From Eledone cirrhosa (taxonomy: Eukaryota): DNA of 64,000 nucleotides. Both the position numbers and the translations under genes were made by a program. Where the stretch lies: assembly GCA_964016885.1 (NCBI GenBank), contig OZ024740.1, positions 126,418,001 through 126,482,000 of the forward strand. The letters are read 5' to 3'. Positions 1-64,000 of the stretch are shown piece after piece. Position 1 is the first letter of the stretch. Each line of letters opens with the position of its first letter. The notes under the pieces were generated by a model, which was not told the origin of the DNA, did not search any database, and saw only the letters and a list, made by a program, of their open reading frames with translations.

Positions 1-901
1 TTTGGAATGGTTTTCTGTATTGCATTCAGGAATTGCGAGCATGGTGTTTACCTCCGATATCGAACCTCAGGCAGCATATTTAACATCAGGCGCTTTGCTG
101 CGAAGACAAAGGTGTTTACATCAATCATAAGAGACCTCTTGTATGCAGATGATTGCGATCTTGTAGCGCACACAGAGAGTGATATGCAGCACATTTTGAA
201 TGCATTTTCTGACGCTTGCACTGCCCTGGGTTTGACTGTCAGTCTCAAGAAAACCGTCGTCATGTACCAACCTGCCCCTAGTAAGCAGTACACTGAGCCA
301 AACATCTATGTGTATGGCAAACGACTTGGAGTGGTTGATCAGTTTGTCTACCTGGGAAGCACTGTCAATCGATACGGCAACCTTGACAGTGAAATCTCAC
401 TTAGGATTAGGAAAGCAAGTGATGCTTTCGGAAAGCTAGAAAAGCGACTCTGGGGTCGGCGAGACATATGCAGGTGGACAAAGGTAAAGGTGTACAGGGC
501 ATGTGTACTCTCTTGTCTTCTTTATGCCTGCGAGACCTGGGTCACATATTGACACCACCTTAAGCAATTGGAGCGTTTCCATCAGATGTGTCTCAGACGG
601 ATCCATGGCGTTTACTGGAGGGACCACATCAGTGATGTCGAGATTTTGGAAAGCTCTATGTGTGACAGTATAGAAGCTCTTGTGCTTAAGCAACGACTCC
701 GTTGGAGTGGTCACCTTGCCAGGATGAAGGATTCTAGAATACCAAAACAACTCTTTTATGGTGAGTTGGTTAAAGGAAAACGGCCGCCACATAAACCAAA
801 AAAAGAGGTATAAGGATTCCTTGAAAGCCTCTCTGAAAGACGCTAACATCTCTGCTGATACATGGAAAAATGTTGCTGCTGATCGTAATAAATGGAGAAA
901 G
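1..901 (+). mobile_element. RTE-clade non-LTR retrotransposon, decayed 3' part of RT ORF
   Basis: ORFs 7-552, 568-813 and 758-958 give [42 protein letters not shown] and A.DR.KWRK, typical of the RTE RT C-terminus. In-frame TGA at 550-552 and a frameshift near 805. Ends abruptly at the (CATA)n tract. Confidence 0.9.
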
Positions 902-950
902 ACATACATACATACATACATACATACATACATACATACATACATACATA
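902..950 (+). repeat. (CATA)n tract 1 (~12 units)
   Basis: Perfect tetranucleotide run between the RTE remnant and R4-like copy 1. Confidence 0.97.
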
Positions 951-3900
951 AATGGTGACCGTTGTGGTCAGTGTCCGATAATCGGACGTGTGTAATTACG
1001 GCTTACATGAAGGCAACATACCATATATTGGAAAAAGTTGAGCTACATTACGCGGTAAGATTACATACAATAATTCTACATAAGTGTTTGAACTGTAAGT
1101 GTGTTGTAAAACACCTATTTATATGAACGATACATACACTTATGATATATGAACGATACATACACTTTAACATATAAATGCAACGTTGTTATATTACATT
1201 TATAAAGAAATATACAAGTAACGTTTTCGATTCAGAAACAAAAATATAAGTGTTTGAACTGTGAATATGTTGTGAATAGGTTGTTGAACACCTATTTATA
1301 TGAATGATACATACACTTTAACATATAAATACAGCGTTGTTATATTATATTACATTCATAAAGGAATATACTAATTAACCGTTCTTTTTGTTCACGATTC
1401 AAACGATTCAAGAACAACGTTTAAAACACAGTTGTAAAATTAAAAACTAACTGAAAAGAAATATTACCCAAGCTGTGAATAACTTTAAATTTGATTCTGA
1501 CAGAACTTTGTCGTAACTTTTAAAGAAGATCATCGACTATTTTGAAAAATAAATACGAAATATTAGTGAATAGACGAACACATCATGGCAAAAAGTACAA
1601 GTCTCCTTCGACCAAATCGCGACTACAACCGTTGTACACAGTGGAGCTACGAGCTTAACAAAGTATTATATGAAGCATACAAACAATCTGAACCCCAAAA
1701 GTTCGGTTTTATGCAAAGGCTAAAAACTTTATGGAACTCCAAACACCCAGAATTAGACTTTTCTCCAAAGCATCTAAATGAACAGGCAAAACGTATCATT
1801 AGATGTAAATTGATACATCTAACGGAATTGAGAGATACTACAAATACAGCCCTTGTAGACAACCACCCCACCTCCACTGACAGACAAAGACAATGGCCAG
1901 CTAAATCTAACAGTGAACAGCTCACCAACAATTTTGCTGAAATCCATCCCACTTCCACTGAAGAACAGCGAGAAAGGTCAGCTGACTCTAGTAGTAATTG
2001 TCACCACATCAACAACGAGGCTGAAATTCATGACTCTACTGAACAAACAGAGCACCAAAAACTTGTGGGCACCCTACAAGTGATATGGAACGATATGTTT
2101 CAAGAGATACACAGCCTTAATGTGAGTGACAGACCATACAACACTAGAGTCAGTAAAGAACCCACTAAATTGGAATTGGAAGCGGTGAACGAAATAGCTG
2201 GCAATTATCTGAAGGCTATACGATCTAAAGGTGTAGAAACGACATTTGAAACGCTTAATGTTTTGTTATATGTTTCAGCTGTCACATTGCTATCATATAA
2301 CACACATCTAAAACCACGCAATCAAGATACAAACAGAAAGCCTGAACCAGCGTGGATGCGAAATTTAAAAAGCAAAATTTTGTCCCTGAGACGAAGTATC
2401 TCACACATCGCAGTCGTTATGAAATGCAACATAGAGAGCAACTTCACACGACACCAGGAAGACCTAAAGAAAAAGTTAGAGAGACGATTTGGAGATACAA
2501 AATTTAAAACTTTGAACTCCAAATTACACCAGTTGAAACAACAACTCACAGCTACAACAGAAAGACTAACATATAAGTCAACAGCACATAAACGACAAGT
2601 GCTAAATAGATCGTTTGCCAGAGATCCTAAATCAGTTTATCGCAGCTTCGGTGGCAAAAGCTCAATCCCTGTAAACGACACCCCTTCAAAAGAACAGGTT
2701 GAGAGCTACTGGAGATCTGTATGGGAAACGGATGACGGATTCAACAGACAAGCTAATTGGCTAAAAGAACTGGAACAGGACTACTGCCAACATGTCCAGA
2801 CAAAACAATATGACATAGATGGCTTAATACTGGAAACAGCTCTACAGAAAATGTCGAATAGGAAATCGCCAGGCCCAGACCTCATTACAGGATTCTGGTT
2901 GACGAATTTCACTTTCTATCGGCAAGATCTCATACGGCTGTTTACAGAAACCATTAAGGGCACACAAGAACTGCCCAGATGGTTATCAACTGCCACTACT
3001 CTCCTCATTCCCCAAAATAGCCAAACCACCCTTGCTAAAAATTACCGCCCAATTGCCTGCCAAAACATCATGTATAAATTATATACTGGGTGCCTTAACC
3101 TGTTCTTACAGGATCACTGTGCTACCAACAACATCATAGCACCTGAGAAATCTAGTGGAAAGAGGGAGGTGTGGGGTTGCATAGATCAACTACTAACTAA
3201 CAAAATGATTCAGGAAAAAACAACAAAGAATCCCAGAAACATGACTGTCGTGTGGCTGGACTATCAAAAAGCATTTGATAGTGTACCTCATGGGTGGATT
3301 ATTAAGGCTTTACAGTTACCTAAAGTCCCACAACCATTGGTAGCTGCTGTTGAACGCCTGACCAAGAACTGGTACACCAATTTGATCCTTAGAGGTGAGA
3401 AGGAGCAGGTTAAGACTGATAAGATACATTACCAGAAGGGCATCTTTCAGGGTGATAGCTTGTCAGTGCTACTCTTCGTTCTCTCACTGAATCCACTATC
3501 TTACCTACTCAGGAAACAAGGTGGACAAAGAAGTGGGCCCAGAAGTATCTCCCATCTTTTCTTTGTTGATGACCTGAAGTTGTATGGGCCAAATATCAAT
3601 GACATCAAGAAACAATTGTACCTCATTACACAATTTTCAACCGACATCAAAATGAAATTTGGTGAGTCCAAGTGTGCATATTTGGCAGTAAAACGTGGAA
3701 GAGCTGTGCCCTTCTCTAGAAATCTAGAGATGAACGGCCTGACAATATAACCTCTGCAGTCAGGTGACAACTACAGATATCTTGGGCAGGATGAGAATGT
3801 CAGATATGATGGACCCATAAATAAGGAGAGAACCAGAACTGAATGCCTCAGAAGAGTAAAGAAAATATGGTCATCAGAGCTGTCAGCATACAACAAATAC

Positions 3901-5156
3901 ATTGCCCACAATACTTATGCTGTGGCAATTCTAACGCCAACATTTGGCCTACTGAACTGGTCATTGCAAGAACTAAGCGAGATGGATGTTAAAACTCGAA
4001 AACTTCTCAGTGTTACTGGGAACTTTAACATCAATGGTGATGTGGATAGGCTATACTTCTCACGCAAGGAAGGTGGCCGGAGTCTAAAATCAATATTAAC
4101 AACATATGAGACCCGGATAGTAACACTGAAGCAACACCTTCAACAGAGGAAAAAGGTTGGCAACCATCTTGCCCAGGTTTATGAGCATGAAAAAAGAAAT
4201 ATCATTAGAATAACGACTGATCTGGAGGAGAGATATGGAATAAAGCCTGATATAAATCTCTCACCCAGAGAAATCGGAAGATCCTATTCAATGTTCAAAC
4301 AAGATTAAAAAATTGACCAATTTACAGAAAAAGTTGTGCATGGATACTTGAGGCGTAAAACACAGACCATAGAGGGGATAAACCACTCAAAAAGCCTGGC
4401 TTGGAGTTCCGACAAGTTTATGACATCACACCAACACAGGAACAAGAACTCCCTTCCAAATATCTGCTGCACAAAAGAGGAGGGCCAGCAGCTGACAATA
4501 AATGTAGGCTATGTAAAACAAAGATCGAGGATGTAAGCCACATTGTTGCCAGCTGCGAAAGAATGTCATCTCGCTACTACCTCCCCATGAGACACGATGG
4601 GATAGCCAGAACCATCTGGAACGCACTTCGGAAAACAAAATTAACAACAAACGAGGAAGAATATATTGAGACAGATGGCACTAGGGAATACTGGTGTAAC
4701 CTGAAAATAAAAACTGTCACCAAATTAAAGCACAACCGGCCTGATATTGTAGTTTGGGACCACACATTGAAAACGTGTTCTGTTGTGGAGATCAGCTGCC
4801 CACTTGCTGTAAACGTTGTCAGAAAAATACAGGAGAAGGAGGACATCTACGGACCATTGATGAGGAGTTTACAAATCCAGTATCCAAGATACACCTTTAG
4901 CTTCATACCCATCATTATTGGTGCTACGGGTTATATACCAACCCGCTTGGACCAAAGTATGACTGCACTTGGATTTGCGGACAAAAAGCGCAGCTGCCTA
5001 ATTCATAGTCTACAAATGGCTGCGATAGCTGGCACCTTCAACATTTGCAAAACATTCTTGCGATTCAAGGGATGACAATTTCTTTTCGTTTACAACCTTG
5101 CCACCAGGAAGGTGGCCGGTCAAAAAAATATACTCGAAATTAAGAGAATGAGAAGA
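951..5156 (+). mobile_element. R4/Dong-like RLE non-LTR retrotransposon, copy 1 (full length, inactivated)
   Basis: Near-identical to copy 3 along its length, starting AATGGTGACCGTTGTGGTC and ending GAGAATGAGAAGA before (CATA)n. Confidence 0.93.
1585..5075 (+). pseudogene. Disrupted RT-RLE polyprotein of copy 1
   Basis: Stops at 3748-3750 (CAA>TAA versus copy 3) and 4306-4308, a ~20-bp deletion/frameshift near 4432, and EQAGG>EKSSG. Confidence 0.92.
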
Positions 5157-5220
5157 CATACATACATACATACATACATACATACATACATACATACATA
5201 CATACATACATACATACATA
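5157..5220 (+). repeat. (CATA)n tract 2 (16 units)
   Basis: Perfect run between copies 1 and 2. Confidence 0.97.
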
Positions 5221-5879
5221 CTGGTGGAACCTGAAAATAAAAACTGCCACCAAATTAAAGCACAACCGGCCTGATATTGTAGTTTGGGACCACACATTGA
5301 AAACGTGTTCTGTTGTGGAGATCAGCTGCCCACTTGCTGTAAACGTTGTCAGAAAAATACAGGAGAAGGAGGACATCTACGGACCATTGATGAGGAGTTT
5401 ACAAATCCAGTATCCAAGATACACCTTTAGCTTCATACCCATCATTATTGGTGCGGTGGATTAGCAGTATCGGTAGAGGGTCAGACGCCATGCTTTCCGG
5501 CATAGTTACGTCCCTTTACGATCTGAGTTCAAATCCCGCCGAGGTTGACTTTGCCTTTCATCCTTACGGGGTCGATAAAATAAAGTACCAGTAATGCACT
5601 GGGTAATTGCTGGCCTTGTGCCTAAAGTAGAAACAATTATTGGTGCTACGGGTTATATACCAACCCGCTTGGACCAAAGTATGACTGAACTTGGATTTGC
5701 GGACAAAAAGCGCAGCTCCCTAATTCATAGTCTGCAAATGGCTGCGATAGCTGGCACCTTCAAAATTTTGCAAAACATTCTTGCGATTCAAGGGATGACA
5801 ATTTCTTTTCTTTTACAATCTTGCCACCAGGAAGGTGGCCGGTCAAAGAAATATACTCGAAATTAAGAGAAAGAGAAGA
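5221..5879 (+). mobile_element. R4/Dong-like copy 2, heavily 5'-truncated, interrupted by a SINE
   Basis: Matches the RLE-coding 3' end and 3' UTR of copy 3 (from ~9514), split by the SINE at 5455-5635. Confidence 0.93.
5455..5635 (+). mobile_element. tRNA-derived SINE with 11-bp target-site duplication
   Basis: A-box-like TAGCAGTATCGG, B-box GAGTTCAAATCC, core GCCTTTCATCCTTACGGGGTCGATAAAATAAAGTACCAG. TSD ATTATTGGTGC at 5444-5454 and 5636-5646. Confidence 0.93.
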
Positions 5880-5921
5880 CATACATACATACATACATAC
5901 ATACATACATACATACATACA

Positions 5922-5950
<29 letters not shown>
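5880..5950 (+). repeat. (CATA)n tract 3 (~17 units)
   Basis: Perfect run between copies 2 and 3. Confidence 0.97.
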
Positions 5951-5952
<2 letters not shown>

Positions 5953-5953
<1 letters not shown>

Positions 5954-8900
5954 ATGGCGACCGTTGTGGTCAGTGTCCGATAATCGGACGTGTGTAATTA
6001 CGGCTTACATGAAGGCAACATACCATATATTGGAAAAAGTTGAGCTACATTACGCGGTAAGATTACATACAATAATTCTACATAAATGTTTGAACTGTAA
6101 GTATGTTGTAAAACACCTATTTATATGAACGATACATACACTTATGATATATGAACGATACATACACTTTAACATATAAATGCAACGTTGTTATATTACA
6201 TTTATAAAGAAATATTACATTTATATAAAACACAGTTGTAGAATTAAAAACTAACTGAAAAGAAATATTACTCAAGCTGTGAATAACTTTAAATTTGATT
6301 CTGACAGAACTTTGTCGTAACTTTTAAAGAAGATCATCGACTATTTTGAAAAATAAATACGAAATATTAGTGAATAGACGAACTCATCATGGCAAAAAGT
6401 ACAAGTCTCCTTCGACCAAATCGCAATTACAACCGTTGTACACAGTGGACCTACGAGTTTAACAAAGTATTATATGAAGCATACAAACAATCTGAACCCC
6501 AAAAGTTCGGTTTTATGCAAAGGCTAAAAACTTTATGGAACTCCAAACACCCAGAATTAGACTTTTCTCCAAAGCATTTAAATGAACAGGCAAAACGTAT
6601 CATTAGATGTAAATTGATACATCTAACGGAATCGAGTGATACTACAAATACAGCCCTTGTAGACAACCACCCCACCTCCACTGACAGACAAAGAGAATGG
6701 CCGGCTAAATCTAACAGTGAACAGCTCACCAACAATTTTGCTGAAATTCATCCCACTTCCACTGAAGAACAGCGAGAAAGGTCAGCTGACTCTAGTAGTA
6801 ATTGTCACCACATCAACAACGAGGCTGAAATTCATGACTCTACTGAACAAACAGAGCACCAAAAACTTGTGGGCTCCCTACAAGTGATATGGAATGATAT
6901 GTTTCAAGAGATACACAGCCTTAATGTGAGTGACAGACCATACAACACTAGAGTCAGTAAAGAACCCACTAAATTGGAATTGGAAGCGGTGAACGAAATA
7001 GCTGGCAATTATCTGAAGGCTATACGATCTAAAGGTGTAGAAACGACATTTGAAACGCTTAATGTTTTGTTATATGTTTCAGCTGTCACATTGCTAGCAT
7101 ATAACACACATCTAAAACCACGCAATCAAGATACAAACAGAAAGCCTGAACCAGCGTGGATGCGAAATTTAAAAACCAAAATTTTGTCCCTGAGACGAAG
7201 TATCTCACACATCGCAGTCGTTATGAAATGCAACATAGAGAGCAACTTCACACAACACCAGGAAGACCTAAAGAAAAAGTTAGAGAGAAGATTTGGAGAT
7301 ACAAAATTTAAAACTTTGAACTCCAAATTACACCAGTTGAAACAACAACTCACAGCTACAACAGAAAGACTAAAATATAAGTCAACAGCACATAAACGAC
7401 AAGTGCTAAATAGATTGTTTGCCAGAGATCCTAAATCAGTTTATCGCAGCTTCGGTGGCAAAAGCTCAATCTCTGTAAATGACACCCCTTCAAAAGAACA
7501 GGTTGAGAGCTACTGGAGATCTGTATGGGAAACGGATGACGGATTCAACAGACAAGCTAATTGGCTAAAAGAACTGGAACAGGACTACTGCCAACATGTC
7601 CAGACAAAACAATATGACATAGATGGGTCAATACTGGAAACAGCTCTACAGAAAATGTCGAATAGGAAATCGCCAGGCCCAGACCTCATTACAGGATACT
7701 GGTTGAAGAATTTCACTTTCTATCGGCAAGATCTCATACGGCTGTTTACAGAAACCATTAAGGGCACACAAGAACTGCCCAGATGGTTATCAACTGCCAC
7801 TACTCTCCTCATTCCCAAAAATAGCCAAACCACCCTTGCTAAAAATTACCGCCCAATTGCCTGCCAAAACATCATGTATAAATTATATACTGGGTGCCTT
7901 AACCTGTTCTTACAGGATCACTGTGCTACCAACAACATCATAACACCTGAGCAAGCTGGTGGAAAGAGGGAGGTGTGGGGTTGCATAGATCACCTACTAA
8001 CTAACAAAATGATTCAGCAAAAAACAACAAAGAATCGCAGAAATATGACTGTCGTGTGGCTGGACTATCAAAAAGCATTTGATAGTGTACCTCATGGGTG
8101 GATTGTTAAGGCTTTACAGTTAGCTAAAGTCCCACAACCATTGGTAGCTGCTGTTGAACGCCTGACCAAGAACTGGTACACCAGTTTGATCCTTAGAGGT
8201 GAGAAGGAGCAGGTTAGGACTGATAAGATACATTACCAGAAGGGCATCTTTCAGGGTGATAGCTTGTCGGTGCTACTCTTCGTTCTCTCACTGAATCCAC
8301 TATCTTACTTACTCAGGAAACAAGGTCGACAAAGAAGTGGGACCAGAAGTATCTCCCATCTTTTCTTTGTTGATGACCTGAAGTTGTATGGGCCAAATAT
8401 CAATGACATCAAGAAACAATTGGACCTCATTACACAATTTTCAACCGACATCAAAATGAAATTTGGTGAGTCCAAGTGTGCATATTTGGCAGTAAAACGT
8501 GGAAGAGCTGTGCCCTCCTCTAGAAATCTAGAGATGAACGGCCTGACAATACAACCTCTGCAGTCAGGTGACAACTACAGATATCTTGGACAGGATGAGA
8601 ATGTCAGATATGATGGACCCATAAATAAGGAGAAAACCAGAACTGAATACCTCAGAAGAGTAAAGAAAATATGGTCATCAGAACTGTCAGCATACAACAA
8701 ATACATTGCCCACAATACTTATGCTGTGCCAATTCTAACGCCAACATTTGGCCTACTGAACTGGTCATTGCAAGAACTAAGTGAGATGGATGTTAGAACT
8801 CGAAAACTTCTCAGTGTTACTGGGAACTTTAACATCAATGGTGATGTGGATAGGCTATACTTCTCACGCAAGGAAGGTGGCCGGGGTCTAAAATCAATAT

Positions 8901-9979
8901 TAACAACATATGAGACCCGGATAGTGACACTGAAGCAACACCTTCAACAGAGGAAAAAGGTTGGCAACCATCTTGCCCAGGTTTATGACCATGAAAAAAG
9001 AAATATCATTAGAATAGCGACTGATCTGGAGGAGAGATATGGAATAAAGCCCGATATAAATCTCTCACCCAGAGAAATCGGAAGATCCTATTCAATGTTC
9101 AAACAAGAAAAAAAAATTGACCAATTTACAGAAAAAGTTGTGCATGGATACTTGAGGCGTAAAACACAGACCATAGAGGGGATAAACCACTCAAAAAGCC
9201 TGGCATGGAGTTCCGACAAGTTTATGACATCACACCTTGAGGGATATCTCTATGCAATACAGGAACAAGAACTCCCTACCAAATATCTGCTGCACAAAAG
9301 AGGAGGGCCAGCAGCTGACAATAAATGTAGGCTATGTAAAACAAAGATCGAGGATGTAAGCCACATTGTTGCCAGCTGCGAAAGAATGTCATCTCGCTAC
9401 TACCTCCCCATGAGACACGATGGGATAGCTAGAACCATCTGGAACGCACTTCGGAAAACAAAATTAACAACAAACGAGGAAGAATATATTGAGACAGATG
9501 GCACTAAGGAATACTGGTGGAACCTGAAAATAAAAACTGCCACCAGATTAAAGCACAACCGGCCTGATATTGTAGTTTGGGACCACACATTGAAAACGTG
9601 TTCTGTTGTGGAGATCAGCTGCCCACTTGATGTAAACGTTGTCAGAAAAATACAGGAGAAGGAGGACATCTACGGACCATTGATGAGGAGTTTACAAATG
9701 CAGTATCCAAGATACACCTTTAGCTTCATACCCATCATTATTGGTGCTACGGGTTATATACCAACCCGCTTGGACCAAAGTATGACTGAACTTGGATTTG
9801 CGGACAAAAAGCGCAGCTCCCTAATTCATAGTCTACAAATGGCTGCGATAGCTGGCACCTTCAAAATTTGCAAAACATTCTTGCGATTCAAGGGATGACA
9901 ATTTCTTTTCTTTTACAACCTTGCCACCAGGAAGGTGGCCGGTCAAAAAAATATACTGAAAATTAAGAGAAAGAGAAAA
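5953..9979 (+). mobile_element. R4/Dong-like RLE non-LTR retrotransposon, copy 3 (apparently intact)
   Basis: ~435-nt 5' UTR, single long ORF, ~80-nt 3' UTR, no poly(A); flanked by (CATA)n on both sides. Confidence 0.94.
6389..9898 (+). CDS. 1169-aa reverse transcriptase / CCHC zinc finger / restriction-like endonuclease polyprotein
   Basis: RT motifs KSPGPD, NYRPIAC, WLDYQKAFDSVPH, GIFQGDSLS, HLFFVDDLK. C-terminal CRLC-x8-H-x4-C, RHD, RPDIVVWD, VEISCP and K.DIY, matching the PD-(D/E)xK RLE architecture of R2-group elements (R4-like). Confidence 0.95.
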   Translation: MAKSTSLLRPNRNYNRCTQWTYEFNKVLYEAYKQSEPQKFGFMQRLKTLWNSKHPELDFSPKHLNEQAKRIIRCKLIHLTESSDTTNTALVDNHPTSTDRQREWPAKSNSEQLTNNFAEIHPTSTEEQRERSADSSSNCHHINNEAEIHDSTEQTEHQKLVGSLQVIWNDMFQEIHSLNVSDRPYNTRVSKEPTKLELEAVNEIAGNYLKAIRSKGVETTFETLNVLLYVSAVTLLAYNTHLKPRNQDTNRKPEPAWMRNLKTKILSLRRSISHIAVVMKCNIESNFTQHQEDLKKKLERRFGDTKFKTLNSKLHQLKQQLTATTERLKYKSTAHKRQVLNRLFARDPKSVYRSFGGKSSISVNDTPSKEQVESYWRSVWETDDGFNRQANWLKELEQDYCQHVQTKQYDIDGSILETALQKMSNRKSPGPDLITGYWLKNFTFYRQDLIRLFTETIKGTQELPRWLSTATTLLIPKNSQTTLAKNYRPIACQNIMYKLYTGCLNLFLQDHCATNNIITPEQAGGKREVWGCIDHLLTNKMIQQKTTKNRRNMTVVWLDYQKAFDSVPHGWIVKALQLAKVPQPLVAAVERLTKNWYTSLILRGEKEQVRTDKIHYQKGIFQGDSLSVLLFVLSLNPLSYLLRKQGRQRSGTRSISHLFFVDDLKLYGPNINDIKKQLDLITQFSTDIKMKFGESKCAYLAVKRGRAVPSSRNLEMNGLTIQPLQSGDNYRYLGQDENVRYDGPINKEKTRTEYLRRVKKIWSSELSAYNKYIAHNTYAVPILTPTFGLLNWSLQELSEMDVRTRKLLSVTGNFNINGDVDRLYFSRKEGGRGLKSILTTYETRIVTLKQHLQQRKKVGNHLAQVYDHEKRNIIRIATDLEERYGIKPDINLSPREIGRSYSMFKQEKKIDQFTEKVVHGYLRRKTQTIEGINHSKSLAWSSDKFMTSHLEGYLYAIQEQELPTKYLLHKRGGPAADNKCRLCKTKIEDVSHIVASCERMSSRYYLPMRHDGIARTIWNALRKTKLTTNEEEYIETDGTKEYWWNLKIKTATRLKHNRPDIVVWDHTLKTCSVVEISCPLDVNVVRKIQEKEDIYGPLMRSLQMQYPRYTFSFIPIIIGATGYIPTRLDQSMTELGFADKKRSSLIHSLQMAAIAGTFKICKTFLRFKG

Positions 9980-10071
9980 CATACATACATACATACATAC
10001 ATACATACATACATACATACATACATACATACATACATACATACATACATACATACATACATACATACATA
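9980..10071 (+). repeat. (CATA)n tract 4 (~23 units)
   Basis: Perfect run closing the array. Confidence 0.97.
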
Positions 10072-10267
10072 AGCAAGAAAGTGTTGGTAAAATCCAGTAC
10101 TTCTGTATGCGGATAGTGAGCACTCAACGACGATATAAGTTCCGGAGTTATAATAGTGACGAAACATAAGTCAATTGTATGAACTCATAATCCTTTATTT
10201 ACTGCAATATATTTTTTGATGATAGCCATTCAATGGCTATCATCGAAACATATATATTCTGTTCCTT

Positions 10268-10490
10268 CTGTTGCTGTCGTTGGTGTTGTTATTGTTGTCG
10301 GTGTTGTTGCTGCTGCTGCTGCTGTTATTGTTGTCGTTGTTGTTGCTGCTGCTGCTGTTACAGTTGCCGTTATTTTTGCTGCTACTGTTAATACTGATGT
10401 TGAGGATGCTGGCAGTGGTAGCGACAGTCCGGCTAGTAGAATTTGTAGTGGTGTTAGTTTTAGTGGGTGTGGTGGTGGTGGTGGTGGTGC
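10268..10490. repeat. Compound (GTT/GCT/GGT)n trinucleotide low-complexity tract
   Basis: Imperfect GTT, GCT and GGT runs. Confidence 0.85.
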
Positions 10491-10880
10491 CGTTTGCAAC
10501 AGGTATGCTATTGTCTTTTGATTCGTTGGAAACGAATATCCGTGCTTGGCTGCTACTAGTTAAATTTTTAACACAGCTGGTTGTGTCACTGCTATTGACT
10601 GAAACACGGCTGTTTTCTTTATTATACAAGCCGCTCTTCTATTTTTCGTTTTTCTTATCTTTCAAAATTGGGGGAGCGTGTTTGCAAAACGAAGCACCAA
10701 TTTAGACCCGAAAGCTTGCACATATGGTAAAAATGGCCACCTCACAAGGAAGATGAGTCCTTTATCTTGAAACCAATAATACAATTCATAATAAAAAAAG
10801 AAAATTATTTAACAATCGAAATAATGACGAAATCACGAGCTCACAAATTTCATCTTAGTTCAACAACCAATAATAATAAA

Positions 10881-11350
10881 AATGATTTCTACTAGAGGCA
10901 CAAGGCCTAATAATACCAATGATTTCTACTATAGGCACAAGGCCTAATAATACCAATGATTTCTACTATAGGCACAAGGCCTAATAATACCAATGATTTC
11001 TTCTATAGGCACAAGGCCTAATAATACCAATGATTTCTACTATAGGCACAAGGCCTAATAATACCAATGATTTCTACTATAGGCACAAGGCCTAATAATA
11101 CCAATGATTTCTACTATAGGCACAAGGCCTAATAATACCAATGATTTCTACTATAGGCACAAGGCCTAATAATACCAATGATTTCTTCTATAGGCACAAG
11201 GCCTAATAATACCAATGATTTCTACTATAGGCACAAGGCCTAATAATACCAATGATTTCTACTATAGGCACAAGGCCTAATAATACCAATGATTTCTACT
11301 ATAGGCACAAGGCCTAATAATACCAATGATTTCTTCTATAGGCACAAGGC
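10881..11350 (-). repeat. 37-bp tandem array (~12.7 units) derived from the SINE 3' tail
   Basis: Unit AATGATTTCTACTATAGGCACAAGGCCTAATAATACC. Its reverse complement resembles the SINE end GGCCTTGTGCCTAAAGTAGAAACAATTATT. Confidence 0.93.
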
Positions 11351-11762
11351 AGATCATTTTTGTTGAGGGGTAAGTCGATTAAATCAATCCCAGTGCGCTA
11401 TTGGTACTATATGTTATCGTCCTGCAGGGGTGGAAGGCAAAGCGAACCTCGTTGGGATTTGAAATTCGTACGTAAATGGCCGTAACTCTATGCTGAAAAT
11501 AATGTTGTCCGATGCCTTGCCTATACTGATCATCCACCCCCTTAATAATAATAGATACTGATTTAGGCACAAGGCCAGCAATTTTGGGGCAGAGAAAGTA
11601 GATTAATTCGACATGAATACATTACTGGTACATTATGTTATCGACCGCTTAAGGAGGAAATGCAAAACGTACCTTGGCAGGATTTGAACTCAGAACATAA
11701 AGATCCGTAATTCAATGCTGGAAAAATGCTGTCCGATGTTCTACTGGTACTGTCAATCCACC
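11341..11762 (-). mobile_element. Two older, diverged copies of the tRNA-SINE in tandem (~11341-11537, ~11560-11762)
   Basis: Reverse-complement B-box (GATTTGAAA/GATTTGAACTC), core remnants (GGAAGGCAAAG, ACTGGTAC) and 5' end ATCCACC. Confidence 0.75.
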
Positions 11763-11773
11763 GCCCTAATAAT

Positions 11774-11954
11774 TGTTTCTACTTTAGGCACAAGGCCAGC
11801 AATAACCCAGTGCATTACTGGTACTTTATTTTATCGGCCCCGAAAGGATGAAAGGCAAAGTCAACCTCGGCGGAATTTGAACTCAGATTGTAAAGGGACG
11901 TAACTATGCTGGAAAGCATGGCGTCCGATCCTCTACCAATACTGCCAATCCACC
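11774..11954 (-). mobile_element. tRNA-derived SINE (young copy)
   Basis: Reverse complement of 5455-5635. TSD GCCCTAATAAT at 11763-11773 and 11955-11965. Confidence 0.93.
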
Positions 11955-13614
11955 GCCCTAATAATAGAAAAGAGTTGCTCAATGTTACATCAGTGATTCT
12001 CACCGCCTTGATTGAAACAATGTTTACATATATGTGGTTCATGAAAAATTATAAAGTGTGTATAATGATTATTAATAGCTTCGTAAGAACTCATAGAGAC
12101 ATGGTCACTGAACTAGACAGAAACACAATTAAGATGCTATGTTATTACGTTTGAAAGGTAAGTTTAAGCCTAGAGTGGTCTAGATAAATGGAACAATATA
12201 AAATCAATATAAGCGCTTTAATTTATTGGCTTGTGCTCCCTATGTAAATCATTCACATTTGACCGAAGATATTTAAATTTCTATTACTTGAAGTTATATT
12301 TTGCAAGTAGATGTTGCTGTTGTTGTCTTTGTTCGGCGAGAGGTTAATCCGAAAGACCTCTGATCAAAGATATTTCAGCCGTGACCAACCCTTAATTTTG
12401 TAAATCATTGTTCAATGTACCGTGCGTTTATAAGAATGTAGTTATTGATTTGATCGAGATTTAGCTGCTATTTCGGTGCGGTTAATTATACCAACAAATC
12501 GGCCAAGGTTAATTTAAATAAAATGACCTAAGTGAAATAGCTGTACTATGTCAATGGCATGAATTGAGATGAATAATTTAAGAATGAAGTCCATAACAAT
12601 TCTCAATTATTTGAATGTCCCCTTTTAGTTAAAGAAAGGAAACGAGTAATTTTTGGTGACTCACGTAACAAAAAAAAAAAGAATAAAAGGGCCAGGAAGA
12701 TAATTGCAAAATACTACGAAATATGTTTTTCAAAATGTATTCACTTGTTTATGTGAGAATCTGATTTTTTTTAGCCGACTTGATAACATCTACGGACATG
12801 TTTTAATGAGATTAATTAGTGATAATAAAATAATAAAAAAATAAATAAAAAGAAAAAAATAAATAAATAAAACATTAATTAGTGATAATACGAAAATAGC
12901 ATGGTTTAAAATATGGGTGTACATGGATCCATATAGACTTTTATTTTGATATAATTGCACATCAACAGTGAACTATAGTCAAACATGAAACTAATTGGTC
13001 CGTCGACAGTTTTTGTTTACACCTGATCGATGTTTTAGTTTAGTCTCTTTACATAAGAGTTCGAATAAATATATATTGATAAACCTGCTGTCGTTAACAC
13101 AGACGTGTTTATAAATGATTATTAGGCATGTTTTGTACTTAATTCAATCGTCAATATCAACATTTTTATTCGCGTAGATGATTTAAATATCTTTATCCAT
13201 AGTATATTTCAATGCTATCATGTCCTGTAAAAATAGACAGGTTAGCGCAAAGGATTAAATTCAAATATATCGATACGACTACTTGACTGATAGATATATT
13301 ATTAAAAAAACCTAGAAGTAAGAAAGAGAATGTTGATTTTGGTTGCATTACAACTCAGAACATAAGAATGCTCGGACGATTGTTATATTTAGATGTTTAC
13401 ACGCTGTATGACTGGGTTCATGATTTCTTTTTCGATATAAATAAAGTAATCATTATGGGTTTGTAAAACACCAAGAGTGTTTGTATGGTCAAAAAGTTCG
13501 TAGTTCTGGGTTTGGTGCCATTGTGTTGCACATTTGATAAAAATTGCTTACGTTATTTACTTTAACCTTGGTAATGAGTAAGTGTACAGAATGTGGTGGT
13601 GTATATATATATAT

Positions 13615-13696
<82 letters not shown>

Positions 13697-13967
13697 GTGT
13701 GTGTTATGCGGTATACTGCTGTTTTAGATGACATCTTTTGGAGCAGAAAATATCATATTGACTATGGTTATTTCACAACATTTAAAATCCAATTCCAATG
13801 CTACCATTTAGTCGGCAATTTACTCTCCCAACCTAATAAGGAAGTTTTTTTAATTGTTTTTTACGTGTCTCTAACGCACACTCACTCACACTACTGTGTC
13901 TCACCTCATACCAGACAACACCTTCAATACAGACGTTTTCTCTTTTATTCATCTTCTCTTAGCTGTT

Positions 13968-13996
13968 CTACCGGGCGATGCCGGGTACCTCAGTTA
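13968..13996 (+). mobile_element. Possible Helitron 3' terminus
   Basis: ACCGGGCGATGCCGGGTACCTCAGTTA resembles the GC-rich subterminal hairpin plus CTAG-like end of animal Helitrons; the terminal CTAG is not intact. Confidence 0.4.
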
Positions 13997-14020
13997 TATA
14001 TATATATATATATATACACA

Positions 14021-14750
14021 TGGAAGTTCAACATAATCAAAGCTCTGGCTGCAGCTAAGGTAACGAATGCAACCGGAATGTGCAGCTAAGCACTCAATAA
14101 GATATTTTACCTTAGAGTAATAACATTACGTTTAGACAGCTTTGCAAATTGAAGATTGCGACCGGTAAGCCAGCCGCAGGGACCAAAGCAACGAGAAAAC
14201 TGACTCAGGATAATTTGACAAACCTGGTCCATCCCGTCGATATTAAGCAATATCTCCGCTAATCAACAAAATCCACTTGCGGGGTATGCAAGTTATTGAT
14301 TTTGGAAGATCGAACAGAAGTTTCACTTTCTCCACAGGCATCCGTTCTCTGCCGTGCCGGGTGTAAGTTTTAGTAGTAAACACTGCTGGCGGTCACATGG
14401 TCTTCCCAAAGGGAGGTAACCGCCGGTTTTTGGCGATTGAAATTCAAATTTTGAACAAAAGAATAAATTCCTTTCCACAAACTGAATAAAGCTCTCGGCC
14501 AGACGTTATTAAACAAACATAAATAATTAACAAATCGATAGAATTGTCTAATTAAATTAATCAATTAATCATTAAGACTAGGAGATAATAATACAAAGGA
14601 ACTTCAGCATAATCGAAGCTCTGGCTGTAGCTAAGCTTACGAATGCAATCGGATGTGCAGCTAAGCACTCAATAAGGTGTTTTACCTTCGAGTAATAACA
14701 TTATGTTTAGACAGCTTGACAAATTGAAGATTGCGACCGGTAAGCCAGCG
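14021..14750 (+). mobile_element. Element with ~150-bp direct repeats (14021-14173, 14598-14749) between (TA)n tracts; PLE pseudo-LTR-like
   Basis: Direct repeat visible (AAGCTCTGGCTG...GATTGCGACCGGTAAGCCAGC), with a degenerate hammerhead-like TTGAAGA-TTGC...GCAA...AAACTGACTCAG near 14145-14217. Confidence 0.6.
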
Positions 14751-14782
<32 letters not shown>

Positions 14783-15617
14783 CAAAATTATAAGTTTGAA
14801 GATACAGACAGATAAAATTTACGTAATTTTTCCTCTTAGTCCAGAGAAATTAACTATATGAATAATCAATTACATTGAGCGAAGTTTAAAATGTAAGTTT
14901 GAAGAAATAATAGATTACCATTTATCGATATTCCTTGAGGCCTGGCTGCCGGCAGTCTCGTTTGTGATATATGGCAAATCTGCAATATTGCTGCACATGT
15001 ATATTATCCATGAAGTATCAAGCTTATCAAGGGACTCCTTCAATTTCGACGATTTTTACCAAAGTGATTATGGCCAGTAACAAATTCAAAAGGAGTGAAC
15101 TTATCACGAGGTTAACGGTCAATATATAAATGTTGTAGACTGGTGGCAAGTAAGCGAAGGCGTGTCTAATATTGACAAGAATTTACAAGTGAGAAACCTC
15201 ACCGTCGATTGATCGGCTTTGCTTTTGAAAGACCAGGTATGTGACGTAGTCACTACTGTAAATTTCATAGCGAATGGTCATTAAACTGGTTTTAAATAAA
15301 CATACAGAATATTAGTAAATATACTATACGTATACGAATCGATATTTCAGAGGACCAATTTTAATTTCTAATTTTTGCTGGGCCGGCAACCGCTCTGTAT
15401 GTTAATGAGTGTAAACAGTTCATGAACATAACTGGAATTCAATCAGAATCCAGCTGCTATAACTCTCAGCAGAAGCGAAGTGGTATGTAGTCTTGACAAC
15501 CACTTACAAGTGAGAAACGACCACCGTCGATAAATCCGCTTTGCTTTTGTCGAGATTAGGTACGTGATGTTAGTCACCGCTTTAAAATTCTGAAATAGCG
15601 AAAGCAGGGGGTGCGTC

Positions 15618-15657
15618 GTTCTGATGATCGCCAACTAGCGTGAAACAGGCTGTTAGC
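15618..15657 (+). ncRNA. Type I hammerhead ribozyme motif
   Basis: GTT-CTGATGA-TCGCCAACTAGCGT-GAAA-CAGGCTG-TT-AGC. Confidence 0.7.
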
Positions 15658-15932
15658 TTCTCTCCCTTCGTTTGCCGAAAAGAAGTAAGTTGAATAGTCA
15701 CTACTTTAAAACCGATAGCGTATGTTCTTCTAAATGTTTTAAATTAAACATACGGTATATTGCCAACTATACTATACATACATTCATGTATACATCGCTA
15801 TTTCAGAGCACCAATCCTATTACCTAATTTTTGCTGGACCCGAAATCGCTCTGTATAATCAGCTCCTGATTATTACTGGAATTCTATAAGAATCCAGCTT
15901 CTATAATTTTCGGTGGAAGCAGGGGGTGCGTG

Positions 15933-15972
15933 GCTCTGATGATCGCCAACCAACGTGAAGCAGACTGTCAGC
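15933..15972 (+). ncRNA. Type I hammerhead ribozyme motif (GAAA>GAAG variant)
   Basis: GCT-CTGATGA-TCGCCAACCAACGT-GAAG-CAGACTG-TC-AGC; stem I GCT/AGC, GTC triplet. Confidence 0.6.
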
Positions 15973-16912
15973 TTCTCTCCCGTTTTTCGCCGAAAAGAAG
16001 CGACATAGTCACTACATTAAAACCAATAGTGTATGGTCCTCTTAATGTTTTAAATTAAACATACGGTATATATATATAGAGAGAGAGATACATAGAGAGG
16101 GGGGGGGTAACAACGCATTTGATAGAATGAGTAAAAACATACTGGTGTTGATATTATTCACTTAAACATGAAAATAGGTGCTCCTGTATTATGTGAAATT
16201 CTGTGTTTTTTCTGCTGTACTCTAGGTATGATGTTTTTTAACATGGAAACATCTGCTCTGTGGGAAAGTTACATTTTCAAAAATAAAGTGAATTTGTTTT
16301 ACTGTGTGCTGTTAAGTGTGTAATAATATACTTAATAGCATCAGTAAAACATTTCAATTAATTAAATTTACTCTTGCAAATCTTACTCTTAATGAAATCA
16401 AGGCAAAAGATGACAACTCCAAATATTTAACTATATCAAATTAAATTTATAAATGCATTGTCAATGGGGAAAACATGAGCTCTATGATTATTTTGATTTA
16501 AATATTCGTATAAATGTTTGCATTAAAGCATTATGAGTTACAAAATCATTTACAATGAAATGTCCCCATGGTGCAAAATGCCATCCTAAACTTGAAAAAG
16601 GTAAACTCGAAATGCTATCGTAAATGTACAACGAAATATGCCTCAATTTCCACGATGCCATCTAAAATAATATTTCTTTTGGGAGCAATAGTGCCAGGGT
16701 AAGAAACGGGTTATCTCCCTTTCATCATAGTTGATATTGCACGAAAACCAAATGAGAAGTCGTTAATTTTATTCAGTAATTCTAAAACAATGCTTTATTA
16801 TTATCATCCGTTGGCCTATTTCGCAATCTTTATTTAATATGATTATGTTCACTGAGATTAGATTTAGATATTTTACATCGGTGTAATGTTTATTTGAAAT
16901 CCTGCAACAATA

Positions 16913-17104
16913 TTTTATTCAGTTAGGAGATGAAATTATGAGACTTTATTTCTCTATTACCAAGTCCGATATCTCCGCATACATATATGTATATGTATGT
17001 GTGTGCGTGTATAACTATATATATATATATATATCAATGCGGAGATATCAGACTTGGTAATTGAGAAATGAAGTCTTATAATTTCATCTCCTAACTGAAT
17101 AAAA
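16913..17104. repeat. ~68-bp imperfect inverted repeat with a microsatellite-like spacer
   Basis: TTTTATTCAGTTAGGAGATGAAATTAT...GATATCTCCGCAT (16913-16980) versus its reverse complement (17037-17104). Confidence 0.85.
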
Positions 17105-19553
17105 CTTAAGAAAATTAACAGAGAGGACAAGACAACGAACGGAAACAAAACAAAGCGAAAAGGATTTTTAAGGGAGGGAAACCATAAAAAATTATTTTTG
17201 TTAAAGAAAAATACAAAAGAAGGACACAAAACTCCATGGTCATCGGCCGTTGAGATGGAGTTTGGCAGTTTCGATCCCTACCAAAGATACTGCTTGTCCG
17301 TTCAGGGTCAAAAGGTCTGACATAAGTCAATGCTGTCCAGTGGATTAAGACGAGAGACACAACATTAATCTATTGCAGTTAAACTCCAAAACATATAGAA
17401 TTTTGTTTGGCGTTAGGGAAAATGTGTGTTGCCACTCATAGCTCGAAATACATGAATGAGGAAAAGGAAGAAAGTAAGATAAGCCTATATATATATAGTA
17501 AATATATTTGGTAAATGTATTTTGAAAGGATATTTTTGACGAAGCTCATACAGAATGAGATAAAGTTCCAAGTTTGAAACTCAACTCCTACATTTTGGAG
17601 TGTCTCATTTGCTCTTCATACTAGGAAATGTTATTAAAGCGAATTATGTTTTCTTTCCATTAAATTTATTAACAATTATTAATGCTTCTCTACAATAAGC
17701 ATGCTGATCTCCATTTAACCCTGTATTCCTCCGGCATAAGTTTTACATGGGGACATTCCATAGCAATTGAATAATGTATGTACACCACCGTCAATTTCCA
17801 TGGTCTTCAAGGATTCACCCTGGAATTTCTAAGGTGAAATAGCACTAGATATAATTTTCGCCTTTAATTCTCCCGGTGTTACTAAAGGCAGTATTTGTAG
17901 TGCCTATTCTTGAATATTTATCTTCTGATAATTTGTTCTTTTGGCGAAGTAACGGAGCAATGGTTTATCCCTACGAACAGGAGGAAAATATACTTATTAA
18001 TTCGAAACAAATTCATAAATCTGGGCATCAGACGAAGCACTGTATTTTCACCTGAACTACGTTCATCCAGCACTAGATAACCTACTTTTATAATATTATC
18101 TCGTTTAGATTACTATAAATAAAACTAAGCTTCACCAAGCAAGATAATTTAATAGACAATTCTCAGTTACACAATAAATCTGATGTAAGTAAAATGTTGT
18201 TCTAAGTAGAATTACAGGAATTAGAATAACAAACAACGCAACATATTTGGAAACATCAACGCAAGCGATGTAGGGTTGTTGCTTTGAATTAGAAAATAAT
18301 ATAATATATATTTAAGAATATTATGAAAGTATAATACTTTGTTGTTGTTATTATGTGCCATTTCTCAGTTTTGTTACTCATATAGAGTCTGTCGAACGTA
18401 TGGGATGATCCAATATGCAAGGTTTTTCCATCCACACGACCTTCAGAACAGTATACGTCTGACCTGGTGTTGTCTTTTTCCAAATCTATCTTCATTACAC
18501 ATGACTCGTGATCCAATATACTCTAGGGTGAGTACAAATTTGAACGAGGTTTCTATGCTATCTAATTGATTCGTCCAAATATTGTTATTTCGTCCATCAT
18601 CGGTCATCATAAAACAGAACTTGTTTAAATGTACATAAGCAAACGTTTTCAATAATAAAAAAATTCGAAAATTCGAAAAAATTCGAAAAGTCTACCAAGT
18701 CGAGCGAGAGATATTATTTTTTGTAGTCGGGTGTCAACAGTACTATTGTTAGAGTGACACTAATTTCTATTTCAATTACAGAATACAATTACAGAATGGG
18801 TAGTTGCAATATATATATGTTTTATATTTGCTTTAGTAATTTTTCTTTCAAACAATACGCACTGGTCTGAATAGAGTTGACATCTATTTCTATCAAGGGT
18901 TTGCACGTTTACACGAGTATAGGCATTTTGAAAGTACATGTTATATGAATAGAAGGGGTCACTGTGGCTGTATATATATTTAGTCGCAGTTTCAGTGAAA
19001 ATAATTCTCACGATAAAAGTAATTCGAAGAAATAATAAAGTATTACTAAAGACCAAATAACTGCAACATAATTGGATTATCTTAAAGAACGTTACAATGT
19101 TGTACAAGCAAGAAAAGGTTACCAATTCTAATAAGTTTTATTTGTTACATTTATTCTGAGAGTTGACCTAACAATATAAGCGTGGCTACACATTCTTCTA
19201 TTGTATATAGATACATGTGATGGCAGATATTTTCAGTTAAACTTCCTAGAGCACAGTTAATACTATTATGGGCAAGTGGTTACATAAAGGACGTAAAGGA
19301 ACAAATAATGGAAATAAATGTGCACGCACAAATGTGCACACAAACCATATAGAAACTTAAGCACATGCATATATACACTCGCATACACATATATGTTTGA
19401 AGTAGCATATATACAATTTTATGATTTACAAAGGATCATAAACACAAACACACATATTATTCGTGCATAAATGCCTTTAGGAATTCTATAAATTTCAATT
19501 AAAGTCTGAGCGAGGAATACTTGGCAGAATATATGCATCGTGTACACACAGTG

Positions 19554-19588
19554 ATGTATGTATGTATGTATGCGTGTATGCGTGTATG

Positions 19589-19672
<84 letters not shown>

Positions 19673-19703
19673 CGTGTATGCGTGTATGCACACACACACA
19701 CAT

Positions 19704-19746
<43 letters not shown>

Positions 19747-19775
19747 AGTATATAGTAGTATAGTATACACACACA

Positions 19776-19834
<59 letters not shown>

Positions 19835-20040
19835 ATGTGAGTATGTACGTATATATGTATGTATATGCGTGGATGAATGTTTGGTTATAAGTTTATAAGT
19901 ATATTGATATGCGTATAAATGTGCATATATATATTTGAATATATATCGGAGTGTATTTAGATATACTTAAATATGTATGTCTATATACATATGTACAGTT
20001 ACAATAAAATATATATATACATATATACATATATATATAT

Positions 20041-20139
<99 letters not shown>

Positions 20140-20225
20140 CACATGGTAGAGAAAGAGAGAGAGAGAGAAATATATAGAAAGAGAGAGAAGGTGGGGAAAG
20201 AGGCAGTGAAAGAGAGAAAGAGAAA

Positions 20226-20296
<71 letters not shown>
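19554..20296. repeat. Compound (CA)n/(TA)n/(TG)n/(GA)n microsatellite cluster, representative of many in the window
   Basis: Direct reading. Similar clusters near 13600, 24970, 27780, 28730, 30570, 30810, 31490, 34075, 41625, 47460, 54415 and 55070. Confidence 0.95.
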
Positions 20297-20298
<2 letters not shown>

Positions 20299-23200
20299 AA
20301 AAATATTGATATAGTCTTACAGAAGCCATCACTGATTTTGCAATCTCTAAATATTAGTTGAGGACGCTCGGACGCTGTAGTTTGCTGTCTACTGCCATCA
20401 TAGATTTACTACAAGTAGACGTTTGGTAATATATTTCTATTCCCCACTGATACCCTTCTTTGTCGCCTCCCAAACCTAAGCAGTATCGTAAATGCATCCG
20501 GCCTCATTGAATGAATTACAGTATTTTATGGCCAATAAAACGACCGTGCAGTAAATTTACCAATTCATCCACTTCTCATTTTATCGCAGCGAGCGTCTCT
20601 GCTCACATTAAACCAATTCAATTTCTTCCCTTTCTTTTCTTTCGTGAAAATCTCTCCGGTCATCTTCCTTCCGCTGATTTATCGGTTTTTGTTAACGTTC
20701 AGTCTATAACTAAAGCGCCTGACTGTCCTATAATATGTTTGAACACTGCACACATCGTCAACGCGATACTAGTAACATATAGCAAAATTAAATCAAATTA
20801 ATGAATAAATGAAAAAGAAATGATAAAATATATCAAAAGAAGTAAATAGATACTTAAGTTACTGAGTTGAAAAATAAATGAAAATATTATTTACAAAACA
20901 AAGCCAAAATGTACATTTGACGAGTGAGTGGCTTTCAAACACATTTGCTGGCTTTAGCATCGGCTCAGTAGGGTTTGTGTTCAAATTCTGCGTATGTCAA
21001 CTTTACCTTTAATATTGCCCGAGGTCATATATTTATCAGATTAAACATTTTTCAGTTTCTCCAAAAGCAGCTGGATTGGGCATTGTGTCTGTTTAAAACC
21101 ATGATGGATCTTCTGTCAGTTTCAACGATTAACATTCATTCGTTCGATTAACTGAAATCTGACATGTGAATTGACATGCAATTTAATAGCGTATTCAACA
21201 GCCATGTTTCCTCAACTTCAATTTCAGGCAGGATCAGAGAGACATAATATGTGTCAAATTTAGTCCTTTGAATTAGGGTGACTGTCAATCCGACTGGCTA
21301 ATTTTATTCACAAGGCGTGGGTGAAATGAAGTCGATGAAGTACATTAGCTCAAATTGACAGGTAATGGTCCGTTCTTGGGTGGTCTCCGCAGCACATCAT
21401 TTTTAAACGGAGAAGAGTGTGCTAGCCCTGATTCGACCCTTCATCATTCCTAGAGAAAGTGGTGCAGGTGTGATGACCCACGGTATAATGTAGATTCAAA
21501 GAAAGAAAACATATAGCAAGAGTGACTGCTAAAGAGAAATATTGACTCTATTATTACTGGTAATGTATGTATCGAACCGACACATAAAAAGGAAAATAAA
21601 AATATTGTAGTGAGCCGGTCAAAAAACCCGTCAGTGTTTAGTTACGTCACCTTACGTTCTGATTTAAAATTTCGCTGGACTTAACTATGTCTGTCATAAT
21701 TCCTGGGACTATAAATACTAATCAAAGACAAGGTTTGATTTAATCTACCATCACCCCGTCACCTCAATAACAAACTCAAATGGGTTCCAATGCGCCTTTG
21801 TTATAAAGCAATGACGTTTACATTAATCAAACAAAGACATTAATTTATAATACAGTAATTCAAATTTCTAGTATTTCAAATAGTTCAACGTCAGTTTTGT
21901 TCTTTTATATCGTCTTTCGGTACCATGAGCCCCAGTAATTAACGAGAAGAAATAAAATATTGGAAGTGTACGTCATTTCTTCAAAGCGTATTCTTAGATC
22001 TTAAACGAAATCAATATTTCTTGAATCAATGAGACAGACATTTCACAGTCGCTCAAGCTACTAGATATAACAGCCAAATCAACATTAAATCACAACCTAC
22101 TCAAATTTTAATCCCAGAATATAGTTATATAACTTTCACCCTTCTACGTAAAATATCACTGGATGATTGGTGCTAGGGTGCTTTGATAATAGGTCTACTC
22201 ATTCAGAGCTGTCGTGGTACTGAATAAGAAAAACACAACAAACTCGATATATTATATATAGTAAAAAGTAATGTTTGGCAGTTGAGAACAAATGTCAATT
22301 TTTTTGTTTGTTTTTATCAGGAGATGGCGAGGAATCTCCATGTTTTAGCGCTTTAACCACCCGTAATCAATAAATGATTTACGAAAACTGAGAGTAGCAG
22401 TAATTTACGTATGTAGCGACAATTGATCTCAGTAACTGACAGGAAATTTAACCTGGTGAAAGAATACAAATGACAACATACTTCCATCAGCACTAATGTA
22501 AGGCCAAAACGTATATTAGTGATGCTAATATAAGCAGGCGCCATACCACTGAAAACGTCGTAAAGCATTGTCTCAGATTAGATCGGTGCTTGTGTATATA
22601 TATATATATTGCTAACTATATCCTACGCATTGACTATAACTGTTTTCTTTATTTAACTGTTGCTGTCGACACAATCAGTGTTTTCGGTCTCTGGCCTACT
22701 GTTTTTCTCCGCCATGTGGGGAAGAAGTTGAATGGCTGATGATATGGGTACACTACCTTTTCTTCTAGGCTATGCTTTCGGTATCGCGTTCGTGGTGCGC
22801 CGCTTAGATGTAGTACCCAGTTAAGGGTACAGAGATTGTCACCTCATTACCCATTCCTTTTTTTCTTTCTTTGTTTTTCTTTTTGTCTTTCTCCACTTCT
22901 CCTTCTTTATATTGCTTGTCTTGTGGAACTTGGAGAGATACAAATTATGTCAACCTCAGTGGTCAATTTTTACTATTGCGAGAGTTGAGGTTAGTAGACA
23001 TCATAATTCCCATTCAAGACAATAATCTTGTTATTTATCGATAATTATTTGGGGGAAGTTGTAAACACAAGAACATGCAAATGTTTCTCCATAAAAAAGC
23101 AGGTGAAACTTAGATGATATTTGTTTCTCTGTCTCTTGTAAGATATCTATGACTGTTTATTTATTCGTTATACATAGAATCTCATCGTGGAAAAAGAAGT

Positions 23201-24069
23201 GCTCGGTAAACATTTCCCCATTTTCTGTAATATTATTTGCATTTACTTAGTATTCATTTACAAGGGAATTATATAATCGATTCAATCGTTCTCAGTTAAT
23301 TACTGTTAAATATTTATTAAATCACCCGATTGATGAATGTTAAGATCATAATACTAAGTAGAAAGACGAAACTAAATGATTAAATTCACCTAGTAATATG
23401 TTGAGCTATACAAATACACCCCAACATTACGAGGTATTGTAACAATGACTATATAGTTCATGAAAACAGAAGATAGGACGAGACAAAATAACTTGTAAAT
23501 GTCAACAACTTAGAATACATAGTTTCCATTCTACGACTCGAACCTGTAAAGTCTATATCCACAAAACTTTAAAGACCTATACAGAAAGTCTGGTTCAAAA
23601 TTTAAATAACTATAACATCCTTAAGCAGATGAGAGGTAAAATTGTTCTTTGATTTTGCAGACAGCTCTCGCACTGATGGATTAATCTCAGTAATAGTGTC
23701 GCACAATCATTGCAGTCAGCGCTTACAAATCTAAATTTCGTTCCTACGTAAAGCATATCGAAATTGGGCCGTTGGTATTTAGGTTTCTAGTTGATTTGAA
23801 ATATAAGTTAACGTATGAATAAATATTTAGCCCATTAGCTTGTACATGTGTTACCTATCAGTGTGGTCCCCAATGTCTGTTACATTTCCATGAGTGAGAT
23901 ATCTCAAGTGTCGTGAAAGAGGCTAGCTGTTTCAATAGCAAAAGGAGCAGTTAAAACAGAAATAAGGTGAGCTATTGATTTTTCATAAAAGTACAAGGTC
24001 AAACATATTTCTTAACGGCGTAATTAATAAAATCTACCTCAGCGCATAGATAAGAGTTTAGAATGTACG

Positions 24070-24300
24070 GTGTATAATATAGTGCGCTTTCCTGGGGTAT
24101 ATTGTGACCTTGAGCAATACGCTTTATTCCATGTTGCTCCAGTCAAGTAAGATGGCAAAGTGGAATTGATAGCGGAATTCAAAATGCCATTCTGGCACAC
24201 ACTGTGTCATGCTGAATCTCTCTGGGAACAAAGTATGTGTGCTATGCTCAGTAATTTGCGCGTTATTTCTACGAGCAAGCTCTTCTGCTGTTCGAAAAAC
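24070..24300 (+). mobile_element. Old CORE-like SINE remnant
   Basis: GACCTTGAGCAA...TTGCTCCAGTCA resembles the CORE domain; downstream sequence is related to the minus-strand copy at 62920-63190. Confidence 0.5.
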
Positions 24301-24967
24301 TTAAATAATCACAGCTTAGTGCATAACTGGACTTTCGTCGAACACGGAAAGAGGAAAGCCAAAGTTTAAAATGGAATTTGAACCCAGAGAATAAATACCT
24401 GTGACTGAATACCGCCTGAGACGTCTTCCAGCCAAGGGATTCTGTTATTCTGTTCTGAAACAAGAACCTAAATATGACATGATATTTTTCCCAGCAGACT
24501 ACATTTTGTGTCAACACGCTACTGTTATTAATATTGACAGCAATATTTATCCTCAAATAACACCATAACATGTATATTGCTTTGTAATAGCAGGATATAA
24601 CGTATATTAAGGGAAGTCTTAACAATTCTTAAATACTTACGGTAGAAGAATAAAATACCATCAAGTTTTTTTGCTTTTTTTATTCACGTGACGGAAGTAT
24701 ATAAGCTTAGATGACAGGAGGAAAACTATAACAACAGCAATAAAACCATTGCAGTAACAACAACAATAACATTAATTGTGTGAAACATTTGTGCATAATG
24801 TGAATGCAATGATTCAAAATAGTTGTGGAATCAGTAACTAGGATGTTGAAACGAGAACGATAATTCGTTGAGATTGAGATTAATAAGAAATATAAAAGGT
24901 CTGCAACGAAGAGAAAAAAGATAATAATGATAACACAAAATGCTTATATAAATGGGTTTGTATGTAA

Positions 24968-25038
<71 letters not shown>

Positions 25039-25061
25039 CATATATATACACATATATATAT

Positions 25062-25148
<87 letters not shown>

Positions 25149-25216
25149 GAGAGAGAGAGAGAGATAGAGAGAGAGGGGAAGAGAGAGAAACTATGAGAGA
25201 GAGAGAGATAGAACAC

Positions 25217-26150
25217 TGGAATGTAATATCCTTAGTGGTAGAGCACTAAGTCCATGGGACGAGTTAGGTAGAAGTGGTAACACAACAGTTAGTTCTCCAT
25301 ACCGAGAACAATTGTTTCACCTTAGAGGATCTTCAGCTCGTACTGGGCATGATTATACGGAACTGGAAGAACAACCGTAGGAACGCGCATTCGCAGAAAC
25401 TGCAAAAGTCAGAAAAAATATTCGAGTTGATAAGATAATTAGAATATTATTGTTATTCAATCCGGAGTTTTGTAGTTATACAAGAGGCGTTTCCAGACAT
25501 GTGGACAACATGAGACGATTTCATATCTTGAATTTAGGCAATCGCTCTTGCGTAATCTCAGTAGAATATTTATCCTTTCTTCAATACACAGTCAACACGA
25601 CTGATTGCACCAAGCGTATGGCTTGGACTTAGTGATGGCTTTCGATTGAATGGAGTAGTTATTTACCTGAATCCTTGAGGGACCATAAGTGGCTCGCGAG
25701 TTTCGTGGCTGATCGTTTGTCCAGGTACATATAGGTCGACTGATATTTCAGGAAGCGTTCCTTAAATCGGCCTTACGCCATACCGACATATGATTTGGCC
25801 TCCTGTGGTTGATTTGGTTGGTTGGAAGTGACCACAACTTCATAAACTACAGCGGGTGTGTTGCATTGAAGATTAAGGGAACAAGCTTCAGGCTTACGGC
25901 AAGAGCATCCTGGTGGGGTGCCGCTCTTAGGACTGTTGCTGATGTGGGCCTTCGTATTTTTAGCGCAGGAGTACCCTAGTTTTACTCTGTGTCGGTTAAA
26001 GATGGAACGGTATTGTGACCTATGGGAAAGTGTAGGAAAAAATATTTAGCCCTCTTAGATAAACGCTTTCCCATAAATCACAAATACCGGTCCACCTTTA
26101 ACAGACACAGCGTAAAACTAGGTATGGTGATCTAACTGTTGTGTTACCAC

Positions 26151-26152
<2 letters not shown>
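25217..26152 (-). mobile_element. Naiad-like Penelope element, 5'-truncated with an inverted 5' end
   Basis: Minus-strand translation SIFNRHRVKLGYSC...CSCRKPEACSLNLQC..VVYEV...SYVGMA*GRFKERF...ATKLASHLWSLK...C*LCIEE...LNSRYE..CPH. Inverted copy of the RT-thumb segment at ~26030-26125. Terminal inverted repeat 25275-25302 / 26121-26149. Confidence 0.85.
25303..25340 (-). ncRNA. Minimal type I hammerhead ribozyme in pseudo-LTR
   Basis: Minus strand: CGAG-CTGAAGA-TCCTCTAAGGT-GAAA-CAATTG-TT-CTCG; stem I CGAG/CTCG, palindromic stem III. Confidence 0.8.
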
Positions 26153-26195
<43 letters not shown>

Positions 26196-26306
26196 TAAGA
26201 GGAATTCCAGCTTTGTCTGATTTACTCGTTTTATTTACAATCCTTAAAATTTATAATGGTATTATAATGAAATAGTATGATAGAATATTAAATTCTAAGT
26301 GTTAAT

Positions 26307-26345
26307 TGAACAAGTACTTTCATGCTTTCGCAATCTTCAGGTTCA
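26307..26345 (-). ncRNA. Minimal type I hammerhead ribozyme in pseudo-LTR
   Basis: Minus strand: TGAAC-CTGAAGA-TTGCGAAAGCAT-GAAA-GTAC-TT-GTTCA; 5-bp stem I, palindromic stem III. Confidence 0.8.
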
Positions 26346-26730
26346 TAATATGTGGTGACAGTCAAGTTTGCAATTTTCAACTGTAATAAGATGGGTAAAT
26401 ATTCTACCTTTTATACATTTTATACAGGGAAAAGTGGCTCCAGAATCCTAAGTCTTGCAAATTGTATTTCGACCAATCAGTGTGTAGTTTCACTGAATTA
26501 CTAAAGCTGATTGGTTTAAGCGTCACGGCTGGTTGAACATGTCTAACGACATATAATTAATCATATCCAAAGCATCAATTGTTTTGCTATTTTTAGAAAT
26601 GATGAAAATAGCATTTTCTATTAATCATCACCATCAACATCACTTTTATTATTATTATTATTGTTGTTGTTGTTGTTGTTGTTAGTGGTCGTAGTCATGG
26701 TGATAGTAGAAGTAATACCCCTAAGCGTTA

Positions 26731-27635
26731 CTATTGTTCATTTAGCTTGGGTTTGAATTTATCAATAAAATTCTTTTCTTTGATTTTTCTCTTGATTTCA
26801 CTTGGGCTGTGTAATTTGTAGAATGGGAATATTATAAACATTCCCTGACCACATGTTGCTAGATGGTTACTTAGGGGTATCTGACGGACATTTGGGTCTC
26901 TGATTTGTTGACGGTGTACCCGTGCACGTTCCGATAGTGCATTTCCAGTTTGACCGACATATAGTTCTTCACAATTCGGGCATTTAATGCAGTAAGTTAG
27001 ATTTCTGCTTTTACAGTTCATATTTGCATTTGGGAATATATTTCCAGTTTTTGTTTTCATATATTGACCGGCGTGTATGGATTGACATGTGCCGCATCGA
27101 CTATCATTGCATTTAGATACAGTGAATGATTGGTCTTTGTTGTTAAGGTCAAACTTTGCTTTTGTTAGTAATTGCTTCAAATTTTTGGCTGTCTTTTTCT
27201 AAAAGTCAAAGATCGATCTGTGATTAAGCCTTTTAATTCATTACTTTGAGCAATGATCGGTAGGTTTGCTTTGGCAGTGTTGAAGATATTCTGGTGACAT
27301 GGGTTGTGTGTCATTATAAATGGTATGACCAGTTCTTGGTTTCTTCTTACTTGGGTTGTCCTAAGTTGTATAGGTATTTTTATAGCCTGCTGTATGCTAT
27401 TTTCTATAAGTAGAGATGGGTATTTTTGTTTGAGCAAACATTCTCTTAGTTCTGTTAGGCGTTTGTACCTGGTATTCGTATCTTCTACAATGGTACAAAT
27501 TCTTCTGGCTAGGCAGTATGGGATGTTGCGTTTTGTATGAGGTGGATGGCACGACTTAAAATTCAGATATTGATGGGTGTCTGTGTGTTTATAATATATA
27601 TCCGTGGTAATGGTGGTGTCGTTTTTGATTATCAT
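26731..27635 (-). pseudogene. PLE RT C-terminus plus GIY-YIG endonuclease (frameshifted)
   Basis: TDIYYKHTDTHQYLNFKSCHP..KRNIPY (PLE RT thumb); C..C zinc motif; NLTYCIKCPNCEELYVGQTG..L.ER..HR (GIY-YIG). Confidence 0.9.
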
Positions 27636-27773
27636 TATATCTAGATATACTATTTCATTATAATACCATTATAAATTTTAAAGGATCGTAAATATAACGA
27701 GTAAATTAGACAAAGTTGGAATTCCTCTTATTAATATAATCTTCTAGACACAATCATACACACCCGTGTATAT

Positions 27774-27839
<66 letters not shown>

Positions 27840-27861
27840 GTGTGTGTATGTATGTATATAG

Positions 27862-27952
<91 letters not shown>

Positions 27953-28726
27953 TACGCATGCGTCAGCAACTGTTAGCAAGCCAGTGTTTGTGGTGATGTA
28001 CTACAACCACCTCGCATTTACCTGTTGTGTCATACTCCCATCAAGGATTCTGAGTTTTGGACTGCTATGACAATTGCATATGAGATGAAAGTGTTACTTG
28101 GAAACCACACCTAGAGGATTAAACTACGAAAGTTCGGAAATATCACGTCCTGTGCCGGAGAAGACCAGGACGAGATTCATTCTTTTCTTCAAATACAGAG
28201 ACAATGAAGACCTTCTACAACTTCAAAATATAGTTAAGTGCACGGAAAGTTGAGGCTCACAATCGTGTCACAAGCATCGTGACAACGTCCCGATTCAATT
28301 ACCTAAACTAACGCAATATTTCTTGGCAAAGAAAATATTTTCGCTCATTCATTAAACAATTTCTGAATTCTGGTTGTTCGAAAACTTGAAAATATCACCG
28401 AAAGACTCCTGCTATAAGAGTTGAAAGGAAATCCTAAGTACTGCAATGACAGGGAGTAGACCCATTCTGTAAGATGCATTCTAGACTTACTTGGAATATT
28501 TCGTTGGGCAAATTATATGTTGGCATAAGGCGTCTTCTTCGAAATGGTTTACCAATTGAAGCCCATCAAGTAAATATTTCGTTCACCAGCTTACAAGAGA
28601 ATACAATTTGGAGAGACCTCGCACACACGCACACACACAGACACACAGACACATGGTGACACATGCAAACACACATGCGTATATATAAAATGTATCTCTC
28701 TTTCCCTCGCTGTTTTCGCTCTCTCT

Positions 28727-28809
<83 letters not shown>

Positions 28810-28845
28810 CATATACATATATATATACATATATATATATATACA

Positions 28846-28922
<77 letters not shown>

Positions 28923-28956
28923 GTTAAAAGAATAGAGGTGTAACACACAAGTTATT

Positions 28957-29184
28957 ATATATTGGTAAACGGAATAGATAATGCTGACAAATTGTTCACA
29001 GTTGAAAAATGGTTTAATTAGGAATAAAAGAGTATTAGTGATTGTATGGGTTAGTATTCAGTTGTGGTTTAAAACCACAACTGAATACTAACCCATACAA
29101 TTACTAATACTCTTTTATTCCTAATTAAACCATTTTTCAACTGTGAACAATTTGTCAGCATTTTCTATTCCGTTTACCAATATA
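28957..29184. repeat. ~114-bp-arm near-perfect palindrome between (TA)n tracts
   Basis: Centre ...CAGTTGTGGTTT|AAAACCACAACTG.... A single-arm homologue lies at ~34873-34980. Confidence 0.92.
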
Positions 29185-29209
29185 TATATATATACATACA
29201 TATACAAAC

Positions 29210-29252
<43 letters not shown>

Positions 29253-29263
29253 CATATACAAAC

Positions 29264-29302
<39 letters not shown>

Positions 29303-29351
29303 CAATAATTAAGTCAAATATTTAAAATTTGGCTTCGTTTATTAAAGATGT

Positions 29352-29406
29352 ACTGCTATATATGTTTCGGTGACAGCCATCATTGGCTGTGACCTCTTCA
29401 GGCAGT
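29352..29406 (-). ncRNA. Type I hammerhead ribozyme (family B)
   Basis: Minus strand: ACTGC-CTGAAGA-GGTCACAGCCAATGATGGCTGTCACC-GAAA-CATATA-TA-GCAGT. Confidence 0.75.
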
Positions 29407-29687
29407 CCGAATGGGTGTATTAGAGACAGGTGCACATGTTGTTGAAGTGTTTTACTCCGTCGATACTCCGATATGTCCAACTCCTGGTTGGGTTGTTATT
29501 TCTCTGAGGAACTAGAATCATATATAGCAGTATATCTTTAATAAACGGAGCCAAATTTTAAATATTTGACTTAATTATTTTACATTACTCTGGAGTAACT
29601 AACCCAACCTGCATACTTCGCCGAGTGCTCCAATCTGCATACTGAGGTGTCGGTAAACAGCCAGCATATACTCAAAATATATATATA

Positions 29688-29739
<52 letters not shown>

Positions 29740-29741
<2 letters not shown>

Positions 29742-29874
29742 CGGCGATGAATTAGTTTTGCGAGGTATTTTATATGAAATCGTCTGTCGAAACAAATGTT
29801 GTGAGACTTGGGGAGGATCATATTTGTGTAATATTGCCAGAATTAATAACAGAACACACTCACTGTTTGGTTGG

Positions 29875-29876
<2 letters not shown>
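29740..29876 (-). mobile_element. Solo ~135-bp 3'-terminal fragment of the 55245-59810 PLE family, inserted in (TA)n
   Basis: Matches 59530-59665 (ACGGCGATGAATTAGTTTTGCGAGG...CACTGTTTGGTTGGTT). Confidence 0.88.
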
Positions 29877-29935
<59 letters not shown>

Positions 29936-30114
29936 CATGCACACATATATATATGTACGTATGTATTCACCGAACATTTATTATAATGTTTACAAACACA
30001 CCGAACATTATGATAAATGTTCGGTGAATCCATACGTACATATATATATATGTGTGCATGTATGTATATATATATATACGTCTGTATACATATATGTATG
30101 TACGTGTACATACT

Positions 30115-30148
<34 letters not shown>

Positions 30149-30466
30149 TGTGTGTGTGTGTGTGTGCGTATCGTCAATGGTAAGGTAGTAGCCACATACT
30201 GGTAACGGATAAACAATTTGTCCGGAAAAGACTGCTCTAATACCGGCCTGAGTTATCTCCCTTAACCTACTGCAAAATCAATACATGTTTTTTTACGAAG
30301 AATGAACTCTGACGTGAACTTATCTCTAAAAACGCATTCCGAGTCATGTAAGGAACACTTATTAGTTATTTATGCCTTTGAGAAGCCCTCTCGGGCGAAC
30401 CGTACGTAAGTGCTATTTTAAATAAACATGTTTTAACGGTTTTTTCTCCTAAATGTATTTCTCCGC

Positions 30467-30501
<35 letters not shown>

Positions 30502-30566
30502 CCATAGTAGGTAAAGTTAATTTTTTAAAATTTATTTTGAAACTTTTTCTTATTTGCTAAACCCTG

Positions 30567-30714
<148 letters not shown>

Positions 30715-30809
30715 TATTTACACGCAGCGTGATGGATTGTTAGTTAGAAAGCGTGTCTTTGTGTGAGCCTTAATTATAGAGGATGATAGGAAGATATATA
30801 TGCATATAT

Positions 30810-30906
<97 letters not shown>

Positions 30907-31486
30907 TATGAATAATGTATATATACGGAAATAAAGAAAAACGACCAGATAATGACGTAAAGAATGGTTGAAAGGGACAAAGGATTTTAAAAAGAAAATC
31001 GTGAGTAAAGACTGAAAAAAAAAAAGAGGAATTAATAATGCAATAAAATGTAGCGAATATAAAGACTACATCTAAAAATATGATAAACAATGTTGCTAAT
31101 CTGAAGATTATTATATAGCTATGAATCAATGCTGAAAGTATATTTTGATATGTTCTTTGTAGTTAGGAAGTGACTTGCATTACTTAAAAGCTTTAACCTG
31201 TATGTATGTATGGATGGATGGATAGATGTATGTATGAATATATGTATGAATGTATGTATGTATTAATGTATGCATGTATGCATGCAAACAGGTATGTATG
31301 TATGGATGGAATGGATGGGTGGATATATATATATATATGTGTGTGTGTATATATACATCTGTGTGTGGGGGGAGGGGGGATTGATACGTCGACACTTCGA
31401 AATCACATCTATTTTTGCTTCTCCACACAAGTATTGATTTGTATTTCAGTTGATGTTTGAACGTCATAAGTATACAGAACATATCG

Positions 31487-31583
<97 letters not shown>

Positions 31584-32207
31584 ATATATATATGTATGTA
31601 TATATGTATGTATTTATACATATATGTGATAGCCATCTACATATAATGTTGAATGGAATTAAAAGAAATAAGGAAATAAATAGACACAGTAATAATGACG
31701 AAATAAAGACATCAGCGGAATATTCTTAGAATATTTGCCATAAAACATTGCATTCTGTGTCATAAAGGATAATAATTCCAAGGCAAAAAATGGCCGCGTT
31801 TTTAAACACAAATGCCTCCTGAAGGAGCTGTGCACGAAAGAAAATCGATAAAAATTATACAATGTTATACAAAAGAAGTATTTATGTATTAAAAATCCGT
31901 ATACAGTTTGAGCAAATAAAGTGTTGTTATATTGTGTTAATTTGAAAATCAAATTAAGATTAAATGAGATCTCGGTTGATATATTAGAGTTAATATTATT
32001 ATAAGATCTGAAAATAATGATAAGAAAATAAAATAAACCCTACAATATCTGTAGCTGACGATGTCGGTAGAGTGGTAGTTTACAGGCTGGTTGGTAGTTC
32101 TACCAGAGCTTCCATGCTTTGGAAGCGTTTGGTATAATAACTGCAGCGAAATAGGCATGTGTGTAGTGAGAAGGCATTGTAATCGATGGTATATATATAT
32201 ATATATA

Positions 32208-32396
32208 TAAGGAAATGTGGTAAGGAACCAGGTGGACCATAACGCACCAAAGTACTCAATACTTAGGGTAGTAGAGTGGGTAATAGGAACAAGCATGAAT
32301 CTAACGGCAGAGCTCAAGCCGTTTCGACGGCTAATTCTGGGCTCCAGAATTAGCCGTCGTAACGGCTTGAGCTCTGCCGTCGGGGTCATACTTGTT

Positions 32397-32402
<6 letters not shown>
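32208..32402 (-). mobile_element. ~200-bp hairpin element, family A copy 1
   Basis: Palindrome ACGGCAGAGCTCAAGCCGTTTCGACGGCTAATTCTGG-gct-CCAGAATTAGCCGTC... plus a unique tail; flanked by (TA)n. Confidence 0.88.
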
Positions 32403-32427
<25 letters not shown>

Positions 32428-33796
32428 CAGTGTATACTCTACGCATCCTTTATACATCTTAGACCAACGGATCATGAAGGTGGACGTGAGTCGCGGTAAA
32501 TTAAATGCACCAAACCATTTATAGTATGAAGATCGATAGTACGTTCAAGCAACATATTTCTCATAATCAAATTCGTTAGAATATCGGCTAGTATACAACA
32601 CCTCATCCTCATTATTTTAACTGGTTCCAAAAGCGTACCTGTAGAGCAAAATGATTTATATGTCAATCACATTATAATTTACGAGGATAATTCTTCTGCA
32701 ACGAATCAGTAATGAGTTGAATTAAAGGACAATAACATATGTAACAAAATATGTATTTCATTGAGGCTAATGAAGAAGATTTTTCAGAAGATAAGTTCAT
32801 CATCAGTAACATTTACTTAGTAAAAAAAATGATAATGAATCATATTGAATTTAAGATATGAATACCTCAAAGAAACTTATTGAGAAAGTAATTAAATAAT
32901 TAAATATTTTCAATGGTAAGAAATAGTTTAAATATTGTAGTAGTGGATTCCTTAAATCGTATCGGATTAATTATCAAATAGCACATACGTTTCGATTGAA
33001 ACATTTGATGGCGTTATAGACTACTTCGAACAAGTAGATATTACCATGGAGAATATTGACATGATATATATTTATATAATTCGGATGCCACCAAGGTAAA
33101 CTGTAACAAAGAACTAAATATGTGATCTATAAAGTTGTTCAAATATGGGACAGGCTTCTTCATGAAAGTCTTGATGAATTATAAGGGCCAACTATATTGA
33201 TATATTTGTTTACAATAAACTTCATATTTCTTCTAAAATATTTCCAATTATTGCAATTGAAATCCCGAGATATATATATTTGACTATATTCAACAGATAT
33301 ATTATCGAATAAGGTTGAAATTCTAAAGACTTTACCATGCCTATTTTGAGAGACTAGAGCAAAACGGTGTTAGATATAATTGTAAACATTTCATGTTTTG
33401 TTCGCTAAGCTAAACAGTATATCATTTCGAACAAAAATCCTTCCACAGAACAAATTAGGAAGTCTTCACTGTAAGGCTAAAGTAACAAAAAGATTATTAA
33501 CTAATATAGAAAATATATAACGAAACTACGTACTAAACGTTTTGAAATGTTATATTTTATCTAAGAGCAATAGACATATCTTCATTTAAGTAATAATGTA
33601 ATATCATTTTGCACCAACGGTGTTTTGCTTTAGATAAATGTTTTGTAAATCTAAATATTTAGTATCTTCCAGGTATAATAGTTTTCCTTCTCTCCTCACC
33701 TTTGTCTCTTTCTCTCTCTCCTTCTCTCTCTCTTTCTCTCTCTCTCTGATAATGATAGAAATTATCTCAAACATACACATACGCGCACTCACACAC

Positions 33797-33858
<62 letters not shown>

Positions 33859-34072
33859 CAAGTATTCCAATACGGCAGGGCCTAATGGATGCCCCTTGCA
33901 GTACGTACAATCTGGACACTCACACACACACCTTGTTGTTATGACAATACTATATATAATTTCACCCCTTTTATTATTAATGTTTTTGATGTTCTCTTGA
34001 GAGAATCGTTTTTGCTGAAAATATCGAATAATGTACACCATTTTTACCAGTATCACAAAAATACTGGTCCAC

Positions 34073-34137
<65 letters not shown>

Positions 34138-34356
34138 TATATACACACACACACATATATACACACACACATACACACGCGTACACTAACATACAAAGAG
34201 ACATATATACACACACACACACACTTCTCCGTATAAGACAAGAGCTGAAAAATATTTTTCAACATGTTAAAATATCCCCCACACACGTACATATACATTC
34301 CTACTGACCGATCCCTCTACCACGAATTACTCTGCTACATACACACACACACCACA

Positions 34357-34435
<79 letters not shown>

Positions 34436-35009
34436 TTGTCTTAATAGGCACCTGAACTGTTGACCTTTCAACATGACTGCAATTCACACGCAAATCCTTA
34501 CTGAAAATTGTCTCAACAATGAACCTCTTTACTACACACACACACACACATATTTGTCTTAAAAGACTTATTTTTCAGTTACTTCTCAATCAGGCGAAAA
34601 TGGACACTCTTCGACAAACCTACATTTGGCGCAAAATCAATTTTTAACATTCACGTGACCTCTACCGACCAATCAAATTTGTTTTGACCACAAGAATTTT
34701 TGCAACACGAATTGGCGCGAAACTTATTTTAATACCTCTGGAGCCACTTTTTTCATATAAAACAGGTAGAATTTCCAAAACTGATCAGATTAGAGCAAAC
34801 ATCACGGGCGCTCTATCTCAAAATTATTTTTGAAAAGCATTAGAAATGCGCAACCGGTAAAAACTTAAAACTAAAACTGAATACTAACCAATACTTATTA
34901 CTAATTTTTACTTATTCCTAATTAAACTATTTTTCACTGGGAACAATTTGTCAGCATTTTCTTTTCCTTTTACTAATATATATATATTTATATATATATA
35001 TATATATAT

Positions 35010-35047
<38 letters not shown>

Positions 35048-35269
35048 GTATATACATATATACATATGTGTGCGTATGTATATATAAAATATATGTATAT
35101 ATACATACACTCGCACACGCATATCTATATGAAATTTATTAGATTAATCATCTTTGATATTTTTGAAGGTTACAAACGTTGTATATATATATATAAGTTT
35201 GTGGTTGTTGATGTGTATCGACCATGTCATAGGAAGTGTTTCTTAGTCTGCCTGTCGAATTTAAGTTCT

Positions 35270-36560
35270 GGTGGATCTCTTTTAACTAACCAATAATAAT
35301 CTGCTGACATATTTGGGATCCATTAATCCCGAATGTGATTTCTCGATGTTGCTATATCATGGTGAAAACGCTCTCAGTGCACGCCGCTCACGACACCACA
35401 ATTTTGTAGAAATAAATCCAAGTGTGAATGAAGAGATGGAATATTTAATTATGTATTACAGGCCAGTGGCTGTTCTGGGATATGCTATAAACTCCTGGAA
35501 CACCAGTCGAAAATTGTTCCAAGCCACCATTTCTTTTTCGGAAAGAATTCCATTAAAGTTATCTTCCTTTAATATTTCATTTTTTTGGGGACTTTAACTT
35601 TTGCTCCACTTAATTGTGGACAATTCCTTCTGATAAACTAAACAGGCTATCTTGTTTTATTTAGAGCTTGTATGAAACTTTGACCAACCACAATTTGAGG
35701 TTCAGATGCATATGACCCCTCAAATTTCCTTCGTCTCAACCGGAATTGATGGTAGGGCTATGTTTGATTGGGTCAATGAATAATCTCCACTGTTCTGGAT
35801 CGTGTTTAATGCATACATCTGTCATATGTTCGTCGACATCCATATATCCGACTAGGTAAAGCTTCTTTGTAAAAAACAGCAGACATCTTTATCACAATTT
35901 CTGAATAGTCACACACTGGCATCGTCAACAATCAAATTCCATTGCTCTAACCCTAGGCCCACAATTTCGCTTTATTTTTGACCGGTCTAAATTTCTGATG
36001 AAATCATTTAGTTCACCTTAACTTATCATGTGAGGTGTGTTTGTTGAATATCTTATAGATAATTCTGGACTGTTTGATTTTGAAGCTTGAAACTGTAATT
36101 AAAGTCCTCTTCTTCATCATCATGTGTTTTATGAATTAATACTGGGGGCACAGGCGTTGGCAGCTCTTTATTATGCGTCATTGGATATCTGGCACAAAGG
36201 ATTTTATGATAATCAGCATTTCATTTCCTCTACCCTTTAAGTACTTTCTGAGTTAGTTGCATGATATAGAAGTAACAATCGTTTAAATGTTTAGTTGGTT
36301 TAAGCCAAACTACTAACATTGAAAAAAGCATATATTTCCTTATACTTTGCAACCGTTGGTGTAGGCTTGTTGTAGAAGTATTACAGCATTCATGTGGGAA
36401 TTAACTAGTATCTTGCTCATCCAACTTTCTTCTAAATTATAGATCATAGACCATTATAATAATATTTGTCATTGTTCTCATTTGGTTAGTAAATAATATT
36501 TTGCTACAAATGGAACTAAAATTGTCCAGATTGTTTACACATGTAGAATAAATGACGACG
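35270..36560 (-). pseudogene. Chapaev3-like (CMC superfamily) DNA transposase fossil
   Basis: Hand translation, minus strand, many stops: [104 protein letters not shown]. Family name assigned from memory of these motifs. Confidence 0.75.
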
Positions 36561-39500
36561 CAGTTTATAATAGTACAACGTGTTCAGATCAATTGTGAAT
36601 AGTTCTGAAATGCTGTATGGGTTGATTCATGAAACGTATATGATTAAGATGATGCAATATGAAGACATTATTGCATCATGAAACTTTAAAACAGTTGAAA
36701 CATCTTAGGTGATGGAAAATAGACAATTATTGCAACATACCATACATTGACCTGTACCATACATAGTGACATTACCTGACAAAAACAAGTTTTCTCTATT
36801 GTTCACATTTATTTAATAGTCTTTAATCAATACATGTTCAGTGAGAAACAAATATTAACAATCATTGTAATTAGTAAGGAAATATTTGGTAATATTTCTT
36901 CCAATTTTGGTACTACACTAGTGACAGCGGCTTACAGTCCGAATCCTCTTACCCTTTGTGTCTTATTGTCATCGAATGCGGAAAAGTCGTCTTCGAAATA
37001 CATCTCGAAATCAAGAGTTAATCTTCAAAATGAGTGTCATTTCAGAATTCAGTGCCCCAATATTATTAACGATAATCTGGTTGGGTCTCCAAAGAAATTT
37101 CATTGTGTTATCGGCCGCATTTCTCTAAAATCGAAATGTACCGTCATTTTACACTGGCAGGATGATCATATTTGAAAGCCTTCAATCATAGGTTTCCTCA
37201 ATCATGTCTGAAATCTTAAATTGGGCGCTTGGCATCTGGATTGATGGCAGGCGCTTAATGCTCTCTACCAGATGGGCAATGTTGTCAGTGGAATTTCCAC
37301 ACACTAGAAGAGTTTCAGTACTTTACTAACTTGTGCAGTTACGTCAAACAGCTGAAGGGGTCCCCTTCCTCTGGGCCCTTGAATCGTCGAGTGGTTCAGT
37401 ATTTGTGAGGTACCTGAGTCAAACCTGGGTGGTTATCCTCCTATAGGGTAATTCACTTGTTTCTATTTGTCTTGTTTATTAATCTTGTTTTCATATTTTT
37501 AATGGATTTTCGTGTAAAACCCACACTGTCACCATCTATTGTATTTCCACTATATGTAGCCCCTTGTGGCCAATACATAAAATAATATTTGTTATTATTC
37601 GCCCAATTATTCCTGAGAGGCTCCTTGGGACAGACTCCTCAAACACTCATTCCAGCATGTCCGGTCTGAATCCACGGACTCCAATTGATCCAACTGGATC
37701 CCCAAGCATGGCCAACCGAGATTGTTAATAGTTAGTTAATAACCACGGGAAATATTTTTTGTATTTAATTCAAATACCGTATCTACATGAAAAAAGTGCT
37801 TACGGGTGTGAGGCATTATAATCTGCCATTTCCATACTGATATGATTTGCTTTACCTTTTTCTCACTTTATATTTAATTGATGTCGGGATTTAAAATTGT
37901 TTCGGTTCTTTCTTTTTCTTGTTCACCTTGGGTCTTTCATTTCCTTATCGTTAAATAAAGATAAATCTTTCACTTTTTATTTTAAATTATATTCTATATT
38001 TTCTTGCTTTTATATTCAAGTTCGTGGACAGATTTTGTTGGGGGCTATATTTATATAACATTTTGTGGAGTTGGTTGTCCATCCATAACTTCCTCGTGTT
38101 TAACGTGTTAACATATCCCCAATGTTCCATTTTAATCGATTTTGTTCTGTGATCTATTTAATTGATTGTTTGTTCTACCTAAGTTTAAACATTGGTAGAT
38201 CAGTTGCGATGAACAATTTTATTGTGTTTGTGTTACTTGATGGGTCAAAGATAATATTATGTAGCTGCTAATTTATTTTAAATATATCCGTGGGGACTTC
38301 AATGAGATTCATCAGCTAGATACATATTAGATATATTCAATTTGTGTTTGGATTTGTTTCGATATAATATGCTGCTTTATTTTCTTATATGAGGAGATTT
38401 GCAATCTTTCATTGCTTTGGGGGCTCATCGTTTGTATCTATGGTTTAGTACTGTTATTTCTTTCACTGACATGATGTATTAACGTGTAGAATTTGTTTGA
38501 ATTTATGATTGATCTTTTTAGAATGCTTTTTCGATTTTCATTGCATATGCTTAATTTCTGTAACGTTACTTGTACAGACAGCCCTGGGAAATTTTGTTTT
38601 TATCTTTTTTATCTTTTTTTCGGAAATACATTTCTGAAATTAAGTTTTTTCTTGCTTCTAATTTGTTTTTAAATGACTATAGGTCATATAGATAATACCT
38701 GTCAAAAGAAACATTTTATAATGAACACAACTGCAGAGAAAATGTTAAAAAAGAAAATGAAGAAGACTAATTTAGAGCAAGTAACACTTTAAAAAAGTTT
38801 TTGGTTTCAATTTGATTAACATATCCCATTACCATAAGTCAGTGCCTATTATTTTCAAATAATGTTGCAAATAATAAAGAATTTCGAGGGATTTAGTAGT
38901 ATAAAATATTTAAGCTGGTGATGACAATGTAACTTAAAAATTATCTTCACACTATGATAGACGATACAATATTAAACTGAAACCGATTAACATAAAAATT
39001 TGAATTATAGAACCAGTAACGCTCTGGTGTTAAAATGGCTCAGAACAGCAGCAATAACAACAAAAGTTAAATCTAAATCATAACATCAATTAAAACATCT
39101 GCCTAGTGGGGCCCTAAATCAGTGTGTCATCATTAGACTTTTGTCACATTATATATAACAGCAAAAAACACGACTCACAATCAGTGACATCAGCAGTAAC
39201 TTTAATTGCAGCTCGTTGTCATATTTGTAGCGAAATATGTGTGACTAGTGATTAAAGAGATGTCAAATAAGATATAAAGACAGATAACAACCATTCCGGA
39301 ACTGTGTTCCATAGTGGGTATGGAGAAAGTAATAAGATTTTCAATGAAATGTAGAAGGCACAGTTGCTATAAGACTGAAAGCAAGATTTACTGTAGAGCC
39401 TTTTGCCATTACACAATAAAGATGATAAATCATAGAGCAGCGGATAGCAGTATAACAAGCAACAAAAAGAATATGTCCTGAAGGCTGACATTGTAGGATA

Positions 39501-41621
39501 TAAGCATACGGCACCAAAAATAGCAACTCGAAGCCTTTGCATAAACGAATTCATTCACTTTAAAACAAATCTGTATAAGTTTACAATATCGTACGAAACT
39601 GTTACTTGTATATTATAAAAATAGGTCCTTTATGTATTTACCTAATTCTAAAAAGTAGCATAGAGTATCCCAATAAAAGATTCTTATTATTTTTTAATTC
39701 AACTGAAATAAAGGAGTTTCGCCACCACTCAACGTTTGAAGGGGTGATCCATTAACATCTGCAGTCGAATGACTAAATCTAGTGAAAGAAGAACTTAATA
39801 GTCGACATAGCTCTGTTGCTTTTGATGTTCGCTTTATAAGCACATGGTTTCTGGTTCGACCTCATTCCATGGAGACTTGGCAAGAGTCTTATAACTTATC
39901 CTGCATTTGTCTAGTCACGTTATGGAAATGACCGCTTTACAGACGCATAAATATATGTATTACTGAAACCGATTTGTTTCATCATTAAATACTATGAAAT
40001 ATGTCCAATATGTAGGTGTTTCCAATTGTTTTAAGCATTTTAAAAAGTTACTGCTGTAAAAAGACTTCATGATAGGTCCAGATAAACCTCATACCTATTC
40101 TGAGCCGCTATTTGATATGAACAAAATCAGTTTTTCTTCTTCTCAATACACACTTGAAGGTACATGCACTCGTATCTGCGTCTCATTCCAGGTATAATTT
40201 TTCTTTCAATTTCCCATATTTCTGGAACCACCGCTATAAATTGATTTTTGTCAGTAGCGAATATATAACCAATTTGAATTCCAGTCCCAAATAAGAAGCA
40301 AGGGTTCTACATACAATCATGTCCTGGAACTATTGATGTAAATAAAATAACCATCAGTGTACCTGTATAACCAGCAACCATATCTACACATTCACCACAA
40401 TATAGCGAAATTAAGCAATGGCTCGAATTATGTATAAAACAGTACACATAGATGGTCAATTCCGCAGAGAATGGCATTCTTTTTATTGGGTAAGCAGCAT
40501 GGAAACTATATATTCAGATTTGATGAGGATGGTAAAATTCCAATCTTACCGATTACTCACAAAAAAGTTTAAACTAACGCAAATCGGTGATAACAGTCAG
40601 TGTGCTCGGGAAACTGGCAAATAAACAGTTTAGGATACTCCAAAGTATTAAACATTTAATCCTGCAGTTACTTGAAATACCATATATGCTCTTAAATGTA
40701 CTGGAACGTGTAATTTTGGTAGTTGCATGCATGGCCTAGGCTACTATATTAGATTAGTTAGCTGCATTCATTCATAGTATAAGCAAGTAATGAGAGAACA
40801 AACATAGGCGCATAGTATCAGAGATATTTGCAGAGATAGGCTAGTTCAACTATTGTCAACAATGCGTTGGTCATACCTACAATAATCTTGGTTTATTGAC
40901 AAATGTTCAGTATTAAAAATACTTGGATTTAAATGTTGCCGCTACGTTATATAAATATCAAATATCAAATAAAGCCTACAAATGATATGAGAACGAAGTC
41001 ACATGAGTTGGAGATATACTATCATATCCTCTCAAACGTTGGTTTTAGACATTGCTTACAATGACATGCAATGCATATGAGAGACTGGAAGATCAGCGCC
41101 TTAAACTTGTATAATCTCCTTAATACAGAATACAAATTCAGCCGTCCCTTATTCTTTGACAACAATCAATTCAGCTAAGGTAGAAGAATGACAATACCTA
41201 GAATATTGATTATTCATGTGAAAAGAATCTGTTATTTTCTGAGAAAGTTATTTTGAAATGACAGGAGCAAATACGGTAAAACTAAAAGTAAAAATGTAGA
41301 TGCGAACAAAACTATCATGGTAATCATCGAATCCTTATTAGATGTCAAAGTTAGCTTTGATGCCTTATCAAACTATCGCTAAAGATATTCACGTTTACTT
41401 AAACTGACAGCATGCATGTGACTTACTCTAGCAAATATTGCAGACAAAGACATGGTATCATACTCTTAATAAAACTAATGGCTTTTGACTCACGTCATTG
41501 CTTATGAAGCATAGTAGTATCAATGATTTGGTTTACTCAGAACTATTCTTAGATACGAACATATACATATATATTATTGTAAATATATGTGTTTGCCGGC
41601 GCGTGTATACACACACACACG

Positions 41622-41689
<68 letters not shown>

Positions 41690-41696
41690 CACACAC

Positions 41697-41770
<74 letters not shown>

Positions 41771-41771
41771 T

Positions 41772-41969
41772 TGAAAAATGTTTAACCTCGACGGCAGAGC
41801 TCAAGCCGTTTCGACAGCTCTTTCTGGATGGACTCCAGAAATAGCCATCGAAACGACTTGAGCTCTGCCGTTGGGGTTAAACTTTTACCTATTACCCAGT
41901 CTACTACCCGAAGTATTGAGTACTCTGGTGCTTATGGTGCATCTGGTTCCTTACCACACATCATACGTT
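41772..41969 (+). mobile_element. ~200-bp hairpin element, family A copy 2
   Basis: Same palindrome and tail (AAGTATTGAGTACT..GGTGC..TGGTTCCTTACCACA); flanked by (TA)n. Confidence 0.88.
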
Positions 41970-43099
41970 ATATATATATATATATATATCATAAATCATG
42001 TCTTTAGAATCATCAGATAATAAAATATATACTATTTCTTCTTCTAATTAGCATAATTAACCATATAAAAAATCAATCAGAACAAGCTATAAGAATAAAT
42101 GCTCTTATATATATGTTTGTGTGTGTGTGTGTGCGTATAAGTGTATGTATCCATATATATATATATTACGCATAAATGATATATACATATATATATATGT
42201 ATTTATGTGTGTGCTTTTGTGAAGGGGTACGGCGGGTTTATGTACAATTCCCGTCTACCAAGTTCAACTCAATGTATTGGGTAACCTGAGGCTGTTGTTG
42301 CAGACATTTATCCAAATTTGATTCTTAAATTGAGATTTAAACCAATACCGCATATTCGTGAACTACATTTCTTAAATCAGCCTCGGGTCCTAATATCGTT
42401 AAATAAGTTTATTCGAAATAAATCTTACTGTTTCATATCGCATTTAATATTATATTCTGTAAAAAGACTGTTACTTCAAACACAATATGTGTTAGATTTC
42501 TTTATCAAACGTTTTGAAACAATATTAATTCTGCCAAATTTACGAATTTCAAAAATATATTTGGAGTTGTATTTTTAGCTCTAGGTCAGCCAAGATTAAG
42601 CAGATACATGAACACACATATGCCTTTTATATGTCAGAGTATATGCTTTGCTTATCAGACCCCTCCCTTTTTAAGACGTTAGGTTTAATGAAACCCGGAT
42701 TCAGTTTCTGGCATGTCAAGCAATCCCACACTATGTCCATCGAATCAGATTTATTTGGGAATGCATTTCATGGGGTATGAATCATATTTAATAAATATCT
42801 TCTGTAATACATAGTAATATCAATTTCCGTTTGAGTAAATTTATATTACATGCCATTGATGTATTTTTCCCACCACCAGCAGCTCCTGTCAGATGAAATA
42901 TGCTTGTAATTCAAAGAGCCATTCTTGTCACAAACTGTTTCACAAAGATTATCCCCGAGAATTATGTTAATTTTACCCCTGTCCCTGGAGTGCTCAATGA
43001 CTTGCCCATCAGTTTTACAAACAGGCTGTTACATCGATCGAAATACTGGAATATTAACTGTGAAAATTAACGGACGAGTCCACGTGTTTTGAAAATCCT

Positions 43100-44500
43100 G
43101 GTCTCGCCGATAGCTGTAACATTCATTGCTAGTAACCTGAGATCGTTGAGGAAGCGGTCTTGCTTCCAGGTGCTTCCCAGCCCACGTACATTGAAACAAT
43201 GTACGGCTAGCACTGCCATGATGGTCGGGTGGTTTGGCCTCCATTTCTGGATGTTTGTGTTGCTTTGGGAACCCCTTTAAAATAATGCTCGAGTCTTTCA
43301 CATTAGGAATCCCAACGTCTTTGAGGAAGCTCTCATTAAGGATAGGATAATAATTTTAATGGTTAATAGGCATCGGCAACATCAGCAGGTTTCGGGTCAT
43401 TTGATGGTGTAGGCGCCAAAACTCTACCCGTCTTTCTCAATGTCATGGCTCTGTGTTACTAGGACCATTATTTTGATGCTGTTCCTTCTTAGTAACATGA
43501 AGTCGGATGTTTCTATTGTTGGTTTTTGCGTGTTTTTTGAGGGGCTTGAGTTACTCATGTGTAGTATTGTTGGTGTTTTTTTAATTTTTGATGATGGTTA
43601 TGTTGTTGGTGTAGTTGTAGCTCTGTCAGTGTTTGCTGTGTCTGTGTTTTGTGTGCTCTTGGTATGTGTCAAGATGTATTTTGTTTTCCTTTTGTGTTTC
43701 CTTTCTTGCTCTCTTTGTATTTTGGGTTACCCCTCATCTTCACTTGGGGATGAGGAGGAACTATTGTTTGAGGTGAGTGGGAGTGTGTTTTGGGGTGTGT
43801 TAGTGTTGGTTTGTGTCTGTCTTTTTGAAAGAGGGGGAGATAGACAGCATTTTGGGCGATACCCTGGATCATTTTTATGATCAATGCTTGTGTTGTTGCT
43901 GCTGCTGTTGTCGCTGGTGGTGCTGTCTCTTTTACCCTTGTGGCTGCTGGTGCTGGTGTTGTAGTTTGTCCCGGTCTTCGCATCAACGGAGGTTTGTGGC
44001 GACCTGCAGTTTTGAGCTGGGGGCAAACATTTAGGTTGTGTGTGGCTTCACCTTAAACAAAACAATGCGGCCGTTTGCTCTCTGTGACTAACTATATTCC
44101 GAACCCGTCCTGTAATTTAATGAGATAAGGGATATATTTTATGTCTTCGGGTCTGATTGGGAGCATATTCTCCAAACAAATCTCGGACCAACACTTCCTA
44201 TTTGTAAATGTGATGTCAAGGAGGGTGTCAGTGCCCTTTGCCACAACGTATCCCATGAGCCCCCATAGGTCTAGTCATTACGGAAGCCTGGGAAGACGGA
44301 CCCTTACACTCCTCTTTTCCATGTAGGACGCGTACATGATTATTTGGTCCGTTTTGCTAGGACCCACACTATGCTTGATAGCAAGGGCTTTGAAGATGAC
44401 CAAGGTGCTCCCAAATTATTTGGCCCTTGCTATATGCACTATGTCGTTATTGATGAACTTCAGTGCACAAAAGAATAATACTTTAAACTATATCACGATG
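43100..44500 (-). pseudogene. Decayed gag-like ORF1 of a non-LTR retrotransposon
   Basis: Minus strand PTYMEKRSVRVRLPRLP, then a degenerate knuckle RPHCF.*..H..NVCPQ followed by a T/P/S-rich low-complexity tail. Confidence 0.45.
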
Positions 44501-45448
44501 ACAATCCAAATAAAGAACATACTAAACACCTAAGAAACCAGAAACAAAACACTCATATTATACAATACACTTATCTTATATCGCTATAATTCCCGCAAAT
44601 CCAAGTCAAGACCAGCGCAAATTTACGATGAGATATATGAATACATGTATACACACCATACACAAGATAGCATTGCTACTCACTGCACACGTATAAAGTA
44701 GAATGCATACAATACTATAGAGAACACCTGCAGCTATCCGAGGCACAGCAAAGTGCAGCACTCCATTAATGCAGTGAATGTGAGTAATAGAAAGAAAGGT
44801 AGTGAAATATTAATAATGTCAATATTTAAATTTCGTCTGAAATGTTAGAGCAATACATTCAGGAATAGCAATGTCAATAATTATCTCAGCACTTCTGTGT
44901 ATCCTTACTCCTGATATCCGCTTCTATTTGAATATGTTCCTTAATGACAGTATGATTGTTTTCCTTTCATTGTGTTTTGGATTTTATATACAGACACACA
45001 CACACACACTCTCTCTCTCTCTGTCTCACGCACACATATATATATATTAAAACACAAGTATAATAGTACGAGTACATGTATTTAATTTCCGACTCTCTAT
45101 ATCTGACCAAAGGCAAACATACTTTTACAGAAAACACACTGCAGACGGTACACAACTGAGAATAACGCATAAATACGCGTACACAGAATATTACACACTC
45201 CGACTTACACATACACAACCTGCACATACATACCCATAAATATACATGTGTCTGTATATATGTGTGTGTGTGTGAGTGCCCGAATGGTAATCACGCAATT
45301 ATATAACAATCAGTCTACAGAATAATCAATATCCAGAATAGCGTATAATGTGGATATTTCCCAACAAAGCCTCTGTCAATTATTGAAGAAATATCTCATA
45401 CTGGGTGAGTATATATATATATAATTATATATGTACATATATTGTACA

Positions 45449-45511
<63 letters not shown>

Positions 45512-45514
<3 letters not shown>

Positions 45515-47460
45515 GGAAAAATTTGAACAGGAACAAAACAGAGAGGCAGTACAACGAATGTTTATTAATTTCACGCTCTGGAGAGTGGGGTGGTGGTGGG
45601 GAACGACGTTTCGGGCGTAAGCCCTTCCTCAGGTGAGAAGTGTGTGGGAACAGAGTTCAAAGGGTGTGTGGGGGAGTGGTGGAGAGACATATAGCGAAAG
45701 GAAACGGTGCGAATGAAATTAAAAATAAAAATTAAAATAAAGCATGATCAAAATACAGGGAATGAAATAAAATTAAATATAAAAGCATTATCAAAATAAA
45801 CTGAAATTAAAAGGGGGGTAAAACAGGTGGTGGAAGGGTGTGGGGTGTGTAGGGGTGGTGGCGGGTGGAGTGGGGAGAGGGAGACGGGGTGTCCGAGCGG
45901 GGAGGGCTGAGGGTGGTGTGTGTGTGTAGGTGTACGTGTGTGTGTGTGTATGTGAAAGTAAGGGTTGCGGAAGAACGGGGTTGCATGTTCAGGAATAGGT
46001 GTGTGTGTGTGGGGGGGGTTGTAGGTCGGAGTGTATGTGCGTGTGTGGATAGAGGGGTGGGGGGGAGGAATCAGGAGGCTGAGGGTGTAAATATGTGGTG
46101 GAAAGCACGTGTGTGTGGGGTTTAAGCGTGTTGTGGGTGTAGGTGGCGTGTGGAGAAAAAAATGTTTTTTGGGTGTGTGTGTGGGTGAGTTATATAGGTG
46201 ATTCCGTAAGAAGATGGTTGAAAAGTTGGTAAAATCCTATGATGTTTAGTGGATTCCGTGGTGGTCAAGTTCCACATACGAGTATTCCATGAAGAGATGG
46301 TCGGAAGAGGAAGTGGTCAAGCAGTGGGAGTGCTGTGTGTCTGTTTGTGCTGGGAGGTGGTCAGAGGGCATAGCAGCAGTCGGTGGAAAGGTAAAGGAGC
46401 GAGGATGGGTAGGTGTGAAAGTTGGAGTGAGGAGGGTGTGTGTGTGTATTAGTAGAGGTGTTAGTGGGATGAGTGAGTGTGGAGCGAGGGTGTGGGTGGA
46501 GCGGGGGGAGAAGGGTGTGTGTAGTTCTATGGAGGGAGTGTGGTGTACTGGTGTGTGTGTAGTTTGATGAAGGGGTGTTAGTGGGTGTTAGTATACGGGA
46601 GGTGGGGAAGGGTTGAATGCAGGTGTGAGTGGGGGTTAGTGGTGGTAGGGTGTGTAGAGTTGGTGGTGTACGAGGGTGTGTGGGTACGTGTGCGTGAATT
46701 GGGGGATGTTAGTGATGTTAGTTTCGTGTGGGCTGGGTGGTGTAAGTGGGTGCGTGTGTTCGTGTGCTTGGGGTCAGGGGGTGTTAGTGAGGTTAGTTGA
46801 AGGGTGGTGGGATGGAGGTGTGGGGGTGAGAGGTGTGGGGGTGAGGGTTAGTGGTGGTAGTAGGGTGTGTGTTTAGTGTGAGCGCGTGTATATATGTGCC
46901 GGTGGGTGTGTGCGTGTGATAAGGAGGGGGAGGAGGAGAGGAAGAGAGGGATGTTAGTATGTTAGTTGGGGAGGGGTGGTCGGATGAGGGGTGGAGTGGA
47001 GTATTTTAGTATTGTTAGTTGTGGGGTGGACGGTGAAAAGGAGGGGTGTGCTAGTGGTGTTAGTGGGGGATAAGTGTGGGGGAGGGGGCGGGCGAAGGCT
47101 AAAGGAATAAGGGGGGAGTGTGGGTCTGTAAGATGAAGATAGTTCTTTGTTCGACTCTAAGGCGATTGGTGGGTTCCGTGGCATTGGAGTAGGCCACAGA
47201 CTGTGAGATGGCGTGCGGAATGTCCAGGGCCGCCGAAGTGGCGGGCGATGGGGGAACTACCACCGAGACGAATATCCCGGAGGTGCTCAGTGAATCGGTC
47301 CGCCAGGCGACGTCCCGTCTGTCCGACGTAAGTCGCGCTGCACTCCGTTCGGCGAAGTCCGTAGACTAGGTTGGAGGAGGTGCAGCGGAAGGCATGCCGG
47401 ACAGAGAGAGAGAGAGTGGCCATTGGGACCCTGGAAGGTGGTGGTGTTGGTGATGTGGTA
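45512..47460 (-). mobile_element. Penelope-like element, 5'-truncated: GIY-YIG, long C/A-rich 3' region, pseudo-LTR
   Basis: ORF 47157-47468 [36 protein letters not shown]...IARHF; hammerhead near the 3' end; flanked by (TA)n. Confidence 0.88.
45603..45634 (-). ncRNA. Minimal hammerhead ribozyme motif (Penelope type)
   Basis: Minus strand: AC-CTGAGGA-AGGGCTTACGCCC-GAAACGTC-GT; stem I very short. Confidence 0.65.
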
Positions 47461-47467
47461 ATGTACA

Positions 47468-47559
<92 letters not shown>

Positions 47560-47561
47560 CC

Positions 47562-47611
<50 letters not shown>

Positions 47612-47657
47612 CCTATATATATATATATATATATATATATAGGTATATATATATATA

Positions 47658-47746
<89 letters not shown>

Positions 47747-47839
47747 GTATATGTATATCTATATATATATATATATATAAATGGAATAGAATGAAACGAA
47801 TTTTCATTTCTCACTCTTAATACGGCAGCTACTTAAATG

Positions 47840-48680
47840 TAAGTATGTATATATATGTATACGTACATACATATATGTATACAGACGTACAGTAGTATGT
47901 ATATATATACATACATGCACACATATATATATGCACGTATCGGTTTACGAACATTTATTATAATGCTCCGTTTGTTTATATATATGTTGTTGTGTACCGA
48001 CATCCCAGTTTGCAGATTGGAGCACTCGACGTTGTACGCAGGCTGGCTTGTTTACTCTGGAGTAAGGTAAAATAATTAAGTCAAATATGTAACATTTGGC
48101 TTCGTTTATTATAAATTATAGATATACCGCTATATATATACATTTCGGTGACAGCCATCTTTTGCTGTGATCTCTTCAGGCAATACGAATTGGTGAGGGA
48201 AAGACAGGTACACATGCTGTTGAAGTGTGTTTTACTCCGTCAATACATCGATATGTCCAGCTCCTGGTTGTGTTGTTATTCTACTGTGGAACTGGAATCA
48301 TATGATATCTGAGCTCCTGGAATAATATGATTGCAGTTCCTCAGAAGAATAACAACACAACCAGGAGCTGGACATATCGATGTATTGACGGAGTAAAACA
48401 CACTTCAACAACATGTGTACCTGTCTTTCCCACACCAATTCGGACTGCCTGAAGAGGTCACAGCCAATGATGGCTGTCACCGAAATGTATATATATAGCG
48501 GTATATCTATAATTTATAATAAACGAAGCCAAATGTTACATATTTGACTTAATTATTTTACATTACTCCAGAGTAAACAAGCCAGCCTGCGTACAACGTC
48601 GAGTGCTCCAATCTGCATACTGGGATGTCGGTACACAACAACATATATATAAACAAACCGAGCATTATAATAAATGTTCG
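47840..48680. mobile_element. Family B fold-back, copy 2: ~355-bp inverted arms (47949-48305 / 48322-48680)
   Basis: Arms are reverse complements with scattered mismatches; each arm carries a hammerhead. Confidence 0.9.
48444..48502 (+). ncRNA. Type I hammerhead ribozyme (family B); mirrored copy on minus strand at ~48126-48184
   Basis: ACTGC-CTGAAGA-GGTCACAGCCAATGATGGCTGTCACC-GAAA-TGTATATATA-TA-GCGGT. Confidence 0.8.
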
Positions 48681-50062
48681 TTAGAGAATACGATAACCTA
48701 CAAGGCGGAATCTATAGAGACGATACTCTACTTTTAGCTAGAAACTTGAATAATCAGAACTTAGAAAGATTAAGGAAAAATATTATAACATTCTTTAATG
48801 ATTTAGGCCTTAGCATTACTTTTGAACCCAACTCTAAAAGAGTCAACTTCTTGGACGTATCGTTTAATCTTAACTCAGGACTAATAGAACCATTCCATAA
48901 GAATAATGAAAATTTAGCTTACATTGACATATAACTCTAACCATCCTAGATCCATAATTAACTCCATAGCGCATAGTATATCCCTTAGAATCTCTTGCCT
49001 ATCTTCTAACCAGGAAATGTTTAACGAACACGCTAGCTACTACAACTTAGCTTTACTTAAGGCAGGCCATAAAGAGCGACTCAAATACATACTAGATACA
49101 AAAAATTGCAACACACTTAATTTTAATAATACTTTCCACAACCATAGAAACAACAAACCTAGGACTAAACGCATAAATTGGCAGCATACACGTAATTTAA
49201 ATGAACAGAATGCTAATACAAAAACCACTAGTAGCCATAGAAGATGCAGGAATAGAAATTACTTATGGTTTAATCCAATGTTTAACTCCTCTATTAAAAC
49301 TAAACTTCCTTTCACTTTCCTTAAATTAGTTGACAAACACTTCCCTAAAACTCATAAATATCATAGAATCTTTAATAGAAAAACTATCAAACTATCATAC
49401 TCCACAGCCAATAACATAGAATCGCACATTCACAAAATTAACTCAAAAAGATTTATAATCCAAATAGCCAGCAAATAAGTACCATATCACCAAATACAGA
49501 ACATAAGCATATTAAATAATCGCAAACTAACACACGCCGGAGCACACCACCACAATACATCAACAAACCTAATTCTCAGCCCATACATAACAATATACAA
49601 AACATATAGTAGAACCGGCGCATAGGAAAGCATCTTTATGTAACTGCCACTTACCTGACAATTGCCCTTTACTAAACAGATGCCTAGAGAAAAATGTAGT
49701 ATACCTGTATACTATAAATTCAGGTGGCCTGACATGGTATTACATTGATTCCACAGCTGGTGAATATTAAAAAAAGGTGGTACGTGCACAGACATTCTAT
49801 GATTAAAGAGAATCTATCAAATACAACTCTCACCAACAAAATCTGGCAACTCAAGAATGCAAGCATTGAATACGAGATCAGTTGGACAATATTGTCAACA
49901 GCAAAGACCTAGGAAATAGGTATGTCCCATTGCAAGCTCTTTAATATGGTGCTTTTCCAAATTCTTAATTTCAACAAAACCCTTCTTAAAAGTAGAATTG
50001 AACGAACTATTTTCTGCCGGCACAAATCAGCAACGAAATTCGTGAACTTTAGACCAGCTTAA
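48674..50062 (+). pseudogene. Naiad-like PLE RT (YRDD onward) plus GIY-YIG, frameshifted
   Basis: GGIYRDD, VNFLDVSFNL, SNHP..I, WFNPMF, LVDKHFP..HKY..IFNR.TIKLSYS; CNCHLPDNCPLLNRC..NVVY...YYID at ~49639; IWQLK, ISWTIL, CRH, TAA at 50060-50062. Confidence 0.9.
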
Positions 50063-51220
50063 TTCCATGTTCCATTCCTTATCCCTTTTCTACCATTAGA
50101 ATCTACTACGGTATCACATTATCAGCAGCATCGTCCTCATTATAATTACGAAAGAACAACATCAGAACATCTTGTATTGACATTCTTATTTTATACACCT
50201 CGATCTTTCACCATTTGTCTTTGTTTTTCTCTACTTAAACCTATTTCATCTCGATCATTTTTTCCTATCATATAATGCATCTTAAACTAGTTAATTTACT
50301 TACTAAAATATCCAATATTATGATATTTTCAACTTAACATCTATCCGAATTTAATAATCATCAATACATATTCACAATAACATTAACAATATTAATATTA
50401 CTCTTATTAGTCTCTTCAACGCATTTATTTATTTATTTATTCTCATCTCTACGTTTCAGATACTATACCATTTTATATAACAATAGATGTACATTGTTTA
50501 TTTACTCATCTATATTTTTATTTATTTATCCTTTTATTTATTTATTTACTTTTTTATTTATTTATTTATTTGTTTCTATGCTTAAATATCTATTTTTACT
50601 TGCTTTCATTCTTGCATTAACATATATTCGTCTGTCTGTTTATCTTCCTTCTTCTCTCATTCGTCAACAATTACTCATCCGCTCGTACGCCTTAATTCTT
50701 CTGTCTTCAGCATGATGTCTCTACCTGTCTTTCTGTTTCCTTCTTCATTTTTCTCTACCTCTTTCTCTTTTTCCTTCTTCATCCTTCTTTTTCTTCTCTA
50801 GCTTTACTACATCTATCCCCCATTCTTTCTATCTGTATCTTTATTATCAATATTATTTTTATTTTGATGTGATAGTTTGGTTTGGTAATTTTACCGGTTG
50901 TGCATATAACCCTATTTTCTTTTTCTCGTCTTCCTATCCGCCCCCCCCCCCCCATCATTTCCATCTGTCCACCTACCTTTATTTCTCTCTATATCTTTAT
51001 TATTAATATCATTATTGATGTGGTAATTTGAATTTATAAATTTACCGTTACGCATATATTTTTTATTTTCTATTATTCTCTTACAAAATGATAGGGGTTG
51101 CATGTATTTTAAATTGAGTGCGACTACCAGTGTTTAGCAATGTCTAGACATCTCTATCATTGAAACAATTGTTAGACTGTAAATACATTTCCTTGTTTGT
51201 ACTGTTCTTCACTTTTCTCA

Positions 51221-51249
<29 letters not shown>

Positions 51250-51251
<2 letters not shown>

Positions 51252-51447
51252 GGAACGAGTAGGACCCCGACGGCTGAGCTCAAGCCGTTTCAACGGCTAA
51301 TTCTGGAATTAGTCCAGAATTAGCCGTCGAAAGGCTTGAGCTCAGCCGTCGGGGTCCTACTCGTTGCTATTACCCACTCTACTACCCTAAGTATTGAGTA
51401 CTTTGGTGCGTTATGGTCCACCTGGTTCCTTACCACATTTCCTCCGT

Positions 51448-51448
<1 letters not shown>
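51250..51448 (+). mobile_element. ~200-bp hairpin element, family A copy 3
   Basis: Same palindrome and tail as 32208-32402 (opposite orientation); flanked by (TA)n. Confidence 0.9.
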
Positions 51449-51479
<31 letters not shown>

Positions 51480-51567
51480 TGCAAAAGTTCTATTTAAATT
51501 GTTGGGATACAACAAGCAAATAATTTTATAACTGATATAAAGAACTCAACAATTATTTGGAGTAAAC

Positions 51568-51650
51568 ATACGATATTAACAAATGGAAACTATATTTATA
51601 AAACCATATTATGGTTTTATAAATATAGTTTCCATTTGTTAATATCGTAT
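51568..51650. repeat. Perfect 41-bp-arm palindrome with 1-nt centre
   Basis: ATACGATATTAACAAATGGAAACTATATTTATAAAACCATA-T-reverse complement. Confidence 0.93.
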
Positions 51651-51665
51651 ATATACATATATATC

Positions 51666-51755
51666 ACATAAGAAACGGAGAATCAGTGGTGCGACGAATT
51701 AGAAATTATTAGACATATCACAATCGTCGCACCACTATTTCTTCGTTTCTTATGT
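51666..51755. repeat. Imperfect ~32-bp inverted repeat
   Basis: ACATAAGAAACGGAGAATCAGTGGTGCGACGA versus TCGTCGCACCACTATTTTCTTCGTTTCTTATGT. Confidence 0.8.
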
Positions 51756-51851
51756 CATGTTATACTCTGCTCTGTAAGAGCATCGAGTGCTCATATGGCC
51801 TACCGCATACGGACGCTTTAAGCATCCCACATCAAATATATATATGTATAT

Positions 51852-51927
<76 letters not shown>

Positions 51928-51997
51928 TATATATATATATATATATACATATAAACATATATATATATATATATATATGTATACATACATATATATA

Positions 51998-52543
51998 TAA
52001 AATAATAAGTGTAAGTCAAACATGTTAAAGTCGGCTTCGTTTATTCCAATTTGCTGCTACACATATTTCAGTGAGAACCATTACCAGCACTGATAAAAAC
52101 AACAATAACAGTCTGACCTCTTTCTTAAGAATTTCAATAGCCTTTTGGCTGAGGTGTGGTATGATAGCTGCTCAATGAGGTGGGAGCATATCCTTTGGAC
52201 GCTAAAATTCGTTTATTCTTGCCCATATGATTCCAGTTCCTTTTGGGACTAACAACACACACAGGAGATAGACATATCGATGAATTAACAGGATAGAACC
52301 CATTACAACATCATGTTTTCCTGTTTTTTCTGCCTTAATTCTTACTGCCTGATGATGTCACAGCCAATAATGGCTGTGACTGAAATATGTATAGCACCGA
52401 CTTGGAATTAACGAAGCCAACTTTAACATATTTGACTTACATTTATTATTTTACATTAATCCGGAGTGAACAGACCAACATGCGCACTTTGTTGAGTGCT
52501 CCTACATGCATACTGAGGTGTCGGTAAACAACCGACACATACT

Positions 52544-52548
<5 letters not shown>
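51998..52548 (+). mobile_element. Family B fold-back, copy 3 (diverged), with hammerhead at 52346-52396
   Basis: TGC-CTGATGA-TGTCACAGCCAATAATGGCTGTGACT-GAAA-TATGTA-TA-GCA. Short inverted arm 51998-52072. Confidence 0.8.
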
Positions 52549-52582
<34 letters not shown>

Positions 52583-53132
52583 TTTTTTTTTTTGTATGAG
52601 TGTATGTGTGTACACACGTACACAAATATATGAAACTTTTTTTTCATATAAGTATATTTCAATATCAGCCACCACATACATCTATTCCTACTATTTTATA
52701 CGTCTGTATTTTATATATATAAATATTCATATTTTACAATCAAGCTGCATCTTGAAATCGTTTGAAAATGCATTTTGTCATTGAACAAACAACCTCACTA
52801 TATTAATACATGATTTGAAATCTATTGGTGGCAGATTTGTTAAATGTAGCTATTAATATAAATTGTTCATGAAATAGCCACAGCTGAATCAAAGCGTTGC
52901 GAGTGAAGTTGGATAGACGAAAACTCGCCGGAACACCATCCGATAGATTTTCCTAATTAAAAAATCATGCTTTGTTACATATTGGATCATGCTGATCCAA
53001 CTTGCACGTTCTGTTAAGGATGCACCTAGGTATCAAAGCAGCAACAAACACGCTAATTCAACGGTTAATAATTTCAATTATTAAAACAAATGGATGCTCA
53101 TCAACATGATAGAAGATTCATTAACATTATTA

Positions 53133-53308
53133 GGATTGGCAGTATCGGTAGAGGGTCGGCCGCCATGCTTTGTAGCACAGTTACGTCCCTTTACGAACTA
53201 AGTTCAAATCCCGCCGAGGTTAACTTTGCCTTTCATCCTTACGGGGTCGATAAAATAAAATACCAGTACACTGGGATAATTGCTGGCCTTGTGCCAAAAG
53301 TAGAAACA
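53133..53308 (+). mobile_element. tRNA-derived SINE copy
   Basis: Matches 5455-5635; ATTATT on both flanks. Confidence 0.92.
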
Positions 53309-54411
53309 ATTATTAATAATTCACCTTTGAAAGGAGAAATTAATTCAGCCGCAAATGTTACTTTATATAATGACCTTCAATTTTTATGAATTATTAGACG
53401 TAGGAGGAAGGGAAACAGTGAAGCCTATATATAGTGTTTTAAAAGTATCTATTCAAGATGTCACACAGTGATTTTAAACAGTCAAACGCGTGTTTACAAA
53501 ACGGACTTGATAATTTTATCGCAACGTTTATATGTTATAAGAGCTTTTACCCAAATACAGCTAACGTATATGTAGTTGATCAGTTGAAAAATACCTAAAT
53601 TAACAATATATTTTTAGACCCGTTGAATAAGTTACGAATTTTGAATTTTAGGTCATTTAGTGTTAACGGTCCTGGAGACATAAAATGTGGACAGCTGAAA
53701 AAATTCAAACCAGTAGTCAGCTTCAATATTATGGATTGGCAACACATCCTCATGGTACACGGTATGTGTACGTGCGCGTCTCACGTGTGACATTGTCCAT
53801 ATTTTCTCGTCATCTGGCCCTTAAGTGCCCAAATAAATTAGACAATTCGTCACCGCCAAAATCTTGCGTTGAAGCCGATAATTGTAAAATACATTAATAT
53901 TCAAAATATATATCTATATACGTGTGTATGCACATGTTTGTTTATGTGTCCGTGTATGCATATGTATGTAGGGTGTGATGATGCAGCTGTGACTCAAGCT
54001 TGAAATTGATGGTGGCATTTATACTAGTGATGGGAAGAGAAATGAGAATATGCTATTTATCGTTATATGGATGATTAGGAGCTCGGTGAGATTACAAAGA
54101 TAAGGTTGAAAAGACATGGAGTAATAAAAACGAGATTAGAAAAGGATGACTTTACAAGAATTTGATTAGTGCTTTGAAAAAATAGTCAGGATCTGAAGTG
54201 AACGGCCGAGTTATTCCATTACCGTTACATGATCAACATCATCAAGAATGTCAGAAAATCACACAATCTCATTTCCTTCCCACAGTATACATGAATTATT
54301 TTGCTTATTGTATGGAATGAATTTATCATGTTCTTAAACGTTATAAGGGAAATTATAATAGAATTCAACAAGGAATGGAAACGAGGTAAATCGTCGTGAA
54401 GGCTTGTATTC

Positions 54412-54531
<120 letters not shown>

Positions 54532-54549
54532 ATATTAGTGAGTATGTAA

Positions 54550-54604
<55 letters not shown>

Positions 54605-54672
54605 TATATAAATGTATATATGTATATATATATATATATGTATATATATATGTATGTATGTATGCATGTATG

Positions 54673-54703
<31 letters not shown>

Positions 54704-54719
54704 ATATGTATATATATAT

Positions 54720-54753
<34 letters not shown>

Positions 54754-55067
54754 ATATACAAATTAGAAAAGCGTACAAGGTTACAAACACGTTACGAAGC
54801 GTATAGTCGATTAAATCGACCCAAATAGAGTAATGCCTGGTAGGTATTTTTATTGACTTCAGGGTAATGTAAGGAAATGGATAATCGATATTGGTGTGAT
54901 TCCGTTTGGGAAGATTGCTCTACGATGTATATACCCATTGTAAAAATGTGCATGCACACACGCACACACACGTATAGATACGCAAAAATATAGCTTCACA
55001 ATTTTCCTTTCTATTTCTTTCTTTCTTTCGCTGTCTCCTTATACACACACACACGCACACAGACACG

Positions 55068-55174
<107 letters not shown>

Positions 55175-55244
55175 GTATATATATATATAATTATATAACA
55201 TATATTATATACATAATTATATAAATATATATATATATATATAT

Positions 55245-58200
55245 AGTTTTGCGAAGTTTTTTATATAAAAGGGAGGATCATATTTGTGTAATATTGCCAG
55301 AATTAATAACAGAACACACTCACTGTTTGGTTGGTTTTCGCTTTTCGCTTCTGTGTCTTTTATATCGGTTAATTTATTTTATTCGGTCCTCAATGTTGCC
55401 ATTGACTGACCAACGGTCAAAAATACAGATACAATATAGACACAAACATATATATATTGTCTATCAAAGTTCTTTCGTTGCACATCTGCAACAGCGTGAG
55501 TGGTGCTATTGTTTCCTCCCCTTGCATTGTATGTCTACGCCATCTTTATTTAGTCTGTTTATATATTTATTTATTGGTTTATTTTTTTGTCTTCTTTGCG
55601 CATGCGTTTGCGTGTGTGTATAGTGTTTTGTTTGATCTGTGTTCGTGTTTGGGTGACAGTGTATTGGTTAATGTATTCTATCTTTACTGGTGTGTGTTTA
55701 TATTTGTTTGTTGTTATTGTGCTTGTGTATGTATTTATTTATTTATCTATTTATTTTTTATTTATACTTCTCTTAGGTCAGTGTTGTTTGTTTGGGTGTT
55801 GTTGTTATTCCATTCATTTTTTCTGTTTAGCTTTGGCCTTCTAAGTTTTATTTCACTGGCGTCTCTGATTTGCCTATCTGGTGGGTCATTTCTATATTTA
55901 GATATTATTCTAATTTCTATGTAGTCTATGTTACCGTCGTGTTGTTGTCTGGCATGTTCGTATAGTACTGAACCGTTTTTTCGTCCTTTTAGTTCCCCCC
56001 AGTTTTGTTCTATCCTCTCACCTATGCTACGAGCTGTCTCGCCTATGTATATTGTTGTCATGTTTCTGCAAGTACCCTCTGTACATCTTATGCTATAGAC
56101 TACGTTTCTAGGTTTACAGTTTATCCGGGGGTTTACTTTACATCAGATGCATTTCCTATTAGTACAGTGGGTTTTCTTAAAAGAGTAGGTTTTGCTGATC
56201 AGGGATTTTATGGTGGTTCCTGGCTTTTCTACCACCTTAATCTTTAAGTGGGTCTTTCTCAGGGCCTTTCTACGCTGGTTAGCTAATTTCCCTCCAGGGG
56301 TAGCGTCCACTAACATGACACTCTGGTATGTGTGGTTGTCGTAGCATGAGGTGGCTTTCCCTATCTTATGTCAAGCCATATCTAAACTATTCCATGATTT
56401 GCTCCTGTATAATGGGCAAATTCCTTTCATGTCCAGTTCTATGAGGGTTTTATACTTTGCCGTGGCTCCTTTGTATACTCTGATTCTGTCTCTTTGGTTG
56501 TAGCCAGAGAACTGCATGCGGTTGATGAAGTGTTGGATGTGTCTTTCCATTTCTGTTGGGTCGCACATGCGGGACACGTTCTTCATCACTCGTACCAAGT
56601 CTGCGATCAGGATATTAAACTTAGCACTACTGGACATTACTGAGTTTTTAAGTATCATGTATTTGGAGGCCATGAGTTTAGCATAGTGTGAGTGGAGAAT
56701 TTGGGCTCTCTCGTCTATAGTGTTAATCCAGACTTCCGTGTCTAATACAGGTAGTCTATTGTTAGGTTGTTTGAAAGGGTAGTCGATAGTTACAGTTATA
56801 CTCTGGTGTATGGAATTAGCTATCTGCTGGATGCTTTCCATTGTGCTACGTTCTAAATCAAACTTGTTAGTGCTGTCTTGTGGGGATGTTCTTATTACTA
56901 TATTGATATCGTCTACGTAACGAGAGTACATGATGAAGTCTATGGAGCTCTCATCAAGGAGATATTTGAGTCCATAAAAAGGCTGGCAACGTCATCAGCT
57001 ATGCTGACGCCAATGGCTGCTCCCTCATTTTGGGTGTAGATCTTCTCGTTGAACTTGAATATTTGACCCTTTAGGGTAGTTTTGATACTAGCCCCTATTG
57101 TATGTGCGACCATTTTTCTTACCTGATCATTGTTTTTGCGGGGTCCGTATAGCTTTGGTCCACCCAATGCACCTTCCCATGGGAGACTTTTTAGCCAATG
57201 AGGTTATGGTGGGTGTTCTACCTCTTATGGGTCTACTGGGGCACTAAGGTCATGGTAGTCAGTGCCGTAGGTAAGTCTAAGTAGGAGGCCCAGTTCGTCT
57301 GTGTCGACGTCGCACCTCACTCTCAATGATCATCTCCACACATTTTTCTACAGCGAATTCAATGTTAATGGATGGGCACAGTGATACCACATCCATGCTG
57401 CCTATTATACAGTTGGATAGGTTCCTATTTTTGTTGAACTCACTGATTCTGCTGAGGAGTTCCTCTGTACTGTCACATACCTCAGGGGACATCTTGATTA
57501 TGGGGCGTATAACCATTGAGAGGAAGTAGGAGATCCTGTAGTTGCTAGCTATATTTGCTCCGCATACGGGTCTTGTTGGTGGTCCTGTTGTCGGGTCGTC
57601 GACTGTCTTGTGGTCTTTGCGGAGCCTATACAAGGGTGGTATGCCATTGTTAGACGCCTGGAAGTTGTTGGCAGTGCGTCTGCTTGGCTTTAGGATGTCG
57701 GTTCACATCATCATGTGAGCGTTGAGGATTTTCTCTCTCCCATCATGTATTTGCTGTGCGATTTCGCTCGTGTTGGTGATGTGGGGTTGCATAGCCTTGA
57801 TGTATTTCGGCATACTGTCTATTGACATCCTACCAGGCTTATCCGTGGGTAGACATACTACATCACCATCCCTTGTGCGCTGCTTGTGGCTAATCAAGCC
57901 TTCTACAGGTTTCCTCCCAAGTTGTTGGACCTCTGTCTCTTAGTTTACCGGTCTAATATTTGTCTAACTTATTAGTAGCTATGGTGAACTGTGCCTCTGT
58001 CTCGTCATCTATTCGTTGTGGTATGCAAACTCTTTTATTAAAGGATAACCTCGTAGGATAGATATTACCCATCTTATATGTATTGTCAGCTGGGTCGAAG
58101 AATAGTTTCTCTAAGGGGTTGTCATAATATCTATCGTCCTATTAGTGTGTGTTGCTGTTATTGTTATTATGGTGGTTGTTGTTGTTCCTCAGCATTATTA

Positions 58201-59810
58201 TTATTGTTATGAATGGTGGTGGATTGGCAGTATCGGTAGAGGGTCGAACGCCATGCTTTCCAGCATAGTTACGTACCTTTACGGTCTGAGTTCAAATCCC
58301 GCCGAGGTTGACTTTGCCTTTCATCCTTACAGGGTCGATAAAATAAAGTACCAGTAATGTACTGGGTAATTGCTGGCCTTGTGCCTAAATTAGAATCAAT
58401 TATTATTATTGTTATGATTGCGAGATGTATTGTTGCTGTGATTGTTAGATGTATTGTTGTTGTTTTCTCCACCGTTATTGTTGCTGTTACTGTTATTTCT
58501 ACCATTGTGGTTGTTACTTTTATTATGTTTCTTGTTTTTGTTGTGTCTATCATTAACGTTGCTACATGTTTTATTTCTATTATTACCACTGCGGTTGTTG
58601 TTGTTGTTATTCGTATTGTTACCGTTATTACTACTGTGGTCGCTGCTGCTGTGTCTGTAGTTAATGTTTCTATTATTATTATTATTGTGGTTGTTGTTGT
58701 TGTTCTGTCTATCGTTAATATTACTACCATTATTACTATTTCTCACTCTCCTGTTATTGTTATTGTTATGACTATTACTATTATAGCTGTTATTTCTATA
58801 CTGAGAGTTATTGTTAAATATTACTACTACTGTTATTATTGTTGTTGTCCGTATAGTTGATGTTGTTGTTTACTTTTGAATTCCAATGTATTTTTGTGAA
58901 ACACTTGTCCAGCTCCCTTTTGCACGCAATAGGGTTAATCTTTTTGTAGATACCAAATCTTGGTGGTAGCTGAAGGATTTGTTGTTCTCGTTCACTGATT
59001 AAAGTGTTCCCATAAATATTTACTGTGTGCTCATTGGTAAATTCTTCCGGTAGTTTTACATCAGTCATACGGATAGTGTTGATGTTATCTGGGTATTTTT
59101 GAGAATATTCTACTTTTCTTTCCTCTAGTTTTTTCTTATTCATCCATTCTAATTTCTTATTGAAATGCCTATTGCATTCGTTTCGGGCGTATTTTGTTTC
59201 ACGTCGAATGACGCTCATGAAGTCATCCCTCTCGTTTGATGTGGTGAGATTTCGGACTTCCTTACCGTTAATGCGTTTCTATCTGTAAAGTTCGTTAACT
59301 TTTGTGTATGTTGTTCTTTTCATATTAACTGTTATTGTATGTTTTAGTCGTCCAGCTTGTGTTTTGTTCAATAATAAATTATTTACTTGTTTTGATATGT
59401 TTGTTGTGTATATTTTGGAGGAAACACAGTGTTTTAAGAAGCGGATTTGTTCGGTTGTTATTGTAGGTTTTATATAACAGAAAACAGTGTCTTTCAATAA
59501 CCTTTCAGCTTGGCACAAGCTAATGCCATAACGGCGATGAATTAGTTTTGCGAGGTTTTTGATATGAAATCGTGTGTCGAAACAAATATTGTTATACTTG
59601 GGTAGGGTCATATTTGTGTAATATTGCCAGAATTAATAACAGAACACACTCACTGTTTGGTTGGTTTTCGCTTTTCGCTTCTGTATCTTTTATATCGGTT
59701 AACTTAATTTATTCGGTCCTCAATGTTGCCATTGACTGACCAACGGTCAAAAATACAGATACAATATAGACACAAACACATATATATAGTCTATCAAAGT
59801 TCTTTCGTTG
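55245..59810 (-). mobile_element. Near full-length decayed Penelope-like element with direct pseudo-LTRs (55245-55480, 59531-59810)
   Basis: Minus-strand fragments: N-terminus 59279-59611; LQLPPRFG 58814-59218; LPTDKPGR; PTRPVCG..GSMDVVSLCPSI; YTQNEGAAIG; YSRYVDD..LPVLD; GIY-YIG IYIGETARS..ER 55762-56061. Direct terminal repeats are visible. Confidence 0.9.
58216..58398 (+). mobile_element. tRNA-derived SINE nested in the PLE
   Basis: Matches 5455-5635; ~22-bp TSD ATTATTATTATTGTTATGA(A/T)TG at 58194-58215 and 58399-58420. Confidence 0.92.
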
Positions 59811-59896
59811 ATATATATATATATATTAAATGTTAGGAACTCAAAATAGTCTCTTACAACAAAACAGCTCGAAGAAAGAGATATTTCTGAGCCGTA

Positions 59897-60390
59897 TATT
59901 ATAATAGAATATAAAAGAAAAACGAAGACAGATGTATAGATATATGTGTTCAAATCGTAAGTGACCTGATTCGCTAAGGTGAAAAGAATAGTAACTATAG
60001 ACAATTGAGTTATATCAAATGTCGAGTAATCCTGACCGCTATTTTTAGTGGTGTGGGTTTGTGAGACGCGCTAGGACGCCATGTGTGCTGATTTATATTT
60101 TATATATATCATACATAGATGTGTCTAGGATACTAATCCATCACCCACTGATGAGCTTGGAATAGTATTTTTATTCACAATTAACTTTGCGAAACGACAA
60201 TAAGTTGTCTGGGTAGTTACCACAATTCCGGTTGGTATTTATTTTCTCAATGTTTTCTTAAATTGAGACAAGCGAACCCAATTGTCTATAGTTAGTATTC
60301 TTTTCACCTTAGCGAATCAGGTCCCTTACGATTTGAACACATATATCTATATATATCTGTGTTCGTTTTTCTTTTATATTCTATTATAAT

Positions 60391-60392
<2 letters not shown>
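59897..60392 (+). mobile_element. Fold-back pseudo-LTR element with ~110-bp inverted arms (59897-60007 / 60280-60392)
   Basis: Arms are visible reverse complements with a hammerhead between them. Confidence 0.82.
60143..60214 (+). ncRNA. Type I hammerhead ribozyme
   Basis: ACCCA-CTGATGA-GC...GC-GAAA-CGACAATAAGTTG-TC-TGGGT; 5-bp stem I, GTC triplet. Confidence 0.78.
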
Positions 60393-60428
<36 letters not shown>

Positions 60429-60672
60429 TACTATATATTGTTAATCGGCTCAGTATTTATTTGTACTTTATACTTAGAGCTTAATGGTTACAGGGTTCTA
60501 ATTCTCATATATATATTTCTGCTCCCTTACAAGTTGAGCTATTAAGTTGTGCGTGTTGGACTGTTATTTCTGTTCAATACGCGCTTACCACGTTTGACTG
60601 GCGAAGCACGAGGTGATGAATTCATCTTTCTGTGTGAACGTTGGCAAATAGTGTTTGTGGCATTTAATCGCA

Positions 60673-60754
60673 ATCTCTCGCTGATGAAGCCCAGGATTAT
60701 CTGTTACAAACACACTCAGGGCGAAACAGATTAGGGATAATCTGTCCGAGAGAT
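60673..60754 (+). ncRNA. Well-formed type I hammerhead ribozyme
   Basis: ATCTCTCG-CTGATGA-A-GCCC..GGGC-GAAA-CAGATTA-GGGA-TAATCTG-TC-CGAGAGAT; perfect 8-bp stem I, 7-bp stem III, GTC triplet. Confidence 0.88.
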
Positions 60755-60912
60755 ATAATGGTTATTGAGGCGGTTTGTATTATTATGATAATATATCTTT
60801 ATTTTCATTCTGTCATTCTGTCTGTTTCGTGGTTAAATATTTCAAGCATATGTGGTTTTTCAACCCTTGTAATTTTAGACACACGGTTTACTGTGTTTCT
60901 TACTATATATTG

Positions 60913-60971
<59 letters not shown>

Positions 60972-61362
60972 CATAAATATATATGGGATAGATTGTAATA
61001 ATCTCCATATCAAATATCAAGAAATGAAAAATAAAGCTATTACAGATATAGGAATATTAATAGAAATATCGGTAGGAGAGCAAGAACGTCAAAAGTCATA
61101 ACAATAATAAAAAAATCAACAACACAACTAACAGAAAAGGAAAAAAAATTACGAAAATAATTATATCAATAAAATCACCTTTAGCAATCACATCATCTTT
61201 ATTGTCATCATCACCTCATCATCTTGATTATCCTTATCATCTTGATTATCATCATCGTCATCTTCATGGTCGTCCGTTTCGTCGTCTTCATCATTCATCG
61301 TACCATCATCATCATCAGCAAAGTCAAAATCCTTATCACGATCGTCGTCGTCATATTGAAGG

Positions 61363-61396
<34 letters not shown>

Positions 61397-61404
61397 AATT
61401 AATA

Positions 61405-61605
61405 CGTGTTTGGCACGAAGCCACCAATTTGAATGGTAAGGGAAAGTCGACTAATCAATCATAGTGTGTTATTGATACTTTCATTTATTTTATTGGTCCC
61501 ATAAGGATGAACATCAAAGCAAACTTCGAAGAGATTTGAACTTAGAACGTAACTATGTTCCGCAAAGCATGTTGTCCGACGCTTTAACGATTCTGCCAAT
61601 CCATA
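61405..61605 (-). mobile_element. Old tRNA-SINE copy
   Basis: GATTTGAACTTAGAACGTAACTATG...CTGCCAATCC is the reverse complement of the SINE head. Confidence 0.7.
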
Positions 61606-62004
61606 GCCCTTTTCCTTTATTACTGAATTAACAGAAGAACGCTATCAACATCTGCAACAACAATAATTACAATATCAGCATGAATATTATCCTCATCATC
61701 ATCAAACACCAGCACCATCTCCACCATCATTATCACGACAACAGAAACAAAGTCAACATCAACGTCATAATCATCATAATCTTCATCATTAAACAACTCA
61801 ACAAAAACAACATCATCAATATCAATATCATTGGCATCAATATCGTCAACAGCAACAACAATATCAGTAGCAGTTAGTGTCCATTATCAACCAATATGTA
61901 TTTCAAATCAGAAACCAATATTTAGGAAATCTCTAGAAAGTACACGGTTTATGCAGTGACACTTCATATTATTAATAAAAGCTAGTCTACTACATCTATT
62001 TCGA

Positions 62005-62265
62005 GACTGGCAGCTCATCAGACCTGTACTTATCCCGGTTTCCGTGGCTTCAAGCGACTGAGAGTACAAGAAACCACTCCGATACAGGAAGTTAAACTGT
62101 TTCAAGGTTAAACTACCAGTTTGTACTCATTACAGTTGAGTATACTGGTGCTACTTGAAATGAAGTGCTTTGCTCAAGAACACAATGTAAAACCAAGCCC
62201 AGAAATCGAACCCATGTCACTATGATTTTTAGTCCAATGCTCTTTTCAAAACACCATGCGCTGCC
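62005..62265 (-). mobile_element. Old CORE-like SINE
   Basis: GAAATGAAGTGCTTTGCTCAAGAACACAA (reverse-complement CORE-like) and GAAATCGAACCC (reverse-complement B-box). Confidence 0.6.
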
Positions 62266-62541
62266 ACACGATACGTGACACTGGCCATATTATTAATAAA
62301 AGCTACATCATGCTTAGATAACTGAAATTGCCAATAAAAATCCATACAGCAACATAAACAACATGACTAATATGCTTTCTCTCCCTCCGCCCGTTTCTCT
62401 TATTCTTTACCATACCTCTTCCACATTCTCTACCTCTTTCCCCTGCCCTCATCTTTCCTTTCCGCCCCTTTCATCACCTTCATCCTCATTATCATGTTCA
62501 TCCACATCATCATGATCACACTACTACTACTCCTACTACTC

Positions 62542-62604
<63 letters not shown>

Positions 62605-62919
62605 AACAATAACAAAAACAATGGCATCAAAAAGTTTGTAAAGTATAAAGTATAAAAGAAATAAGTCTTAATAAACGAATGGAAATTAATTAAGACATCG
62701 GGAAAAAACATATGAGAGAACTAGCACGTAGAGATATAAAATACAAATGATGAAAGATCTTTAACATTGGGGGAAAAACAAGGTTATCAATAACGCCGTC
62801 TTACTGAAGCTGGCATGAAAGAAACCTCGGTGTCAGTCCGCTAGATCAAATGGCTTGCGGCATTTTGTTGTGTGTATGTATGTGTTAGACTTCAGTCAGA
62901 TCCTAAGACGTGCGTTTCT

Positions 62920-63190
62920 GTTGATTGATCAACGGAACAGCCTGCACTTAAAATTAACCTGTAGTTGCTGAGCATTTCATCGAAGTGTGTGGTTTTTGGA
63001 CCCGGCGACGAGCGTTCCGATTGCTTGATCTGCAAACTGTTGCTTATGAAATTAAACTACATGTGACTAAGCATTACACAGACACGTGCATCATTAACGT
63101 AATTCTCGGGAAGAGTGAGCGTAACACGGTGTGTGCTCATACGGCCGACAGCTGAGTGGACTGGAGCAATATGAAATATAATGCCTAACG
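62920..63190 (-). mobile_element. Old CORE-like SINE remnant
   Basis: CAGCTGAGTGGACTGGAGCAA; related to 24070-24300. Confidence 0.5.
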
Positions 63191-63732
63191 TACCGAACAT
63201 CCTAAGCATTAGCCACGGTCCTTCTACTAACTTTAAATATTTATATTTTATTCCCACTGGCTTTTTGACATAACTCATATCGCTTCACAGTTCATCGTTG
63301 TTGCTGTTGTTATTATTATTGTCGTTAATGTTGTAGTTTAATTCTGAAATAGTAGTTATCTAGCAGGCCTAAAATCAAAAGCGTTCTAGCTGGGAACATC
63401 ATACTGTGACAGACTAAATGTATGAGTTAAGATCCCACCTGCATTGCAACATATTTGTTGTCACTTCTGAGTTTTTGTTTTATTTGTCACTGTTGTTTAA
63501 TTCTGAGATTTATCTAGAAGGAAGACCTTTGAAAAAAGACGTTCCAGCAGCGACCATCACGTATTTTCGTCATACATATCAGACTAAATTGAAAGCTTAT
63601 AGATAGTACTTTAAGGAACACAAGTCGTTACCTGCTGTACGTCTGTTTACGATCAAAGTCGGTTGAGCATTTGATCAACCAGTTTTCTTCACTTAATAAT
63701 AATAAAACACGGGTGTAGCATTACGCAAAAGA

Positions 63733-63936
63733 ATGACCATCCATCACCAACAAATACGAGACATAAACACAAGAAAAATCCGCTTAAGTAGCCACATTGC
63801 AGATTGTGCAGGAATGACCCTACCCAACTTTAAAATCTTCCCCCTTTACAAGTGCCCCGATTCTTTCACTCAACAACAAAGTATAAATAAAGAAACACTA
63901 CTTATTAACAAATTTAAACCAACATTAAACATGTAA
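63733..63936 (+). pseudogene. C-terminal fragment of a PLE GIY-YIG endonuclease
   Basis: HHQQIRD..R.I.LSSHI..C...IFPLYK...KE...INKFKPTLN, homologous to the end of ORF 26731-27180. Confidence 0.82.
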
Positions 63937-64000
63937 TCACCCTCATTAGATTCTCTCTCTCCCACACACACACGTGCACACACACACACACAACACACAC

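Follow-up and report, generated by a model that had tools for sequence, protein, structure and literature searches.

A stretch of 64,000 nucleotides of Eledone cirrhosa (contig OZ024740.1, positions 126,418,001 to 126,482,000; hereafter the window) carries three head-to-tail copies of what is probably a recently active R4-clade retrotransposon family residing in (CATA)n microsatellites, its protein likely recognising and nicking the repeat, inserting through target-primed reverse transcription (TPRT) and letting stacks of copies build up. In the scheme that we propose, the N-terminal Myb-like domain would bind (CATA)n, the restriction-like endonuclease (RLE) would nick the TATG strand at a presumed position, and the element RNA would be copied into the nick by TPRT as modelled on R2. 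Insertion within an array would leave repeat on either side so that later copies could land beside earlier ones, giving rise to head-to-tail stacks in which a second R4 family bounded by CATA, as well as RTE LINEs and SINEs in opposite orientation, would also be found; the target would have shifted away from the TAA of the relatives.

Organization of the locus

All features given here lie on the forward strand unless noted. The stack begins where the open reading frame (ORF) of an RTE-clade LINE, forming the host context (1..901; RVT_1 match), is interrupted by the start of the first array, a perfect (ACAT)12 of 12.2 units (902..950). Copy 1 (951..5155) is full-length and defective, having in-frame stops at 3748 and 4306 and a 19-nt deletion near 4432, and belongs to a long-5′UTR subfamily (633 nt to ATG). 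After a perfect (ACAT)16 array (5156..5221, 16.5 units) comes the 5′-truncated copy 2 (5222..5878), which begins near the element's nt 3560 and consists only of its last ~470 nt together with a 181-nt SINE-like insertion (5455..5635, no strand assigned) flanked by an 11-bp target-site duplication (TSD; 5444-5454 and 5636-5646). Sequences similar to this insert occur elsewhere in the window. A perfect (ACAT)18 array (5879..5951, 18.2 units) leads to copy 3 (5952..9978), a full-length element of 4,027 nt from a young short-5′UTR subfamily (435 nt to ATG), whose 3′ flank is a perfect (ACAT)23 array (9979..10071, 23.2 units). The host context resumes with the end of a different dispersed repeat (10072..10256, no strand assigned), the usual upstream neighbour of which is (TA)n.

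These coordinates confirm the initial annotation of three same-strand copies with a CATA array on either side of each, as well as its remark that the copies lack a poly(A) tail and a unique TSD, TSD length being unreadable inside repeat DNA. Its array sizes of 12, 16 and 23 units hold, and the array counted as 17 units is the one measured at 18.2. It had also singled out copy 3 as the only intact copy, with an uninterrupted ORF of 1169 aa, in agreement with a stop-free frame at 6374-9898 with Met at 6389 (ORF 6389..9898) and with the broken copy 1 and truncated copy 2. An Rfam search found no rRNA match around the window copies, and matches to mir-297 and mir-1277, below the gathering score, were rejected as chance matches to the repeat.

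Across the genome the family shows itself to be young, high in copy number and recently amplified. Counted by pattern, exact matches to the 5′ end number 316 and those to the 3′ end 4,660, a DNA search with the 3′ end having returned only 39 candidates as common words were skipped. ORFs of 1165-1169 aa are present in 11 of the 39 top-scoring copies, and a pair of copies on contigs C9 and C4 shows no difference over 3,510 nt. In the raw reads of a different sample there is a truncated copy with CATA repeats before it, and in another organism's contigs the 3′ end of the element is followed by ACATACAT.

Junctions with the CATA repeat

Among full-length copies, CATA repeats precede 38 of 39 5′ ends (reverse orientation, 0/39) and follow the 3′ end in 36/36. 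Such an upstream repeat is found at ~1% of positions, a background rate drawn from the window and the sampled loci, and the difference from 38/39 excludes chance. On contig C1, ACAT lies within 6 nt of 57 of the 68 exact 5′ ends, and the remaining 11 all have a CATA-type repeat on reading, one of them as a short degenerate spacer only. The first 30 3′ ends of this contig gave 22 visible 5′ ends, of which 15 abut CATA and 2 more have it within ~30 nt; one truncated copy has no upstream CATA (L134), one has a reverse-orientation repeat (L144), and three end at internal deletions. Altogether 15-17 of 19 resolvable 5′ ends of truncated copies lie at CATA. Since the repeat is found at both full-length and truncated 5′ ends, it is not merely a 3′ tail, and the possibility raised with the initial annotation that most 5′ junctions would lack it was not borne out.

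On the 3′ side, 26-27 of 28 anchored copies have ACATA as the five bases that come first past the element; of 30 3′ flanks, 4 fall below the two-unit criterion, 1 is A-rich and none is of TAA type. (TA)n, which is far commoner than CATA (85 (TA)6+ runs vs 5 (CATA)3+ runs in the rest of the window), is largely unused. The junctions at both ends, the 0/39 reversed cases and the ~1% background thus uphold the earlier reading of a CATA-specific family, which likely targets (CATA)n in one orientation by protein-level recognition, as judged from sequence.

Encoded protein and phylogenetic position

The ORF of copy 3 has its reverse transcriptase (RT) core at aa 475-726 (7811..8566; Pfam RVT_1, E 1e-24; FFVDD at 659), then a CCHC zinc knuckle, CX2CX8HX4C, at aa 980-997 (9326..9379), and then the RLE motifs at aa 1009-1092 (9413..9664), namely RHD at 1009, RPD at 1058 and VEISC...QEKE at 1074-1092, which we take to be those so named in the R2/R4 literature. 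Such a single ORF, in which CCHC and a putative RLE come after the RT, has the architecture of the R4 clade. The predicted structure (AlphaFold, mean pLDDT 85.8) finds its best Foldseek matches in R2 proteins (E 1e-34 to 1e-28), the R2 sequence match being limited to the RT region (E 1e-29), and an R4-like protein of the nematode Teladorsagia aligns over aa 127-1165 with 25% identity (E 2e-75), so that in sequence the family stands much nearer to this protein than to R2.

At the N-terminus, the structure model contains a three-helix Myb/SANT-like domain predicted to bind DNA (aa 16-79, 6434..6625). Its VIA top rows are mostly Myb/SANT proteins (Z 4.2-6.0, rmsd 2-4 Å over 50-65 residues, each score being weak), headed by the middling values for Zeste (Z 6.0), TRF1 (5.7) and the CDC5 Myb (5.5), and an Atlas score of 0.85 to Rap1-Myb serves as a lead only. 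No Myb match to this domain came from sequence searches of Pfam and PDB, Pfam reported RVT_1 and zf-RVT only on the whole ORF, and no N-terminal C2H2 zinc-finger pattern was seen by eye. The model and the inspection by eye together suggest a Myb/SANT-like N-terminus without zinc fingers, as in the R4 clade.

With RTE and CR1 as outgroups, a quick tree, from which two low-coverage loci were dropped, joins the family to TAA-ending and nematode/rotifer R4-like proteins (support 94), in a clade of 23 rows that is distinct from the TAA-ending group and next to it. Architecture, structure search and this tree, which was built without R2, NeSL, HERO, Rex6 or named Dong sequences, support the R4/Dong-like identity first assigned. 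TAA runs end 20 of 35 metagenome relatives and a CATA run none of them. Locus L153 has a two-unit CATA-like stretch ~200 nt past its ORF that was not counted as a target. Among genome contigs, close non-octopus homologues amounted to one fragment without ends, and viral contigs gave none. The element's 5′ end has only weak shared hairpins; Rfam gave no ribozyme match, and an HDV-like descriptor, run without a positive control, matched none of 4 sequences and 2 of 30 shuffles.

Alternative explanations

The strict orientation would be accounted for equally well if specificity lay in RNA-DNA pairing, with run-through CAUA transcripts pairing to nicked TATG and priming RT while the endonuclease itself is loosely specific. 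Any transcript from an array-resident copy could end in CAUA, tail-target coupling has been proposed for RTE elements (PMC6007223), and reviews describe R2 retargeting by homology arms (PMC13708176). Against this stand the conservation of the N-terminal Myb-like domain with its invariant residues, the mostly target-specific habit of RLE clades (PMC4640811) and the fact that the same target is kept by two families only ~47% alike in amino acid sequence, the second being flanked by CATA in 20/20 cases. We regard this pairing mechanism as unlikely, though the most serious of the alternatives.

It is considerably less probable that the element itself writes new CATA at its two junctions, through slippage or non-templated synthesis, making microsatellites rather than finding them. 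The window itself lends this idea some weight, as the left array adjoins an RTE ORF whose paralogues continue as ORF without CATA at that point (11/11), and the right-flank repeat has a CATA array directly upstream in 0/9 paralogues; with this CATA-free ORF on the left and a (TA)n-preceded repeat on the right, the locus requires that either sequence was deleted or repeat was added de novo. The outer flanks of the stack are not one split host sequence. The left RTE, the 5′ part of which lies upstream of the window, is missing its 3′ end, and this loss from a full-length RTE points to a later deletion. Elsewhere, L076, L079 and L095 are flanked on either side by arrays that run to hundreds of bases and share one compound CATA/TA composition, and SINE-(CATA)n-SINE junctions that lack the element show that the target exists independently. 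Variant hexamers are weakly common to the 5′ and 3′ arrays of one locus (permutation p = 0.039, 24/39 loci), and correlations of three single motifs and of length between the two arrays were not significant (p 0.08-0.6). The earlier statement that each insertion regenerates target on both sides holds only in that repeat remains on each side.

Origin of the stack by segmental or tandem duplication, or through misassembly, suggested by the head-to-tail order and ~98% similarity of the copies, is largely refuted and highly improbable, as 5′UTRs of 633 vs 435 nt put copies 1 and 3 in different subfamilies, each is nearer to copies elsewhere, copy 2 was truncated independently, and a family member lies directly upstream in 6 of 39 other full-length copies. 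Copy 3 is closer to copies on other contigs (99.6-99.8% identity) than to copy 1 (97.9%), so the sequences indicate three independent insertions, copy 1 coming from an older subfamily; the shared flanks that would have betrayed a duplication were likewise looked for, and the copies have none in common and differ in subfamily and age.

Other occupants of the arrays

The same arrays are occupied in opposite orientation by an RTE LINE and its SINE, and (ATGT)n forms the end of the RTE family that flanks the window. Beyond the element's 3′ array comes an inverted RTE/SINE 3′ end in 8 of 30 unbiased copies and in 15 of 36 full-length ones, 3 of the 15 having been classed with references from those same loci. 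In twenty unbiased copies, the RTE-type SINE is bounded on each side by TA- or TATG-type repeats, which scored as TATG at 11/20 3′ and 13/20 5′ ends; these SINEs thus look like co-users of the arrays, and the notion that RTE makes the target as its own tail was rejected on the same ground.

More tentatively, one R4 branch, comprising this family, the second octopus family, an Argonauta homologue and many other homologues, may have exchanged (TAA)n for (CATA)n as its target by way of its one Myb-like domain, sharing arrays with the opposite-orientation RTE LINE and a 27,000-copy RTE-type SINE in that orientation too. If so, octopus microsatellites would serve several retrotransposons as a shared landing site on which mixed stacks build up, and the switch would offer a natural pair of TAA and CATA users from which to learn how RLE retrotransposons are retargeted.

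Significance and comparison with known elements

These results give a target for an octopus LINE group that ranks among the largest of the recently active ones, and for which the available portions of the published annotations name none. Near-identical intact copies, and TAA-ending relatives that have the same small Myb-like domain, make it testable whether the target is set by the Myb domain, by the endonuclease or through RNA-DNA pairing, and CATA/TATG microsatellite markers in octopus call for caution, as they often lie at retrotransposon junctions. Of the suggested candidacy as a gene-insertion tool, the intact ORF remains, but a target that is a dispersed microsatellite and not a single safe locus limits its value and makes it less attractive than R2.

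The available portion of PMC13282606 describes 51 Dong-R4 families in O. vulgaris (92.7 Mb, 5 recently active) and that of PMC9115989 a Dong consensus with a full ORF in O. bimaculoides; neither gives a target sequence for octopus Dong-R4, and our family probably either belongs to these published families or is orthologous to them. As described in PMC7998251 and PMC3812793, Dong (Bombyx mori, DongAg, DongBg) targets (TAA)n and resembles the octopus family in its microsatellite insertion and in its single ORF with RT, CCHC, RLE and, at the N-terminus, a Myb/SANT-like domain without zinc fingers. It differs in its repeat, the octopus family being bounded by (CATA)n. An HDV-like 5′ ribozyme is reported for Dong (PMC3774820), and the Rfam and descriptor searches described above detected none here. 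Nematode R4 has the same domain order, yet R4 inserts into large-subunit rDNA, and an R4-type relative (L207) adjoins LSU rRNA, whereas copies of the octopus family are scattered over thousands of microsatellites, with flanks at its other loci being microsatellites and not rDNA. R2 (R2Bm, R2Tg), the best structural match and the source of our TPRT model, has N-terminal zinc fingers plus Myb and a 28S rDNA target. As to novelty, we found no R4 report of CATA in the literature covered, but ACAY, which covers ACAT, is already described as the target of Waldo (WaldoAg1/2, WaldoFs1; R1 clade; PMC3812793). Waldo is an APE-type R1-clade element, whereas the octopus family has a C-terminal RLE and no APE among its Pfam matches, and the R4 clade would thus have gained a tetranucleotide target convergent with that of Waldo.

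CATA repeats at the insertion junctions

Exact-pattern counts across the genome returned 316 5′ ends and 4,660 3′ ends of the R4/Dong-like element, and in other runs read depth over the element climbed steeply toward its 3′ end. In 39 fetched loci among the top-scoring 5′ matches (two being neighbours in one stack), a CATA repeat lies upstream of 38 of the 39 full-length 5′ ends and downstream of all 36 copies with a visible 3′ end, the background frequency of such a repeat being about 1% per strand, and at none of these 39 is the repeat in reverse orientation. On the contig carrying the window (C1), ACAT occurs within 6 nt of 57 of 68 exact 5′ ends; the 11 misses, read singly, all have a CATA-type repeat, which in one case is just a short, degenerate spacer, and the same holds for another 6 misses on contig C2. 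To sample truncated copies, junctions were read by eye for the 30 leading 3′ ends of C1, 8 of which extended past the 1.5 kb examined; 15 of the 22 visible 5′ junctions adjoin CATA and 2 lie within about 30 nt of it, the remainder comprising 3 that end in internal deletions, 1 without CATA and 1 with a reverse repeat. Since CATA repeats accompany both full-length and truncated 5′ ends, the repeat belongs neither to the 5′UTR nor solely to a 3′ tail, and the simpler reading weighed in the initial annotation, that it is only a 3′ tail, is not borne out. Immediately 3′ of the element the consensus is ACATACATAC, and a two-unit CATA test was passed by 26 of 30 3′ flanks, TAA-type and A-rich flanks numbering 0/30 and 1/30. 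The rest of the window holds 85 (TA)6+ runs vs. 5 (CATA)3+ runs, so the element does not select AT-rich repeats indiscriminately. That the family sits in CATA repeats is real and well supported.

By analogy with R2, a Myb-like domain would bind (CATA)n, the TATG strand would be nicked near the AA/CATA junction, and the element would be copied in through target-primed reverse transcription (TPRT) with frequent 5′ truncation; copies stack because the repeat stays on both sides of each insertion. The main rival, in which CAUA-TATG pairing primes insertion and the nuclease is loosely specific, we consider unlikely, and de novo synthesis of the CATA repeats at the junctions is weaker still and quite improbable. 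Variant hexamers are weakly common to both flanks of a locus (p = 0.039, 24/39 loci), and single-motif and length correlations between the 5′ and 3′ flanking arrays are not significant. Among L083, L088, L100 and L052, stubs of the element's own 5′ end (about 8 to 80 nt), followed by CATA repeats, closely precede a full copy, and in one copy a 5′ end is fused to a 3′ end; such structures hint at template jumping or at abortive joining of the 5′ end.

The three-copy stack and its flanks

In the window, which spans 126418001-126482000 of contig C1 in this 3.0-Gb genome, perfect ACAT arrays of 12.2, 16.5, 18.2 and 23.2 units start at 902, 5156, 5879 and 9979, and between them lie copy 1 (951-5155; full-length, with two stops and a 19-nt deletion), copy 2 (5222-5878; the element's final ~470 nt plus a 181-nt SINE-like insert) and copy 3 (5952-9978), whose ORF of 1169 aa is intact, as the initial annotation had described. 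Copies 1 and 3 share 97.9% identity and belong to separate subfamilies with 5′UTRs of 633 and 435 nt, while copies on other contigs match copy 3 at 99.6-99.8%; the stack therefore represents three independent insertions, and its origin by duplication or misassembly, weaker than the pairing alternative, is hardly credible. ORFs of 1165-1169 aa were found in 11 of the 39 copies, a sample biased to young copies, and two copies on different contigs are identical across 3,510 nt, which indicates recent activity.

Two observations at this locus speak against targeting: the first array adjoins an RTE ORF whose 11 paralogues lack CATA at that point, and 9 paralogues of the right flank lack the upstream CATA array, most having (TA)n; nor was an empty allele seen. 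The RTE copy in the window retains its 5′ end and breaks off, short of its 3′ end, precisely where the first CATA array begins. As TPRT cannot yield a copy with a 5′ end and without a 3′ end, the left edge was probably produced by a subsequent deletion, and resemblance of the RTE copy's last bases to the element 3′ end would allow for microhomology.

Elsewhere in the window, the end of a dispersed repeat (10072-10256; L114-L122; 831 candidates), with internal inverted similarity and usually preceded by (TA)n, may come from a DNA transposon or MITE that targets TA. At 10871-11350 lies a minisatellite with a 37-bp unit in 13 copies (98% matches), and an open frame of 206 aa at 56371-56991 (-), containing YVDD, may be a fragment resembling Penelope-like reverse transcriptases.

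Other probable users of the arrays

A second family of R4 type, roughly 4.1 kb in length (602 exact 5′ ends; L245-L264, e.g. G000:C1:46165889) and about 47% identical to the window family in amino-acid sequence, is also CATA-bounded, having repeats upstream of 20/20 sampled 5′ ends and downstream of most visible 3′ ends; none of the 20 sampled copies has an intact ORF (longest 832 aa). The young RTE LINE family flanking the stack (window 1-901; L062-L072; L112; 731 candidates) has its 3′ end followed by (ATGT)n, and a non-coding RTE-type SINE of 610 nt has 27,052 exact 3′ ends (L092 upstream flank; L289-L308). In 8/30 unbiased and 15/36 full-length copies, the array 3′ of the element runs straight into an inverted RTE/SINE 3′ end, and never into one of the same orientation. 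The idea that RTE makes the CATA target was set aside, since TA- or TATG-type repeats flank 20 unbiased SINE copies on either side; RTE and SINE are more likely co-users of the arrays with a looser preference including (TA)n. Junctions of the form SINE-(CATA)n-SINE that lack the element exist, so the target exists independently of it.

Relatives, encoded protein and comparison with known elements

Among named homologues, the one closest to the ORF belongs to Argonauta hians (64% across the RT region), which makes an octopod the likely host. A quick tree of RT sequences (74 rows, two loci dropped) places the window protein as sister to the Argonauta protein within a 23-row clade (support 100) that contains the second R4-type family on a separate branch and adjoins a TAA-ending group and a nematode/rotifer R4-like group. 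This grouping beside nematode/rotifer R4-like proteins is compatible with the R4 assignment of the initial annotation, in a tree built without named Dong, Rex6, R2, NeSL and HERO sequences. In a metagenome scan 80 of 428 related loci were kept; among the 35 with a visible 3′ region, a TAA-type run follows the ORF in 20 and a terminal CATA run in none. One relative (L207:174-4196), an intact R4-like element of 1241 aa, lies immediately upstream of eukaryotic LSU rRNA and shares a clade with rotifer proteins. A cyanobacterial MAG includes a 2.3-kb contig (L265, JBCBFY010000318.1) that encodes an R4/Dong-like protein and is probably eukaryotic contamination.

Pfam detects RVT_1 at aa 475-726, with zf-RVT below threshold, and the C-terminus carries CX2CX8HX4C, RHD, RPD and VEISC-QEKE, conserved in homologues. 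Residues 16-79 form three helices in the AlphaFold model (pLDDT 85.8); sequence searches of the protein found no Myb. Structure comparison of these residues by VIA gave mostly Myb/SANT top matches at middling scores (Zeste, Z 6.0, rmsd 2.5, 64 aligned; TRF1, Z 5.7), and the Atlas lead for the N-terminal domain, also middling, was Rap1-Myb (0.85), in agreement with the published description of a Myb/SANT-like domain in R4/Dong (PMC7998251).

HDV-like ribozymes are reported in Dong and R4 (PMC3774820); at the element 5′ end none was detected by Rfam or by our own descriptor (4 sequences, without a positive control, 2/30 shuffles hit). The relevant passages on cephalopods document Dong-R4 without giving its target (PMC13282606 and supplement, PMC9115989, PMC10294476, PMC8967140), and general background is found in PMC4640811, PMC13708176, PMC13586686 and PMC6007223. 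The window family is probably already catalogued. Fell et al. are said to have screened 4,464 animal assemblies. Our literature search turned up no R4 element described as targeting CATA/ACAT; one may be recorded in Kojima and Fujiwara 2004, in Fell et al. 2025 (with supplements), in Repbase or in Dfam. Dong targets TAA and the R1-clade Waldo ACAY (PMC3812793), TAA being the Dong target in most insects, molluscs and cnidarians (PMC7998251), and (CATA)n appears to be a new target within a known clade. The AlphaFold model is matched best by R2 structures (E 1e-34 to 1e-28) and less well by LINE-1; in sequence, R2 aligns with the window protein over the RT only (E 1e-29), whereas a Teladorsagia R4-like protein aligns over aa 127-1165 (E 2e-75).
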